NCBI GenBank assembly: GCA_951406725.2
Contig: OX597822.1
Span: forward strand, 20,894,001 to 20,958,000
DNA length: 64,000 nt
Source: Octopus vulgaris
Lineage: Eukaryota
Reading direction: 5' to 3'
Positions 1-64,000 of this stretch are shown here, piece after piece (positions within the stretch are counted from its first letter, which is position 1; each line of letters opens with the position of its first letter). The position numbers and the translations under genes were made by a program. Under the pieces are notes generated by a model. It was not told the origin of the DNA and searched no databases. It saw only the letters and a list, made by a program, of their open reading frames with translations.

Positions 1-1085
1 CTTTTTCAACAACAAAAATCAACATACTAGCAAAATTTTCTTCAAACCCATACAGATCTAATCAGAAAAAAAATCAAAGACAATATTACAGAATTTTACA
101 GAAAATTTCGACTTACAGAAACACTTCTTAACTATAATAACAATGATGATTCACTTGTTAAAAACAAAAGCAATTATCTTCCACTTAAAGTTAGAAATAA
201 AACACTTGACTTTTGTGACCACATTCTGAATTTCTCTCATAATGCTTTACACAAATAAAAAAAATTAACTCAAACCTCAGCACTACTGAATGGAAGAACT
301 TAATTGAATTGCAAAATGATAAAAGATTGACAATTAAAGAAGCTGATAAAGGAAGTTTGGAGGTACTGTCTATGCTAGAAAAAAAAATTCCAACTACAAA
401 ACCTTTGAAAACAATAAACGAAAAATAATGAAAAATCTTTCATTTTTTCTTCCCCTACATGCAAAAGGTCTGGTAGACAATGAAATCAGCTCTGTTACAA
501 ATTTTGATAATTAATGAACCCTGCAAAGAATCACCAGGCATATACATTAATGTCCAATCACCATTAGATTTAAAACTAAGACCCATTATAACAAGCCCAT
601 CATGTGAAACCCACTTCTTAAGCAAATTTCTTGACATTCTACTGAAGCTTCTTCTGAAATACATCAATATCTTCAATAAAGATGATCTGGATATGCTAAA
701 CCACCTCCCAAAAATCAATCAATGAAGAGACAGTCATGGTATTCTTTAAGGCCGTGAACCTATATACTAATATCTCACATGACTATTGAATTGAAGCAAT
801 CAAATTTCGATTGGTAAACTATCCGGAACTATCAGGGTACATCAACAAGGAATTTATATTTGTAGCTTTAAAATTTATCCTCTAGAACAAATACTTCTTA
901 TTTGATACCAATTATTTACTCACAAAAATCTCAATGGGAACAAATGCAGCCTCAGTTCTTGCAAATCTAGTAACAGGATATTTAGAAATGATTATATATT
1001 AAGTATCACTACAAAAATATGAATACTCATTTTACAAATATATAAGAGAGAGCTGGAAAAGACATCTGGATGATTGCTTTATACA
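1..1085 (+). pseudogene. Decayed Penelope-like retroelement reverse transcriptase fragment (runs off the window start)
   Basis: PLE RT motifs across frameshifts and stops: TIKEADKG, LKLRPII..PSCETHFLSKFLDILLK (ORF 480-725), VNLYTNI, MGTNAA, WKRHLDDCF. Confidence 0.85.
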
Positions 1086-1605
1086 TTTTAATTCTTTATA
1101 CCTTGTAATTCTTTATATTATATTGATTAAAAGTGTTTTGAAATGGCTAACACAAGCAATGAGAGCACGTTGTCCATTTCTTCAATGTATATCGGCCTTC
1201 ACGTTTTTGATTTTCTAAAGATGTATAAATAAGAAAAAGTCTCTTTTTGACCAATTTCTCATTTATTGACAAGTAAATCTTTGTAATTATGCAAACAATC
1301 AAATTTATTTATAAATCCATACAATATAACATCCACTTGTATGTTGTGTTCCCAGACACTTTAATCTAAAACTATTCAATTCACCATCAAAATCAGGGTT
1401 ATTAACTCCCTGCTTTTATTAACAACCATTGATTATCTCCCCTGAAATCTATTTGCCTTCTGATTCAGTTACAAAATATACTTCCTTCTATTAACATGGT
1501 ACGAAAACTTCTTATAATAGCATGAAATTATAACAATATCACTAAATTGTCAGTCATGATTAGCCACAAGCAAAACTGATAAAATATGAAATATTTTATT
1601 TCATA

Positions 1606-1660
<55 letters not shown>

Positions 1661-1663
<3 letters not shown>

Positions 1664-2040
1664 TTCAGCAAAAATTTAGATACAAATGAATATGGTACTT
1701 AATTTAGATGCACCAGAATTCTGTATGGTGTTATCCATAAAAATCCGTGGGGTGATTATAATCAAAATAAGCAACAAGAATGACTCCGGTAATTTGGTAC
1801 GATCGTTTCGTACTACATCAGTTTATTAAATGTTGTAAGTATTACAACAGTTTTAAAATACTGAGCACTCATCAGCCAATTATAGAGGTTTTCTATTAAT
1901 ACAAAAATTGTCATATCAAGTGGCAACATTATAGAGAAGGTAGATACATAGACAAAGATGTGGTTATAAATTTTAAGAACATTTGAGGTAGTGGAGTCCA
2001 TCAACTGACTGACTAAGATTCAGTTGTCAAACAAAATTTC
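1661..2040 (-). mobile_element. Non-coding PLE pLTR / retrozyme-like segment ending at a (TA)n tract
   Basis: Contains a complete HHR (1791-1882) and abuts (TA)n at 1660; the far boundary is approximate. Confidence 0.55.
1791..1882 (-). ncRNA. Type I hammerhead ribozyme with long stem II
   Basis: Minus strand: TTGG-CTGATGA-GTGCT...AGTAC-GAAAC-GATC-GTA-CCAA. Stem I TTGG/CCAA, stem II base GTGCT/AGTAC with apical TGTTGTAA-TAC-TTACAACA, palindromic stem III ACGATCGT. Confidence 0.85.
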
Positions 2041-2291
2041 TCTGCATTTTTCATTTTTTTATATTTTTCACTACAATTCACCACATGGAAAACATATCTT
2101 TTATCGGATTTTTCATTACACATACACACACAAACAATACACCCATGTATGTGCATCTATCTATCTATCTATTCATATATGAATAGACAGATAAACAAAG
2201 GTATATAAACAAAGTCAAACACACATACACAAGGTATATGTTGTTAGTTTGCTATTTTGAACATAGACCTTATGCATATATATATATATAT

Positions 2292-2337
<46 letters not shown>

Positions 2338-2536
2338 CATAGTAAATAGGGTAATAAAAATAAATTATTATTACCAGTGACCTAGTACAAAAGACGAATA
2401 AGTCATTAGACTATACGTTATTCATATATAAATACATTAAAAGGCTTCCAAATAAAGAAGCAAGTGCTAGATACACAAAGAGGGGATAAATTCATGAAAT
2501 GGAATGAAAATCAAAAACATTTACCATCTCAGCTAA

Positions 2537-2612
2537 TCCTGTACTGCAGTTTCGTCTTTTTTTTTAGCAAATGAATAGAATTCATCTGCCAAGGCCAAAC
2601 TCGTCAGCAGGA
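2537..2612 (-). ncRNA. Type I hammerhead ribozyme (minus-strand copy)
   Basis: Reverse complement of the 3031-3108 motif: TCCTG-CTGACGA-G...C-GAAAC-TGCA-GTA-CAGGA. Confidence 0.88.
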
Positions 2613-3030
2613 AGCCTTTATAATCCAAGCTGTACATATCGCTAGAAGCACGCGCAAATCTAACGATCTGTATACTCCAACTTTTCAGACCAGTGCGCAG
2701 ACGCAAACCATACCCGGCGAACAGAGAGGATGCCTGTAAAAATTTACGAGCAAATTTATCGAGCAATATTTAAAACATAGTAAATAGGGTAATAAAAATA
2801 AATTATTATTATTACCAGTGACCTAGCACAAAAGACGAATTAGTCATTAGACTATACGTTATTCATATATAAATACATTAAAAGGCTTCCAAATAAAGAA
2901 GCAATACCGGCATCCTCTCTGTTCGCCGGGTATGGTTTGCGTCTGCACACTGGTCTGAAAAGTTAAAGTATACAGATCATTAGAATTGCACGTGCTTCTA
3001 GCGATATGTACAGCTTGGATTATAAAGGCT

Positions 3031-3108
3031 TCCTGCTGACGAGTTTGGCCTTGGCAGATGAATTCTATTCATTTGCTAAAAAAAAAAAGACGAAACTGCA
3101 GTACAGGA
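3031..3108 (+). ncRNA. Type I hammerhead ribozyme (plus-strand copy)
   Basis: Stem I TCCTG/CAGGA, core CTGACGA at 3036-3042, stem II GTTT/AGAC with hairpin TTGGCAGATGAAT-TCT-ATTCATTTGCTAA, GAAAC at 3092-3096, palindromic stem III ACTGCAGT, GUA cleavage after 3103. Confidence 0.9.
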
Positions 3109-3208
3109 TTAGCTGAGATGGTAAACGTTTTTGATTTTCATTCCATTTCATGAATTTATCCCCACTTTGTGTATCTAGCACTTGCTTCTTTATTTGGAAG
3201 CCTTTTAA

Positions 3209-4602
<1,394 letters not shown>

Positions 4603-4893
4603 AAAAATAATAGTTATCGCCATACTAATATGGCATTCTTATAAAAATAAGAATAAGCTGTCCGCTTATTAGCTCCATGAGGCCATCGCCTTAAGTTAGC
4701 TATTTGATACACAAACTGTATCCATATAACCTTCGAACAAGGGAGGTCAGTCGCTCCACACTACTTGACCGGCAGCTACAGACGCGTTTCGGGGTATTGC
4801 CCCTTTTCAATGCAGCGTAGCCAGCCAGTAGGTGTCGCTTCCGACAATCTCTGTTCGATGGTTTTATTTACCTAGTTTCGGTGGAATACATCC
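4603..4893 (-). mobile_element. About 290-bp non-coding HHR-bearing element between (TA)n tracts
   Basis: Island of higher GC with CpGs, bounded by TA repeats, containing the HHR at 4775-4816. Confidence 0.65.
4775..4816 (-). ncRNA. Minimal type I hammerhead ribozyme with U3-A8 core variant
   Basis: Minus strand: GCTGCA-TTGAAAA-GGGG-CAATA-CCCC-GAAAC-GC-GTC-TGTAGC. Six-bp stem I, four-bp stem II, palindromic stem III ACGCGT, GUC cleavage triplet. Confidence 0.8.
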
Positions 4894-6240
4894 ATATATA
4901 TGTGTGTATATATATATATGTATATATATGTATGTATGCATATATATATGTGTGTATGCATATATATATTTGTATGTATATATGTATATGTATGCATATA
5001 TTTATGACTGTCCATGACCTCATCTCGTCCTCTCGTCTCCCCCACACTGCATCCAACCTAATTGTGCAAACCCCACGCACCCCCACCATTTACTTCCTCC
5101 CCAAAATCCACAAACCCAACAACCTTGGCCGCCCCATCGGCTATGTTGAGGCCCAAATATTCTCTAATTTCACTGGTCCCACTCCTGAACTATACGGTCG
5201 TTACATTGACGACATTATCGGTGTCACCTCACTCTCCTGTGAACATCTAGATTCCTTCCTCTCTTTCGTTCAATCCTTTTCCATCCAGCCCTCCACTTCA
5301 CCTCCACTATCTCCAACACCTCTGTCTCCTTCCTCGACATTTCGGTCAGCATTCATCACTCCACTCTTACCACCTCCATTCACTACAAACACACAGACTC
5401 ACACTCATACCTAAACTTCTCTTCCTCCCACCCAAAACACACCAAGCTTTCCATCCCCTATTCCCAATTCCTCCGTCTACGTAGGCTCTGTAGTGACGAC
5501 CATGACTTTGAGACTCAGTCTCAACGCATGGCTCACCACTTCATCCTACGTGGATACCCCCTCACTACTATCCACACCGCCCTTGCCAGAGCACGTTCCG
5601 TAGACCGTGCTTCTGCTCTCTCCCCCCCGAACCCGCCCTGTAGTCTCCCGCCTCCCTTTTCTCCTCACTTACCACCCCACGACCCTACCTCTCCAACGCA
5701 CCATTCTTCGAGCTTTCTGGCATCTCCAGTCCGACCCGTCCACTTCACACCTCTTCCCTAACCGACTCCGCCCCTCCTTCAAACGAGCCCATAACCTACG
5801 AGACCTTTTGGTCCACAGCTCCTTCCCTGACCCTACCTCCCAACCTGGCCCGTTCCCCTGCTCCCACCCACGTTGCCGCACTTGCCCTTACCTCTCCAAC
5901 ACCACCCTCCTCACTGGCACCCATCATCGACCCTATCGCATCATCAACTTCTTCACCTGCACCTCCAGCAATATCATCTATTGCATCTCTTGCTCTCTCT
6001 GCCATTCCTTGTACATCGGACAAACGGGACGCCGCTTCGCTGACCAGTTCGCGGAACACCTCCGTGACATCCGCCTTGCCAACGACACACTGGTCTCACG
6101 CCATTTCCGCTCCACCAGTCACTCCTTGCAACACCTGTCTGTGTTCGGTTTGTCCTTGCACAGAGGCCATCCGGATTCCTGTTTGCGCCGTGAACAGAAA
6201 TTAATCTTCTCTCTTCGCTCTTTTACGCCATTTGGTCTCG

Positions 6241-6712
6241 ACTCTCCCCCCTCCTCATCTAACCCCCCTCTCCCCCCTCCTCATCTAACCTCCCCCGACC
6301 CCTACTTCTCTTCAGTCCTTCATCCTTTCACCCCTACTCTCTTTCCCTCCTCTTCCCTTCTTCCCTCTTCCCCTTCCCTCTTTCTCTCTGCTCCCTCACT
6401 CCACTTCTCTCTCCCCCCTCTCTATCCTCCCTCCTCCTCTCCTTCCTGCTCCCCTTCACCCTCCTCCCCCTCCTCTTTCATTCTCCCCCTCCACCCTCCA
6501 CCCTCATCTCATCTCACCCACACCTCCTCGTTCTTTCCTTCTCTCCCCTCTCACCCTCTTCACTCTCACCTTCTCCCTCCTCCCTCCTCTTCTCTTTCTT
6601 TCCCCCTCTTCCCCTCCTCCTTCCCTTCCCCCTCTTCCTCCCTCCCCTCCCCTCCCCCCTCATCTCTCCTCTCCTCTCTCTCCCCATCCCCTCCCCCTCA
6701 TCCCCTCTCCCT
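6241..6712. repeat. Polypyrimidine (C/T) low-complexity tract inside the PLE 3' region
   Basis: Seen directly; gives the P/S-rich tail of ORF 5607-6728. Confidence 0.9.
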
Positions 6713-6981
6713 ACACTACACCATATGACATTACACATCGCATCATACATACATGCACACGTCCAGACCTCTCATACGCACTACATACTCTCTCATACAC
6801 ACACACACCCTTATGTTGGGGCGTGGTCATTTGACCCTATTATCTCCCCTATTTTCGCTCTTGCGTCTCATGTTTGATCTTTGACTTCTGGCCGGAATCA
6901 GATCGCCATGTTGATTCGCTAGCTTCTGAACGCATTTTTTTTTTCTCTCCTTGTTTCTCTCCGTGTTTCTTTTCTGTGTAA

Positions 6982-7017
6982 CTTTCTGTTGAAGAGCGTA
7001 GGCTCGAAACGTAAAAG
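6982..7017 (+). ncRNA. Minimal hammerhead-like motif with non-canonical core (CUGUUGA)
   Basis: CTTT-CTGTTGA-A-GAGC-GTAG-GCTC-GAAAC-GTA-AAAG. Stem I CTTT/AAAG, stem II GAGC/GCTC, loopless palindromic stem III ACGT; sense to the PLE. Confidence 0.7.
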
Positions 7018-10000
7018 ACTTGTTTTATTTATATTCCTGAGCGCCATACTAATACAATTGTTTGTTTGTATTCCACCTGCCTTCGTCTTTTGTTTATTTT
7101 CATAAAGCTTCCCGTTATATATATATGTATGTGTATATATGTATGTGTGTGTATATATATGTATATATTGTATGTGTGTGTGTGTATCTATATATCTATA
7201 TATAATATATATGTATGTATATGTATATATATATATCTGTATGTATGTAAATATATACACACATATATGCATGCATAACTGTGTTAACATGTAGTTCATT
7301 TTGTTGCTTGTAATTCTATAAGGCAACAATATCATTTTCTAGCTGTGTGCTTTCAACAAGTGTAATATGTAAAAACCTCTTGCTTAAAAAGCAAGTAAAA
7401 TTTTGTGACAGGAAGGACATATTGCTGTGAAGCAATGCCTCTATAATGTTTCAATCCATGAATCCATGCTGGTATAAAAGAAAAACAGATGTAAAACAAA
7501 TGAACAATATATACATACATGCACAAAATCAAATATATATATCTTGGCTTGTGGTAACCTTTTTTTTTTTTTGATGAATATTGATTTGAACATTTGAAAA
7601 TAAATTTGGTTGAGCAGATTTATGTTATATTTTTTCGAAAACTTGTATCCACTTGAATCTACTTCTTTATAGCTAAAGGCAGATCAAAAATTAAACTATG
7701 AATGCCATATTTTTCTGACTTTTCAAGTGTTCCACAATGCACAACCTTTCAAGTGAGTCTTTCTCAAAAATTCATTCAATTTCTTTAAATTTTTATGAAT
7801 ATTTTGAAAAAAAATATGTGTGCCATGGTTGAAAGCAGCACAATGTTTGGTGACATGCAGTGTTGGAGAGATTCTGCCTGCCCAGGCAAATACGATAAAA
7901 TGAATGTTAAAATAGTAGTGATGGCGGATGGGAGATCTGCTACAGGAATCACCCACTAGCTACAGTTTCAAATTTCTATCTACTGTCTCTCTATCATCCG
8001 CCCTCCTTCACTGACTTTCTCTTATATTCACTGTACTATGCTGCCACTGTAACTTAGATTACCATTAACTCTCTCTCCTATTTACTCTATAATGTTTCCT
8101 GTGTAAAGATGTCCTTAGGTCTATCCAACACACTCCTCTCACTGTGCCACAATACCCATATAATGGAAGATTGGACTAGAGCTATCTCTACTCAATCCTA
8201 CTTACCTTTATCCTGTACTTAATGCACTCACTCATCACTCTTTTTGTACTATCAACACATCCTCTCACCTTTACTCCTTCCCTCTCACCACAATCACTGT
8301 GTTTCCACCATCAAATTCTTGTTTTCTTCATACCCGTCCATTCCGGTTTTCTTCTGGTAACACTCTGCTATTCACACTCTTGTTGCATTGAGTGAAGAGA
8401 CACAGGATATAGAAGCGAGAACTATTTTGTCTTATGGGGTAGAAAGTATTGTCGCTAATACTGGTGCCATGTTAAAATGCACACAGTGTTCTTTGTAAAG
8501 TGGTAAGAGATTGGAGACAACATAGGAATTATTTTGCACAAAACAAATACCACAAAGTATTTTTATTTGAAAGCACAAGTTTAGCAGTTTTGCCATGAAT
8601 GAACAGAGAGTGAGAGAGAGAGAGGGGGGAGAGAGTGAGAGAGAGAAAGAAAGAGAGAGAGAATTTCTATCTACTAAATTCTACTCGTAAGGCACTGATC
8701 AACCTGAAGCTATGTTAGTAGATATTTGCTCTAAGTGCTGCGTAGTGGAATAAAGTCTAAAGCCACTTGATTATGAAACAAGTACCTTAACCCTGCAGCC
8801 TTGGCCTATAGCTTGTCTTCTAAATTTTTCTCTCCTTTATCCCCTTTCATCGTGTCCCCTGAAATCTTTCTTTTGCTTTTCTTGCCATTCAAAATGATTT
8901 CCCAACTACACAAACATAACAGAATATAATCAATGATTTTTCATGCATCTAAATATCAGCTACACCCACCTCTTGCCCCCCCCCCCCCCCACCACCAAAA
9001 GAAAAAAATTGACCAAAATATAATGAACTGCATGTATTCCAAACCTTGCATCTCAAACATTCCTGCTCTGCTTTTTCACCTCCTTTGCTCGCTACTCCTC
9101 TTTAGCAAATTCACTACCTTTTAACCAATACCATCACCTCTTCCGCTACTGCTGCAACCACCACCACCACCACTACCACTACTGTCATCTCCACAATTCA
9201 TGACTGCTGTCACCCATACAGCCACCACATCATCACTACCATTATTGAAATTATCACCAATACTATGTTTTTGTATATTTTTCCCCCAAGATCTTTCATA
9301 TACTTCTGATCATCACAACCACTAAACACAACTACAACCATCGCTGCGACAACCACCACTGCTGCCACTGCCACCAACACCACCACCATTTCAAGTCCTA
9401 TCTTCACCATCACCAATGCCATCAATACAAGCTATGTTATCACCACAACTACCATTACTTCAACTCCCACCATCAACACCAACACAATCACCACCACTAA
9501 CATTTTATAATCATCATCTTCCATATTGCACCACTTCCTACATCATATTCACAATTTCCATACATCCCTTCAGGGAGGTTTCATTATTTGTTTATTTACC
9601 ATTTGTTACAATCGTTACCCCACTTCTCACCTCACCTCTCCCCACCAACACCTTCCTGCTTCACTTTGTTTATTTCATTCTGCCATATTCACTCCTCCTT
9701 CTCAGTCCCACCTGCCTTCTGCCTTCATCACTGGCTCTCTTCTTCATTTCCTGTCCTAAATGCTGCAATTAAATTCCCACGGATTAATTTCTATAATTTT
9801 CTCATCTTGTTCTTCCGGTTCATCTTTTACGTTGTCTTTACTACGGTTGCTGTTGTTATTGTTAATATTGCTGTTCGCTTTTTATTCCAATGCTTTTTCT
9901 TCTTATCTATGTTTTTTCTTCGTAAACCATTTTTTCCATTGATTTTTCTTTATCCTCTACAGTTTCCTCTCTTATTTTTCATACTTTCAGTTCACACATC

Positions 10001-10933
10001 TTTCTGTTTTCTTTCTTTTTACTCTTCAGTTTCTTCTTTCTCTTTTTTGCTATCTTTTTCTTAATTCTTTGATTTTAAACACTATTTTAACTGTTGAATT
10101 TCACTGATTTAAAAAATTTTCTTTCAATTTCTTTGTCTTTGTTTTTGTCATTTTTTTTTCTGCTAGGCATGTTTTTTAGTTGTAGTTTTCACTTTTGTTT
10201 ATATTTTTATTTCCATTTCTGTTATTTCTATTACTTTTTGCATGGGACAAAATATTTTTGAATATTAATTCTTAGCTCTTTATATTTTCCCAAATAAATT
10301 TCAATTCCATTCCCACCAACCCAACTCTATATTACCATTCCATACAAGCAGGAATTGAATGAATTATTACTCATTTACATTTCGTTATTTCCTTGCAATT
10401 TCATCTTTATTTTTTTCTTTAATATCTGTCTCCATCACACTAGAGGTAGAAAGTTACTGTTAAATGGATTCCAGCCAAATTTAGAGAGAATTTTATTACT
10501 CATTGGCTTGGACTGAAATTAGAACTCAAGCACAAAAATAACAAAAACCCCAAAAAGTTTCCTTCTTTAATAAAATTACATTCTCAATAGTTATTGAAGT
10601 CTTGTATATGAGCCAAATTATGATGGATCACATAAACAGGCTAAAGTGGTAGTAGCCATGTAGATAGAACAAAACTATTATTTGCTTCTTAACAGCTTTG
10701 AATCTTATATTTTTAAAAATATTTTTATATCTTATATCTCCTGTGCCATTCTTCTGTGGTTTAAAGAATGTATTTTTAAAGACAGATTTTTTTCTATCAG
10801 TACCCAGTCAGCTGTAAAGTAAGAGTTAAACCTGTTTTCTGTTCAGTCAGACAAGATGAAATAAGCTTAATTAGGTACCTTAATCAAAGGCACAACACAA
10901 CAGTAAAGTTTGAACCTATGATCAATTCCATTA

Positions 10934-12154
10934 TATCAGGCTGAGTAAAAAGTAAGCAATGTTTTGAAACAGAAAATTCATCACAATATATTTAAACAAT
11001 GTGGAAATTTTATTCATCAAAGTACCATTACAATCAACACATTTTTGCTAATGAGTTACAAATTTGTTTATTCTAGTAACATAAAAATCTGGAGTTCTGG
11101 AGGTGATGAAATCTTTGAACTTAGTTTCAGCATTGGTTTGATTTTTGAACTCCTTCTCTCACAGGAAACCATCAAGGTGCTTGAAAAAGTGGTAGTCAAT
11201 CAGAGAAAGGTCTGGGGAATAAGCTGCGTGGAGAAGAACTTCATAGCCAAGTTCCCTTAACTTTTGGAGCATCATTAGTGAAGCATGCGATTGAGCATTG
11301 TCATGAAGAATGACCAACCCCCTTCTGTTGACCAGTCAGGGATGGAGTAGCAGTTTTTCATTCATTTTGGCAATTTCATGGCAATATGTTTCTGCAGTAA
11401 TGGCTTTTCTGGGTTTTAAGAAGTTATAGTGGATGAGTCGAAGGTTTTCAGTGCTTCATTTTGGTCCAACCACTGTGAAGAACATTTTTCTATTATTGTA
11501 CAGAATCCACTTTTCATCGCAAGTTACAATAAGTTGAGAAATGGATCAGTCTGGATCAGAAGAAGGGACAAACAAATTTCATGTCTGCGCATTTTCTGAT
11601 TTTCATTCAAATTGTGTAGTACCCGTTTGTCAAGCTTTTTTGATTTTCTGATTGCATGCAAATAGTTGCAGGTAGTTTTCTGACTAACTTGAAGTTCTTT
11701 TGCCAGTTCTCAAGTAGTTTTACATGGATCTTTCTCAATGTCTGTCTTTAATTGATTATCATCAATGACTGATGGGCGTCCAGTATGCTCACAATCTTCA
11801 AGGCTCAGGTCTCCACTACAAAATTGTTTAAACCATTTAAGAGCTGAACACTCACTAATAATTTCCTCACCAAGTGTTTCTTGTATATTGCAAGCAGTTT
11901 CAGCTGCTCTACATCCCTTCTTTTCAAGTTGAACAGCAAAATTGCTCAAATATCATGCTTTGGCAGTTTCATCTCAGGTGATTGTAACAATGGGGGAAAA
12001 AAATATCAATCTTAATTTATTGATACATTTGGGCAAGTCTATGTCTGTATTATCAGACAATTTCAAAAAATATTTAAAAAATTCAAAACTCTGCAAAAGT
12101 CAGTACAAACTTTTCATGGTTCAAACCATTGCTTACTTTTTACTCAACCTGATA
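10934..12154 (-). mobile_element. Full-length decayed mariner transposon
   Basis: TIRs TATCAGGCTGAGTAAAAAGTAAGCAATG / CATTGCTTACTTTTTACTCAACCTGATA with TA on both sides; HTH region (ORF 11710-11949, KWFKQF..GD.SLED..HTGRPS), HDNA and YSPDL motifs broken by stops and frameshifts. Confidence 0.93.
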
Positions 12155-13631
12155 TATTGTGTAGTCACAATATATAGATATTTTAACCGCATATATGTAA
12201 TTTGTCAACATAAAGTATAACCATAGTAAATGGAAATAGAACCAATTCCTTAGAATCTAGTGAGAGCCTGCATTATCAAACTTCAGTAAATAAAGTTTGT
12301 CTCTCTTCATGGCATAAAGATTATTCTAATTTGCAAACACTAATGACAATAAATTATATTAAATTGAACTGAATTAAATGCATGTATGTAAATATGTATG
12401 TGTGCATATGTATGTTTGTGTGCATATATGTGTATCTGTGTGTATGTACCTGTGTGTATGTGTGTCTTAACAACAGTAAATAAATATTCTGGTACCATTA
12501 TTTCTTCCAATCTCAGGATTAACTGTAATTTCCTCTCCTTTCTACACTACCAACTCAACAAACGACCCCTGGTGACTTCCTTGACAAGTGTTCTATGATT
12601 GACATGGAATTCTCATGGGAGAATACAAAGATGGTTTCCTGTTACTTCTTTGGATATTTTTACGAGACACCAGCTTGCTGGCTAGATACAGACAAGGCTG
12701 TCACAACTGCCTGAGCACACAGAATGTAAAGAGCTGGAACAAATATGCAAAGCATTTTGTTTAATACATTAACAACTCTGCCAGTCTACTACTCTGTACT
12801 GGTGCTTTAATTTATCAGCCACTGAGCGATGAAAGGCAAAGTTGGTCTGGGTGGGATTTCAATTCAGAATGTAAAGAGCCATGATAAATCTTGAAAGCTA
12901 TTTTGTCTAATGCTCGACTGATTTTGCAGGTTCACTACAATCACTTGCTGATTCATAACGTTCTTCTGCCAATTCACCATTCATTGCATTCATCTGCCAA
13001 TCTGCTGCCTTAATATAATTATAAAATGCAATAATAGCATTTTTCTATTGAACATTATTTCTCATTCTAAAATTAATACTTTAAAAAAAATTCAAAGAAT
13101 TCTTTTTTGCCTACTTATTTACTATAAATGTATCACAAAAGCTAAGGCATGCTATTGAAACATGACAGAAAGAGTGGGGGTTCTTTCTCTCTTATGCAAA
13201 ATATTACTAGTTTACCTTTGATAAGACAACACAAGAAACGTGCTAAAAATGACAAAATATCTCATATTACCCCACTCTTCATATGTTACTAAAGAGGCTA
13301 CTTATTCCTTGATACCTTCTTAGTATTTCAAAGGGCAAATTTTCCCTAAACAGAGTGCACTATCGTTGAGTAATAGATGAATTGAGACTCTTTATTTTCA
13401 TATACTAGCATCTGTCAGCAATACAGCCCCTAGCTATACACTTACCTATTTTAACTTTACTAACCAAAAAGCATAAAAGTGGCAAATTGTCAAAATTATG
13501 AGAGTGTTGTATAGAATGCCTTGTATTTGTTCTAACATTCTGCATTCTGACTTCGAATCGCACCAAGGCTTATTTTGTCTTCCATACTTTTGAACTGATA
13601 AAAAAGTTTAAAAACATATCAAATTTGGGGT

Positions 13632-13968
13632 GGTGAAGGCACATGGCCCAGTAGTTAGGACGTCAAGCTTACGATCGTGAGGTTGTGAGTTAGAATCCCG
13701 GACTGGGCTGCGTGTTGTGTTCTTGAGCAAGACACTTTATTTCATGTTGCTCCAGTTCACTCAGCTGTAGAAAGGAGTTGCAACATCACAGGTGCCAAGG
13801 TGTATTGGTCATTGTGCTTCCCTTGGTTAACACTGGTGGTGTGGAAAGGGGAGGCTGGTATGCATGGGCTACTGCTGGTCTTCCATAAACAACCTTGCCC
13901 AGACTTGTACCTGGGAGGGTAACTGTCTAGGTGCAATCCCACGGCCAGTCATGACCAAAGGGAGTCTC
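13632..13968 (+). mobile_element. tRNA-derived SINE
   Basis: A-box-like TGGCCCAGTAG, B-box-like GAGTTAGAATCC, and a central TTGAGCAAGACACTTTATTTC block shared with the 24618-24943 copy. Confidence 0.8.
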
Positions 13969-14366
13969 AGGATTGGCAGAACTGTTAGAGGGTCAGGCAA
14001 GATGCCTTAGAATATTTGAACTGACTCTCTGTGTACTGACTGCAATAACTGTGATAACACTGTAACATTGTACCAAGTTATACAGGTGCAAGTCATAAAA
14101 GGCTAAGGCATGCTATTGAAACATGCTATTTGGTGGTGTGGGGGCTTCTTTCTCTCTCATGCAAAATATTTATTTACTATAAATGTATCACAAGAAACCT
14201 GCTAAAAATGATAAAATATCCCATATTAACCCCGCTTCATGTGTTATTAAAGAATAATGGTGGCCATACACGGGGTAAACTTGCATGCATGGACAATTGT
14301 CAATCTTTCTCAAATGATCTTTTGAAGGAAGTGCCTCAACATATAATGATCCAATTATTGAAACCA

Positions 14367-14404
<38 letters not shown>

Positions 14405-15892
14405 ATCTAGATGTTTTCATATGTATTGATCTGTACTTGCATATGCAGATGAATGGTCAATGAAGGCCTCCAAAAGAATAACATGAATTTCAAATGATTG
14501 AGGAATTTCTTGCACAGAAAATTGTTAATAGCTTCCAACTAGAGATTTCATGTATAGACATGAAAATGAATAGGGAACAGTAATAAGCTGTGATGTTCAA
14601 GCCTTTCTTATGTTTATTAACAACGAAAGTGAGGTAAAACACTTCAACAGTGTTCCCAGTTTTCAATTTAATGTTAGTTGGCAAATTCCAATGTTAACAA
14701 AAGTTTTTCATTTCAATCTCAATTTTCAAGAAGAAAGAGAGAGGTCAATATGTATGCATGCATTTAAGTATGTATGTCTATATGTATGTATGTCTGTATG
14801 TATGTATGTATGTATGTATGTATGTATGTATGTATGTATGCTTGCATGTATGCATACAGGCATGTATATATGTATGCATGTACATATGTACATACTTACA
14901 TATGTATGTAAGTGTGTATGTATGTATGTGTGTGTGTGTGCTTGTGTGTATGTATGCCTGTATTTGTGTGTGTGTGTGTATATATCAAGTATTAATGCAC
15001 TTGTTTTTACAGCCATGTTCTTTTACTTTGCTTCTGGGAATGGAATGATTTTTACACATTTGTACATTTGCATACTCTAGTCACAGCTCATCAATTCCCG
15101 TTGTTTAATGACTCATCTATTCTTTTTGCAAACAATGACAAAGAAAGTTATATGCCTCATTCAACAGTGCAACATAATATCAGGCATGGTAACATATGAA
15201 GACATAAACACTTGGTTAATAGTTCAGCAATTTAAATGCACAGCCATCATGTATTGCCTTACTCTGTAAGTGTGTGTCTCTGTATAAGTGTGTGTGTGTG
15301 TATATATGTATATATAGAATATAAAGAAAGTCGGGAAGTATGAGATGAATATATTTATTTCATCAGTTGATATCTATAGGATAAATATATTTATCTAATA
15401 CCTCCTGACTTTCTTTATATTCTATATACTCCTCAGGAAATAGTTACCACTGATTGGATTTACTGGATAGGACTCTACATTACACTCTTATGTATTACTT
15501 TACTATGTGATTTGTAGTATAGTCCACTAAAGGATTACCATCAGATGAAATAAATCCATATATTGTGCATTATATATATATATATATATATATAAATATA
15601 TATATATTTGATAAAAGTTTAACTCAGGTCCATGCAACTTAGTTTCATAAACTCATAGAATTAACCTCAGAAGAGTAAAGGGATATGAGACAAATTCAAC
15701 ATGATTTCCAGATGTTAGACCTCTATTGACCAAGTCAGGTCACGTGGTGCTATTGGTATGAAAATGACATGAATTATTTTCTTTATTTTTAGTCTCTCTC
15801 TCTCTCATACACTCATACACACACAAACACACACACACATATCAATAAGTGGACAAATGAAAGAAAGAAGCACATTTGGTAGGAGCCAAATA

Positions 15893-16105
15893 TACTGGTT
15901 TCAAATTTTAGCACAAGGCCAGCAATATTGGGGGAGAAGCTAAGTTGATTACATTGATCCCAGTACTTGACTGATACTTATTTTATCGATCCTAAAAGGA
16001 TGAAATGCAAAATTGACCTTAGTAAAACTTGAATGTAAAATGCAAAGATAGATGAAATGCCACTATGTATTTCACCCAGCATGCTAACAATTCTGCCAGC
16101 TTTCC
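15893..16105 (-). mobile_element. SINE of the GGTCAACTTTGCCTTTCATCC (Nin-domain-like) family, decayed
   Basis: Similar to the copies at 39410-39826 and 52224-52432. Confidence 0.7.
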
Positions 16106-16587
16106 ACATTACAGAAATTGCATATATTATTATTTAAAAGCAGTTGGATTTGGCCCACTGTGTTTCATAGCTTCACTACAGAAACCTAGTGATATCATGT
16201 TACATGTAAAAAGAATTTCATAATAAACTCAAGGATTGCCCAATAGTTTTTAGCAGAGTACTTAGAGTACAGTCATATGAAGGCGAGCAAGCCAAAATTT
16301 GAAGTCATTGTTACCCTTTTCCTTTTATGCAAGGATTTTCGGTCTCATCATAATATTTATATTTATGTATACATCACTGTATAAATTCAAAAACTTTCTC
16401 TAACACACAAGTAAGTGTTATATATTTGAATGCTCATTCACGTATTTGAATAATATCACATTATATTATATGTACCTGAACAATCTTAATTCAGTTTTCA
16501 TCACAACTGTCCAATGAATAGGAAAGTGAAACTCTGAGCAACAGTTCTATGATAATTTTGCAGCTTTAATAAAATGTATATATATAT

Positions 16588-17636
16588 ATATAAGGAAAAT
16601 GAGACAAAGTAGAAAATGTTAAAATAATTTTGTCATGAAGTACATTTCAGTACTAGTTTCCATCTTTTAAACTTTTTAACTAAGAGTAAAATAAGAAAAC
16701 AATTGAAATGAAGAAAAAATGTGAATATTTTGTAGATATTTCCATAGTCTTTAAATAGGTAAATATTTCCATAGTCTTCAGATAGTCTATCCCTCTCTCT
16801 ATTTCTTTGTGAATGCCTTGTAGGTGGGTAGTAGTAAATCTGAAGGAATAGTTTGGGTACAGAGAATTGATGGTTTAAGCAGGAGCAGCTGAGGGAAGAG
16901 AAGGAAAAAAAAAAGAAAAAAGAAGGAGGAGAAGAAGATGAAGGAGGAAGAGAAGTAGGGGTAGAGTAAGAAGAGGGAGAAGGAGAAATAAAAAAAGAAA
17001 AATACAAAAGTGCTGTGACAATAAATATTGTGGAATATTCTTTAATGGTCAAATGACCTAAAAGTAACCTCTATAAATTCAGGGCAAAGCAACCTATACT
17101 CAGCACATTAGCAAGGAAGCATATTTTATCACAAAATATAAACCTATTTTGAATGCCACCCCCACCACCACTACAGATGAAACTACTACAAGAGTTTAGA
17201 ACAATTCCAACCACTACTGCTATGACCACAACAGGTCACTTTTAGGTCATTTGACAATTAAAGAAGATTCCCTGAACAATTTACTGTGTCAAAGCACTCC
17301 TGTATTTTTCCTTTCTTTCTCCTTCTCCTTCATCTCCCTTGGTTGCTCCTACTTAAACCATCAATTCTCTGTATCCAAACTATTCCTTCAGATTTACTAC
17401 TACCCACCTACAAGGCATTCACAAAGGAATAGAGGGAGAGAGAGAGACTATCTGAAGACTCTGGATATATTTATCTATTTAAAGACTATGAAAATATCTA
17501 CAAAACATTTCACTTACTTTTTTTTCTCCAATTTAATTGTTTTTCTTATTTTACGCTTAGTTGAAAAAAGTCTAAAAGACAGAAACCGGTACAAAAATTA
17601 TTTTAGCATTTTCTATCTTGTCTTATTTTCCTTATA
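16588..17636. repeat. Long diverged inverted repeat (arms about 16588-17070 and 17233-17636)
   Basis: Arms are reverse complements; opposite-strand ORFs share LNHQFSV.KLFLQIYYYPPTRHSQRNR. Confidence 0.92.
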
Positions 17637-18444
17637 CATATCAGCACATGTGTTACTTTTCTACCTTCTGCATATATATATATATATATATATATGCATG
17701 TATGTTTACATACAAATGCACACAAACCTGCTAGTTTCAGTCATATGCTAGGGCACTGTCTTCAAAAAGTATCTTGTCTGGTTTTTATTTTCCAAAACCT
17801 TTTAAGGGGAGATATTCTGGTTGTAAAGGGATGAACAGTTTGATATACTGATTATTTGATCTAATATGTGATCCACCACCACCACCACCACCACATGTGA
17901 CTGCAACTTGTTTATGTAGTGTAGTCAGTTGTGCTCTATACTGATTATTGATGGCTGGAAATTTTTGAGTCACAGTTAGTAAACCTTCCATGGTAGCAGT
18001 GTAGGGTGTGTCATACATTTTCAATAATGAAATACTGTTGCTTCTGTAGCTTCAAGCACACAGAAGTATATATGGGAGTAGATGTGATTCTTTGGACCCT
18101 TATATGGATGCGTCACCTGCTGAGGTGCCATATGTTGATGTCATTGTCTTCATTGATCACCAATAGATAACTTTAGGCAATACCTTCTTCTGTTGTCTTC
18201 TTTCTTTTTTTTTTGTCTCTTTTTATGTATTTATTTTTCAGCAGTAGCTAGGTTACATCAAATTTTTAAACAAACTATTCAGCCCCCCACCCCACATACA
18301 CACTTGTATACATATGCACACACACACATACACACACACACTTTTACATGACTATCTGAACTCAACAGTGTCTGTCTACTAGGTTTCCCTTTGAGTATTT
18401 ACATGCATACATACATATTTACATACATGTATGCATACATACAT

Positions 18445-18797
18445 CACATTACCCAATTACCAATATCTTGAGAAATTATGCTTCTCAAAACCAGAAAGGA
18501 GAAAGCTGATTTGAAGACCATCACTGGAACTGTAAAAATCTGTAAAACTTTCCAGAAGTTTATCATTTAAGTATATATGCACATGTCTAGACATGCAACT
18601 ATTTGCATGAGAATACATACATAAAACCAAACATACAAACCTACACATGCACTGACTCTAAATACAGCACATATACACATACACCAAAAAATATCTCATT
18701 GATGTTATTTGAAATTCCAATGAATAAGTCCTGAATCTAGGTTAGAGATCAATCTTTTCTCTGTTAGCAAGAAATCTTGAACTAAAACTGAATAATA
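18445..18797 (+). mobile_element. 3' end fragment of the R4/Dong-like retrotransposon
   Basis: Matches the reverse complement of 58725-59030; TACA-type repeats on both flanks. Confidence 0.8.
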
Positions 18798-21569
18798 GCA
18801 TACATTCATACATGTATTCTTGCATACATTCATACACACATATATACATATATACATAGACCCTCTGTTAGATGTAGTTTCAGTCAGTTAATTGCTTTGC
18901 TGGTCAATCAGTTGGGTCTGATTGGTTGGTTGATCGGTCAGTTAGTCGTCAGGAGTGTTTGGGAAAGGCAGTTGATCAGTCTATCTGTCCATTGGATAAA
19001 AAAATACTTTGGTAAAGAAATAGTCGACAGTTAGTTGTTATGTTCAAATTTCCCTTTTTTTAATTGTAAATTAAACATAGTGGGTTGTGTAAATTGGATA
19101 AATTTTTATTGTAACATAATTAGAAGCATTATCAGATTGGAAATGTTGCAATTAATATTTTTAATATTTCAGTTTCAGAGAACCATTGTAAGGCAGAAAA
19201 ACTATAGAAAAAATGGCTATAAAATAAAAATTAGAATATTTTTTTTACCCAAATGAAGAATTGTGATTGATGGAATCACTTATTAAATGTAAGCTGCTCT
19301 GCTAAAATTAGGAATGATCGTTAGCTAGCTCAGATCAGCAGGTAGCTTGGTTTGAAATTGCATCTATCAGGGTCAAAATATACATATATGGATCATTTCA
19401 TACAAACATAGAATGAATTGAACTGGTAGGAACTTGGAACTTAGTCACTTTAGGCTACATTGAAAAGTAACTACATAAATTGTCCCATGTACAATTCAAA
19501 CAGCCCCTTGATAATACTGTCATTTTTGTTTTTTAGGTATTTAACTCAAAATCTTCAGTGACATAGTGTGTTGAGACTTAAGTAGGTAATGTGCAGTATT
19601 ACATATTACCTCAGTGGTGCAGTATACCTGACTTTAAAGAGGTAATGTACGGTAGTAGAGGTAACTTCAGTGAGTAATAGATCAATAGTCTTGCATACTG
19701 AGTAAAATTGGTCATTCAAGGACAGTAATTGCTTGTTCTACAATGCTGAGATTTAATCAAATGTAAGAAGCTTAACAAAGTTTAAGACAAGGTATTCATA
19801 GCTCTTAAAGGAATCATCATGCAGTAATTTGGCATATCATAGACTTGAACTCATGTTGATGAGTATTCTCACAAAATAGGACAATGTTACATGATATTTA
19901 TTAGTAATTAAATTTGCTAAATGAGAAGTATAATTGCTTTTGTGTGGGAGTTACAGCATTGTATGGGTCAGCATATGTCAGTGTCCTTACATTACTACCA
20001 GCAGCAATTCTGGTATGAATAATTGTGGAAGTGAATTATTTAATATCTTATGCAGAAAGTAAGGCATATCTGTTTAAGAAAGAATGAGATTACTTTCACA
20101 TCTTCTATCTTTATGACTTGAATTTGTTGGCATTTTCTAATATTTGAATTTATAGATTATTTGTTATTTTATTAACTGTTGATTGCTTATTGCTATTATA
20201 TGGTTTCTATCTGAGTATTATTGTAAGTATTTCTCATTTTATATTGTAATCATATAAGATTATGCTAACATGGTAGCTCAGCATTGTAATGTCTTACATG
20301 GTGTTAGGAGGTTAACATATGTCAACATGTTAAGGAAGGACACCAGCTACACCAGCATTAATCGGCTATAATCTGGCATGCAGGATTAGCATGTAGGGAG
20401 TGGTGTGATCTTAACTACCCAAGCTGCTCCCTTCTCCATTCTGAGATTACCTGTTCATAGCAACAGAAACCACTTAGGTTGATAAGCTCAAAATGCTTGA
20501 TCTGAGAGATAATGTTTTATTAAAAACAAATCCAACAAAATACATTTTGTTTTGTCCCAAGTCAGTTTCATTTATACAATTCAAGTTGTGGCCAACAAAG
20601 TAACTTAGCTCTTGAGATGACCCCATCACTGTTCCTCATATCCCATGCCAGAGCACACCTGATCAGTACTAGTGTAGTTAGTGTCATGCTTTAGCAAGTC
20701 CACATGTATTATACCCCAATCAAAATATCAGGCATCAATATGCATAAGTGGCCATGTTAAGAAATGCATAAGTGCCCATGTTAAGAAATATCTTATCTGA
20801 TTGCAATATAAAATTAGAATTGCTTATGTGCAATAACATTGATAGAGAGAAAACAGAAAACATCTAGCAGTAATACCAACTAACTGTTGATAAAATAGTT
20901 TGCAGTCTACAATATTCAGCCTTTGGCATTTAGATCACTCTGTCAAATATTGGTTGGTTGGTATCCTTTTTGTCTCGGGAGACAATGGAGTTGCACATAA
21001 AATATTCTAGTCTGGCTTTTACATTTCATGTCCTAATACATTTCCTGCTGTGGCTGTGTAGTCCTATCCTGGACAAACACTCCCTCTGGCAGGTGCCGCA
21101 AAAGTAGCGAAGACTTTGCCTGGCTGGTTGTAATGTCATAGTTTCTTGATGACGTCTTTTCTTGTCTTTCCATTTCTCCTCTCTCTCTCTCTATCACTCT
21201 TTTATGGTATGTCACCAATCTCCATGGTTGCTGTCAAATATAATGCTAATTTATTCACATTGTTTTGAATTAAACATGTATTATCTCAGAACTTTGAAAT
21301 TTTGATGAAGTTATTTATAATAACATTGTATGGTAGGTGTGAGGAGCAGGATCAGGCTTGTTTGGACACAGATAGAATATTTGAGCTGTATATAGTCAAT
21401 TGAAATGCTAAAGGGTTAAATGTTCATAATATTTATAATATCTAAATTCATCCTATATTCATGAAGTCCTATTAAATGCCTTTCTATTTAATTCTCTTGG
21501 ACATGGAAACTTTTTACTCTGACTGTACATCAAATTAGTTAGAAAATCTTTCATTCACAATACTGTATT

Positions 21570-21610
<41 letters not shown>

Positions 21611-23918
21611 CAAAAATGGGGGAAAAAAGAAGCAGAAAACTTGAAGTCAAGATGGAAGATTGTGAAAGCAAACCTTATAAATTTTGATTCTCCACCTAAC
21701 AATAGATAAGCAACTGGAAGAGAATGTTGACTCAACTTTTTTTAGATAACAATCTATGTGCATAAATACAGAAACACCAAGGAAATAACAATTCTTAAGT
21801 ATCAGATCAATAAAACTTCAAGAAAGCAAACATTTATGATTCAACATCTGCAACACTTAGACTTGCTTCGTAGATTATTTTTTAAAAAAATACTGAAGTG
21901 GTGATGGCTTCTGACATAACAGTTCCAGGTAAATGGAGTCAATGGTTGATGAGATCAAATATGTTGGAAAGTTGACTGTCTTAAAAGGAGAAGATAACTT
22001 TCACTTGAATGAACACAGATTTGTTGTTATAAAAAAAATTTGTTGGGACATCTGTGCTTTGTGTATACATATGTGTGTGTGTATGTGTTTGAGAGAGAAA
22101 AACAAACATAGGACTTGTCAACAGTTTCAAACGAAATGAATAATTTCTTTTTGATCTAATGGTGTGTATAGCTGACCAAAAGGTTGATAGAACAAAACGG
22201 GTCCAGAGATCTAATCTCTGTTTACCCTACACATAAATGAATATATAAGAAGAATCTTTTTAGACTCAAGCAGAAGATTAGATTGAACACATTTATGATG
22301 TTGTGCCATATAATACACACAAAAAATATTTATATATATGGCACAGGCATGGCTGTGTGATTAAGAAGTTCACTTTGCAACCACATAATTTCAGATTCAG
22401 TCCCAATGCACAGCGCCTTTGGCCTGTGTCTTCTCCTATATCCTCAGGCTCACCAATGAATTTTGAATGAAATTAGCAGATGGAAGCTGTGTTCAAGCTG
22501 TTTATATCCATCCTTTATGTATGTATGTATGTATGTATGTATGTATGTATGTATGTATGTATGTATGTGTGTGTGTATGTGTCTCATCTTTGTGTTAGTG
22601 TTTGTCCTTCCATCATTGCTTACAACTAGTGTTGGTTTGTTTACATCCCCATAACTTAGTGTTTAGACCAAAGAGATTGATAGGATCAGCACCAGGATTT
22701 TTAGAAAATTGTTACTGCAAATGATTTGTTTGACTAAATCCCACTCTAAAGACTAAAACAAGTAAAAGATAGAAAAGACAAAAACAAAGCTGATAAATAT
22801 ACACAAGTGTTGCAAAATAAGTTTAATTACCAATAAACATCAGCTTGGATGACACTTTACTCAACCAACAGAGGAAGGTCGAAAGTGTCTTCTTGTCTCA
22901 AGCTCTGATTTTCTGCCTATCCTTGACAGAACTTTTGATATGGAGTATCAAAACTTTCATCCCTTTCACACTTATAAAATGTCAAGCAAACTTTAAAATT
23001 TGTCATTACTGTTTTAGCTGGGGGACCAAACTGATTGTTTGGTAACCTGCTAAAATAAACATTCAAAGTCGAAAAGAGAAAATAAACAGCATTGCAAGTT
23101 TAACTCAGTGTTTATTGAATAAGAGAGGTGCGAAATTTAAGAAGCAACTTGTTAGAATATACACGTCTGTGAGGAGACATAAACAGGAATAGCAAAACTC
23201 TACCATACCAAAAGAACTGGTAATACATACATTACAAGTGTTCTATGAAGAGAATATAAGAGTGCAGCATAATTCAACATGAATGTGAAATGACATTAAA
23301 CATTGTATAAAGTAAATGAAGGTTTCTGTAGGAACGCTAAGTCATATTCACTTAGTGAGTTTACATGCACAAGGATGAATTATGATGTTGTCATCAGCGT
23401 TAGGTGCAGTAAGAACTGGTAGCAACGATATTAGCAGTGATGAATTTCATTTTCCTAATATGGAGAAAGTAAGCAATAGCTTCCTGGAGGCAAACATAAA
23501 CTAGACTTCTTAAGCAAAGAAAAACTGATCTATTTAAGGAAATTGCTGGGTTCCATTGTGATAGGTAGAAACTCCAAGCAATGTAAATATAAAATATGGC
23601 CTGAACCGTTATTACCAGCAGGAATGTCAAACTTTAAAAAGTAGTTAACCATTTAATGATTTTAGTAAATTTATACAGAAAAAGTAAGCATTATACTGTC
23701 CAGCAAAAATGAAAATCAACTTCATTATATTCTTTCTGTAAAAACCTATTCTGACATTAAATGAGTCAACTTCTGATACGAATGTTCTAAAAAGTATTCT
23801 GGAAACAATCTACTCATGTAATTTGTGTACCCACTGATAAACTTTGTTTTTGTGGAAAAAAGTGCATAAATTACATGGGTTTTTACGGTATGTATATGTA
23901 TATATATATATATATGTA

Positions 23919-23951
<33 letters not shown>

Positions 23952-23954
23952 AAA

Positions 23955-24348
23955 TATCATCATCATCATCTGCTTTCCATGCTGGCAGGGGTTGGATGGT
24001 TTGACTGAGGGCTGGCAAGCCAGAAGGCTGCACTAGACCCCAATCTGATCTAGCAGAGTTTTTACAGCTGGATGCCCCTTCCTAATGCCAGCCGAGAGTG
24101 TAGTGGGTGCATTTTACATGCTACCGGCATGAGTGCCACTCAAGCGGTACTGTCATCAGCCATGACTTCACTTGACTTGACAGGTCTTCGTAAGTGCAGT
24201 TTATTACTCAATGATTGAAGGGTACACTTAGATGGGCTGGTTATGCTACACTGGCATAGGTCATGGTTATGGCCTCACTTGGCTTGTTGGGTCTTCTCAG
24301 CACAGAATATCTCCAAAGGTCTCAGTCACATGTCATCGCCTCCATAAG
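23955..24348 (-). mobile_element. SINE/LINE 3'-tail repeat ending in (ATG)n
   Basis: CATCATC..GCTTTCCATGCT..GGGTTGGA..GGATGCCCTTCCTAA block, also seen at 30565-30737, 53190-53598 and 62160-62335. Confidence 0.7.
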
Positions 24349-24395
24349 GTACAGGAAGTGATCAAACTCTGCATAAGGAGTAGAAAACCACTACC

Positions 24396-24427
<32 letters not shown>

Positions 24428-24578
24428 ATAATATATATTTATATTTATTTATACATATATATATATATATTTATATGTATTTATATAAATATATATATAT
24501 GTTTGAATTGCATAATAGTGTTTTTTTCTCTAATTTATATAGTATATAAATATATATATATTTATATTTATTTATACA

Positions 24579-24614
<36 letters not shown>

Positions 24615-24617
24615 TAT

Positions 24618-24943
24618 CTTCAAAGACTCCGCCGGTTACGACGACGAGGGTCCCAGCTGATACGATCAACGGAACAGCTTGCTCGTGAAATTAACGTGCA
24701 AATGGCTGAGCATTCCACAGACACGTGTACCCTTAACGTAGTTCTCGGGGATAATCAGCGTGACACAGAGAGTGACAAGGCTGACCCTTTGAAATACAAG
24801 TACAACTCATTTTTGCCAGCTGAGTGGACTGAAGCAACGTGAAATAAAGCGTCTTGCTCAAGGACACAACGCGTCGCCGGGAATCGAACTCACAACCTTA
24901 CGATCATGAGCCGAATGCCCTAACCACTAAGCCACGCGCCCTC
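24618..24943 (-). mobile_element. Young tRNA-derived SINE
   Basis: Intact A box TGGCTTAGTGG and B box GAGTTCGATTCC, CpGs retained, TA repeats on both flanks. Confidence 0.88.
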
Positions 24944-26290
24944 ACATATATATATATATATTCACCTCTCTGTCTTAGTATCTCTTTTATTTTCTTTCTT
25001 TATTTTGTCACTGTCCAAGGGAAACCCTGATGAAACACCATTTTACATGAAGAAACCCCCTTTTTACATGTGTAGTTGTTTGTATATATGGTTATATGTG
25101 TCTCTGTGTATGTATGTGTTTGTATGTATATATATATATGATTGTGTGTGTGTGTGTAAGGGGTGGGTAGATGTGTGTGCACATATAGATTTGCAGTCAT
25201 ACAAAAATAACTGTGACTTGGCCAGATAGTTTTGCTGTTGTATCAAGGGAATGTGTAGCCTATTACATTTCCATCTGATTATTGAACACTATCACAGAAG
25301 AAATTCTTCAAACTGCATGATATGGTGCCAGGAAGTTCTGTTATTCCTGTAGGGGCCTACCATTTCCAATGAACTATTGACTTATTAGAAGAGTCTACCA
25401 GCTTTGGTTGGCGCCATCTAGTCATGCCTCCATCTATACATACAGACATACAACTAGTTAACCATTCTATTTTGGTTCTCCTAATTCTAATGAGGTGTTC
25501 TAAAGAAACAAATACATACATATATGTGTGCATACTTATGTTTGGTTTCTAAGTGAAAAACATACATTTATGTACATATGAGCATATGTGAAAAAAAATT
25601 AGTGATAAAAGCACAGAGAGAGAAAGAGAGAGAATCACATCACATAACCACACACATACATATATAAGAAGTGAAATACACACACATAAACACGCACAAA
25701 CACATACACACATACGCAGTAGTGTGGTAATGTATTTCAGCCTAAGATCCAATTTTTTTTTTTTTGGTGCGTGTTATTATATCTTCTTCTCACTCTTGAT
25801 CTAATTATAGATAGATAGATAGAGTGAAAGATATCAAACCCTATCAGACCAACATACACCATTCTTCACTATCAAATAATTATATCATTGAAGTTAAGAG
25901 CTACATGCAATCCTTTCTTCTTTATATTTGATATAATTTTTTTGTTCAGCCAGTCAGTAGTTTCAAGTTAGCTCGTATTAATGATGGAACAATGAGATAC
26001 AGTGTTGGAGAAGGATTGGTGAAGTTACAATAGAGGACACTTGATGTATGATATACAAGAAAAGCAAAGGAGGCATACATAAACAGGAATCAGTACATAG
26101 GAGGAGTATTATTATAAATCACTCTGATAAAGTAACAATGATAAACCCTATCACATCCAAGAACTGAAAAAGTTTGATGATTCATTGAAGATGGAGTGGT
26201 TGGGTCAAAAGGTTGGATACTGAACTCAATAGTCATTGAAATACAAAAGCTTTAGAGTAAGTTCTCTCAAACTATTGTATTTTTGTGACA

Positions 26291-26330
<40 letters not shown>

Positions 26331-26487
26331 GTGTGTGTGTGAATGTGTATGTATGTATATGTGTGAATATATATATTATGCATATATATATAATGTGTAT
26401 TTATATGTATGTATGTATATATATATATAGTGTAATAAATAAAATATATGCATACATACAAACATATATGTACGTACCGACATCTAC

Positions 26488-26528
<41 letters not shown>

Positions 26529-26822
26529 TCTCAGTGATTACTTAATGTTGAGGAGACCTATATTCAAATGCATTCCAATCAAGATCAACCTGACTTTTTA
26601 TATAGTTACTACAATGTCTAATCTTTTGTTATTTAAAACAGTAGGGTGTAATCTAAGAAGGATTTGGCTGCTATTTTTAGTAGCCTGAAGTTCTCCCATT
26701 AGCTTATCACTGTCATTATCACTATAGTTTTCAGTAACAAAGCTGTTTGTTCATATCTACTTTTTCTTAATGTTGATGTACTTCTTATCTGACAATACAA
26801 ATGCTATCTGCCTCTCTCTCAC

Positions 26823-26861
<39 letters not shown>

Positions 26862-26939
26862 ATGCACAAAAATACAGCAAAATTCATAAAATTGCATGAA
26901 TTATGCTTGATTAAGAAAATATCAAAAATAATCAAGAAC

Positions 26940-27500
26940 TGAAGACAGAAAATATCTGCAACAGTTTGCTAGAAGTAGTGGCTAACTTCTGTTATCAAGA
27001 TGATGTAATCAATTCTAAAAATGAACAGAATTATAAAAGAATATCTTCGTAGAGAAAAAAATTATATTTCATATGTTCATTTGGCAACAGAAAAATATCT
27101 TATCTCGCTGAATGGTGGATTAGAATGTATATTATAAATGTAATATAATATGTATGTATATTGGAAGCATTATAATGTGTTGGGAAATAAAATCAGAGTA
27201 TACAATAAATGGAAATAAGGAATAGGTTTGGATATATAAAGTAAATTTGTGAAAAATTGAAGAGCAAATCAGCAAAATTAATGACATCATCAACTAATAT
27301 GAATACATAAAAAGATTAGCTGATGTGTGCGTATATAATTAATTTACAGATTCAGGGAAGAAGTGGCATAAGTTGATACTAGGGACTGCAAAAATAGTTT
27401 ACAAGCAAATAAGTGAGAATGAAGCATAGAAAGAACCTATCAGATGAAATAATATTTTGAATTGAGATGTCTAGAAAGAGTTTGTATTGAAGCTAGGTCT
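26940..27500 (+). pseudogene. Very decayed RTE-like LINE fragment
   Basis: LEVVANFCYQDDVI resembles the LEVVD.FCYLGD.I motif of RTE RT; boundaries uncertain. Confidence 0.4.
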
Positions 27501-29054
27501 AATCAATGCTAACCTAAAAATCTAGATATTAAAGCAATATCTCACTAATGGGACCTGTGGAAATTCCACAGAATGAAAAAAAATTAAGAAAAGCTATTTA
27601 AGAAAGAAAGGATGATTTGCGCTTTTATTTTCCTAGTTTTTTCCCATCCAGTCACAATGATATATTATATGATTTTAAAATTTCCCTCTGCTAAGCACTT
27701 TATATTTCTCTCTTTCTCTCTACCTTTTCAACAATCTTTTTAACCATGTAATTCCCCTCTCCATGTCTTTAACGTTTCTCTCTTTCTCTTCACCTTACAC
27801 TTCCACTAACCACATGAGTGACAGCATAATGCATCAGATGGCTATCTGCTCTCTCACTCACTCCCACATTCCCTTTTCCTCTCTCTCATTCCACCTTCTC
27901 CTCTCTAACAAACCATAGTATAAAGGTAAATGAACAGTTAGAAGAATAATATAAATTTAGTTCAATAAAAGTTTTTTTTTTACTTTCTGCACACTACTAC
28001 CACCACTACTGTCATTACCACTATAGTTTTCATTAACAAAGTTGTTTGTTCATATCTACTTTTTCTTAATGTTGATGTACTTCTCTGACAATACAAATGC
28101 TATCTGTCTGCCTCTCTCTCTCTCTCTCTCTTTCAATGTAACTGCTTCTCCAGTCTGTCTCTCTGTATCTGCCTTTCTTTAACCTCACCACCAGAACATC
28201 ACCCTCTGCTAAATATTGTATCTTAAACATATCTCTTTACCCACACTACAGCCTCCCCACTCTACACCCTGTTTTTCAACAATTCACTTTCCCTCTTTTC
28301 TCTCATTATCTTTCTCTCATGCTCTTCGTCTCTCCCTTCAACTAATCACATAATGCATTTGACATTTTTCTCTACTTTTTCCTCACTTTTTTCTCTACAT
28401 CTCACTATGCATCTCTTTCTACTTCTTCCTCACTTCTTTCTTCTCTACTCACACTTCTTTCCTCTGTCTATCTCACTTTTACTCTATCTCTCACTCATTC
28501 CACCTCCACCTCTCTAACTAACTAAAGTATAACGAGTGAACGAACAAGCAGATTATTATATAGATTATTTAAAGCAGACTTGCTAGTACTTGTCATTGAT
28601 AGGCTTGAGTTATAACATGAACTTGTACAATCACACGTAGGGTTATTTTAACAAACTATTTATAGTTAATATAATACACCATAAAGATGTTAGGATTAGG
28701 TCTGGGCCTGGTTGTTCTTTGATCAATCACACAAAACTTAGAAATATTTTAAAAATAGGTGAGTGTGCTTCAGCTGTGTCTTTATAGTCACATTCTTTAC
28801 AGTATTAATGAATGTCTACCTTTCAGTACTATCTATTTTTGTCTGTTTCATTAGTTAGTGATGTTTCCTCTCCTCAGTATTCTTGGCAGATTTTCTTTTA
28901 AAGGATGCCAATATTCAGAAGTATATAATTAATCTGTCTTGTATCTGTTTTTCCATGTTTGCATGGGTTGGAAAAAAATATGCATTTTTTTAACACTAAC
29001 CAATTTCATTTAATCACATGAGTTTTGTCTTATTGCATGATGAATGGTAGCTTG

Positions 29055-29270
29055 TATTTACTCTTTTACCTGTTTCAGTCATTTGACTGTGGCCATGCTG
29101 GGGCACTGCCTTTAGTCAAGCAAATTGACCCCAGGACTTATTCTTTGTAAGCCTAGTACTTATTCTATCGGTCTCTTTTGCCAAACCACTAAGTTACGGG
29201 GACGTAAACACACCAGCATCAGTTGTCAAGCGATGTTGGGGGAACAAACACAGACACACAAACATACACA

Positions 29271-29318
<48 letters not shown>

Positions 29319-29490
29319 CATATATACGACAGGCTTCTTTCAGTTTCTGTCTACCAAATCCACTCACAAGGCTTTGGGCTGCCCGAGGCTATAATAGAAG
29401 ACACTTGCCCAAGGTTCCACGCAGTGGGACTGAATCCGGAACCATGTGGCTGGTAAGCAAGCTACTTACCACAGAGCCACTCCTATGCCT
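29055..29490 (-). mobile_element. tRNA-derived SINE with internal (TA)n
   Basis: Head AGGAGTGGCTCTGTGGTAAGTAGCTTGC..GGATTCAGTCCCACTGCG..TTGGGCAAGTGTCTTC; related copy at 22340-22770 (+). Confidence 0.8.
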
Positions 29491-30564
29491 ATACTTAACT
29501 ATATAACTGTAAACAGGTGTACGTTTGTGATGTATATACATATTCATGTATAACAACAGACAACCGTATACACACGTGCATCTATTTATGACATGATACA
29601 TTTAATGTAAGTAAACTACCATTGTGAAACTTGTTGCTGTGAAACTTTAAGCAGAAGTAAATACATTTTGTTATTCTCTTTGTGCTCAAAAAATTAAAAG
29701 AGATTGTCTTGGCTTGTTTCACAGTTTGTTGGTCTCTCACCATGCTCAAGTGGCCCTCATTCCTTTGCATATTTAAATCAATAAATCAGTTACTAACTTG
29801 AATGTACTTGTAATGGCAAGACAAAGTTGCATATCATACTCATACATTTATGTATTTGATGGCAGAGTGATCAAATAATGTGTGTGTGTGTGTGTGTGCG
29901 TGTGTGTGAGTTGATTTGTCTTAGCTCTAAAGAAGATATCTTGTGTGGGTGTGGTTCCCTATATTTTCACTTGATAAAATTGAGTTATGAATGCTCCCAA
30001 ATGCATATCTGAAACAGCTGCAAGCCTACAATAAATAAACAAATAAAAGTGTACAACCCCTTATTTCTGTCTATATATAAATATTTTATAATTATAAACA
30101 TAATTATAATTAGGGTTCATCTAATTGTTTCACCACAAACCGAATTTAGAAATAGGAGTTAAAATAAATTCCTTTTCTACTACTCTAAGAATCTCCATGA
30201 CGGTAAACATACTTTTTTACAAAGGCAATGAGAAAAACAATGAATCATCACGACCAGGATTAACTATATACACGTTTCGATATTAAAGTGATTTAAATTT
30301 TGCTTCCTTCTCTCTTCAGAGTAATCGTGATAATAGATTGGCAGAATCCTTAAAGCATCAGACAAATTGTCTTTTGGTACTAAGTTACTGCTTTTCTGAG
30401 TTCAAATGCCAACATGGTCAACTTTGCCTTTCATTTTTCAGAGAATGATAAGACAAAGTATCTGTTAAGTACTGGGGTTGGTGTAATTGACTTTCCCCTC
30501 CCTTCAAAATTGCTGGTCTTGCACGAAGATTAGGAATTATTATCATTATTATTATTATTACTCA

Positions 30565-30737
30565 CGGAGTGGTTGACTACACTCACAGAGTGGTTGGCGT
30601 TAGGAAGGGCATCCAGCCGTAGAAACATTGCCAGATCAGACTGGGCCTGGTGCAGCCTTCTGGCTTCCCAGACCCCAGTTGAACCGTCCAACCCATGCTA
30701 GCATGGAAAGCGGACGCTAAACAATGATGATGATGAT
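30565..30737 (+). mobile_element. SINE/LINE 3'-tail repeat ending in (ATG)n
   Basis: GGCGTTAGGAAGGGCATCCAGCCGT..CCAACCCATGCTAGCATGGAAAGCGGACG..ATGATGATG. Confidence 0.75.
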
Positions 30738-31393
30738 TACTACTACTTTTGTTTGATATTTTAATCTGTTTCTTGAAGTGAAGAATTTTTCTCATACAAC
30801 TGTATGGAAAACTGTTTTGTATTTTTAAACTTATTCATACATAGAAAACTTCAAAGAGTCTGGAGAGTTTCCCCACCATTCAAGGTTTAGTAAAAAAAAT
30901 GTGAGGTTATTTTTGTTATACAAATTATATTTTTTTCCACTCTGTCTACATACAGAAAATATAGCTACAATATTTCCCAGCCATGCCTTCCATAACAAAA
31001 CAAAAAACAAAACAAAAACAAATCAGGACTAAGATTATCACATACAGAAAACACATGCAAAAGAAAATGAACATGAAAATTACTTTACAGTAAGACACAT
31101 AAGTCAAAGAAAATCGATGTCAATTCCCTTAAAACACCATTAGTATGAACAATGTTAGCAATATTTTTTATATTTAAAAAAAAAACACCAATGACAACAC
31201 AATATTCACACAAATGCATACAGTGTCAAGTGAAAAAAGTACTCCTGAGAATGGTAATTTTTCATGTTACCAGTGAAACAGAGAGATCTGAAAACACCAA
31301 ACTTGATGAAAAAAGTAATGGTCTGGAAACATTATGTTAAGTCACCGTTTTCCCTTATCTGAAATGTATATCCAAGGTTTAGTAAGGAGAAAA

Positions 31394-31432
<39 letters not shown>

Positions 31433-31434
31433 TA

Positions 31435-31876
31435 CCATACCAAACAAAATGCTTTTGGGGATTTTTTCCAGCTGTTTGCTTTCTGAGTTCAAATTCCACC
31501 GGGGTCAACTTTGCCTTTCATCTTTTTGGAGTTGATAAAATTAGTGTCACATGAGAACTATAGTTAATGTCACCAACTAACACCCTCGCCAAGAATTTCA
31601 GTCTTTGTGCCTATGTTAGAATGGTGTTTTTCTATTATTATTACTATTATTATTATTATTCTGCGGCAAGCTGGCAGAAATGTTAGCACACTGGGCGAAA
31701 TGAGTTCAAATTCCGCCGAGGTCAACTTTACCTTTCATCCTTTTGGGGTCGATAAATTAAGTACCAGTTATGCACTGGGGGCGATGTAATCGACTTAATC
31801 CGTTTGTCTGTCCTTGTTTGTCCCTTCTGTGTTTAGCCCCTTGTGGGTAGTAAAGAAATAATAATAATAATAATAA

Positions 31877-31935
<59 letters not shown>

Positions 31936-32812
31936 GGCAGTGAGCTGGCAGAATTGTAAGCATTAGTGGCATTTCCATCATCTTTACATTCTGAATACAA
32001 AGTCCACCAAGGTTGACTTTGACTTTCATCCTATCAGGATCACTAAAATAAGTACCAGTTGAGTATTGGGGTTGATGTAATCCACTTAACCTCTCCCTCT
32101 GTAAAGTCTGTCCTTGTGCCAAAATTTGAAGCCATTATTATTATTATTATTATTATCATTATTATTACATGCTAATTTAATTAGCAGAGATATTATCTTG
32201 AGGTTTGATAGCAACAAGTCTCCATCAATCTCAAGAATCTTATGATTCTTGCAGAATACCACATTGTATTTCCCTGCAGGTCAACAATGTGAATCTCAAT
32301 TTCAATATCTTTCATTTCTTAGGTAGTAGTTTGGGTGTTGTGCCAAGTGCACCAATAACCACATGGAAAATAAAATTGAATTTATTATTATTCTTGTTGT
32401 TGTTGTTAAATTATTATGGTAATTGGCAGAATTGTTTAGTGTAAGTCAAAATGGTTTGCTGTATTTAGTTAATAGTGCATTACTTTCTGAGTTTAAATTC
32501 TTCTACAGTCAACTTTGCCTTTCACCCTTTTGGAGTTGGTTGAATAAAATGCTCGTAATGTAAGGGCTTGGTGTGATCATCTATTGCTCTCACTTCGAAA
32601 ACTGTTGACCTTGTACCTAAATTCAAAGCAAGAATTGTTAGTGTGTCAGAAAGATATCTTTCAGCCCTTATTTTGAATTGGATCAGTTTAAATCCTGCTA
32701 AGGTCAACTTCGCTTCAGTGCTTTCAAGGTTGATATAATATAATACCAGTCCAGTATTCAGGTTGATATTATTGATTCCTCTCAAAAATTACTGGCCTTG
32801 TGCTTAAATCAT
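31435..32812 (+). mobile_element. Cluster of about five same-orientation Nin-domain-like SINE copies, mostly separated by (TTA)n
   Basis: Repeated GAGTTCAAATTC..GGTCAACTTTGCCTTTCATCC..GATAAA..AGTACCAG blocks near 31490, 31700, 32000, 32490 and 32690. Confidence 0.8.
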
Positions 32813-32818
32813 AAATTT

Positions 32819-33221
32819 TCCTCCTCCTCTCCTTCCTCTTTCTACTCTTCCTCCTTCTTTTCCTCCTCCTCCTTCTTCTTTTCCTTCTCCTCCTCCTCCT
32901 TCTTTTCCTTCTCCTCCTCCTTCTTCTTCTTCTGCTTCTCCTTCTCCCCCTCCTCCTCCCTCACATCCTTCTCCTCTCTCTCATCCTCCTCTTCAGCATC
33001 ATCACCTTCTTCTTTTTCTTCTTCTTCTCCTTCTCCCCTCCTCCCCCTCACATCCTTCTCTCTCCCATCCTCCTCTTCAGCATCATCACCTTCTTCTTCT
33101 TCTTTTTCTTCTTCTGTTTCTCCTTCTCCCCTCTCCTCCCTCATATCCTCCTCCTCCTCCTCCCTCACATCCTTCTCTCTCCCATCCTCCTCCTCAGCAT
33201 CATCACCTTCTTCTTCTTCTT
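32819..33221. repeat. CT-rich low-complexity tract with three internal direct repeats
   Basis: CCCTCACATCCTTCTC..CATCCTCCTC.TCAGCATCATCACCTTCTTC occurs three times. Confidence 0.9.
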
Positions 33222-33458
33222 GATGGCAGTAGTAGTAGTAGTTTACCTGTATTGTTAAAAACACATTAATTATAGAGAAAGTTTTGTCAAGAGATAAAAA
33301 AAACAAAGGTTCTGTACGACATAATGTTTAATACAGATATTTTATCCACTATAATTTATGGACTATTTGCAAAAGGTCAAAAGGTGGAAGAATTGAAGAC
33401 AAAATACGCTTAGTGTATTTTTTAATATGCATGTGCACATAAATGCATATGCATATAT

Positions 33459-33970
33459 ATATAATAAAAGTGAAATTCTGTCTGTCCATCTGAGACCCCT
33501 GTATCTCAGTCTACATGTGCTCTAGACATACCATTTTGGAATCAGGATGATCCTGGGATTGAAAATCTGTCTTTCATTTGATTCTTGAACATCCAGCATT
33601 GGGATCTGATTTAAAAGCATTTGGGTTGCTATTTCTAGCATGTAAAGCTTAGCTGATTTGCACCATCTTGGTTGGTGTTTACTAGATGACATCAGTGATC
33701 AAGGGGGAGATAAATGAATTTACTTTGTTAATTTTACATTGAGATAAGAACTTTGGGACAAATTGGCCAACAGTTGAAATTCAACTTGGGACTGGAACAA
33801 TAGAAAGATTGCATTACAGAATTAATTTTCATCTGTCCTCAACTTCTGATCAAACACCACACCAGGGCATATAGTCATTATAGGCATATTATAGTAACAG
33901 CATTTTGCTCTTAGTTTTGGGGTGCAGGAGCTAGCTTGGAAGTCCACACAGAGTGTGGCATTTAAGCTAG
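33459..33970 (+). mobile_element. Non-autonomous Helitron-like element
   Basis: 5' TATAATAAAAG..TCTGTCTGTC; 3' hairpin CCACAC-AGA-GTGTGG followed by terminal CTAG then T. Confidence 0.6.
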
Positions 33971-33988
33971 TATATATATATATATATA

Positions 33989-34542
33989 CTAGCAAAACGC
34001 CCCACCGTCCAATGGACATGCTGAGTTGTCAAAGATTTAAACCAAATTCTCTCAAAACAACTTGTCCGACTGTCCCGTAGGCCTCCTCTTTGAGAAACAC
34101 TGATTTAACCTAAATTTGAGACACCAGCAAAAGAAGAAATAAAGATAGACTTTTTTTCTATTCCAAAGAAAAACGATTTTATTCACACAAATAAGCAACC
34201 GAAGAGTTTAAAGTACCAGTAATGATAAGGCTGTTGACTGGGAGAACACAAACATGGTTTAAACAGTAAGCTTGGCAGGAAAGAAACGTGCCTTTAAGCA
34301 GTACAAAAACAAGAAAATGTGGAAGGTGCAGTTATGTACAGGTTGATGGAAGAAAAGCAGGACATAAATGGCTTTATCGATTGCATTCCCACCTGAAGTC
34401 GATTCTGTAATTTTTTCAAGACTTATAAACGCCCTGCTACCATCAGTATCTACGTATCAAATTTGAGCACAATCGGATGGAGGATGCCTGAGATCCTAGA
34501 AGACACACACACAGACAGACAGAATGGATTTTATATAATATA
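33989..34542 (-). mobile_element. Non-autonomous Helitron-like element
   Basis: Minus strand: 5' TATATTATATAAAATCC.TTCTGTCTGTCTGTGTG; 3' GTCCA-T-TGGAC palindrome followed by terminal CTAG then T. Confidence 0.65.
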
Positions 34543-36110
34543 TGTGTGTGTGTGTGTGTGTGCTTCAAAAATTGCAGTGTACATTTGTATATACTTGCAT
34601 CTGTGCATGTATGTACAACTTATGCTCTGTTTAAATCGTGAATTACTCTACAGTTTTGTACACTGTTACTGAAAATACATTTTTGATGATATCTGTCACT
34701 CCTTATTACACCTACTATTCCAATCCACTCTAATTTTTATTCTTTAACTCTTTTCCTCTTTGCTACTCTAGTCAAGTGTGACAGATAAACCCCTTACTCT
34801 TTAACAAATGTTCATTTTCTTCTATTATCACATACTTTTTGTTTGTTCTATGAAAGTAGGAGACTTTCATACTATCTCCTTAGCATACAGTGAATAAATA
34901 TACTAAGCTAATTATTTTATGTATGTAGATCATCATTATTGTTTTTGTTGTTGTTGTTATTATTATTGTTATCATCAAACTATTAAAATTTTACAATGTA
35001 TTCTGTATATTTTTTAAATCAACAATACACTATGTACTATCTCTGGCCATTCTGACTGCAATACTTTTTCTGGTCTCTTTCATTCTCTCTTACTCTCACT
35101 TTCTTTTATCCTCTCTCTCTCTTACTCCCAATCTCCTGCTCTCAGTCTCTGTCTGTCTGTCTCTCTCTCTCTCTCTCGCCCTCTCCCTCTCTCTCTCTCT
35201 CCCTCTCTCATTCATTGTTTTTTTCTTACTCTGTATAGCTCAAACAAGAAGAAACCATAACAAGAATTATCTTTTTATACTTTTTTCCTATTTGTTATTA
35301 ATTGTTTTGTTTTGAATCTTTTTTTTTATATATATTTCTTCTAATTTTTTTCTCTTTCTATTTTTCTTTTAGGTAAACAATGATTAACTTCTGACAATCT
35401 TCATTGTATATTATATACAGTGTCTGATGTTCTCTACCCTGGAGACAGTCAGTCCTGCAATAAGTTGTTTTTTTGATACAGTAAGTCTATAGCATTTAAA
35501 AATAATAATAATAATGATAACAGAAAAAAAAAATGCCGAAAAAAAAAACAAGTAAATGATTAATAAAAGAAATGAAAAAATATTTTTCTCTTTCCCATTA
35601 TCATTGATATTATTGATAATAGTGATTTGTGAGAGAGTACATTCTGTTTGGTTTATGTTATCAAATAGTTAGGGCCCTTTTTGTCTTTATGCACTTTTTA
35701 TATTGTTTCTCTATATTTTATATTATTTCTATGTGCATATGTATGACTTTGAGTATGTGTTTGGTAATGAATATGTGTACATGTGTATGTGTGTGTGTGT
35801 TGTGGGATCGTCTATATTTATTTTGTCCAATGTAACTGAAAGATATGCCTATGAAGACCTGTGTGTGAGCATGTGTGTTTGTGTGTGTATGTGTTCGTGC
35901 TTATGTGTATGTACGTATGTGTATTCATGTAGAAATAAAAAAGATTAAGACTCTCCCATTTCAATGTTGTGTATTTTAATATATATTCAAAGAATTAGAG
36001 AACACTAGTGAAACCATTTAAAATAAGACTGATTATACATGCACACACAGATATATATGAATATTTACACACATAGTTATGAAATATATAAAGTGTATTT
36101 GTGTAAATTT

Positions 36111-36145
<35 letters not shown>

Positions 36146-36464
36146 CCAAATGTATCTCTCTGCAATAGTCTATGTGTTAAATGTGTTTATACATGCTTTT
36201 TGTATGTAATTGTGTGTATGCTTGTATCAACATGCCAGAGAAATACATTCAGAAATACACACTAATATTCATTTTTTTATATTTCTATCCATTTACTATT
36301 CACATAAACTGTTCAGTTGTCCAGTTTATTAAGCAGAAAATGGAGAAATCTTAATCAACAACAATTGACTAACATTGATTATTATTTTTTTAATATATAA
36401 CTTTATCTCCCATCTAACAGCCGTTTCTGCTTCCATTGTCCTTTGGTGTTGCCATTGAATGTAT

Positions 36465-36539
<75 letters not shown>

Positions 36540-36683
36540 CACATGCATACAGCTAACATGTAGCATTTATCTTTTGTACCCATGCATTCACAAAGCAACA
36601 GTGTCTGCTCTATAACATTACATAAACCAATATGTACAATGTATGATGTAATCTCTTAGGCATTCTCTATTTTGAAAATATAA

Positions 36684-36754
<71 letters not shown>

Positions 36755-38692
36755 TAAATGTATAATATATACATATGTACACACACACTCATGCACACAC
36801 ACACCTGATATATATGATATATATATAATTGGGAGTTGTTTGTTTACATATCCAAAAGCCACGAAACCATATATATTATTATTTGCAATCTCAGAGGGAA
36901 GACTTACATAACATTCATTATGAGAAATTCCAGTGAAATCTTTCTGCAGCCATAACCTCATACCAATCAAGAAAGAGTTGTAATGGCAATCTTTCTCTTT
37001 CTCTTCTCTCTGTCTCTGAAATAACAAAATAGAGAAAGAAATAAAGAATAAGAAACAAACATGCAGAATGAAGAAAGAGGGAGGAGGCTAATAGAAATTA
37101 TTGTGGTAATACATTTGTGCAATGTTAAACTCTATGTTTTTCCTCCTTCAGTTTCTCTTTAATCTTTCTGCTTTTCATTTTCATTCAACAGAGAGAGGTT
37201 GAATGAGAGACTTTATATATATAGAGAGAGATAGAAAGAGAGGGACGGATGTTATGAAGATAATGGTAGTGGTATGTTTATGTGATGTTAAACCCTGTTT
37301 TTCTTCCTCCTTTAGCTCTCTTTGATGTTTTCATTTTTCTCTTTGTTGCACATGAGGGGAGGCAAGGACTTCCAGTATAGCTATATAAATAACAATATGT
37401 GTGAATTTTGATTACCCGGAGATTACTCTTATACAGATATTATATAACTATTTGCTGAAACTCTGGGACCTTATAGATCATATACTTTACACAAGAGAGT
37501 CAAAGAGATATAGCCTATGAGGGAGAAGAGAGTGATAGTAATATTACCATCAGTTTGAAACCCTTACTGAGTGAACTAGTTATCTAGTTTACATTGCATT
37601 TTATTTTCTGTGCGAATGTGATATGGAGTTCACCTCAAAATGATTCTGTTGTGTTTCATTACCTAACAATGAGTATTTATATGGATTACCGTTGATTGAA
37701 ATTCAGAAAAAGCTCTGTAGATTTATGACATGTATCTCAAGCAGACACTGCTGTAAAATTCTTTTGTATTCAGTGCATATTCTACAGCAGAATTGTTCTG
37801 CATTCAGTGAATGCACATTTTACGCATTTTTAATCATATACTGTTGGAAAAGAATACAGATTTATATTTAGAGCAACATTGAATAACATATCAAAATACA
37901 TTAACACTATATTTATCTCTAAATTTCTAATATATATATATATATTCAGTGTAATATATATATATTTAGTGTAATTCCAAAGGGCCATTTATCTTTCCAG
38001 CTGTATACATTTATTGATATGTGTTGGACTCACCCAAATTGAAGAACAAACATATTCAAAACAACAATTTATTGGAAGCAACTTCCTGAGAGGATTCAGT
38101 TCTGGTTAGAATGTTGTGTGCATTTCATTTCATTTACCCTTCATTGTCAATTTTGATTACTGCCCCAAAATCTTTGACTGAATTCATGATGGTCTACACA
38201 AAATTTTTTTTTTTCCTAATTAATTAATAATCTGATAAAAGATGTTGCATAACAATCTGTTTAGAACTACTGATAATAATACACTAAAGTGGTTTAGAAT
38301 ATTAGTTTCCTTTTACCTATGTTGGGAAATGAATCTGTATACATGCATAATCGTATGAGAATACATTGATCTTGTGGTTTGAGTGCTTGGCTTTGAATCA
38401 TAAATTCTAGTCTTTGATTCTTGAACTAAGCAGCATATTGTATCTTTGAGTAAAGTACTTCATTTCACATTGCTCTCGTTTGCTAAATGAGTATCAATCA
38501 AATACTGGTATGGCTCTCCATCCCTTTCCCCCCGCTCTCTTTCTGGCTGTCATATTCTTGAAGTTTCACTTTATCAAGATGGTGGGCTATGAGGGAGTCC
38601 ATATCTGCTTGTACATACATAAGTGCCTAAAACAATTTGCAAAATCATGGTACATGTCATACTCACTTGTAGTGATTACTAAGTTAAATACA

Positions 38693-38748
<56 letters not shown>

Positions 38749-39409
38749 ATGAAAATTATAAAAATTATGCAGAGTGATGGTTTTACCTGGTTATTCTATA
38801 TTTAAGGATTAGTTTCCATTTTCTGAGTATCATTACTCTTAAGGTATTAGCTATACATACCAAGTGGTTCTTTATAGAGCTGGTGTTGACTGTTGTGAAA
38901 AAAAAAAGGGATGAGACGGTTGGGTCATGCATTGAGAAAGGATGAAAGTAACTGGTGACAGATTTGAGGAAACTTAAGTAGAGGAAGAAGAACCCAAGTA
39001 AAATATGGCTAAATGTGATGGAAATAAAAACAGAGGAAAGAAAGCTTTGTGAGGAAGTATTTAGAATAGAAGTGAAAAGAGTTTTGTGAAGAGATATTTA
39101 GAATATAGAGATAGTGAAGGAAACTGACATCAGGCCACATGACTAAACCATATTTTAGCAAAGAAAATGGTTTCAAAAGTGCTTATTTTAGAAGGCTTTG
39201 GTCAACATGGGACAATGCAAGAAAACATTTTCCAAGGCACAGTATAACTGAACTTTGACCCATGTGACAGTAAAACCAAACTACTTAAAAACATGATCAT
39301 ACTTGTACACATTGAATTAAAGAAAACAATGGGGAGAATTTGTTGTTAGCAGTTTCTTTTAACCCGGATCATCTATGTGTCTCCATAAAAGAAAGTGTAA
39401 TACTTTTCT

Positions 39410-39826
39410 TATTTCTTTATTGCCCACAAGGGGATAAACATAGAGGGGACAGACAAGGACAGACAAAGGGATTAAGTCGATTAGACTGACCCCAGTGCGT
39501 AACTGGTACTTAATTTATCGACCCCAAAAGGATGGAAGGCCGAGTCGACCTCGGCGGAATTTGAACTCAGAACGTAACGGCAGACGAAATACCTATTTCT
39601 TTATTACCCACAAGGGGCTACACACAGAGGAGACAAAGAAGGACAGACAGACGGATTAAGTTGATTATATCAACCCCAGTGCGTAACTGGTACTTAATTA
39701 ATCGATCCCAAAAGGATGAAAGGCAAAGTTGACCTCAGCAGAATTTGAACTCAGAATGTAATGGCAGACAAAATACCGCTATGCATTTCGCCCAGCGTGC
39801 TAACGTTTCTGCCAGCTCACTGCCTT
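39410..39826 (-). mobile_element. Nin-domain-like SINE with tandem duplication of its 3' portion
   Basis: Head AAGGCAGTGAGCTGGCAGAAACGTTAGC; 39410-39592 is repeated at 39593-39777. Confidence 0.85.
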
Positions 39827-40644
39827 ATGTGTAATACTTTTCTGTGTAATACTGTGTAATACTTTTATGTGTAATACTTTTCTGGCTCTACATTTGTGTA
39901 ACAAAGCCAAGAAATAAGTCTTCATATTAATTTATGTGTTATACAATTTCTTAGGAGTGAAAATAGATGTATTTTTTAAGTCATGCAGTTTATGAGAGGC
40001 TGATGATTTAATACTATTGAAAATAATGTGCCATTAAGAAATTAAGATATATTGTAATCCTTACAGACAAAAGATGTGTGCAGCATCTTATTTAGAGTAA
40101 GAAGATCACAAAAGGTTGGCACTGATTGCTCGACACATGGTCCCTGAATATCCTTACAAGGAAGTCTTTAAATCGCAGTAGTTTTAGATCAATTGGTACT
40201 TAAAAGAATAATATATGAAATATAAAAAATAGTAATATTAGGGAAAAAATAAAGCAATATCCTAAGATTATTTTTTTTTATGATTACACACACACAGATG
40301 TATATATTATCATCCTCATTGCTTTTATTCATTCTCCATGCAGACATGTACTAGACAGATTACTGTTGCTCTCCTAGAACGATTGTAAATTAGGTTTGAC
40401 TTGGTTTCTATTGCTCGATGCCTTTCCTAAAACTACCCAGTTCATTGAGCATACTGAGTGCTTTTTTTCCTGGCACCTGGCATAACCACTAGAAACAATA
40501 GATGTGAAGCATGATGGATAATAGGAGGTGTCTGTGCTTGTGCATATATACATATATATATATTTCTTTATTGCCCACAAGGGGCTAAACATAGAGGGGA
40601 CAAACAAGGACAGACATATATATACATATATATATATGTATATA

Positions 40645-40705
<61 letters not shown>

Positions 40706-40711
40706 ATAATT

Positions 40712-41305
40712 ATTAATTGAGGGAATAAAATCCAAACTTACAAGGAAAAAAATTCAATTTAGAAATACTAAATCAAATTTCACACAATTTTATATATATA
40801 TATATATATATAAAAAAAATTAGAAAAAAAAACACCTTTTATCTAGAAAATTACATATAATAGAAATAATAAAAACGTATATAATAGGTATATAATATTA
40901 TATACCTATTATATGCGTTTTTATTATTATTTTTGCAATTTACTTATTCTTTACATTTTATTGTTATTTTAATTTTAACTTTTCTATTATATGTAATTTT
41001 CTAGAAGGTGTAATTTAATTGTTCATTTTGAATTGATAAAAGGTGGTTTTTCTCTAATTTTACATATATATATATACATAATATATGTTTTTATTATTAT
41101 TTGTTTTTTTTCTAATTTTACATATATATATACATAATACATGTTTTTATTATTATTTTTGCAATTTACTTATTCTTTACATTTTATTGTTATTTTAATT
41201 TTAACTTTTCTATTATATGTAATTTTCTAGAAGGTGTAATTTAATTGTTCATTTTGAATTGATAAAAGGTGTTTTTTTTCTAATTTTACATATATATATA
41301 CATAA
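40712..41305. mobile_element. AT-rich PLE-end-like repeat with internal tandem and inverted segments
   Basis: Start GGGAATAAAATCCAAACTTACA.GGAAAAA matches 47843-47870; about 40915-41075 is repeated at about 41140-41300. Confidence 0.6.
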
Positions 41306-41332
41306 TATATATATGTCTCTCTATCTATCCGT

Positions 41333-41530
41333 AATTATTTAGTTTTATTTCAAGATTTCTTGCCAGCAGAGAAAAAGCTGGTTTCTAACTTAGATCCAAA
41401 GCTCCTTTATTGGAATTTCAACATCAACAGGGTATTTTCGTATGTATGTATACGTGCAAATTTGTACGTTTTGTTTTATGTATGTCTTTTCACACATATA
41501 CTTGCATGTATATAAATACATGTGTATAAA
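41333..41530 (-). mobile_element. 3' end fragment of the R4/Dong-like retrotransposon
   Basis: AGTTTT.ATTTCAAGATTTCTT..TAGATCCAA.GCTC..TTGGAATTTCAACATCAAC matches 58735-58830. Confidence 0.75.
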
Positions 41531-41931
41531 CATGCATACATATATACATATAGACACAGAAAGAAATAAATTATGCTGAAAATGCAGTAAGTATATATGA
41601 AGATTTTTTTTTTGCTAAAAATATATAAATACACTTTACTGGTTTCACACTTGTATGATTTTAAAAATTGTACATTATGATGTAGTGGAGCTGTATTGCA
41701 AACTGCATTAATACAACTTGTGACACAGCTCGATGTTTCTCATAATGTACACTTTTGAAAATTATTCAAGTGTGAAACCAATTAAGTGTACATATATTTT
41801 TATAAATTTACTTAAAATCTCCATATACACTCGGAGCATTTTCAACTTCATTTTTTTTATTCTTTACTTCTACTTGCACGGATTAATAATGATTTATACA
41901 TACATACATACATACATACATACATTCATGC

Positions 41932-42130
41932 ATACCTACAGTAAACTATTGAGAAATCTGCAGTTACTCTGTCCAGATTACAAGTTCAAGTTTGTACCTG
42001 TAATTATAAGGGCATTGAGATATGTAACACACAGCCTAAATACTTATCTTGAGAATTAAGCTTCTTAAAATGAGAAAGGAGAAAGCTGATTCGAAGGCCA
42101 CAATTCTTTCAAAGGCACTGACTGGCATTG
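41932..42130 (+). mobile_element. R4/Dong-like RLE C-terminal fragment
   Basis: LLRNLQLLCPDYKFKFVPVII matches ORF 58961-59401; starts directly after (TACA)n. Confidence 0.8.
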
Positions 42131-44017
42131 GAAGTGGAAATGGCCATAAGAATTGTTATGTCGCATAAATGTTTTGTATTAAATAATAAGCTACAGATGT
42201 GGTCCAATAATTGATTTGTTTGTTGATATGAATTCTTTTCCATTTTCTGATTATTTATATTTATATATATGAAACATGTAAAATTACTCAGAGAAAATAG
42301 CTCGAAAGGTCTTGTGGCATGAATTAGGATTTCAAAGTTGAAAAATGTTGAACTGAATATTTTACATGATAAATTCTTAATTTAACAAAGTTTTCCTTGT
42401 GTGCAGTGCAAGAAAACAAAAATTTAGTGTTATTTGTCATTTAACAACTCTGAGAGAGAAAAGGAGATAATTTTATTAAATTATAAATAATTTCCTAGCT
42501 GAATTAACATACTAAGTGAAACCCAGATCATCTGATTATCATTTCAGAGAAGGAAGATAATCTCATTAAGAGAAATTTTCTAGAGTCGACTTGAGCCAAA
42601 AGAAAATCTATATTTCAAAACTGGTTTATTTTCAAAATATTGAAGCTCAACTATATTGCATTTCCTTTGCATAATTATTTTATTCAGCTTACTATTCTGC
42701 AAATGTTGTTATATACAACCTTTGTTGATATATCTTTTAAATTGTGAGATTTTAGAAAATGGCATCTTTGACAATCTACATGTATATGCAACAATGCTGA
42801 TAGTAGTATAGTTTATATATTTTACTTACAGCTTGTTTACAAGAAAACATTCTAGTAACAGTTTGATATTTCTGTCATGTAAGTTTTATTAACAATAATT
42901 GTGTTTTTATAGATTAGTCCAAAAGGACAATTGTCATAATATTTGCAGAACCTCCCAAGTTAGTGATGTTCATAGTTCTTATAATAAACTGGAAAATATG
43001 TGAAGAAAACAATTAACTATTGAGTTTCAATGGTGTTGCAGTTCTGAAATAAAAAAGAAAAATGAAGGATGTTTTGTATGAAATTTAAAGGTTGAATTAG
43101 ACATATGGGTATTATAAAATGAAGAAATGTGGGTAAACTGATTGAGGCTTGTGTGATATGATGTGACACATAATAGTAGAGAAGCATGAATTGTTTTAAA
43201 CATTTTGATACCAACCCAGCTGAAGCCGCCTCTAGCTCTGTAGTTCAAATGTCTTGTTTTCATAAGTTTTGAATTAAATCTCCTAACAAACCTTAGTCAC
43301 AATTTATACTCCTAACACTAGTTTAATGATAACTATCTTATTTTACTAAATTCTTTTTATATTTAAAATTAGTTGAAAGAAACACAGAGCATCTCAAAAT
43401 AAATATGGTAATGAAAGGGTTTAATTAACCTTTCTATGATAGGAACAAGACCTGAAATTTTGGGGCAAATGTTACTACTTTATCAACGCTGAAAGGATGA
43501 AATACAAAGTTGACTTTGGCAGAATTTGAACTCAGGACATGAAGCTGGATGAAAAGTTGCTAATCATTTTGTTCATTATAATATTGGCTGAAAAGACATT
43601 ACGAGTATATACTACCTCAATATATTACTGGCTGTTGTGGGTTAATGAGTTACATTTTGCTAATTAGTTCAATTATGTATTTCTCAATGCTGTTTTCTCA
43701 GATATATGAGCACTACTACTTTAAAGGGTGAACTTGGGTTTTATATAGAGCCAGCAGCATTCAGAGTTGAATTATATTTTGGCCTTTAAAAAAAAGGTTA
43801 GAAAAAATGTAATTCAGTTATGCTCTGTTATGTGATCTTCATGAAAGATCAACAGATATTGTGAGACATAGTGTTTGTAGTGACTGAGAAGGTTTTACTA
43901 AAGAGATTTTCATGAATAGAGATATTGTTTTGTGTTTCTTTAATATGATCAATTACTGTTTTGTTGTTGGTTAGGATTAGTTAGGAACGTACCTAGAATA
44001 ATGATTAATCCACAAAT

Positions 44018-44117
44018 NNNNNNNNNNNNNNNNNNNNNNNNNNNNNNNNNNNNNNNNNNNNNNNNNNNNNNNNNNNNNNNNNNNNNNNNNNNNNNNNNNN
44101 NNNNNNNNNNNNNNNNN
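44018..44117. other. Assembly gap (100 N)
   Basis: Run of n characters. Confidence 1.
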
Positions 44118-46660
44118 CTTTCATGGTGGAAATCCTCTTGGTGAAATGTCTTTGGATTGTCTCAAGCTCTGTGGTTAGTTTGACACTATGCAGTGACCAC
44201 AGTTGGGAGCAGTAGTCCAGTCGGCTTAGGACAAATGTCCTCCATAGTGTCAACATGGTCTCGCAGTCTCTTGTCCGGAATGTCCTCAGGATCCAGCCAG
44301 TGAGTCGTCTGCACATTGTCGCCACCTTCGCGATGTGTGAAGAAAAAGATGCATCGTCACTCATGTCTATCCCCAGGTCCCGTATTGATTTCGATACTGG
44401 GATTTCGATCCCTCCTGGACCAGTATAGTTGTGTTGTAATGTATATGTGTTTACAGCTTGATATTGTAAGGCTTGAAATTTACCAGCATTAAATTGCATG
44501 TTGTTGTCTTCAGCCCATTTGTATATGGCATCCAGATCTTGTTGTAAAAGGTCAGCATCAGCTGGGTTTTTGATTGCCTGTGCTACCTTTGTGTCATCAG
44601 CATAGCTAGTGAGGGATGTTGTTTGTGCTACCAAGGGCATGTCAGAGAGTGCCACCAAAAACAGCAAGGGTCCCAAGACTGTGCCCTGTGGCACCCCGCT
44701 TGCTATTGGTGTCTTTCCCGAGAGGGCTCCATTGGCTGCAACCATCTGGCTTCTGTCCTTCAGGAAGTCATGTATCCACTCACCTACTTTTCCTGTTATG
44801 CCGAGTCTGAGTAATTTGTGACATATCACTCCGTGGTCGACTTTGTCAAAGGCCTTCGCAAAGTCGAGATATACCACATCCACCTGTGAGCGATCCAGTA
44901 GTTGTTTCAGTACCCAGTCGTAGTGTTGTAACAGCTGTGTAAGGCAGCTTCTTCCTGGGTGAAAGCCATGCTGTGTGTCAGTGAGACGGTTAGTTTCTTC
45001 GAGGAACGTGATCAGTTTTTTTCTGATGATTCGTTCCATGACCTTACTTATGTGTGACGTCAGGGAGACTGGCCTGTAGTTTTTGGCCTCTGCTCTACTC
45101 CCTCCTTTGTGGATAGGGCATATGGTGCCTTCTTTTAGCGCCCTGGGCAGTTTACCGTTAGCCAAGGAACCACTGAAGAGCTTCTTCAGTGGTCCCGCTA
45201 GGAGCATGCCTGCATGATTTTAGGAGGGCTGCTGGGAATCCATCTGGTCCAGCAGCTGAGTTTATTCTCATTTCTTCTATGGCAGATATTACATCCCTCT
45301 CTGTTATGTCTATGTGGTCGATGGTTGTTGTTTGGTTTTGGAGTGTTGTGGCATCAAAGAAAACTTCTGGGTTTGTGATTTGCATGTGCCCCAGAGGGGA
45401 TGTGAACACACTTTTATACTGTTCCTTTAGTATTTCACTTATCCCTTGGGGGTCCTCAGTTAGAGAGCCCTTTTTATCAAAGAGTGGGCCAATCTTGCAG
45501 TGTACCGAGGTGGTTTCTTTCGCAAATTTAAAGAAGGCTTTAGGGTTTGTTTTAATATTCTCTATGGCCCTGGCTTCTCTCTCTGCCCTCTCCTTCTCAT
45601 AGGAAAGTTTGAGTGCAGTTTCCGTTTCAAAAAGTTTCAGGTGGAGTCCCTCATTGTTTCTCTGCCGTGCATTCAGTTGCCTCGAGAGCTTAGCTCTTCG
45701 CCTCATAAGTATTTTCCTGTCTCTGGGAATAGCGTTCCTATGCCCGCTGGCTTTTTTCTCCGGGACAAACTTATGGCATATGTTCTGTATTGTTGTCATG
45801 AAATGTTGGAAATGTGTGTTGGTGTCTTGTGTGGTGATGAAGTCACTCCAGTCATGTTTTCGGATCTCTTCGTTGATCTTCTTCCAGTTTGCCTTATGGA
45901 AGTTTAGACTGGATAGGCCTGTGGTATTTTCTAATGGCTGCGTCTCAACTAACTCTCTCATACCATATATCATTACCTCTACTAAGTTGTGATCTGAGAG
46001 AATTGTTGGTGTTACCATTATGTTGTGGATGAGCATCGGGTTGCTTGTGAAACAGAGGTCCAAGACATTCTCACCTCTTGTTGGCCAAAGCACTGCTTGC
46101 TCCATGAAAAACTTGCGTGTGAGAGCCAGCAAGGACTCTGTCTGTCTCTGTTCAAGTGATGTCATTCCAGGGAGGAGATGGCCATCTGGCCATTTGACTT
46201 TCGGAAGGTTAAAATCTCCCAGCAGTAGAATGGTGTTACCCTGGTCCAGTTTGTCCAGGACTTCTTCTATTCTTCTGAGGCTATCTTCAAACACTCCTTC
46301 ATGACTAGGGGTGTCTGGTGGCCGATATGTGACACATATTACTATTTTCGGTTGTTTCATGTGTACTATCAGTGTGTCACAGACTGAGTTTGAGTGTGTC
46401 AACAGTACTATGGGTGTGACATCTTCACGGACGTACAGGGCAACCCCACCATGAGTTCTTTCCTTCCTGTCCGACCGAAAAACAGTATACTTCGGTATGT
46501 GTATTTCTGCATCTGCTATACTGCTTGACAGGTGCGTTTCAGTCAGCGCTATGCATATTGCATGGTTGCTTGTGCTCAAGTCCCTAAGGTAAGGAATTTT
46601 ACCCATATTAGTGGGTTTCACCAGACCTCTGACATTCAGCAGAAGCACTGGTGAGACACC
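44118..46660 (-). mobile_element. CR1-clade LINE ORF2 (APE endonuclease plus RT), one frameshift near 45200, 3' end lost in the gap
   Basis: APE motifs NVRGL, LTETHL, GGVALYV, YRPP, GDFNLP, PTRGENVLDL, SDHN; RT motifs NYRPVSLTS, DFAKAFDKVDH, GVPQGTVLGPLLF, YADDTK, LDYCSQLWS. Confidence 0.93.
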
Positions 46661-46685
46661 CGGGATTCAGACACTTAACACCGGG

Positions 46686-47835
<1,150 letters not shown>

Positions 47836-47836
<1 letters not shown>

Positions 47837-48611
47837 ATATTAGGGAATAAATCCAAACTTACAGGGAAAAATTAGATTTAGGATTAAATCCAATTTTATA
47901 GCATAAATATATAATATTATATTATATTAAATTAGAGATAAAACCACTATTAGGCAAATCAAACAGTGAAAAACATAAGCCAATACATAAAATTAATTAA
48001 AAAATATAAAAGTTAAAAATAAAAAATTATATAAATAATTTAAACTTATAAATTTTATATATATATACAAATATATATATATATGTATTTATATTTTTAT
48101 ATTTACATATTATTTTATTTATTAATTAATTAATTAATTTTTTAAAATATATTTTTAAATATCAAAAGTATTAAAAGTTTAATAAATGATAAAGAGTAAA
48201 ACACTACGATCGTTTCATGGCTGTACCAATTCGAATAACAATAATTTAAATTCAATTAATAATTCGAGTTATGGTTACAGTCAATCTTCAGGTTAATTGA
48301 GATATTTTTAAAATAATCAGAAATATTTAAACAATATTTTTAAGATATAAATAATATAATAATTTTACTTATAATAAACTCTATTATCAAACTAGAAACT
48401 TAAAACTTAACAATTATGATTATATCAAAATCGATTATAATGTTAAATATTAATTTTAATTTATAAGGTAAGAAACCCACCAATAATCTGATATCGGTAA
48501 TAGTCTATATCTAATAACATAAATATTTTTTTAAAAATGACTATTATATATAAATTATCAATGAAAATATATAAATGTATATAAATATTATAATTAAGAT
48601 CTTAAATAATC
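47836..48611 (-). mobile_element. PLE pLTR-like AT-rich arm (left arm of an approximately 690-bp inverted repeat, plus an extra terminal segment)
   Basis: 47918-48611 is a near-exact reverse complement of 51004-51699 and contains an HHR motif. Confidence 0.8.
48197..48298 (-). ncRNA. Hammerhead-like motif with long stem II (minus copy)
   Basis: Reverse complement of 51317-51417. Confidence 0.65.
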
Positions 48612-50617
48612 GGTTAATATAGGGCGTGACAAATATCAGAAAATCAAAAAAAAATGTGTGTAATAGGTGTAAAACAACTTCCTATGAACGAATATGAAAA
48701 AAAAATTCGCGCACGCGAAAGGGTGGGTGGGGGAGAGGCCTCGGAAAATTCACATCGAGAAGTTCCGAAAGCGTCTGAGGGGCTGACCCGGGCACCAAAA
48801 CAAAAAAAAAATAGTGTAATATGTGTAAAACAACTTGCTCTAAACGAATATGAAAAAATGCGCTCTCGCGAAAGAGGGGTGGGGGAGAGGCCTCGGAAAA
48901 TTTATATCGGGAATTTCCGAAAGCGTCTTAACCGGGCACAAAAACAAAAACAAAAACAGCGTAATAGGTGTAAAAAAAATTGCTCTAAACGAATATGACA
49001 AAAAAAATGCGCGCTCGCAAAAGTGGGGTGGGGGAGAGGCTTCAGAAATTCACACATGAATCATAAACTCCGTATTTTTGTACATATTTCGCAAAAAAAA
49101 AAATAAAGAGAAGAAATTCTGGAAAAAGTGAAGAAATGTTGGATCTCCGCCATGTGAATCAAAATACGTGTCAGAAACATCTTGAAATACTACAGAAATT
49201 ATGTTACGAAAATGATAATGTATACATACCTCTTTGAGTGGTCCATCGACAGTGTTGATAAAGAAATGAGATGGGTTGCGTTTGGAGGAAAAAATTATCG
49301 CGGGCCAGGATAAAGACTTGCTGCTGCCAATAAGAATACGTGTATTCTCTTGGCAGCAGGTCTGATGCTGTCCAAAAAAAGGAACTTCGCCATGTATTGT
49401 TTTAGGTAACAGGCACGAATGCCTGGGCGAACAACCGATTTCTTCACTGACCCCCACAATCTCTCTATCGTCTGTGTGTGCACCGACGCGTTTGTCGGAT
49501 CCACAAAGTTTTCGCTGTGGTTGACGCGGAAGTGAGTATACCCGATATTTCCAAGAGAGCTATATGCACCCCAAGAATCACTATATACTACCGACCCTTG
49601 GCGTATATATCGGGTAATTAAGGGGATCAGTGTGGCGGCATCTCGCCTTTCCTCTTCACCACACTCAGATGAAAGAGGTATCAAAAATTTCTTTTTGGCT
49701 ACCCGCTCGATTCCACCGAAGAGCCAAATAGTTTTTGTGAGTCTTCCTCGATTGTATTTCCTCCTTACAATAACAGATTCGTCGATCTCCACTTCAACTC
49801 CTGGTCCACCGATTTGGTCCTGGTAATTCTCTACCCAATGTTGACAAACCTCGGAGCAGAAGGATCGCCAATCAATTGAGGTCGAATTCGAAATTTTCAA
49901 ATTTTCAACGACTAATGCGTGCGACCAACAGTCTGTGAGGAAGTAATTCACAAATAACAAGATCTGACATGGTGGTAGCTGGCTCCGCTCCAAAAATGTG
50001 TTGCTGTATAGGGATATTAAATATCCACATTGCGTTGGCCTTTGCCTTCGACGGCGAACAGTCCTTCTACATGGGAAGATGTTTGTATTTCCTCGCAATG
50101 TACACATGGTAAATTGCATCTAGGGCAGTCAACTGTGCGGGGAATGATATTATGTTTTCGAAAGAAATCTAATCCCTCAATGTCATTAGTAAATCGGCGA
50201 ATCCCATCCTGTAATGTTAATTCACATGAATTGCAAAGTGCCATTCTCTATCATAAAACTTAACGCTTGTGTATCTACGAGTGAAATGAATATATGCACT
50301 TGTTCTGTACCAAGGAGCGGGAAATCCTCCACACCTGAAGAATGGATGAGTAAACACTGGTCAATGAAAGGTCAGTCTTTTGTCTAAGAACAGTTGTTTA
50401 CAAGACGAGGACAGTTGTCCTTAAGAACAACTGTCCTTAAGGACAGTTGTCCTTAAGGACAACTTGAATAGAACTTGGTACCAACTATCGTCTTGTAAAC
50501 AACTGTTCTTAGACAAAAGACTTTTTTTTTTCATATTCGTTCATAGGAAGTTGTTTTACACCTATTACACACATTTTATTTTTGATTTTCTGATAGACGT
50601 AACGCCCTATATTAACC
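48612..50617 (-). mobile_element. Merlin-superfamily (IS1595-like) DNA transposon
   Basis: About 95-bp imperfect TIRs starting GGTTAATATAGGGCG and ending CGCCCTATATTAACC; encodes a DDE transposase. Confidence 0.93.
49295..50244 (-). CDS. Merlin/ISXO2-type DDE transposase with N-terminal Cys motifs, one frameshift near 50085
   Basis: VEIDES, RKYNRGR, WLFGGIER, VYSDSWGAY, HFRVNHSENFVDP, HTQTIERLW; the N-terminus with CPRC is in ORF 50017-50244. Confidence 0.88.
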
Positions 50618-51699
50618 GGCTTTTGTATATACACGTATTAATAGTATTAATTGTAATTTTAAATTTCTTATAATTAAAATTAGATAAACTTTGATAAACT
50701 TAGATGTTTCGACTAAAGATTGGTCCAGGCTATGTCTAACTTAATAGCGTAACTTAGTTATTGTCTTTTTAAATTGATATTCACTAGTTATTCCCATTGA
50801 TAATTATATTTATAGTATTTATAGTATTTATTCGATACTATATAACTACGAATTGATTATTTCTATAAGTATTTTAAATAAGATTTCCGAAAGTTCGTTT
50901 AAGTTTGTTTGTTTGTATTTTTGAAATTAGCTATTTCATCTTTAAATATGAAAAATTAATTTATTAGGTCTTTATTATATGTGCATATATATTTATTTAT
51001 AGAGATTATTTTAGATCTTAATTATAATATTTATATACATTTATATATTTTCATTGATAATTTATATATAATAGTCATTTTTAAAAAAATATTTATGTTA
51101 TTAGATATAGACTATTACCGATATCAGATTATTGGTGGGTTTCTTACCTTATAAATTAAAATTAATATTTAACATTATAATCGATTTTGATATAATCATA
51201 ATTGTTAAGTTTTAAGTTTCTAGTTTGATAATAGAGTTTATTATAAGTAAAATTATTATATTATTTATATCTTAAAAATATTGTTTAAATATTTCTGATT
51301 ATTTTAAAAATATCTCAATTAACCTGAAGATTGACTGTAACCATAACTCGAATTATTAATTGAATTTAAATTATTGTTATTCGAATTGGTACAGCCATGA
51401 AACGATCGTAGTGTTTTACTCTTTATCTTTTATTAAACTTTTAATACTTTTGATATTTAAAAATATATTTAAAAAAAAATTAATTAATTAATTAATAAAT
51501 AAAATAATATGTAAATATAAAAATATAAATACATATATATATATATTTGTATATATATATAAAATTTATAAGTTTAAATTATTTATATAATTTTTTATTT
51601 TTAACTTTTATATTTTTTAATTAATTTTATGTATTGGCTTATGTTTTTCACTGTTTGATTTGCCTAATAGTGGTTTTATCTCTAATTTAATATAATATA
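50618..51699 (+). mobile_element. PLE pLTR-like AT-rich segment (right arm of the inverted repeat from 51004)
   Basis: Reverse complement of the left arm; ends in (TA)n. Confidence 0.75.
51317..51417 (+). ncRNA. Hammerhead-like motif with long stem II (plus copy)
   Basis: CTGAAGA at 51324-51330, stem II TGACTGT..ACCA/TGGT.ACAGCCA with inner TCGAAT/ATTCGA, GAAAC at 51399-51403, palindromic stem III ACGATCGT, GUA site; stem I is weak. Confidence 0.65.
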
Positions 51700-51730
51700 T
51701 ATATATATAACTATATATATATATATATAT

Positions 51731-51764
<34 letters not shown>

Positions 51765-52223
51765 ACTTTACATTGAGGAGTGCAACATACAATTTTCTGA
51801 AAGTCAAAAGGCTTCATGGTCCCACCAGACAAAATGAAAAAGATGTTGCCCCAGAGGATGACAAGGGAGATATAGTGGAACAACCACCCTGACTCTGACT
51901 TACAGGGCTCACAGATGTGGGCAACCACCTCCATCTCCTTTAGCAGTGATTGTTTCTTTGTTGAAATGAGTGAAATAATTATTTATTGATTTGTAACATC
52001 TGTACATTTAAAGAGAGGTGTTGCAGTTGATTAAATTGATCTCTAGTGTTTAACTAGTACTTTAGTTAATTGGTCTTGGACAAATAAAAAGCAAAGTTGA
52101 CCTCAGCAGAATTTGAACATAGAATGTATCTTTCTAAATACTGTTAGGCATTTTGTCTGGCACTATCAGGAATTTGCCAAATTTATCATTAATTGTTAAT
52201 TCCACCATATCTATACTACTTCA

Positions 52224-52432
52224 AGGAGGTGATCTAGCAGAATCGTTAGCATGCTGGGCAAAATGCTTAGCGGTATTTTGCTGCTATGTTCTGAGGTAAA
52301 ATTCTACCGAGGTTGACTTTGCCTTTCGACCGTTCAGGATTGATAAATTGAGTACCAGTGAAATATTGGGGTCGATGTCATCGACTAGCCCCCTCCCCAA
52401 AAATGTCAGGCCTTGTGCCTTCAGTAGAAAGG
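52224..52432 (+). mobile_element. Nin-domain-like SINE
   Basis: AAGGAGGTGATCTAGCAGAATCGTTAGC..GAGGTTGACTTTGCCTTTC..GATAAATTGAGTACCAG; an opposite-orientation copy lies at about 52015-52185. Confidence 0.8.
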
Positions 52433-53189
52433 ATATCTATACTATTTCATTCATAGAATTTGCCATAAAATTTCACTCTAGTCTATGTTGCTCGACTGCT
52501 AGAAGAAAGCAAATACACAAAATATAATGTATCTTTTCATACATACATCATTAATATCTTTAGACACATATCTATGTTACACATAATTCAGTCAGCAGGA
52601 TTTAACATTACTAACCATAGACTGGTATCTTGTACTGAGCAAATTTTCTCTTGTCTGATTTATGTTAAGTACTAAACAGCAGATCTATATATTCATGTAA
52701 CACATACAATTATTTATTTCACAAGCACATTGGTATACAAATACAGTTTTCATGATGAACATTCAGTTATTTAATCAATGGAATAACCTGCTCATTATAT
52801 AAGCATGCAAACAGCTGAATGTTCCACAAATATGAATACTGTTAATGTAATTTTTAAGTAGATTCAGCATATTAGATCTTACAAGGTTGGACCTCTGGAT
52901 TATAGGTACAATCTATGTGACAAGTTTCACCTCAGCTTCTACTTGCTAGGTTTCCCTTGCAAGGCTTGGGATGGGTAAAAATTGAGTAAAAGACACCTGC
53001 CCAAGATGGTATTGCATAATTTTGAAGTAAACTACTTAACCATTCATACATAGACACACATGCACACTCACATGTATACCTCCCCCATACACATGTACAT
53101 ATGCATACAACAGGCTTCTGTGCGATAAGATTGTGATGCAAACTTCTCAACCACACATATTTCTATTTCTCTCTCTTCTATCCATGTGT

Positions 53190-53598
53190 GTCATCATCAT
53201 CATCATCATCATCGTTTAACGTCCGCTTTCCATGCTAGCATGGGTTGGACTATTTGACTGAGGGCTGGTGACCCAGATGGCTGCACCAGGCTTCAATCTT
53301 GATCTGGCAGAGTTCCGACAGCTGGTTGCCCTTCCTAATGCCAATCACTCCATGAGTGTAGTGGGTGCTTTTACGTGCCACCGGCACGGGGCCAGTTAGG
53401 GGTACTGGCAATGACCTCACTCGAATCTTTTACACATGCCACCGGCACAGGTGCCAATAAGGCGATGCTGGTAACGATCACGCTCGAATGGTGCTCTTAA
53501 CACCCTACTAGCATGGGGCTCGAGTACCAGTCAGGCGACGCTGGTAACGATCACATATGAATGGTGCCTTTTATGTGCCACTGGCATGGAGGCCGGTT
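53190..53598 (-). mobile_element. SINE/LINE 3'-tail repeat ending in (ATG)n, with internal duplication
   Basis: Same family as 23955-24348; AGGCGA.GCTGGTAACGATCAC occurs twice. Confidence 0.75.
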
Positions 53599-56105
53599 AC
53601 TATAGCTATATTCTTTTTTGCTACTTTTTGCTTAGTAGAGAAATAGAATGTCTGCAAACTTTTAAATATGTTAAAAGACCGTTTTGGTATCATTACCATG
53701 ATGTAGCTTAAATTTATTACATACTGTTACTGTATACAAAATATCAGATTAAGTTTACTTCACAAACACATGTATAAACATTTCCACCCATTAGTCTTAC
53801 AGTTACTACTGATTATTTAGAACGCCGTTTAAACTTTATATTCTAATGGGGAAAAATGGCTTCATTAAAAGATTTTTTTGTAGTTCAGCTTTGTTTATCC
53901 ATGTAGTTTGCATAATAACACCCAACCATTGTTTATTTGAACTTGAGCTGTGAGTTCTTATTTCTCTTTTATTGAAACCAAATGCTTGAATATATAGATT
54001 TCTTTTTATAACTGTTGTAAGTAACTCACTACTACATCAGTCTACAAATTGAATTATTGCAAGAAGTATTTCTACAGAATATAAAAACCAATCTCAACAT
54101 TAAAATCATTATCTGCAAATAAATTTCTTTGAGGATTTGGATAGATGATAGAGTGTAGAATCTTGTTGGAAAATATTTATTTCGTTATTCTTTTTCTCTT
54201 TTTGTCTTGAATACTATATTTTATTCCAAATTTTTCATGTATATTTAATGCTTTTTATATGGAATATTAAATCCGCCCTAACTCCTACAGTATTCATGCT
54301 TTATTATCTTGAGTTTAGTGTTGGAATTCATTCTTTGATAAATATTATTTATTTAAAATTTACCCACTTGTGATTGCATGCACTTATCAAAAAATGTGAC
54401 AAAATCTGAAAATAGAAGTGTTAGCTACAAAGAGACGCTTATCATTAAATAGTGTTTTTCTAATAAATATATGTTCTTATATATCTAAGTAAATGCAGAG
54501 TCTTCCACAAATCATTTCACAGATAAAGGATATTTGTATATATGAATTTAAGCATTTAAATATTTTATATGAGAGAATTTATTTAAAATGCTTTCTACTT
54601 TCTCTTGCAATTCAATATGATCCTTTCTCTATTACAGTTAACAAAGTGGATGGTCCTTTCAATCATTCAAAAACTATCTTTTACCAAGAATTCTACTCCT
54701 CCTCACCCACTTAATTATTATGTAGCAGGCCTTTCCATCAAAATCATTACAGGTGTGACTTCATACTGAAAAGTCACAGTTGTTCTAGTTAACACTGGCA
54801 TATTAACCCAATAAATAATGGTTCACCAGATTTTATTTTGCTAATGAGGCCTAACAAGACTGAAACATTTTCCAAATTTTTACCATATTGCCAAAACAAA
54901 ATCCCTCCCTATTGCATTCTGTTTCTTTTTATTTTTATTCTGTCTTATATTAATTTTGACTAACTTGAAATCACAACAGGTGTGATTTGTATTGATTAAA
55001 ACATTCTCTCTCAATACCATATGTACATTAACACCCATTTTTTAAATTTATATTCTGCTGCACTATTTTTCTAGCAAAAACATTCAGTTTTCACTGGCTT
55101 AGTTCAAGAAGCTGCAACTATGTGATATATAGGGAAGGATACAAAACATACTGTCATAAATAAGCTGGGCATTGTACTCCTGGCATGTTTAAGTTTCTAT
55201 TTATTGCTGGTGTTAAGATATCCCATGAGACAGATTAGTTTCTGGAGAGAAAGTAGATGGTATCAGAACTATTATTTTCTAAGGTAAGGCAACAGTGGCA
55301 CTCCTATAGTTCCTTTCACAGAAACAATTAATTAATCAATTAATTAATCAATGAATCAGCCATAAAAATAGACATAGTTCCTCATAACAATGTAACAAAT
55401 CACAAGGTAATGCAATATAATGCAAACGATAGAGCTTTAATCAGCAGCTGTTGTATGTAGTACAATAACTACTGGATCATGCAGTAGAAGTGGGCAGTAC
55501 ATAAACCCTGAAGGGAGAGATAATAAACTCAAAGGGCTTGGCAACAGAGCGTAACACAATAAACACAAACATATAGCAGATCATTAACGGTAATTAAAAT
55601 ATTTATTGAAATAAGTGGTGGAAATAATATTTACTTCTGATTTAGTTTAGGCAGATCTACAATAGATAAGAAGCAAATGGAGAAGCTGTACGCAAACATA
55701 AGATAGCTGACCATGCTTATATTTGTATACATGTATGTCTGCGTGTTTGTGTGCATTTGTTGAATAGAAATCAGGCAGTGTACATTTATATCATTTATAT
55801 GAACTAAATGTGAACCTATTGTAGTTCCAGCCTAGGGTTGGTGAGAATCGAAATATCAGATAGGATATTTTGGTTGTGTTCAACAGAGAAACCAACACTA
55901 TGAAGTACTCAGCATTTTTAGAGGCTGGTCCAAATCTCACACTACTTTGAAGAGTATATTGTTGGTATACTCTAGGGTGTCCAACAAGTCATAAATTCCC
56001 TTGGTGTATTATAATCAATTGAATAATAACAAATGATGGATAATTGTCAGCTCATTACAGCTGTAATGAACTGACAATAATCCATTGTATGCTACTATTC
56101 ATTTG

Positions 56106-56166
<61 letters not shown>

Positions 56167-56322
56167 ATACACACATATATATATATATACATATACATAG
56201 TATACATAATATACATATATATACATATACATAATATACATGTATATGGATATACATATATATATATATGTGCATATGCATATACATATACATATATATA
56301 TGTGCATATATATATATATATA

Positions 56323-56382
<60 letters not shown>

Positions 56383-56904
56383 CCATAAATCCTCGAGTAT
56401 AGTCCACCCTTGTGTATAAAACACAGAGGATGTTTAGGGTGCTGTACCTCTGAAAATCCTAAACCTTGTGTATAATATGCACCCCTTCTCTAACTTGAGT
56501 CGTGCGTAATTAAGCCAGCAGCACCTAGTTGAACAAACACTTCCACGCATGCTTAATACAATAATGGTGATGTTCTTAACTGTTATATGGGAATGTAAAT
56601 ATGTTTGCACATTGTTTTTGTTACATGTTATTCTGTGTTCTGAATACTTTTATTCTAATAAAGGTTGCTTACTGCAAGTTATGGATGATTCTTTTATGAC
56701 TTCATTGCTTTCACACTTAGCTTAAGGTATTTTCGCGTCCAACATCACAAAATGCATCTGAATAAACATTGCTGGACAGCAAATAGAGACTCGGACATTG
56801 CGTAGAAAATATTTTTCATTTTTAATCTCGTATATAGTACGCACTAGGGATCTTGACTTTTAAACTTTGGGAAAAAAATGCGGATTATACTCAAGGATTT
56901 ACGA
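56383..56904. mobile_element. Tc1/mariner (pogo/Tigger-like) MITE
   Basis: TIRs CCATAAATCCTCGAGTATAGTCC / GGATTATACTCAAGGATTTACGA with TA on both sides; no ORF. Confidence 0.75.
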
Positions 56905-56973
56905 TATATATATAGATATGTATATACACACACATATACATATGTTCATATTTATATATGTATATATATGTAT

Positions 56974-57027
<54 letters not shown>

Positions 57028-57039
57028 GATGTATATGGT

Positions 57040-57925
57040 GATCCCACACAATGAAGGACTTCTTGCACTCAATCACTTCCTAGACTTTCGACACCTCCAC
57101 ACTTCTTCATCTGGCTGAACTTGTTCTCTCCCTCAACTGCTTCTTGTTCATGGGGGATTTTTACTAACAGGCCTTAGCAGTGAGAATTTTTACCAACAGG
57201 TCTCGGGCCATGGGAATGTAAATGGGCCTCAACTATATGAACCTATTCATTGACTACATTGAGGCCCAAATATTCTCACAATTCACTGGTCCCACTCCCG
57301 GACTATATGGTCATTATATTGATGACTGTATCGGTGCGACCTCACTCTCCCACAAACAACTAAACTCCTTCCTCTCTTTTGTCCAATCTTGCCCTTGAAT
57401 TCTCCTGCACTATCTCTAACACTTCTGTTGCATTTCTCAACATTTCAGCCAGCATACACCACTCTGCTCTCACTATCTCCATCCACTATAAACACACTGA
57501 CTCACATTCAAACCTTAACTTTTCCTCCTCCCACTCTACCCACATCAAGCTCTTCATTCCCTACTCCCATTTCCTCCATCTGCACTGGTTCTGCAGTGAC
57601 AACCATGACTTTGAGACTCAGTCTCAACTCATGGCTCACCACTTCATCTTTCGTGAATATTCCCTTACCACTATCCACACAGACCATATTCCATGGACTG
57701 TGCCTCTGCTCTCTCTCCCCACACCCACCCTGCCATTGCCTGTCTCCTGTTTCCCCTCACCTACTACCCCTCCAATGCACCATTCTCCAAGCCTTCCAGC
57801 GACTCCAGTCCGACCCCTCCACCTTGCACATCTTCCCCAACCAACCCCATCCCTTCAAACAAGCCTACACCCTGCGTAACCTCCTGGTCCACAGTTTCTT
57901 CCCTCACCCCACCTGCCAGCCTGGC
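57040..57925 (+). pseudogene. Older Neptune-type PLE RT fragment related to 5005-7116
   Basis: IPHNEGLLALNHFL, HYKHTDSHSNL, IPYSHFL, LQSDPST; collinear with 5140-5850 and also carries RT sequence that is deleted in that copy. Confidence 0.88.
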
Positions 57926-58724
57926 TTGTATTTATTAAGGCACTTAGACAGATGGATCAGCATGCATTGGATAGATTTTTGGAATTGTGATTCTTAAGTG
58001 TAACATAGAATATATGGCAAGCAATATTTATGATTAGCTATCCTTAAGAGTGTGGCTAGCTTCCTCACTTCTGTGTTTAATTCAATGTTAGTTGTTAGGT
58101 CTCTTGTATGTTATAGTAATGTAACAAGTCATAGGTGTGTGGTTGCTTTTGTTTTATATATTTCCTTTGTTTTAACAGTAAGCATGTATCATGAGAGTAT
58201 TGCTTGAAATGTGCCAAGTAATTGTTTAAAACGTTCAGAAATGAGCTAAAATATTGCCAAAACCTTATCTTTTTGTCACTGTTTATCAAATCAACTTCAA
58301 ACCACTCAAGGATCTTCTGTGATTCGAAGCCAAATGTATCTGTGAATGTACCATCAGTTAGATTCTCAAAGAAGTTGACTTTTTAACATATGCATTTAAG
58401 CATACTGTCTTCTTAATAAAGCATGTAAAGCATGTTAGATAAAGCCTCTTTGATGGTATTTGGATATCTTTCAATGAATATAGAAACAGTTGTATGTCTT
58501 CAACTGTCTGTTACTTATCTATAGATAGCACTTGATAATGTTTGAAGCAATCATAAATGTAGATGTAGAAATGAATGAAAATAGGACTTAATACATGAGA
58601 AAATTAAATGTGTTTATTAAGGCACTTAATTCCCATTACTTGTGTAATATATATATATATGTAAGAATGTATGTACTTATGTATGTATGTATGTATGTAG
58701 GTATGTATGTATGTATGTATGTAT

Positions 58725-60028
58725 ATCATTGTTCAGTTTTATTTCAAGATTTCTTACCAATAGAGAAAGAGCCAGTTTCTTACCTAGATTCAAGGCTCTT
58801 CATTGGAATTTCAACATCAACAACAAGGTATTTTTGCTTGTATGTGTGTATATGTGTAGATAGTAGCCTATCTAGATATGTTCATATATATTTAAATGCT
58901 AACTTCTGGCAAGTTTTACAGATTTTTTACAGTTCCAGTGATGGATTGGATTTATAGTCTTCAAATTAGCTTTCTCCTTTCTGATTTTGAGAAGCTTAAT
59001 TTCTCAAGATTGGTATTTAGGCAGTGTGCTACATATCCCAGGGCCTCAATGATTACAGGTATAAACCTGAACTTGTAATCTGGATAGAGTAACTGCAGAT
59101 TTCTCAGTAGTTCAGCATAGGTATTCTTTTTTTCACTCATCTTCAGCTTTATGATAACATCTGCTGGGAAGCTAATTTCCACAACTGTGCACAGTTTCTC
59201 TTTTATATCCCAAATCATTATATCAAGTCTGTTGTGCTTACATTTTATTGAGGTCTTCACTGGGATATTACACCAGTACTGCTTTTTATTATGAGTGGCT
59301 ATGACTTCTACCACACTATGAGTTCTTACTTCTTTGTCCTCAGGGTTGTCTTTCTGACAGATTTCATTATAGAATGTCCTAGCTACAATATCATGTCTCA
59401 TTGGTAGATAATACTGTGATCACATTTTTGGACAACTGCTTATGATGTGGGTGATATCCTCAGTGTTAACTCCACAAAGTCTCCATTGGTAGTCACATTT
59501 TACTGCTTTTTCTACATCAGTACCTTTTGTTCATCAAGTACTTAGTTGATATTTCTTGTTCTTGGATTACAAATGCATACCCTTCAAAATGGAAGGTAGT
59601 AATCTGGCTATTGGTCCATGATAAACTGCTTTGATGATGGATGCTACAATCATCTTGGAGCTTTCTATTAACATATCCATGCATACTCTTCTACTCATAC
59701 AGGTTCATCCTTTTATCTGATGATACATTGAGGTAGAGTCATGTGACTTCTATGGGCATGTATTCTAGGTTGTCAGACAAAGAACATTGCTCAAGGAACT
59801 GCCTTCTAAGTCTTATGATGTTATCATCTTCATGTATGCAAATTTGGTTAAGGGATGCGCTTCGACATTTGGTGGTTAAAAGATGTTACCACAGGGATAT
59901 GATATGACATTCAAAGGCATTTTGGATCGATGTTAAGCCTCTTCTGCCTTGTTTCCATTTTAGGCAGAGGCAGTCTACATCACTGTTTATGTGGAAATTA
60001 TGTGTGCTTGTTAGTATTTTTCGGGTTT
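58725..60028 (-). mobile_element. 5'-truncated R4/Dong-clade non-LTR retrotransposon (RLE endonuclease), decayed
   Basis: TRKILT..FHINSDVD.L....GRRGL, zinc-knuckle remnant LCGVNTEDITHIISSCP, RHDIVA, HNRLDIMIWD, VVEIS.P, EKKNTY, IPVIIEALG; both ends abut (TACA)n. Confidence 0.88.
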
Positions 60029-61599
60029 GTATGTATGTATGTATGTATGTATGTATGTATGTATGTATGTATGTATGTAGGTATGTAGGTAGGTAAGTAG
60101 GTAGGTAGGTAAGTAGGTATATGTGAAAGTGTGTGGCCTAGTGAGCAGGGTGTTTGGTTTACAGTCATAAGACCAGGTAGTGTGTTGTGTCCTTCAGCAA
60201 GTCCTTTCGTTTCACTTTGATTCAACTTATTTAACTGAAAATAAGTACCAGCTGATTGCTGGTGCCACCTTCTCCGTCTCCAGCTGGCACGTCATTGATG
60301 CTTAGCTAAGTCAAGGGCAGGGAAACTGAACGAACAACTGTGCCTGCTTTTAACTACAGAAGCACCTAAAACAATTAACATGTTACTTGCCAGCAAGTCA
60401 TACTCATGTGGGAGTGATGGTTATGGATGTATGTGTGTATGCATGCATGCATGAGAAGCCATACACATTTCAGTGTGAATGTGTACCTTGCATTTAACCA
60501 CCCACTCAAAGAAATAAATAAAAGATTTTGTAGTAGCAGAGCAGCAGCATTCTTGGAAAATCTTTTGATCAAAGGCTTATAATTAGGTTTGTATCAAGTG
60601 AAGTATGTAAAATTAGTTCCTGTCTTTAACTTTGTTACAGTAAGCAATCAATCTACTGCAATTGTCTTTGATAATATAAAAAAACAATCACGATATTCAC
60701 CTTATTCACTTTTTTTTACAACTTTTATTCTGATATATCTTTTTGCTGTTTTGTTTGTCACAATGGTTCTAATATCTTATTAAAATTTTTTTTTTTTGTC
60801 TTAATTTGAATTCGGTTTTCTCAAAGATTTTAATTTGCAAGAGAGCTAAAAATCTTGATTTGTAAGTAATTTAATAACCAGAAAATTCTTTTGTTTTCTG
60901 TTTTAAATTTTGGTGTCACTATACTTTGTGTGTGTGTGTGTGTGTGTAGTGAAGAGTGTGGGGTTATATGTGAGATAGCTTTAATTTTTTTAAATAAACA
61001 GTTGTGTATATTTAGATTTTAGTGATCTGAATTTACAGGAAAAACCATTTTAAGAGAAAAGATAAAGTAGTAGTAGTAGTAATAGTAGTTGTAGTAGTAG
61101 TAGCAGCAGTTGTAGTAAGTAGTAGTAGCAGTAGTAGCAGCAGCAGCAGGTGGTGGTGGTGGTAGTAGTAGTATTAATAGTGGTAGTAGTCTTTTCTTTA
61201 TTAGCCTTATGAGCCTCGCAGAAACTTTGTTTTATACCAATATGGTGGGTGTACAACTGCTGTACAATGCCAAGGGACAAAAATACTACAGAACCTGAAA
61301 AATGTTAAAAATTTATAATGATATATAGTTAAAAAAAAAAAAAAACAGCAACAAAGCAGTAGAAACCACTACCTATATGTGGTGGGCACTGTGCTGATTA
61401 TCCTCTGCTACATTGCACTCTGAAGTGTTGCTCTCCTTTTTCAACTGTAGTCTGCTTGTAGAATTTAAGAACTGGTTTTATATCAGTTTCACTGGCTGTA
61501 GCTACCTTTCTTCAAAATTTGTTAGAGATAGCAAAATGTGTTTGAATGCCAGAGTACAAATAAGCTGAATAAAAAATAGACAAAAAAAAACCGACTATA

Positions 61600-61825
61600 A
61601 AGGGAAACAGATGTAATGTGCAAGAGAAGGATATATTGGTATGGGCATGTGATAAATATGGAGGATGATTGCAGCATAGGGAAATGCTATTTTAAGCCTG
61701 TGATACGAGCAAAGGAGGGAGACCAAGGAAGAATTAGAATAGGGTAAAGGCTGACTTGAAGATGTTGCATCTCATAGAGAAGATGAAAGGAACTGCACTG
61801 ACATGGCAAAAGCTGCACTCTGAGC
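61600..61825 (+). pseudogene. Decayed RTE-like LINE 3' fragment
   Basis: WYGHV motif followed by a G(R)PR-type motif; a similar remnant lies at about 38905-39170. Confidence 0.45.
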
Positions 61826-64000
61826 ATGTGTGTGTGTGTATTTATTCCTTGTTAAATCTACTTCACCACCATCTCACCTTACATCCTCCACACTTTGTAT
61901 TCTCACACTTCTTTTCCACAGCCCTGGTGTCTTCAGCAATCAAATCACATATTTCCCCATTTTATCAGTTACACTTGTTCTATTCCACTATCAGCCTTGC
62001 GTAATATCTTCCAATCGTGTCTAATCTGTTACTCTCTCTATTACCACCTTCTCACAACTGTAAACCTGTTTCTTTCATCATACTTTACATTCATCTTCTT
62101 GCCTAAAATCATCGTGTCATCATTTTCCTGTTCTCTGTTCTCTTTTAGCGCTGGTGTTGTAGAAAAGGTATCCAGTACACTCTGTAAAGTAGCTGGCCTT
62201 AGGAAGGGGATCCAGTAGTAGTAACTATACCAAAAGCAAACATTTGGGCATGGTATGGTTTTCTGATGCATTAGATTGTGTTTGAACCATCCAACCCATG
62301 CAAGCATGAACAATAAACATTAAATGATGATGATGTGAATGTGTGTGTGCACGCATGTGCATGTGTGTGTATGTATGTGTTTGTGTGTGTGCACGTGTAA
62401 ATAAGAAGTAAACTTTTAATAATTAAGCTAGTAATGGTATTGACATTTTTGGTGAATGTAGTGTATTAGTTGTGCTATTATGGAAAAAGATACTCTTAAC
62501 AGTTGATGATGTTTTGATGTGTAGGTAAATGATACTGGTGATGTAAAAGATACCAGTAGCTGGTGTAATTTTGATGATGATGATGATAATGAAGATGATA
62601 GTGATGATAATGATGATATTTTTAATAGGTGTTTTGAGGAGAATGATGAGGAAGATATTTATTGTTGGTCACATGTAATACAAAGTTATTGGTTGTTACG
62701 ACGATTGAAAATTAGCAGGAAATAGATGGCATTACATTTTAGTGGTAGAAATCTTAGTGAAGGTGATGGTGGCAATGGTGGTGATGTAGTAATGGTGGTG
62801 TTGGTGATAATGGTAGTGATAGTAGTGGCGATGGTGGTGTGATACTAGTGTTAATGATGATAGCGATGGTAATAATTATGATGATGACCAATGCATATCA
62901 TGTTAGTAGTTGTAATAAGGATAGAAACATTAGTGATGATGAATGCAGTACCCTTTCTTAGTCTAAGCATGGAATATGTTCCAGACTTAATCAAATTATC
63001 TTAGATGTGTCAGCAGAGAGACAAACCTGATTAGTATCATTGCTTTAGTAACCTTGACAACCCACCAACACTGCTGCCTTCATTGCCTCCAACCCCTCCA
63101 CTACCAATGACAATGATACTACCCTGCTAATTAGTGGATCACTAGCAAACACCCATTTAACCAACCAGCTTGTTTTATTTCAATCAAGCTTATCAACTGG
63201 GTTATGTAGCATGATTCCACCCATTTCCGCTCTACCACAAACCTATGTCTCTTATTTAACTCTACGTCCAATCAACCTAATTCTCCATCCATCGATCTGG
63301 CTATCTATCAAACATAACTCTGTATCATTGTTTTAATCATACCATCTATTTTCCCCCTGCCTTATTACTGGATATAGTTTCATATGTGTGTGCATGCACA
63401 CACACACACACACACACATACACATGCTGTATGACTACACACACATACGACTCTGGTTACTTTCACGTATAGATTGAGTCATTACATCTCTCCTGCATCC
63501 TTCATAGTATTTTGTTCTGAGTCATATTGAGCTGATTTCAGTTTCCTATGAGGTCAATTTTGCTTTCCATCCTTTTAGAAGTTTGATTCTTTAAAGTAAT
63601 TAATTTGCTGTTTTTCTTCTATGTCTGCAATCAGATTTAGCACATATAAATTTTGTACCCCACTTCTCGAATCGATAGCCTAAATATCAGCATTATACTG
63701 TGACAGACATGTTGCTGTTGATAATATAATCCTCAACAATTACAACAGCAAAATTCATTTTAAGCTTAAAAACTGATTCATCATCACCCCATGTCAATTC
63801 ACACACACACACACACTTACACACATACACATATATACACATGCATAATTGCACAAAGTTAAATTTAAAAAGTACAATAAAACACAATAACTAAATCAAA
63901 ACATAATTTAAAGAAATAAAACATGAAAGATTTCAAGCTAGTAAGAAGTTGGGCACTTCACGACCCTGTTCACTTAATCATTTTTCAAATTGCGTTCAAG

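Follow-up and report, generated by a model that had tools for sequence, protein, structure and literature searches.

In a 64,000-nucleotide stretch of Octopus vulgaris DNA (contig OX597822.1 of assembly GCA_951406725.2, positions 20,894,001 to 20,958,000; hereafter the window, with coordinates counted from its first letter) we found a real nested structure of two known element types, namely a Merlin DNA transposon lodged between inverted copies of a likely Penelope-like element (PLE). The structure has a single anomaly, the lack of a target-site duplication (TSD) at the exact join of the two elements, and this can be explained by known rearrangements. Most likely, the missing TSD reflects a later deletion beside the Merlin rather than the emergence of a new composite mobile element. 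The inverted arms, the one-sided tail, the intact TIRs of the Merlin, the frameshift in its transposase and the absence of the TSD are all directly demonstrated in the DNA.

The inverted arms and the outer Penelope-like element

The surrounding window is AT-rich eukaryotic DNA with numerous microsatellites, SINE-like repeats of a probably octopus-like kind and much retroelement debris, and contains a gap of 100 N at 44018-44117. The features of the outer element and its flanks are as follows:

46691-47835, no strand: long (TA)n microsatellite forming the left target or flank (TRF: period 2, 569 copies at 46691-47833)
47836-47917, minus strand: 3' tail present only on the left PLE copy, with 71 nt that are strictly unmirrored and 82 nt up to the clean start of the arm
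47918-48611, minus strand: left arm, probably an inverted, 5'-truncated copy of a PLE-like element that is AT-rich and non-coding, with its sense facing outward
48197-48299, minus strand: atypical type I hammerhead-like motif (C3 at 48291; no Rfam match)
50618-51003, plus strand: unmirrored 386 bp, the probable 5' continuation of the right PLE copy (from Markov models and a strand bias as in the arm)
51004-51699, plus strand: right arm, probably the 3' part of a longer PLE copy, with no tail
51316-51418, plus strand: atypical hammerhead-like motif (C3 at 51324, G12 at 51399, putative GUA site at 51408-51410)
51690-51762, no strand: short (TA)n followed by (GA)n, forming the right flank, with the (TA)n spanning 51690-51732

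The two arms, of 694 and 696 nt, form an inverted pair that is 99.3% identical, with three mismatches (48144, 48187 and 48603) and one 2-nt indel in a run of T. The near-identical inverted arms claimed in the preliminary description of this locus are thereby borne out, and all of its coordinates hold. As it also reported, the mirror stops precisely at 48611, with the GG of the Merlin TIR directly abutting the left arm at 48612, and the 386 bp at 50618-51003 have no mirror counterpart on the other side. The 2.4 kb centre between the arms is unmirrored, and no mirroring of the flanks was detected outside either arm. The further claim that both arms are bounded by (TA)n stands for the right arm, where the repeat is short and gives way to (GA)n, but fails for the left one, where the 71-82 unmirrored nucleotides (47836-47906 or 47836-47917) intervene. 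The GC content of the left arm is 14.7%, and that of the flanks around the Merlin 15-21%.

The outer structure is likely to be an ordinary head-to-head PLE insertion in (TA)n. Its tail appears to belong to the element, as family sequence, and not to the flank: together with the start of the arm it aligns to 40715-40913 with a score of 153, as against a mean of 94.8 and a maximum of 126 in 200 shuffles. The older relative located there (40706-41300) has the same tail and arm start, and its far end is inverted and lacks a tail. By modest margins, this far end aligns both with the tail-less end of the right arm (score 103, shuffle maximum 97) and, in inverted orientation, with the relative's own left end (score 84, shuffle maximum 77). 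The unmirrored 386 bp show the same excess of T over A and G over C as the sense strand of the arm (T>A, P=0.005), and in arm-trained Markov models of order 0-3 their plus strand beats the minus strand by 19-62 bits. None of the 447 other segments attained an arm-like score, a comparison made mainly against host DNA given that segments with N, with at least five TA units or inside 46600-51800 were left out of the set. Since the tail is family sequence and the 386 bp carry the sense-strand bias of the arm, we infer that two copies lie head to head, the right one longer (50618-51699) and the left one shorter and tailed (47836-48611). Two other ideas on the origin of the arms were considered and rejected. 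One of these, in which cDNA synthesis of the right arm halted at the base of the TIR hairpin, needs 50618-51003 to carry PLE sense on the minus strand, whereas its strand bias and Markov scores favor the plus strand; the other, fold-back priming from the TIRs, would have mirrored 50618-51003.

Six-frame translation of the arms and of 50618-51003 revealed no long ORF, and neither a PLE reverse transcriptase (RT) nor a GIY-YIG ORF was found in them, so that the element can be filed only as a likely non-autonomous PLE derivative. Typical PLE traits that are present include the inverted 5'-truncated copy with a one-sided tail, the microsatellite (TA)n target, and an arm motif with the CUGANGA, GAAA and NUH core and a palindromic helix III. 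The arms do not align with the two control hammerhead elements of the window (scores of 79 and 78, at shuffle level), and their PLE identity, which we regard as likely, is drawn from architecture and motif only. They are likely to represent a young, non-coding PLE family.

The same layout is seen without any DNA transposon at 2337-3208, where (TA)n flanks surround arms that are 96% identical and bear outward hammerheads, with an unmirrored spacer of 166 bp derived from the element itself, a tail of ~95-100 nt on one side only and a blunt arm-arm join at 2904/2905. Older inverted pairs are found at 16593-17632 and 41558-41863. Published accounts describe PLEs as often having an adjacent inverted 5'-truncated copy with a tail at one end, and the EN+ PLE clades Naiad and Neptune as favoring microsatellite targets (PMC8557442; PMC3846280). 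Opposite-strand hammerhead pairs 100-700 bp apart have also been reported (PMC4209133), and a preprint (10.64898/2026.07.22.740005) derives animal retrozymes from PLEs. Given the Merlin-free pairs in the window and this published norm, the inverted repeat itself needs no special cause.

The hammerhead-like cores face outward (51324 on the plus strand and 48291 on the minus strand), in keeping with the preliminary description, but the motif is hammerhead-like and atypical. The term ribozyme-bearing used there is not borne out, given the U·U at position 10.1-11.1, the 2-bp stem I and the lack of any Rfam hammerhead match in the arms even at E<=10. Helix III of the arm motif is 2 bp with a palindromic loop, identical to that of a motif at 1875 on the minus strand, and helix II is long. 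Both arms have U·U at position 10.1-11.1 in place of the conserved G10.1-C11.1 pair, as against G-C in all three control motifs of the window, and helix I, at 2 bp, is shorter than the 4-5 bp of the controls and below the 4-6 bp expected of type I. A 2-bp helix I has been described for the Penelope of D. virilis (PMC4209133). At the gathering score, Rfam has 0 matches in the whole window; the two control hammerheads of 2337-3208 match RF00163 below that score, at E ~4e-4, and the third control, at 1875, is also missed. When the arms were shuffled 3,000 times, the core plus helix III turned up in 32 cases, none of which also had stems I and II satisfying criteria that were set to the observed arm motif. 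A hammerhead-constrained fold costs 8.5 kcal/mol over the minimum free energy for the arm motif, compared to 6.5 and 8.6 for two controls; hence, folding energy does not discriminate between them. Metazoan PLE hammerheads have been reported to cleave poorly, as dimers (PMC4209133). The arm motif is thus non-random but atypical, and appears to be a PLE-type marker and only a putative ribozyme.

The Merlin transposon and its missing target-site duplication

The Merlin spans 2,006 bp (48612-50617) with a GC content of 40.8%, and is the only copy of its kind in the window. It comprises the following features:

48612-48705, plus strand: left TIR with a 5'-GG start
48636-49060, plus strand: three subterminal repeats of ~150 bp at the left end (82.5% direct repeats)
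49295-50244, minus strand: Merlin (IS1595/IS1016-like) DDE transposase with one frameshift
50374-50522, no strand: 149-bp nested palindrome at the inner edge of the right TIR (fold of -92 kcal/mol)
50523-50617, minus strand: right TIR

The TIRs are ~95 bp long and ~95% alike, and start with GG at 48612 and 50617, with both ends intact; they lie within the 24-462 bp, and have the 5'-GG start, by which Merlin TIRs are recognized. The transposase ORF matches PF12762 (DDE_Tnp_IS1595) with an E-value of 3.8e-15 and 56.6 bits (cut-off 27), and the catalytic D, D and E positions are kept. Its N-terminus lies in a second frame, with tblastn using full-length relatives placing the single frameshift near 50090-50110. 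The ORF is therefore not intact, as would be required of an autonomous element, albeit the frameshift could be an assembly or consensus error. Of 888 candidate relatives of the transposase, 252 have E<=1e-20, with the best three being 66-69% identical; among named relatives a fragment from Octopus bimaculoides is the highest, at 69% identity over 51% of the query. This Merlin is a member of a little-sampled lineage. Rfam microRNA matches at 50373-50523 are far under the gathering score and reflect the palindrome, and a 122-aa ORF over the subterminal repeats has no Pfam match.

Merlins normally combine GG-start TIRs with TSDs of 8-9 bp (PMC8101967), and given that they are defined by these features, the lack of a TSD makes this copy a genuine anomaly. 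The absence noted in the preliminary description withstands closer inspection: at the GG boundary the flanking 8-mers match at 2 of 8 positions and the 9-mers at 1 of 9, and no perfect duplication of either length arises at boundary offsets from -4 to +4, the best shifted near-duplications being 6/8 at offset -4 and 6/9 at offset +3. Within ~30 nt of the junctions the best near-match (8/9, at 48587/50650) was rejected as a TSD, being AT-rich and not adjacent to the TIRs. Most likely, the lack of a TSD is a property of this insertion and not of the family.

The flanks do show some resemblance to the opposite TIR ends. Immediately to the left of the Merlin stands AATC, which agrees with the terminal AACC of the transposon at three of four positions; on its right stands GGCT, agreeing at three of four with the initial GGTT. 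For independent flanks drawn from PLE sequence, this agreement at 6 of 8 positions has P ~0.002 at that offset, a value that precedes correction for the offsets tried. The resemblance was noticed post hoc, after 18 offset/length pairs had been examined, and is hence only a lead, mildly favoring end-joining capture or a family that behaves without TSDs.

How the Merlin may have reached the join

Once the Merlin is taken out, a normal-looking inverted PLE insertion remains, and the sole question is how the Merlin came to the join without a TSD. The weights that we attach to the different answers are a matter of judgement and not of computation. Our first choice, held tentatively and at somewhat less than an even chance, is that the Merlin jumped into a pre-existing inverted PLE, after which a deletion removed one flank as far as the TIR, together with one TSD copy. 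Going by the architecture, a PLE reverse transcriptase acting in trans would initially have inserted two copies into (TA)n, one longer and the other shorter, inverted and tailed. The Merlin would then have landed in the left arm or in the spacer at the centre, generating a TSD of 8-9 bp. Finally, the transposase may have reacted aberrantly, in the manner of sister-chromatid or hybrid-end transposition, or repair in the unstable centre of the palindrome may have had an equivalent effect, with one TSD copy and the original arm-arm junction being removed. The preliminary description had offered Merlin insertion with an adjacent deletion as its first option, and this part fits best; insertion at the inversion junction itself, as also proposed there, is not required, because the observed layout would arise wherever in the left arm or spacer the Merlin landed, provided that a deletion on one side followed. 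That the left arm ends precisely at the TIR is then automatic. The deletion account is supported by both Merlin ends being intact to the GG, as expected of joins made by a transposase, and sister-chromatid transposition of Ac/Ds is documented to produce deletions with one limit at a transposon end (PMC3239180). A published survey of O. vulgaris lists 336 recent insertions for Penelope and 11 for Merlin (PMC13282606, Table 1), and as both were recently active a young nesting is plausible.

Against the deletion account, the PLE structure left after removal of the Merlin does not strictly need a deletion, two rare events have to fall within the short time implied by the 99.3% arm identity, and the 6/8 resemblance of flanks and TIR ends must be chance. 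Moreover, the literature cited here, as far as covered, describes no adjacent deletion for Merlin. Neither a trace of a deleted segment nor an orphan copy of the TSD turned up, with the left 9-mer and the right 8- and 9-mer flanks each occurring once in 47800-51800.

Alternatively, an excised Merlin may have been ligated without a TSD into a break at the arm-arm join, be it while the two 5'-truncated PLE cDNAs were linked together or when a break at the centre of the palindrome was later repaired. A single such event would account for the integrity of the outer PLE, for the lack of a TSD and for a Merlin sitting where the mirror ends; the Merlin-free control has its blunt arm-arm join at a comparable position (2904/2905), and the flanks resemble the TIR ends. 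However, end-joining often trims ends and both ends of this Merlin are untrimmed, while the known continuation of the left arm has no microhomology to the TIR start. With the rarity of young Merlins in O. vulgaris (the 11 recent insertions of PMC13282606, Table 1) also counting against it, we consider the capture possible but rather unlikely.

The preliminary description had also raised the prospect of a composite unit with the Merlin as cargo. Here a PLE donor holding a Merlin would have been retrotransposed, 5'-truncated exactly at the left TIR, possibly via fold-back of the TIR in the cDNA, and joined to an inverted arm. The Merlin does lie directly 5' of sequence with PLE sense bias, truncation would automatically remove the left TSD, and PLE terminal repeats can mobilize enclosed host DNA in trans (PMC3846280), with cargo between pLTRs being known (PMC3846280; reviewed in PMC6431247). 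Yet the truncation would have to be base-exact within >3 kb, fold-back priming would be expected to mirror the unmirrored 386 bp, and there is no second copy within the window, making this a distinctly improbable origin. When prokaryotic genome contigs were scanned twice for stray copies, the first scan gave 49 pattern matches, 0 of them confirmed, and the second 0 matches.

An assembly artefact, whether from a read folding back on itself or from two loci having been wrongly joined within a Merlin repeat, might be suspected from a palindrome beside 1.1 kb of (TA)n, the 100-N gap and a frameshift that could be a consensus error. We judge it very unlikely, as the arms differ at three sites and an indel, 2.4 kb of the centre is unmirrored, the tail is present on one arm only, and a wrong join would require that Merlins had entered the same PLE family twice, in opposite orientations. 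Still less credible is a Merlin family that inserts without TSDs at sites resembling its own abutted ends, by circle-junction or end-targeted integration: the 6/8 resemblance (P ~0.002 before correction for offsets) would fit, but it is a single post hoc observation, those Merlin families that have been described with clear ends produce TSDs of 8-9 bp (PMC8101967), and the landing exactly at the mirror end is left unexplained. The remaining option of the preliminary description, that alternative transposition by the Merlin made the inverted duplication, or its variant in which the 694-bp arms are the outer TIRs of a larger DNA element, is the least probable of all, for although the join is exact at the TIR and Ac/Ds reactions of this type yield inverted duplications (PMC3239180), 71-82 nt of family sequence are found on the left arm and not on the right, the flanks are unmirrored beyond the arms, and tailed inverted arms occur without a Merlin in the window and as the PLE norm (PMC8557442; PMC3846280).

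Implications and comparison with known systems

If the favored deletion account is right, the locus is another case of a transposon insertion that is nested and rearranged, in a genome rich in repeats, and is of use as an annotated example both of a young non-coding PLE family and of a little-sampled Merlin lineage. More would follow if the whole 3.9-kb structure came in with one PLE integration, the Merlin being either template-borne or ligated between two separately primed 5' ends, a scenario to which we give a rather low probability, akin to that of capture by end-joining. It would then represent a retroelement-borne DNA transposon, and would indicate that PLE inverted repeats are closed by end-joining open to foreign DNA and not only by self-priming fold-back. 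The origin of PLE head-to-head repeats is listed as unresolved (PMC8557442), with self-priming having been proposed (PMC3846280); entry of the Merlin during PLE integration would bear on how they form, and would mean that a class II element was moved by class I machinery. A search of titles and abstract openings, with most subscription journals, Repbase and supplements outside its scope, found no Merlin between inverted PLE repeats.

The outer structure resembles the EN+ PLEs of the Penelope/Poseidon, Neptune and Naiad clades (PMC8557442; PMC3846280) in its head-to-head 5'-truncated copies, its tail at a single end, its (TA)n target and the hammerhead-like motif in the repeat. Unlike them, it lacks an RT/GIY-YIG ORF and hence has no clade placement, its tail is 71-82 nt as against the 30-40 nt reported, and a whole DNA transposon fills the join. 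With the type I hammerheads of metazoan PLEs (PMC4209133) the arm motif shares the CUGANGA and GAAA core, the short palindromic helix III, the short helix I and the occurrence in pairs on opposite strands, but it lacks G10.1-C11.1 and its helix II region is 68 nt. The transposon is like others of the Merlin superfamily (IS1016/IS1595-like; PMC8101967) in its GG-start TIRs, single DDE_Tnp_IS1595 transposase and subterminal tandem repeats, and departs from them in being frameshifted and without the 8-9-bp TSD, and in that its closest database proteins are only 66-69% identical. The NRPS gene between pLTRs of Adineta vaga (PMC3846280) is likewise foreign DNA enclosed by PLE repeats, though in that case the pLTRs are direct and there is an outer TSD, whereas here the copies are inverted and the enclosed Merlin is bounded exactly by its own TIRs, with no evidence of co-mobilization. 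Finally, the Ac/Ds sister-chromatid deletions (PMC3239180) share with this locus a breakpoint exactly at the transposon end and non-matching flanks, but they concern hAT elements and two nearby Ds copies.

Inverted-repeat elements and the ends of Merlin

The element at 40706-41310, an older relative of the probable Penelope-like element (PLE) family that supplies the two inverted focal arms (47918-48611 and 51004-51699), has a tail and arm start as in that family (the tail being the one-sided stretch outside the left focal arm), and its far end is inverted and tail-less. It also contains an internal duplication of 144 bp, and Merlin, the DNA transposon between the focal arms, is absent from it. 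A decayed, TA-flanked element with inverted arms of ~78% identity is found at 16593-17632, and further self-inverted repeats are scattered across the window:

16781, minus strand, outward CTGAAGA core in the 16593-17632 element
17452, plus strand, outward CTGAAGA core in the same element
15317-15422, self-inverted repeat
41558-41863, self-inverted repeat
56022-56099, self-inverted repeat

Within Merlin, a nested 149-bp palindrome (50374-50522; outer arms of 34 bp, inner palindromic units of 16 bp) adjoins the inner edge of the right TIR; it may either belong to the element's native subterminal region or be a small insert of the foldback type. The 8-mer across the right Merlin junction (50612-50619) recurs exactly at 48929-48936, in the second subterminal repeat, a match that is probably due to chance. 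At the left end, one of the three focal arm mismatches (48603) lies 9 nt from the TIR, just beyond the position that an 8-bp TSD would take.

Hammerhead motifs outside the focal arms

A clean insertion of the PLE/retrozyme-like, non-autonomous type occupies 2337-3208, with copies of a 438-bp unit in partial tandem and inverted arrangement. Both its hammerheads match RF00163 (E ~4e-4, below gathering), and a third motif lies nearby:

2536-2613, minus strand, canonical type I hammerhead
3030-3109, plus strand, canonical type I hammerhead
1662-1900, minus strand, well-formed hammerhead-like motif (core position C3 at 1875, helix II region of 59 nt)

The hammerheads of 2337-3208 are better ribozyme candidates than the focal arms' motifs. 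The motif at 1875 had no match in Rfam; it is adjoined by (TA)n, and its palindromic helix III is identical to that of the focal arms.

Retroelement remnants and SINE-like repeats

4821-6204, frameshifted PLE-like ORF remnant
57248-57925, frameshifted PLE-like ORF remnant
44118-46666, minus strand, LINE encoding, in two frames, an endonuclease (PF14529, PF03372) and an RT (PF00078)
15896-16101, 31445-32134, 39410-39826 and 52025-52420, SINE-like repeat copies

The 5604-6200 piece, with no Pfam match at E 0.01, is similar to protein-atlas clusters annotated as GIY-YIG (cosine 0.96), in which that family annotation covers 17-40% of members. A paralogue (75% identical) is present at 57.3-57.9 kb. 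The LINE has one end at the left (TA)n, the other running into the 100-N gap at 44018-44117. The SINE-like copies belong to one family (70-90% identity), which we take to be octopus-type.
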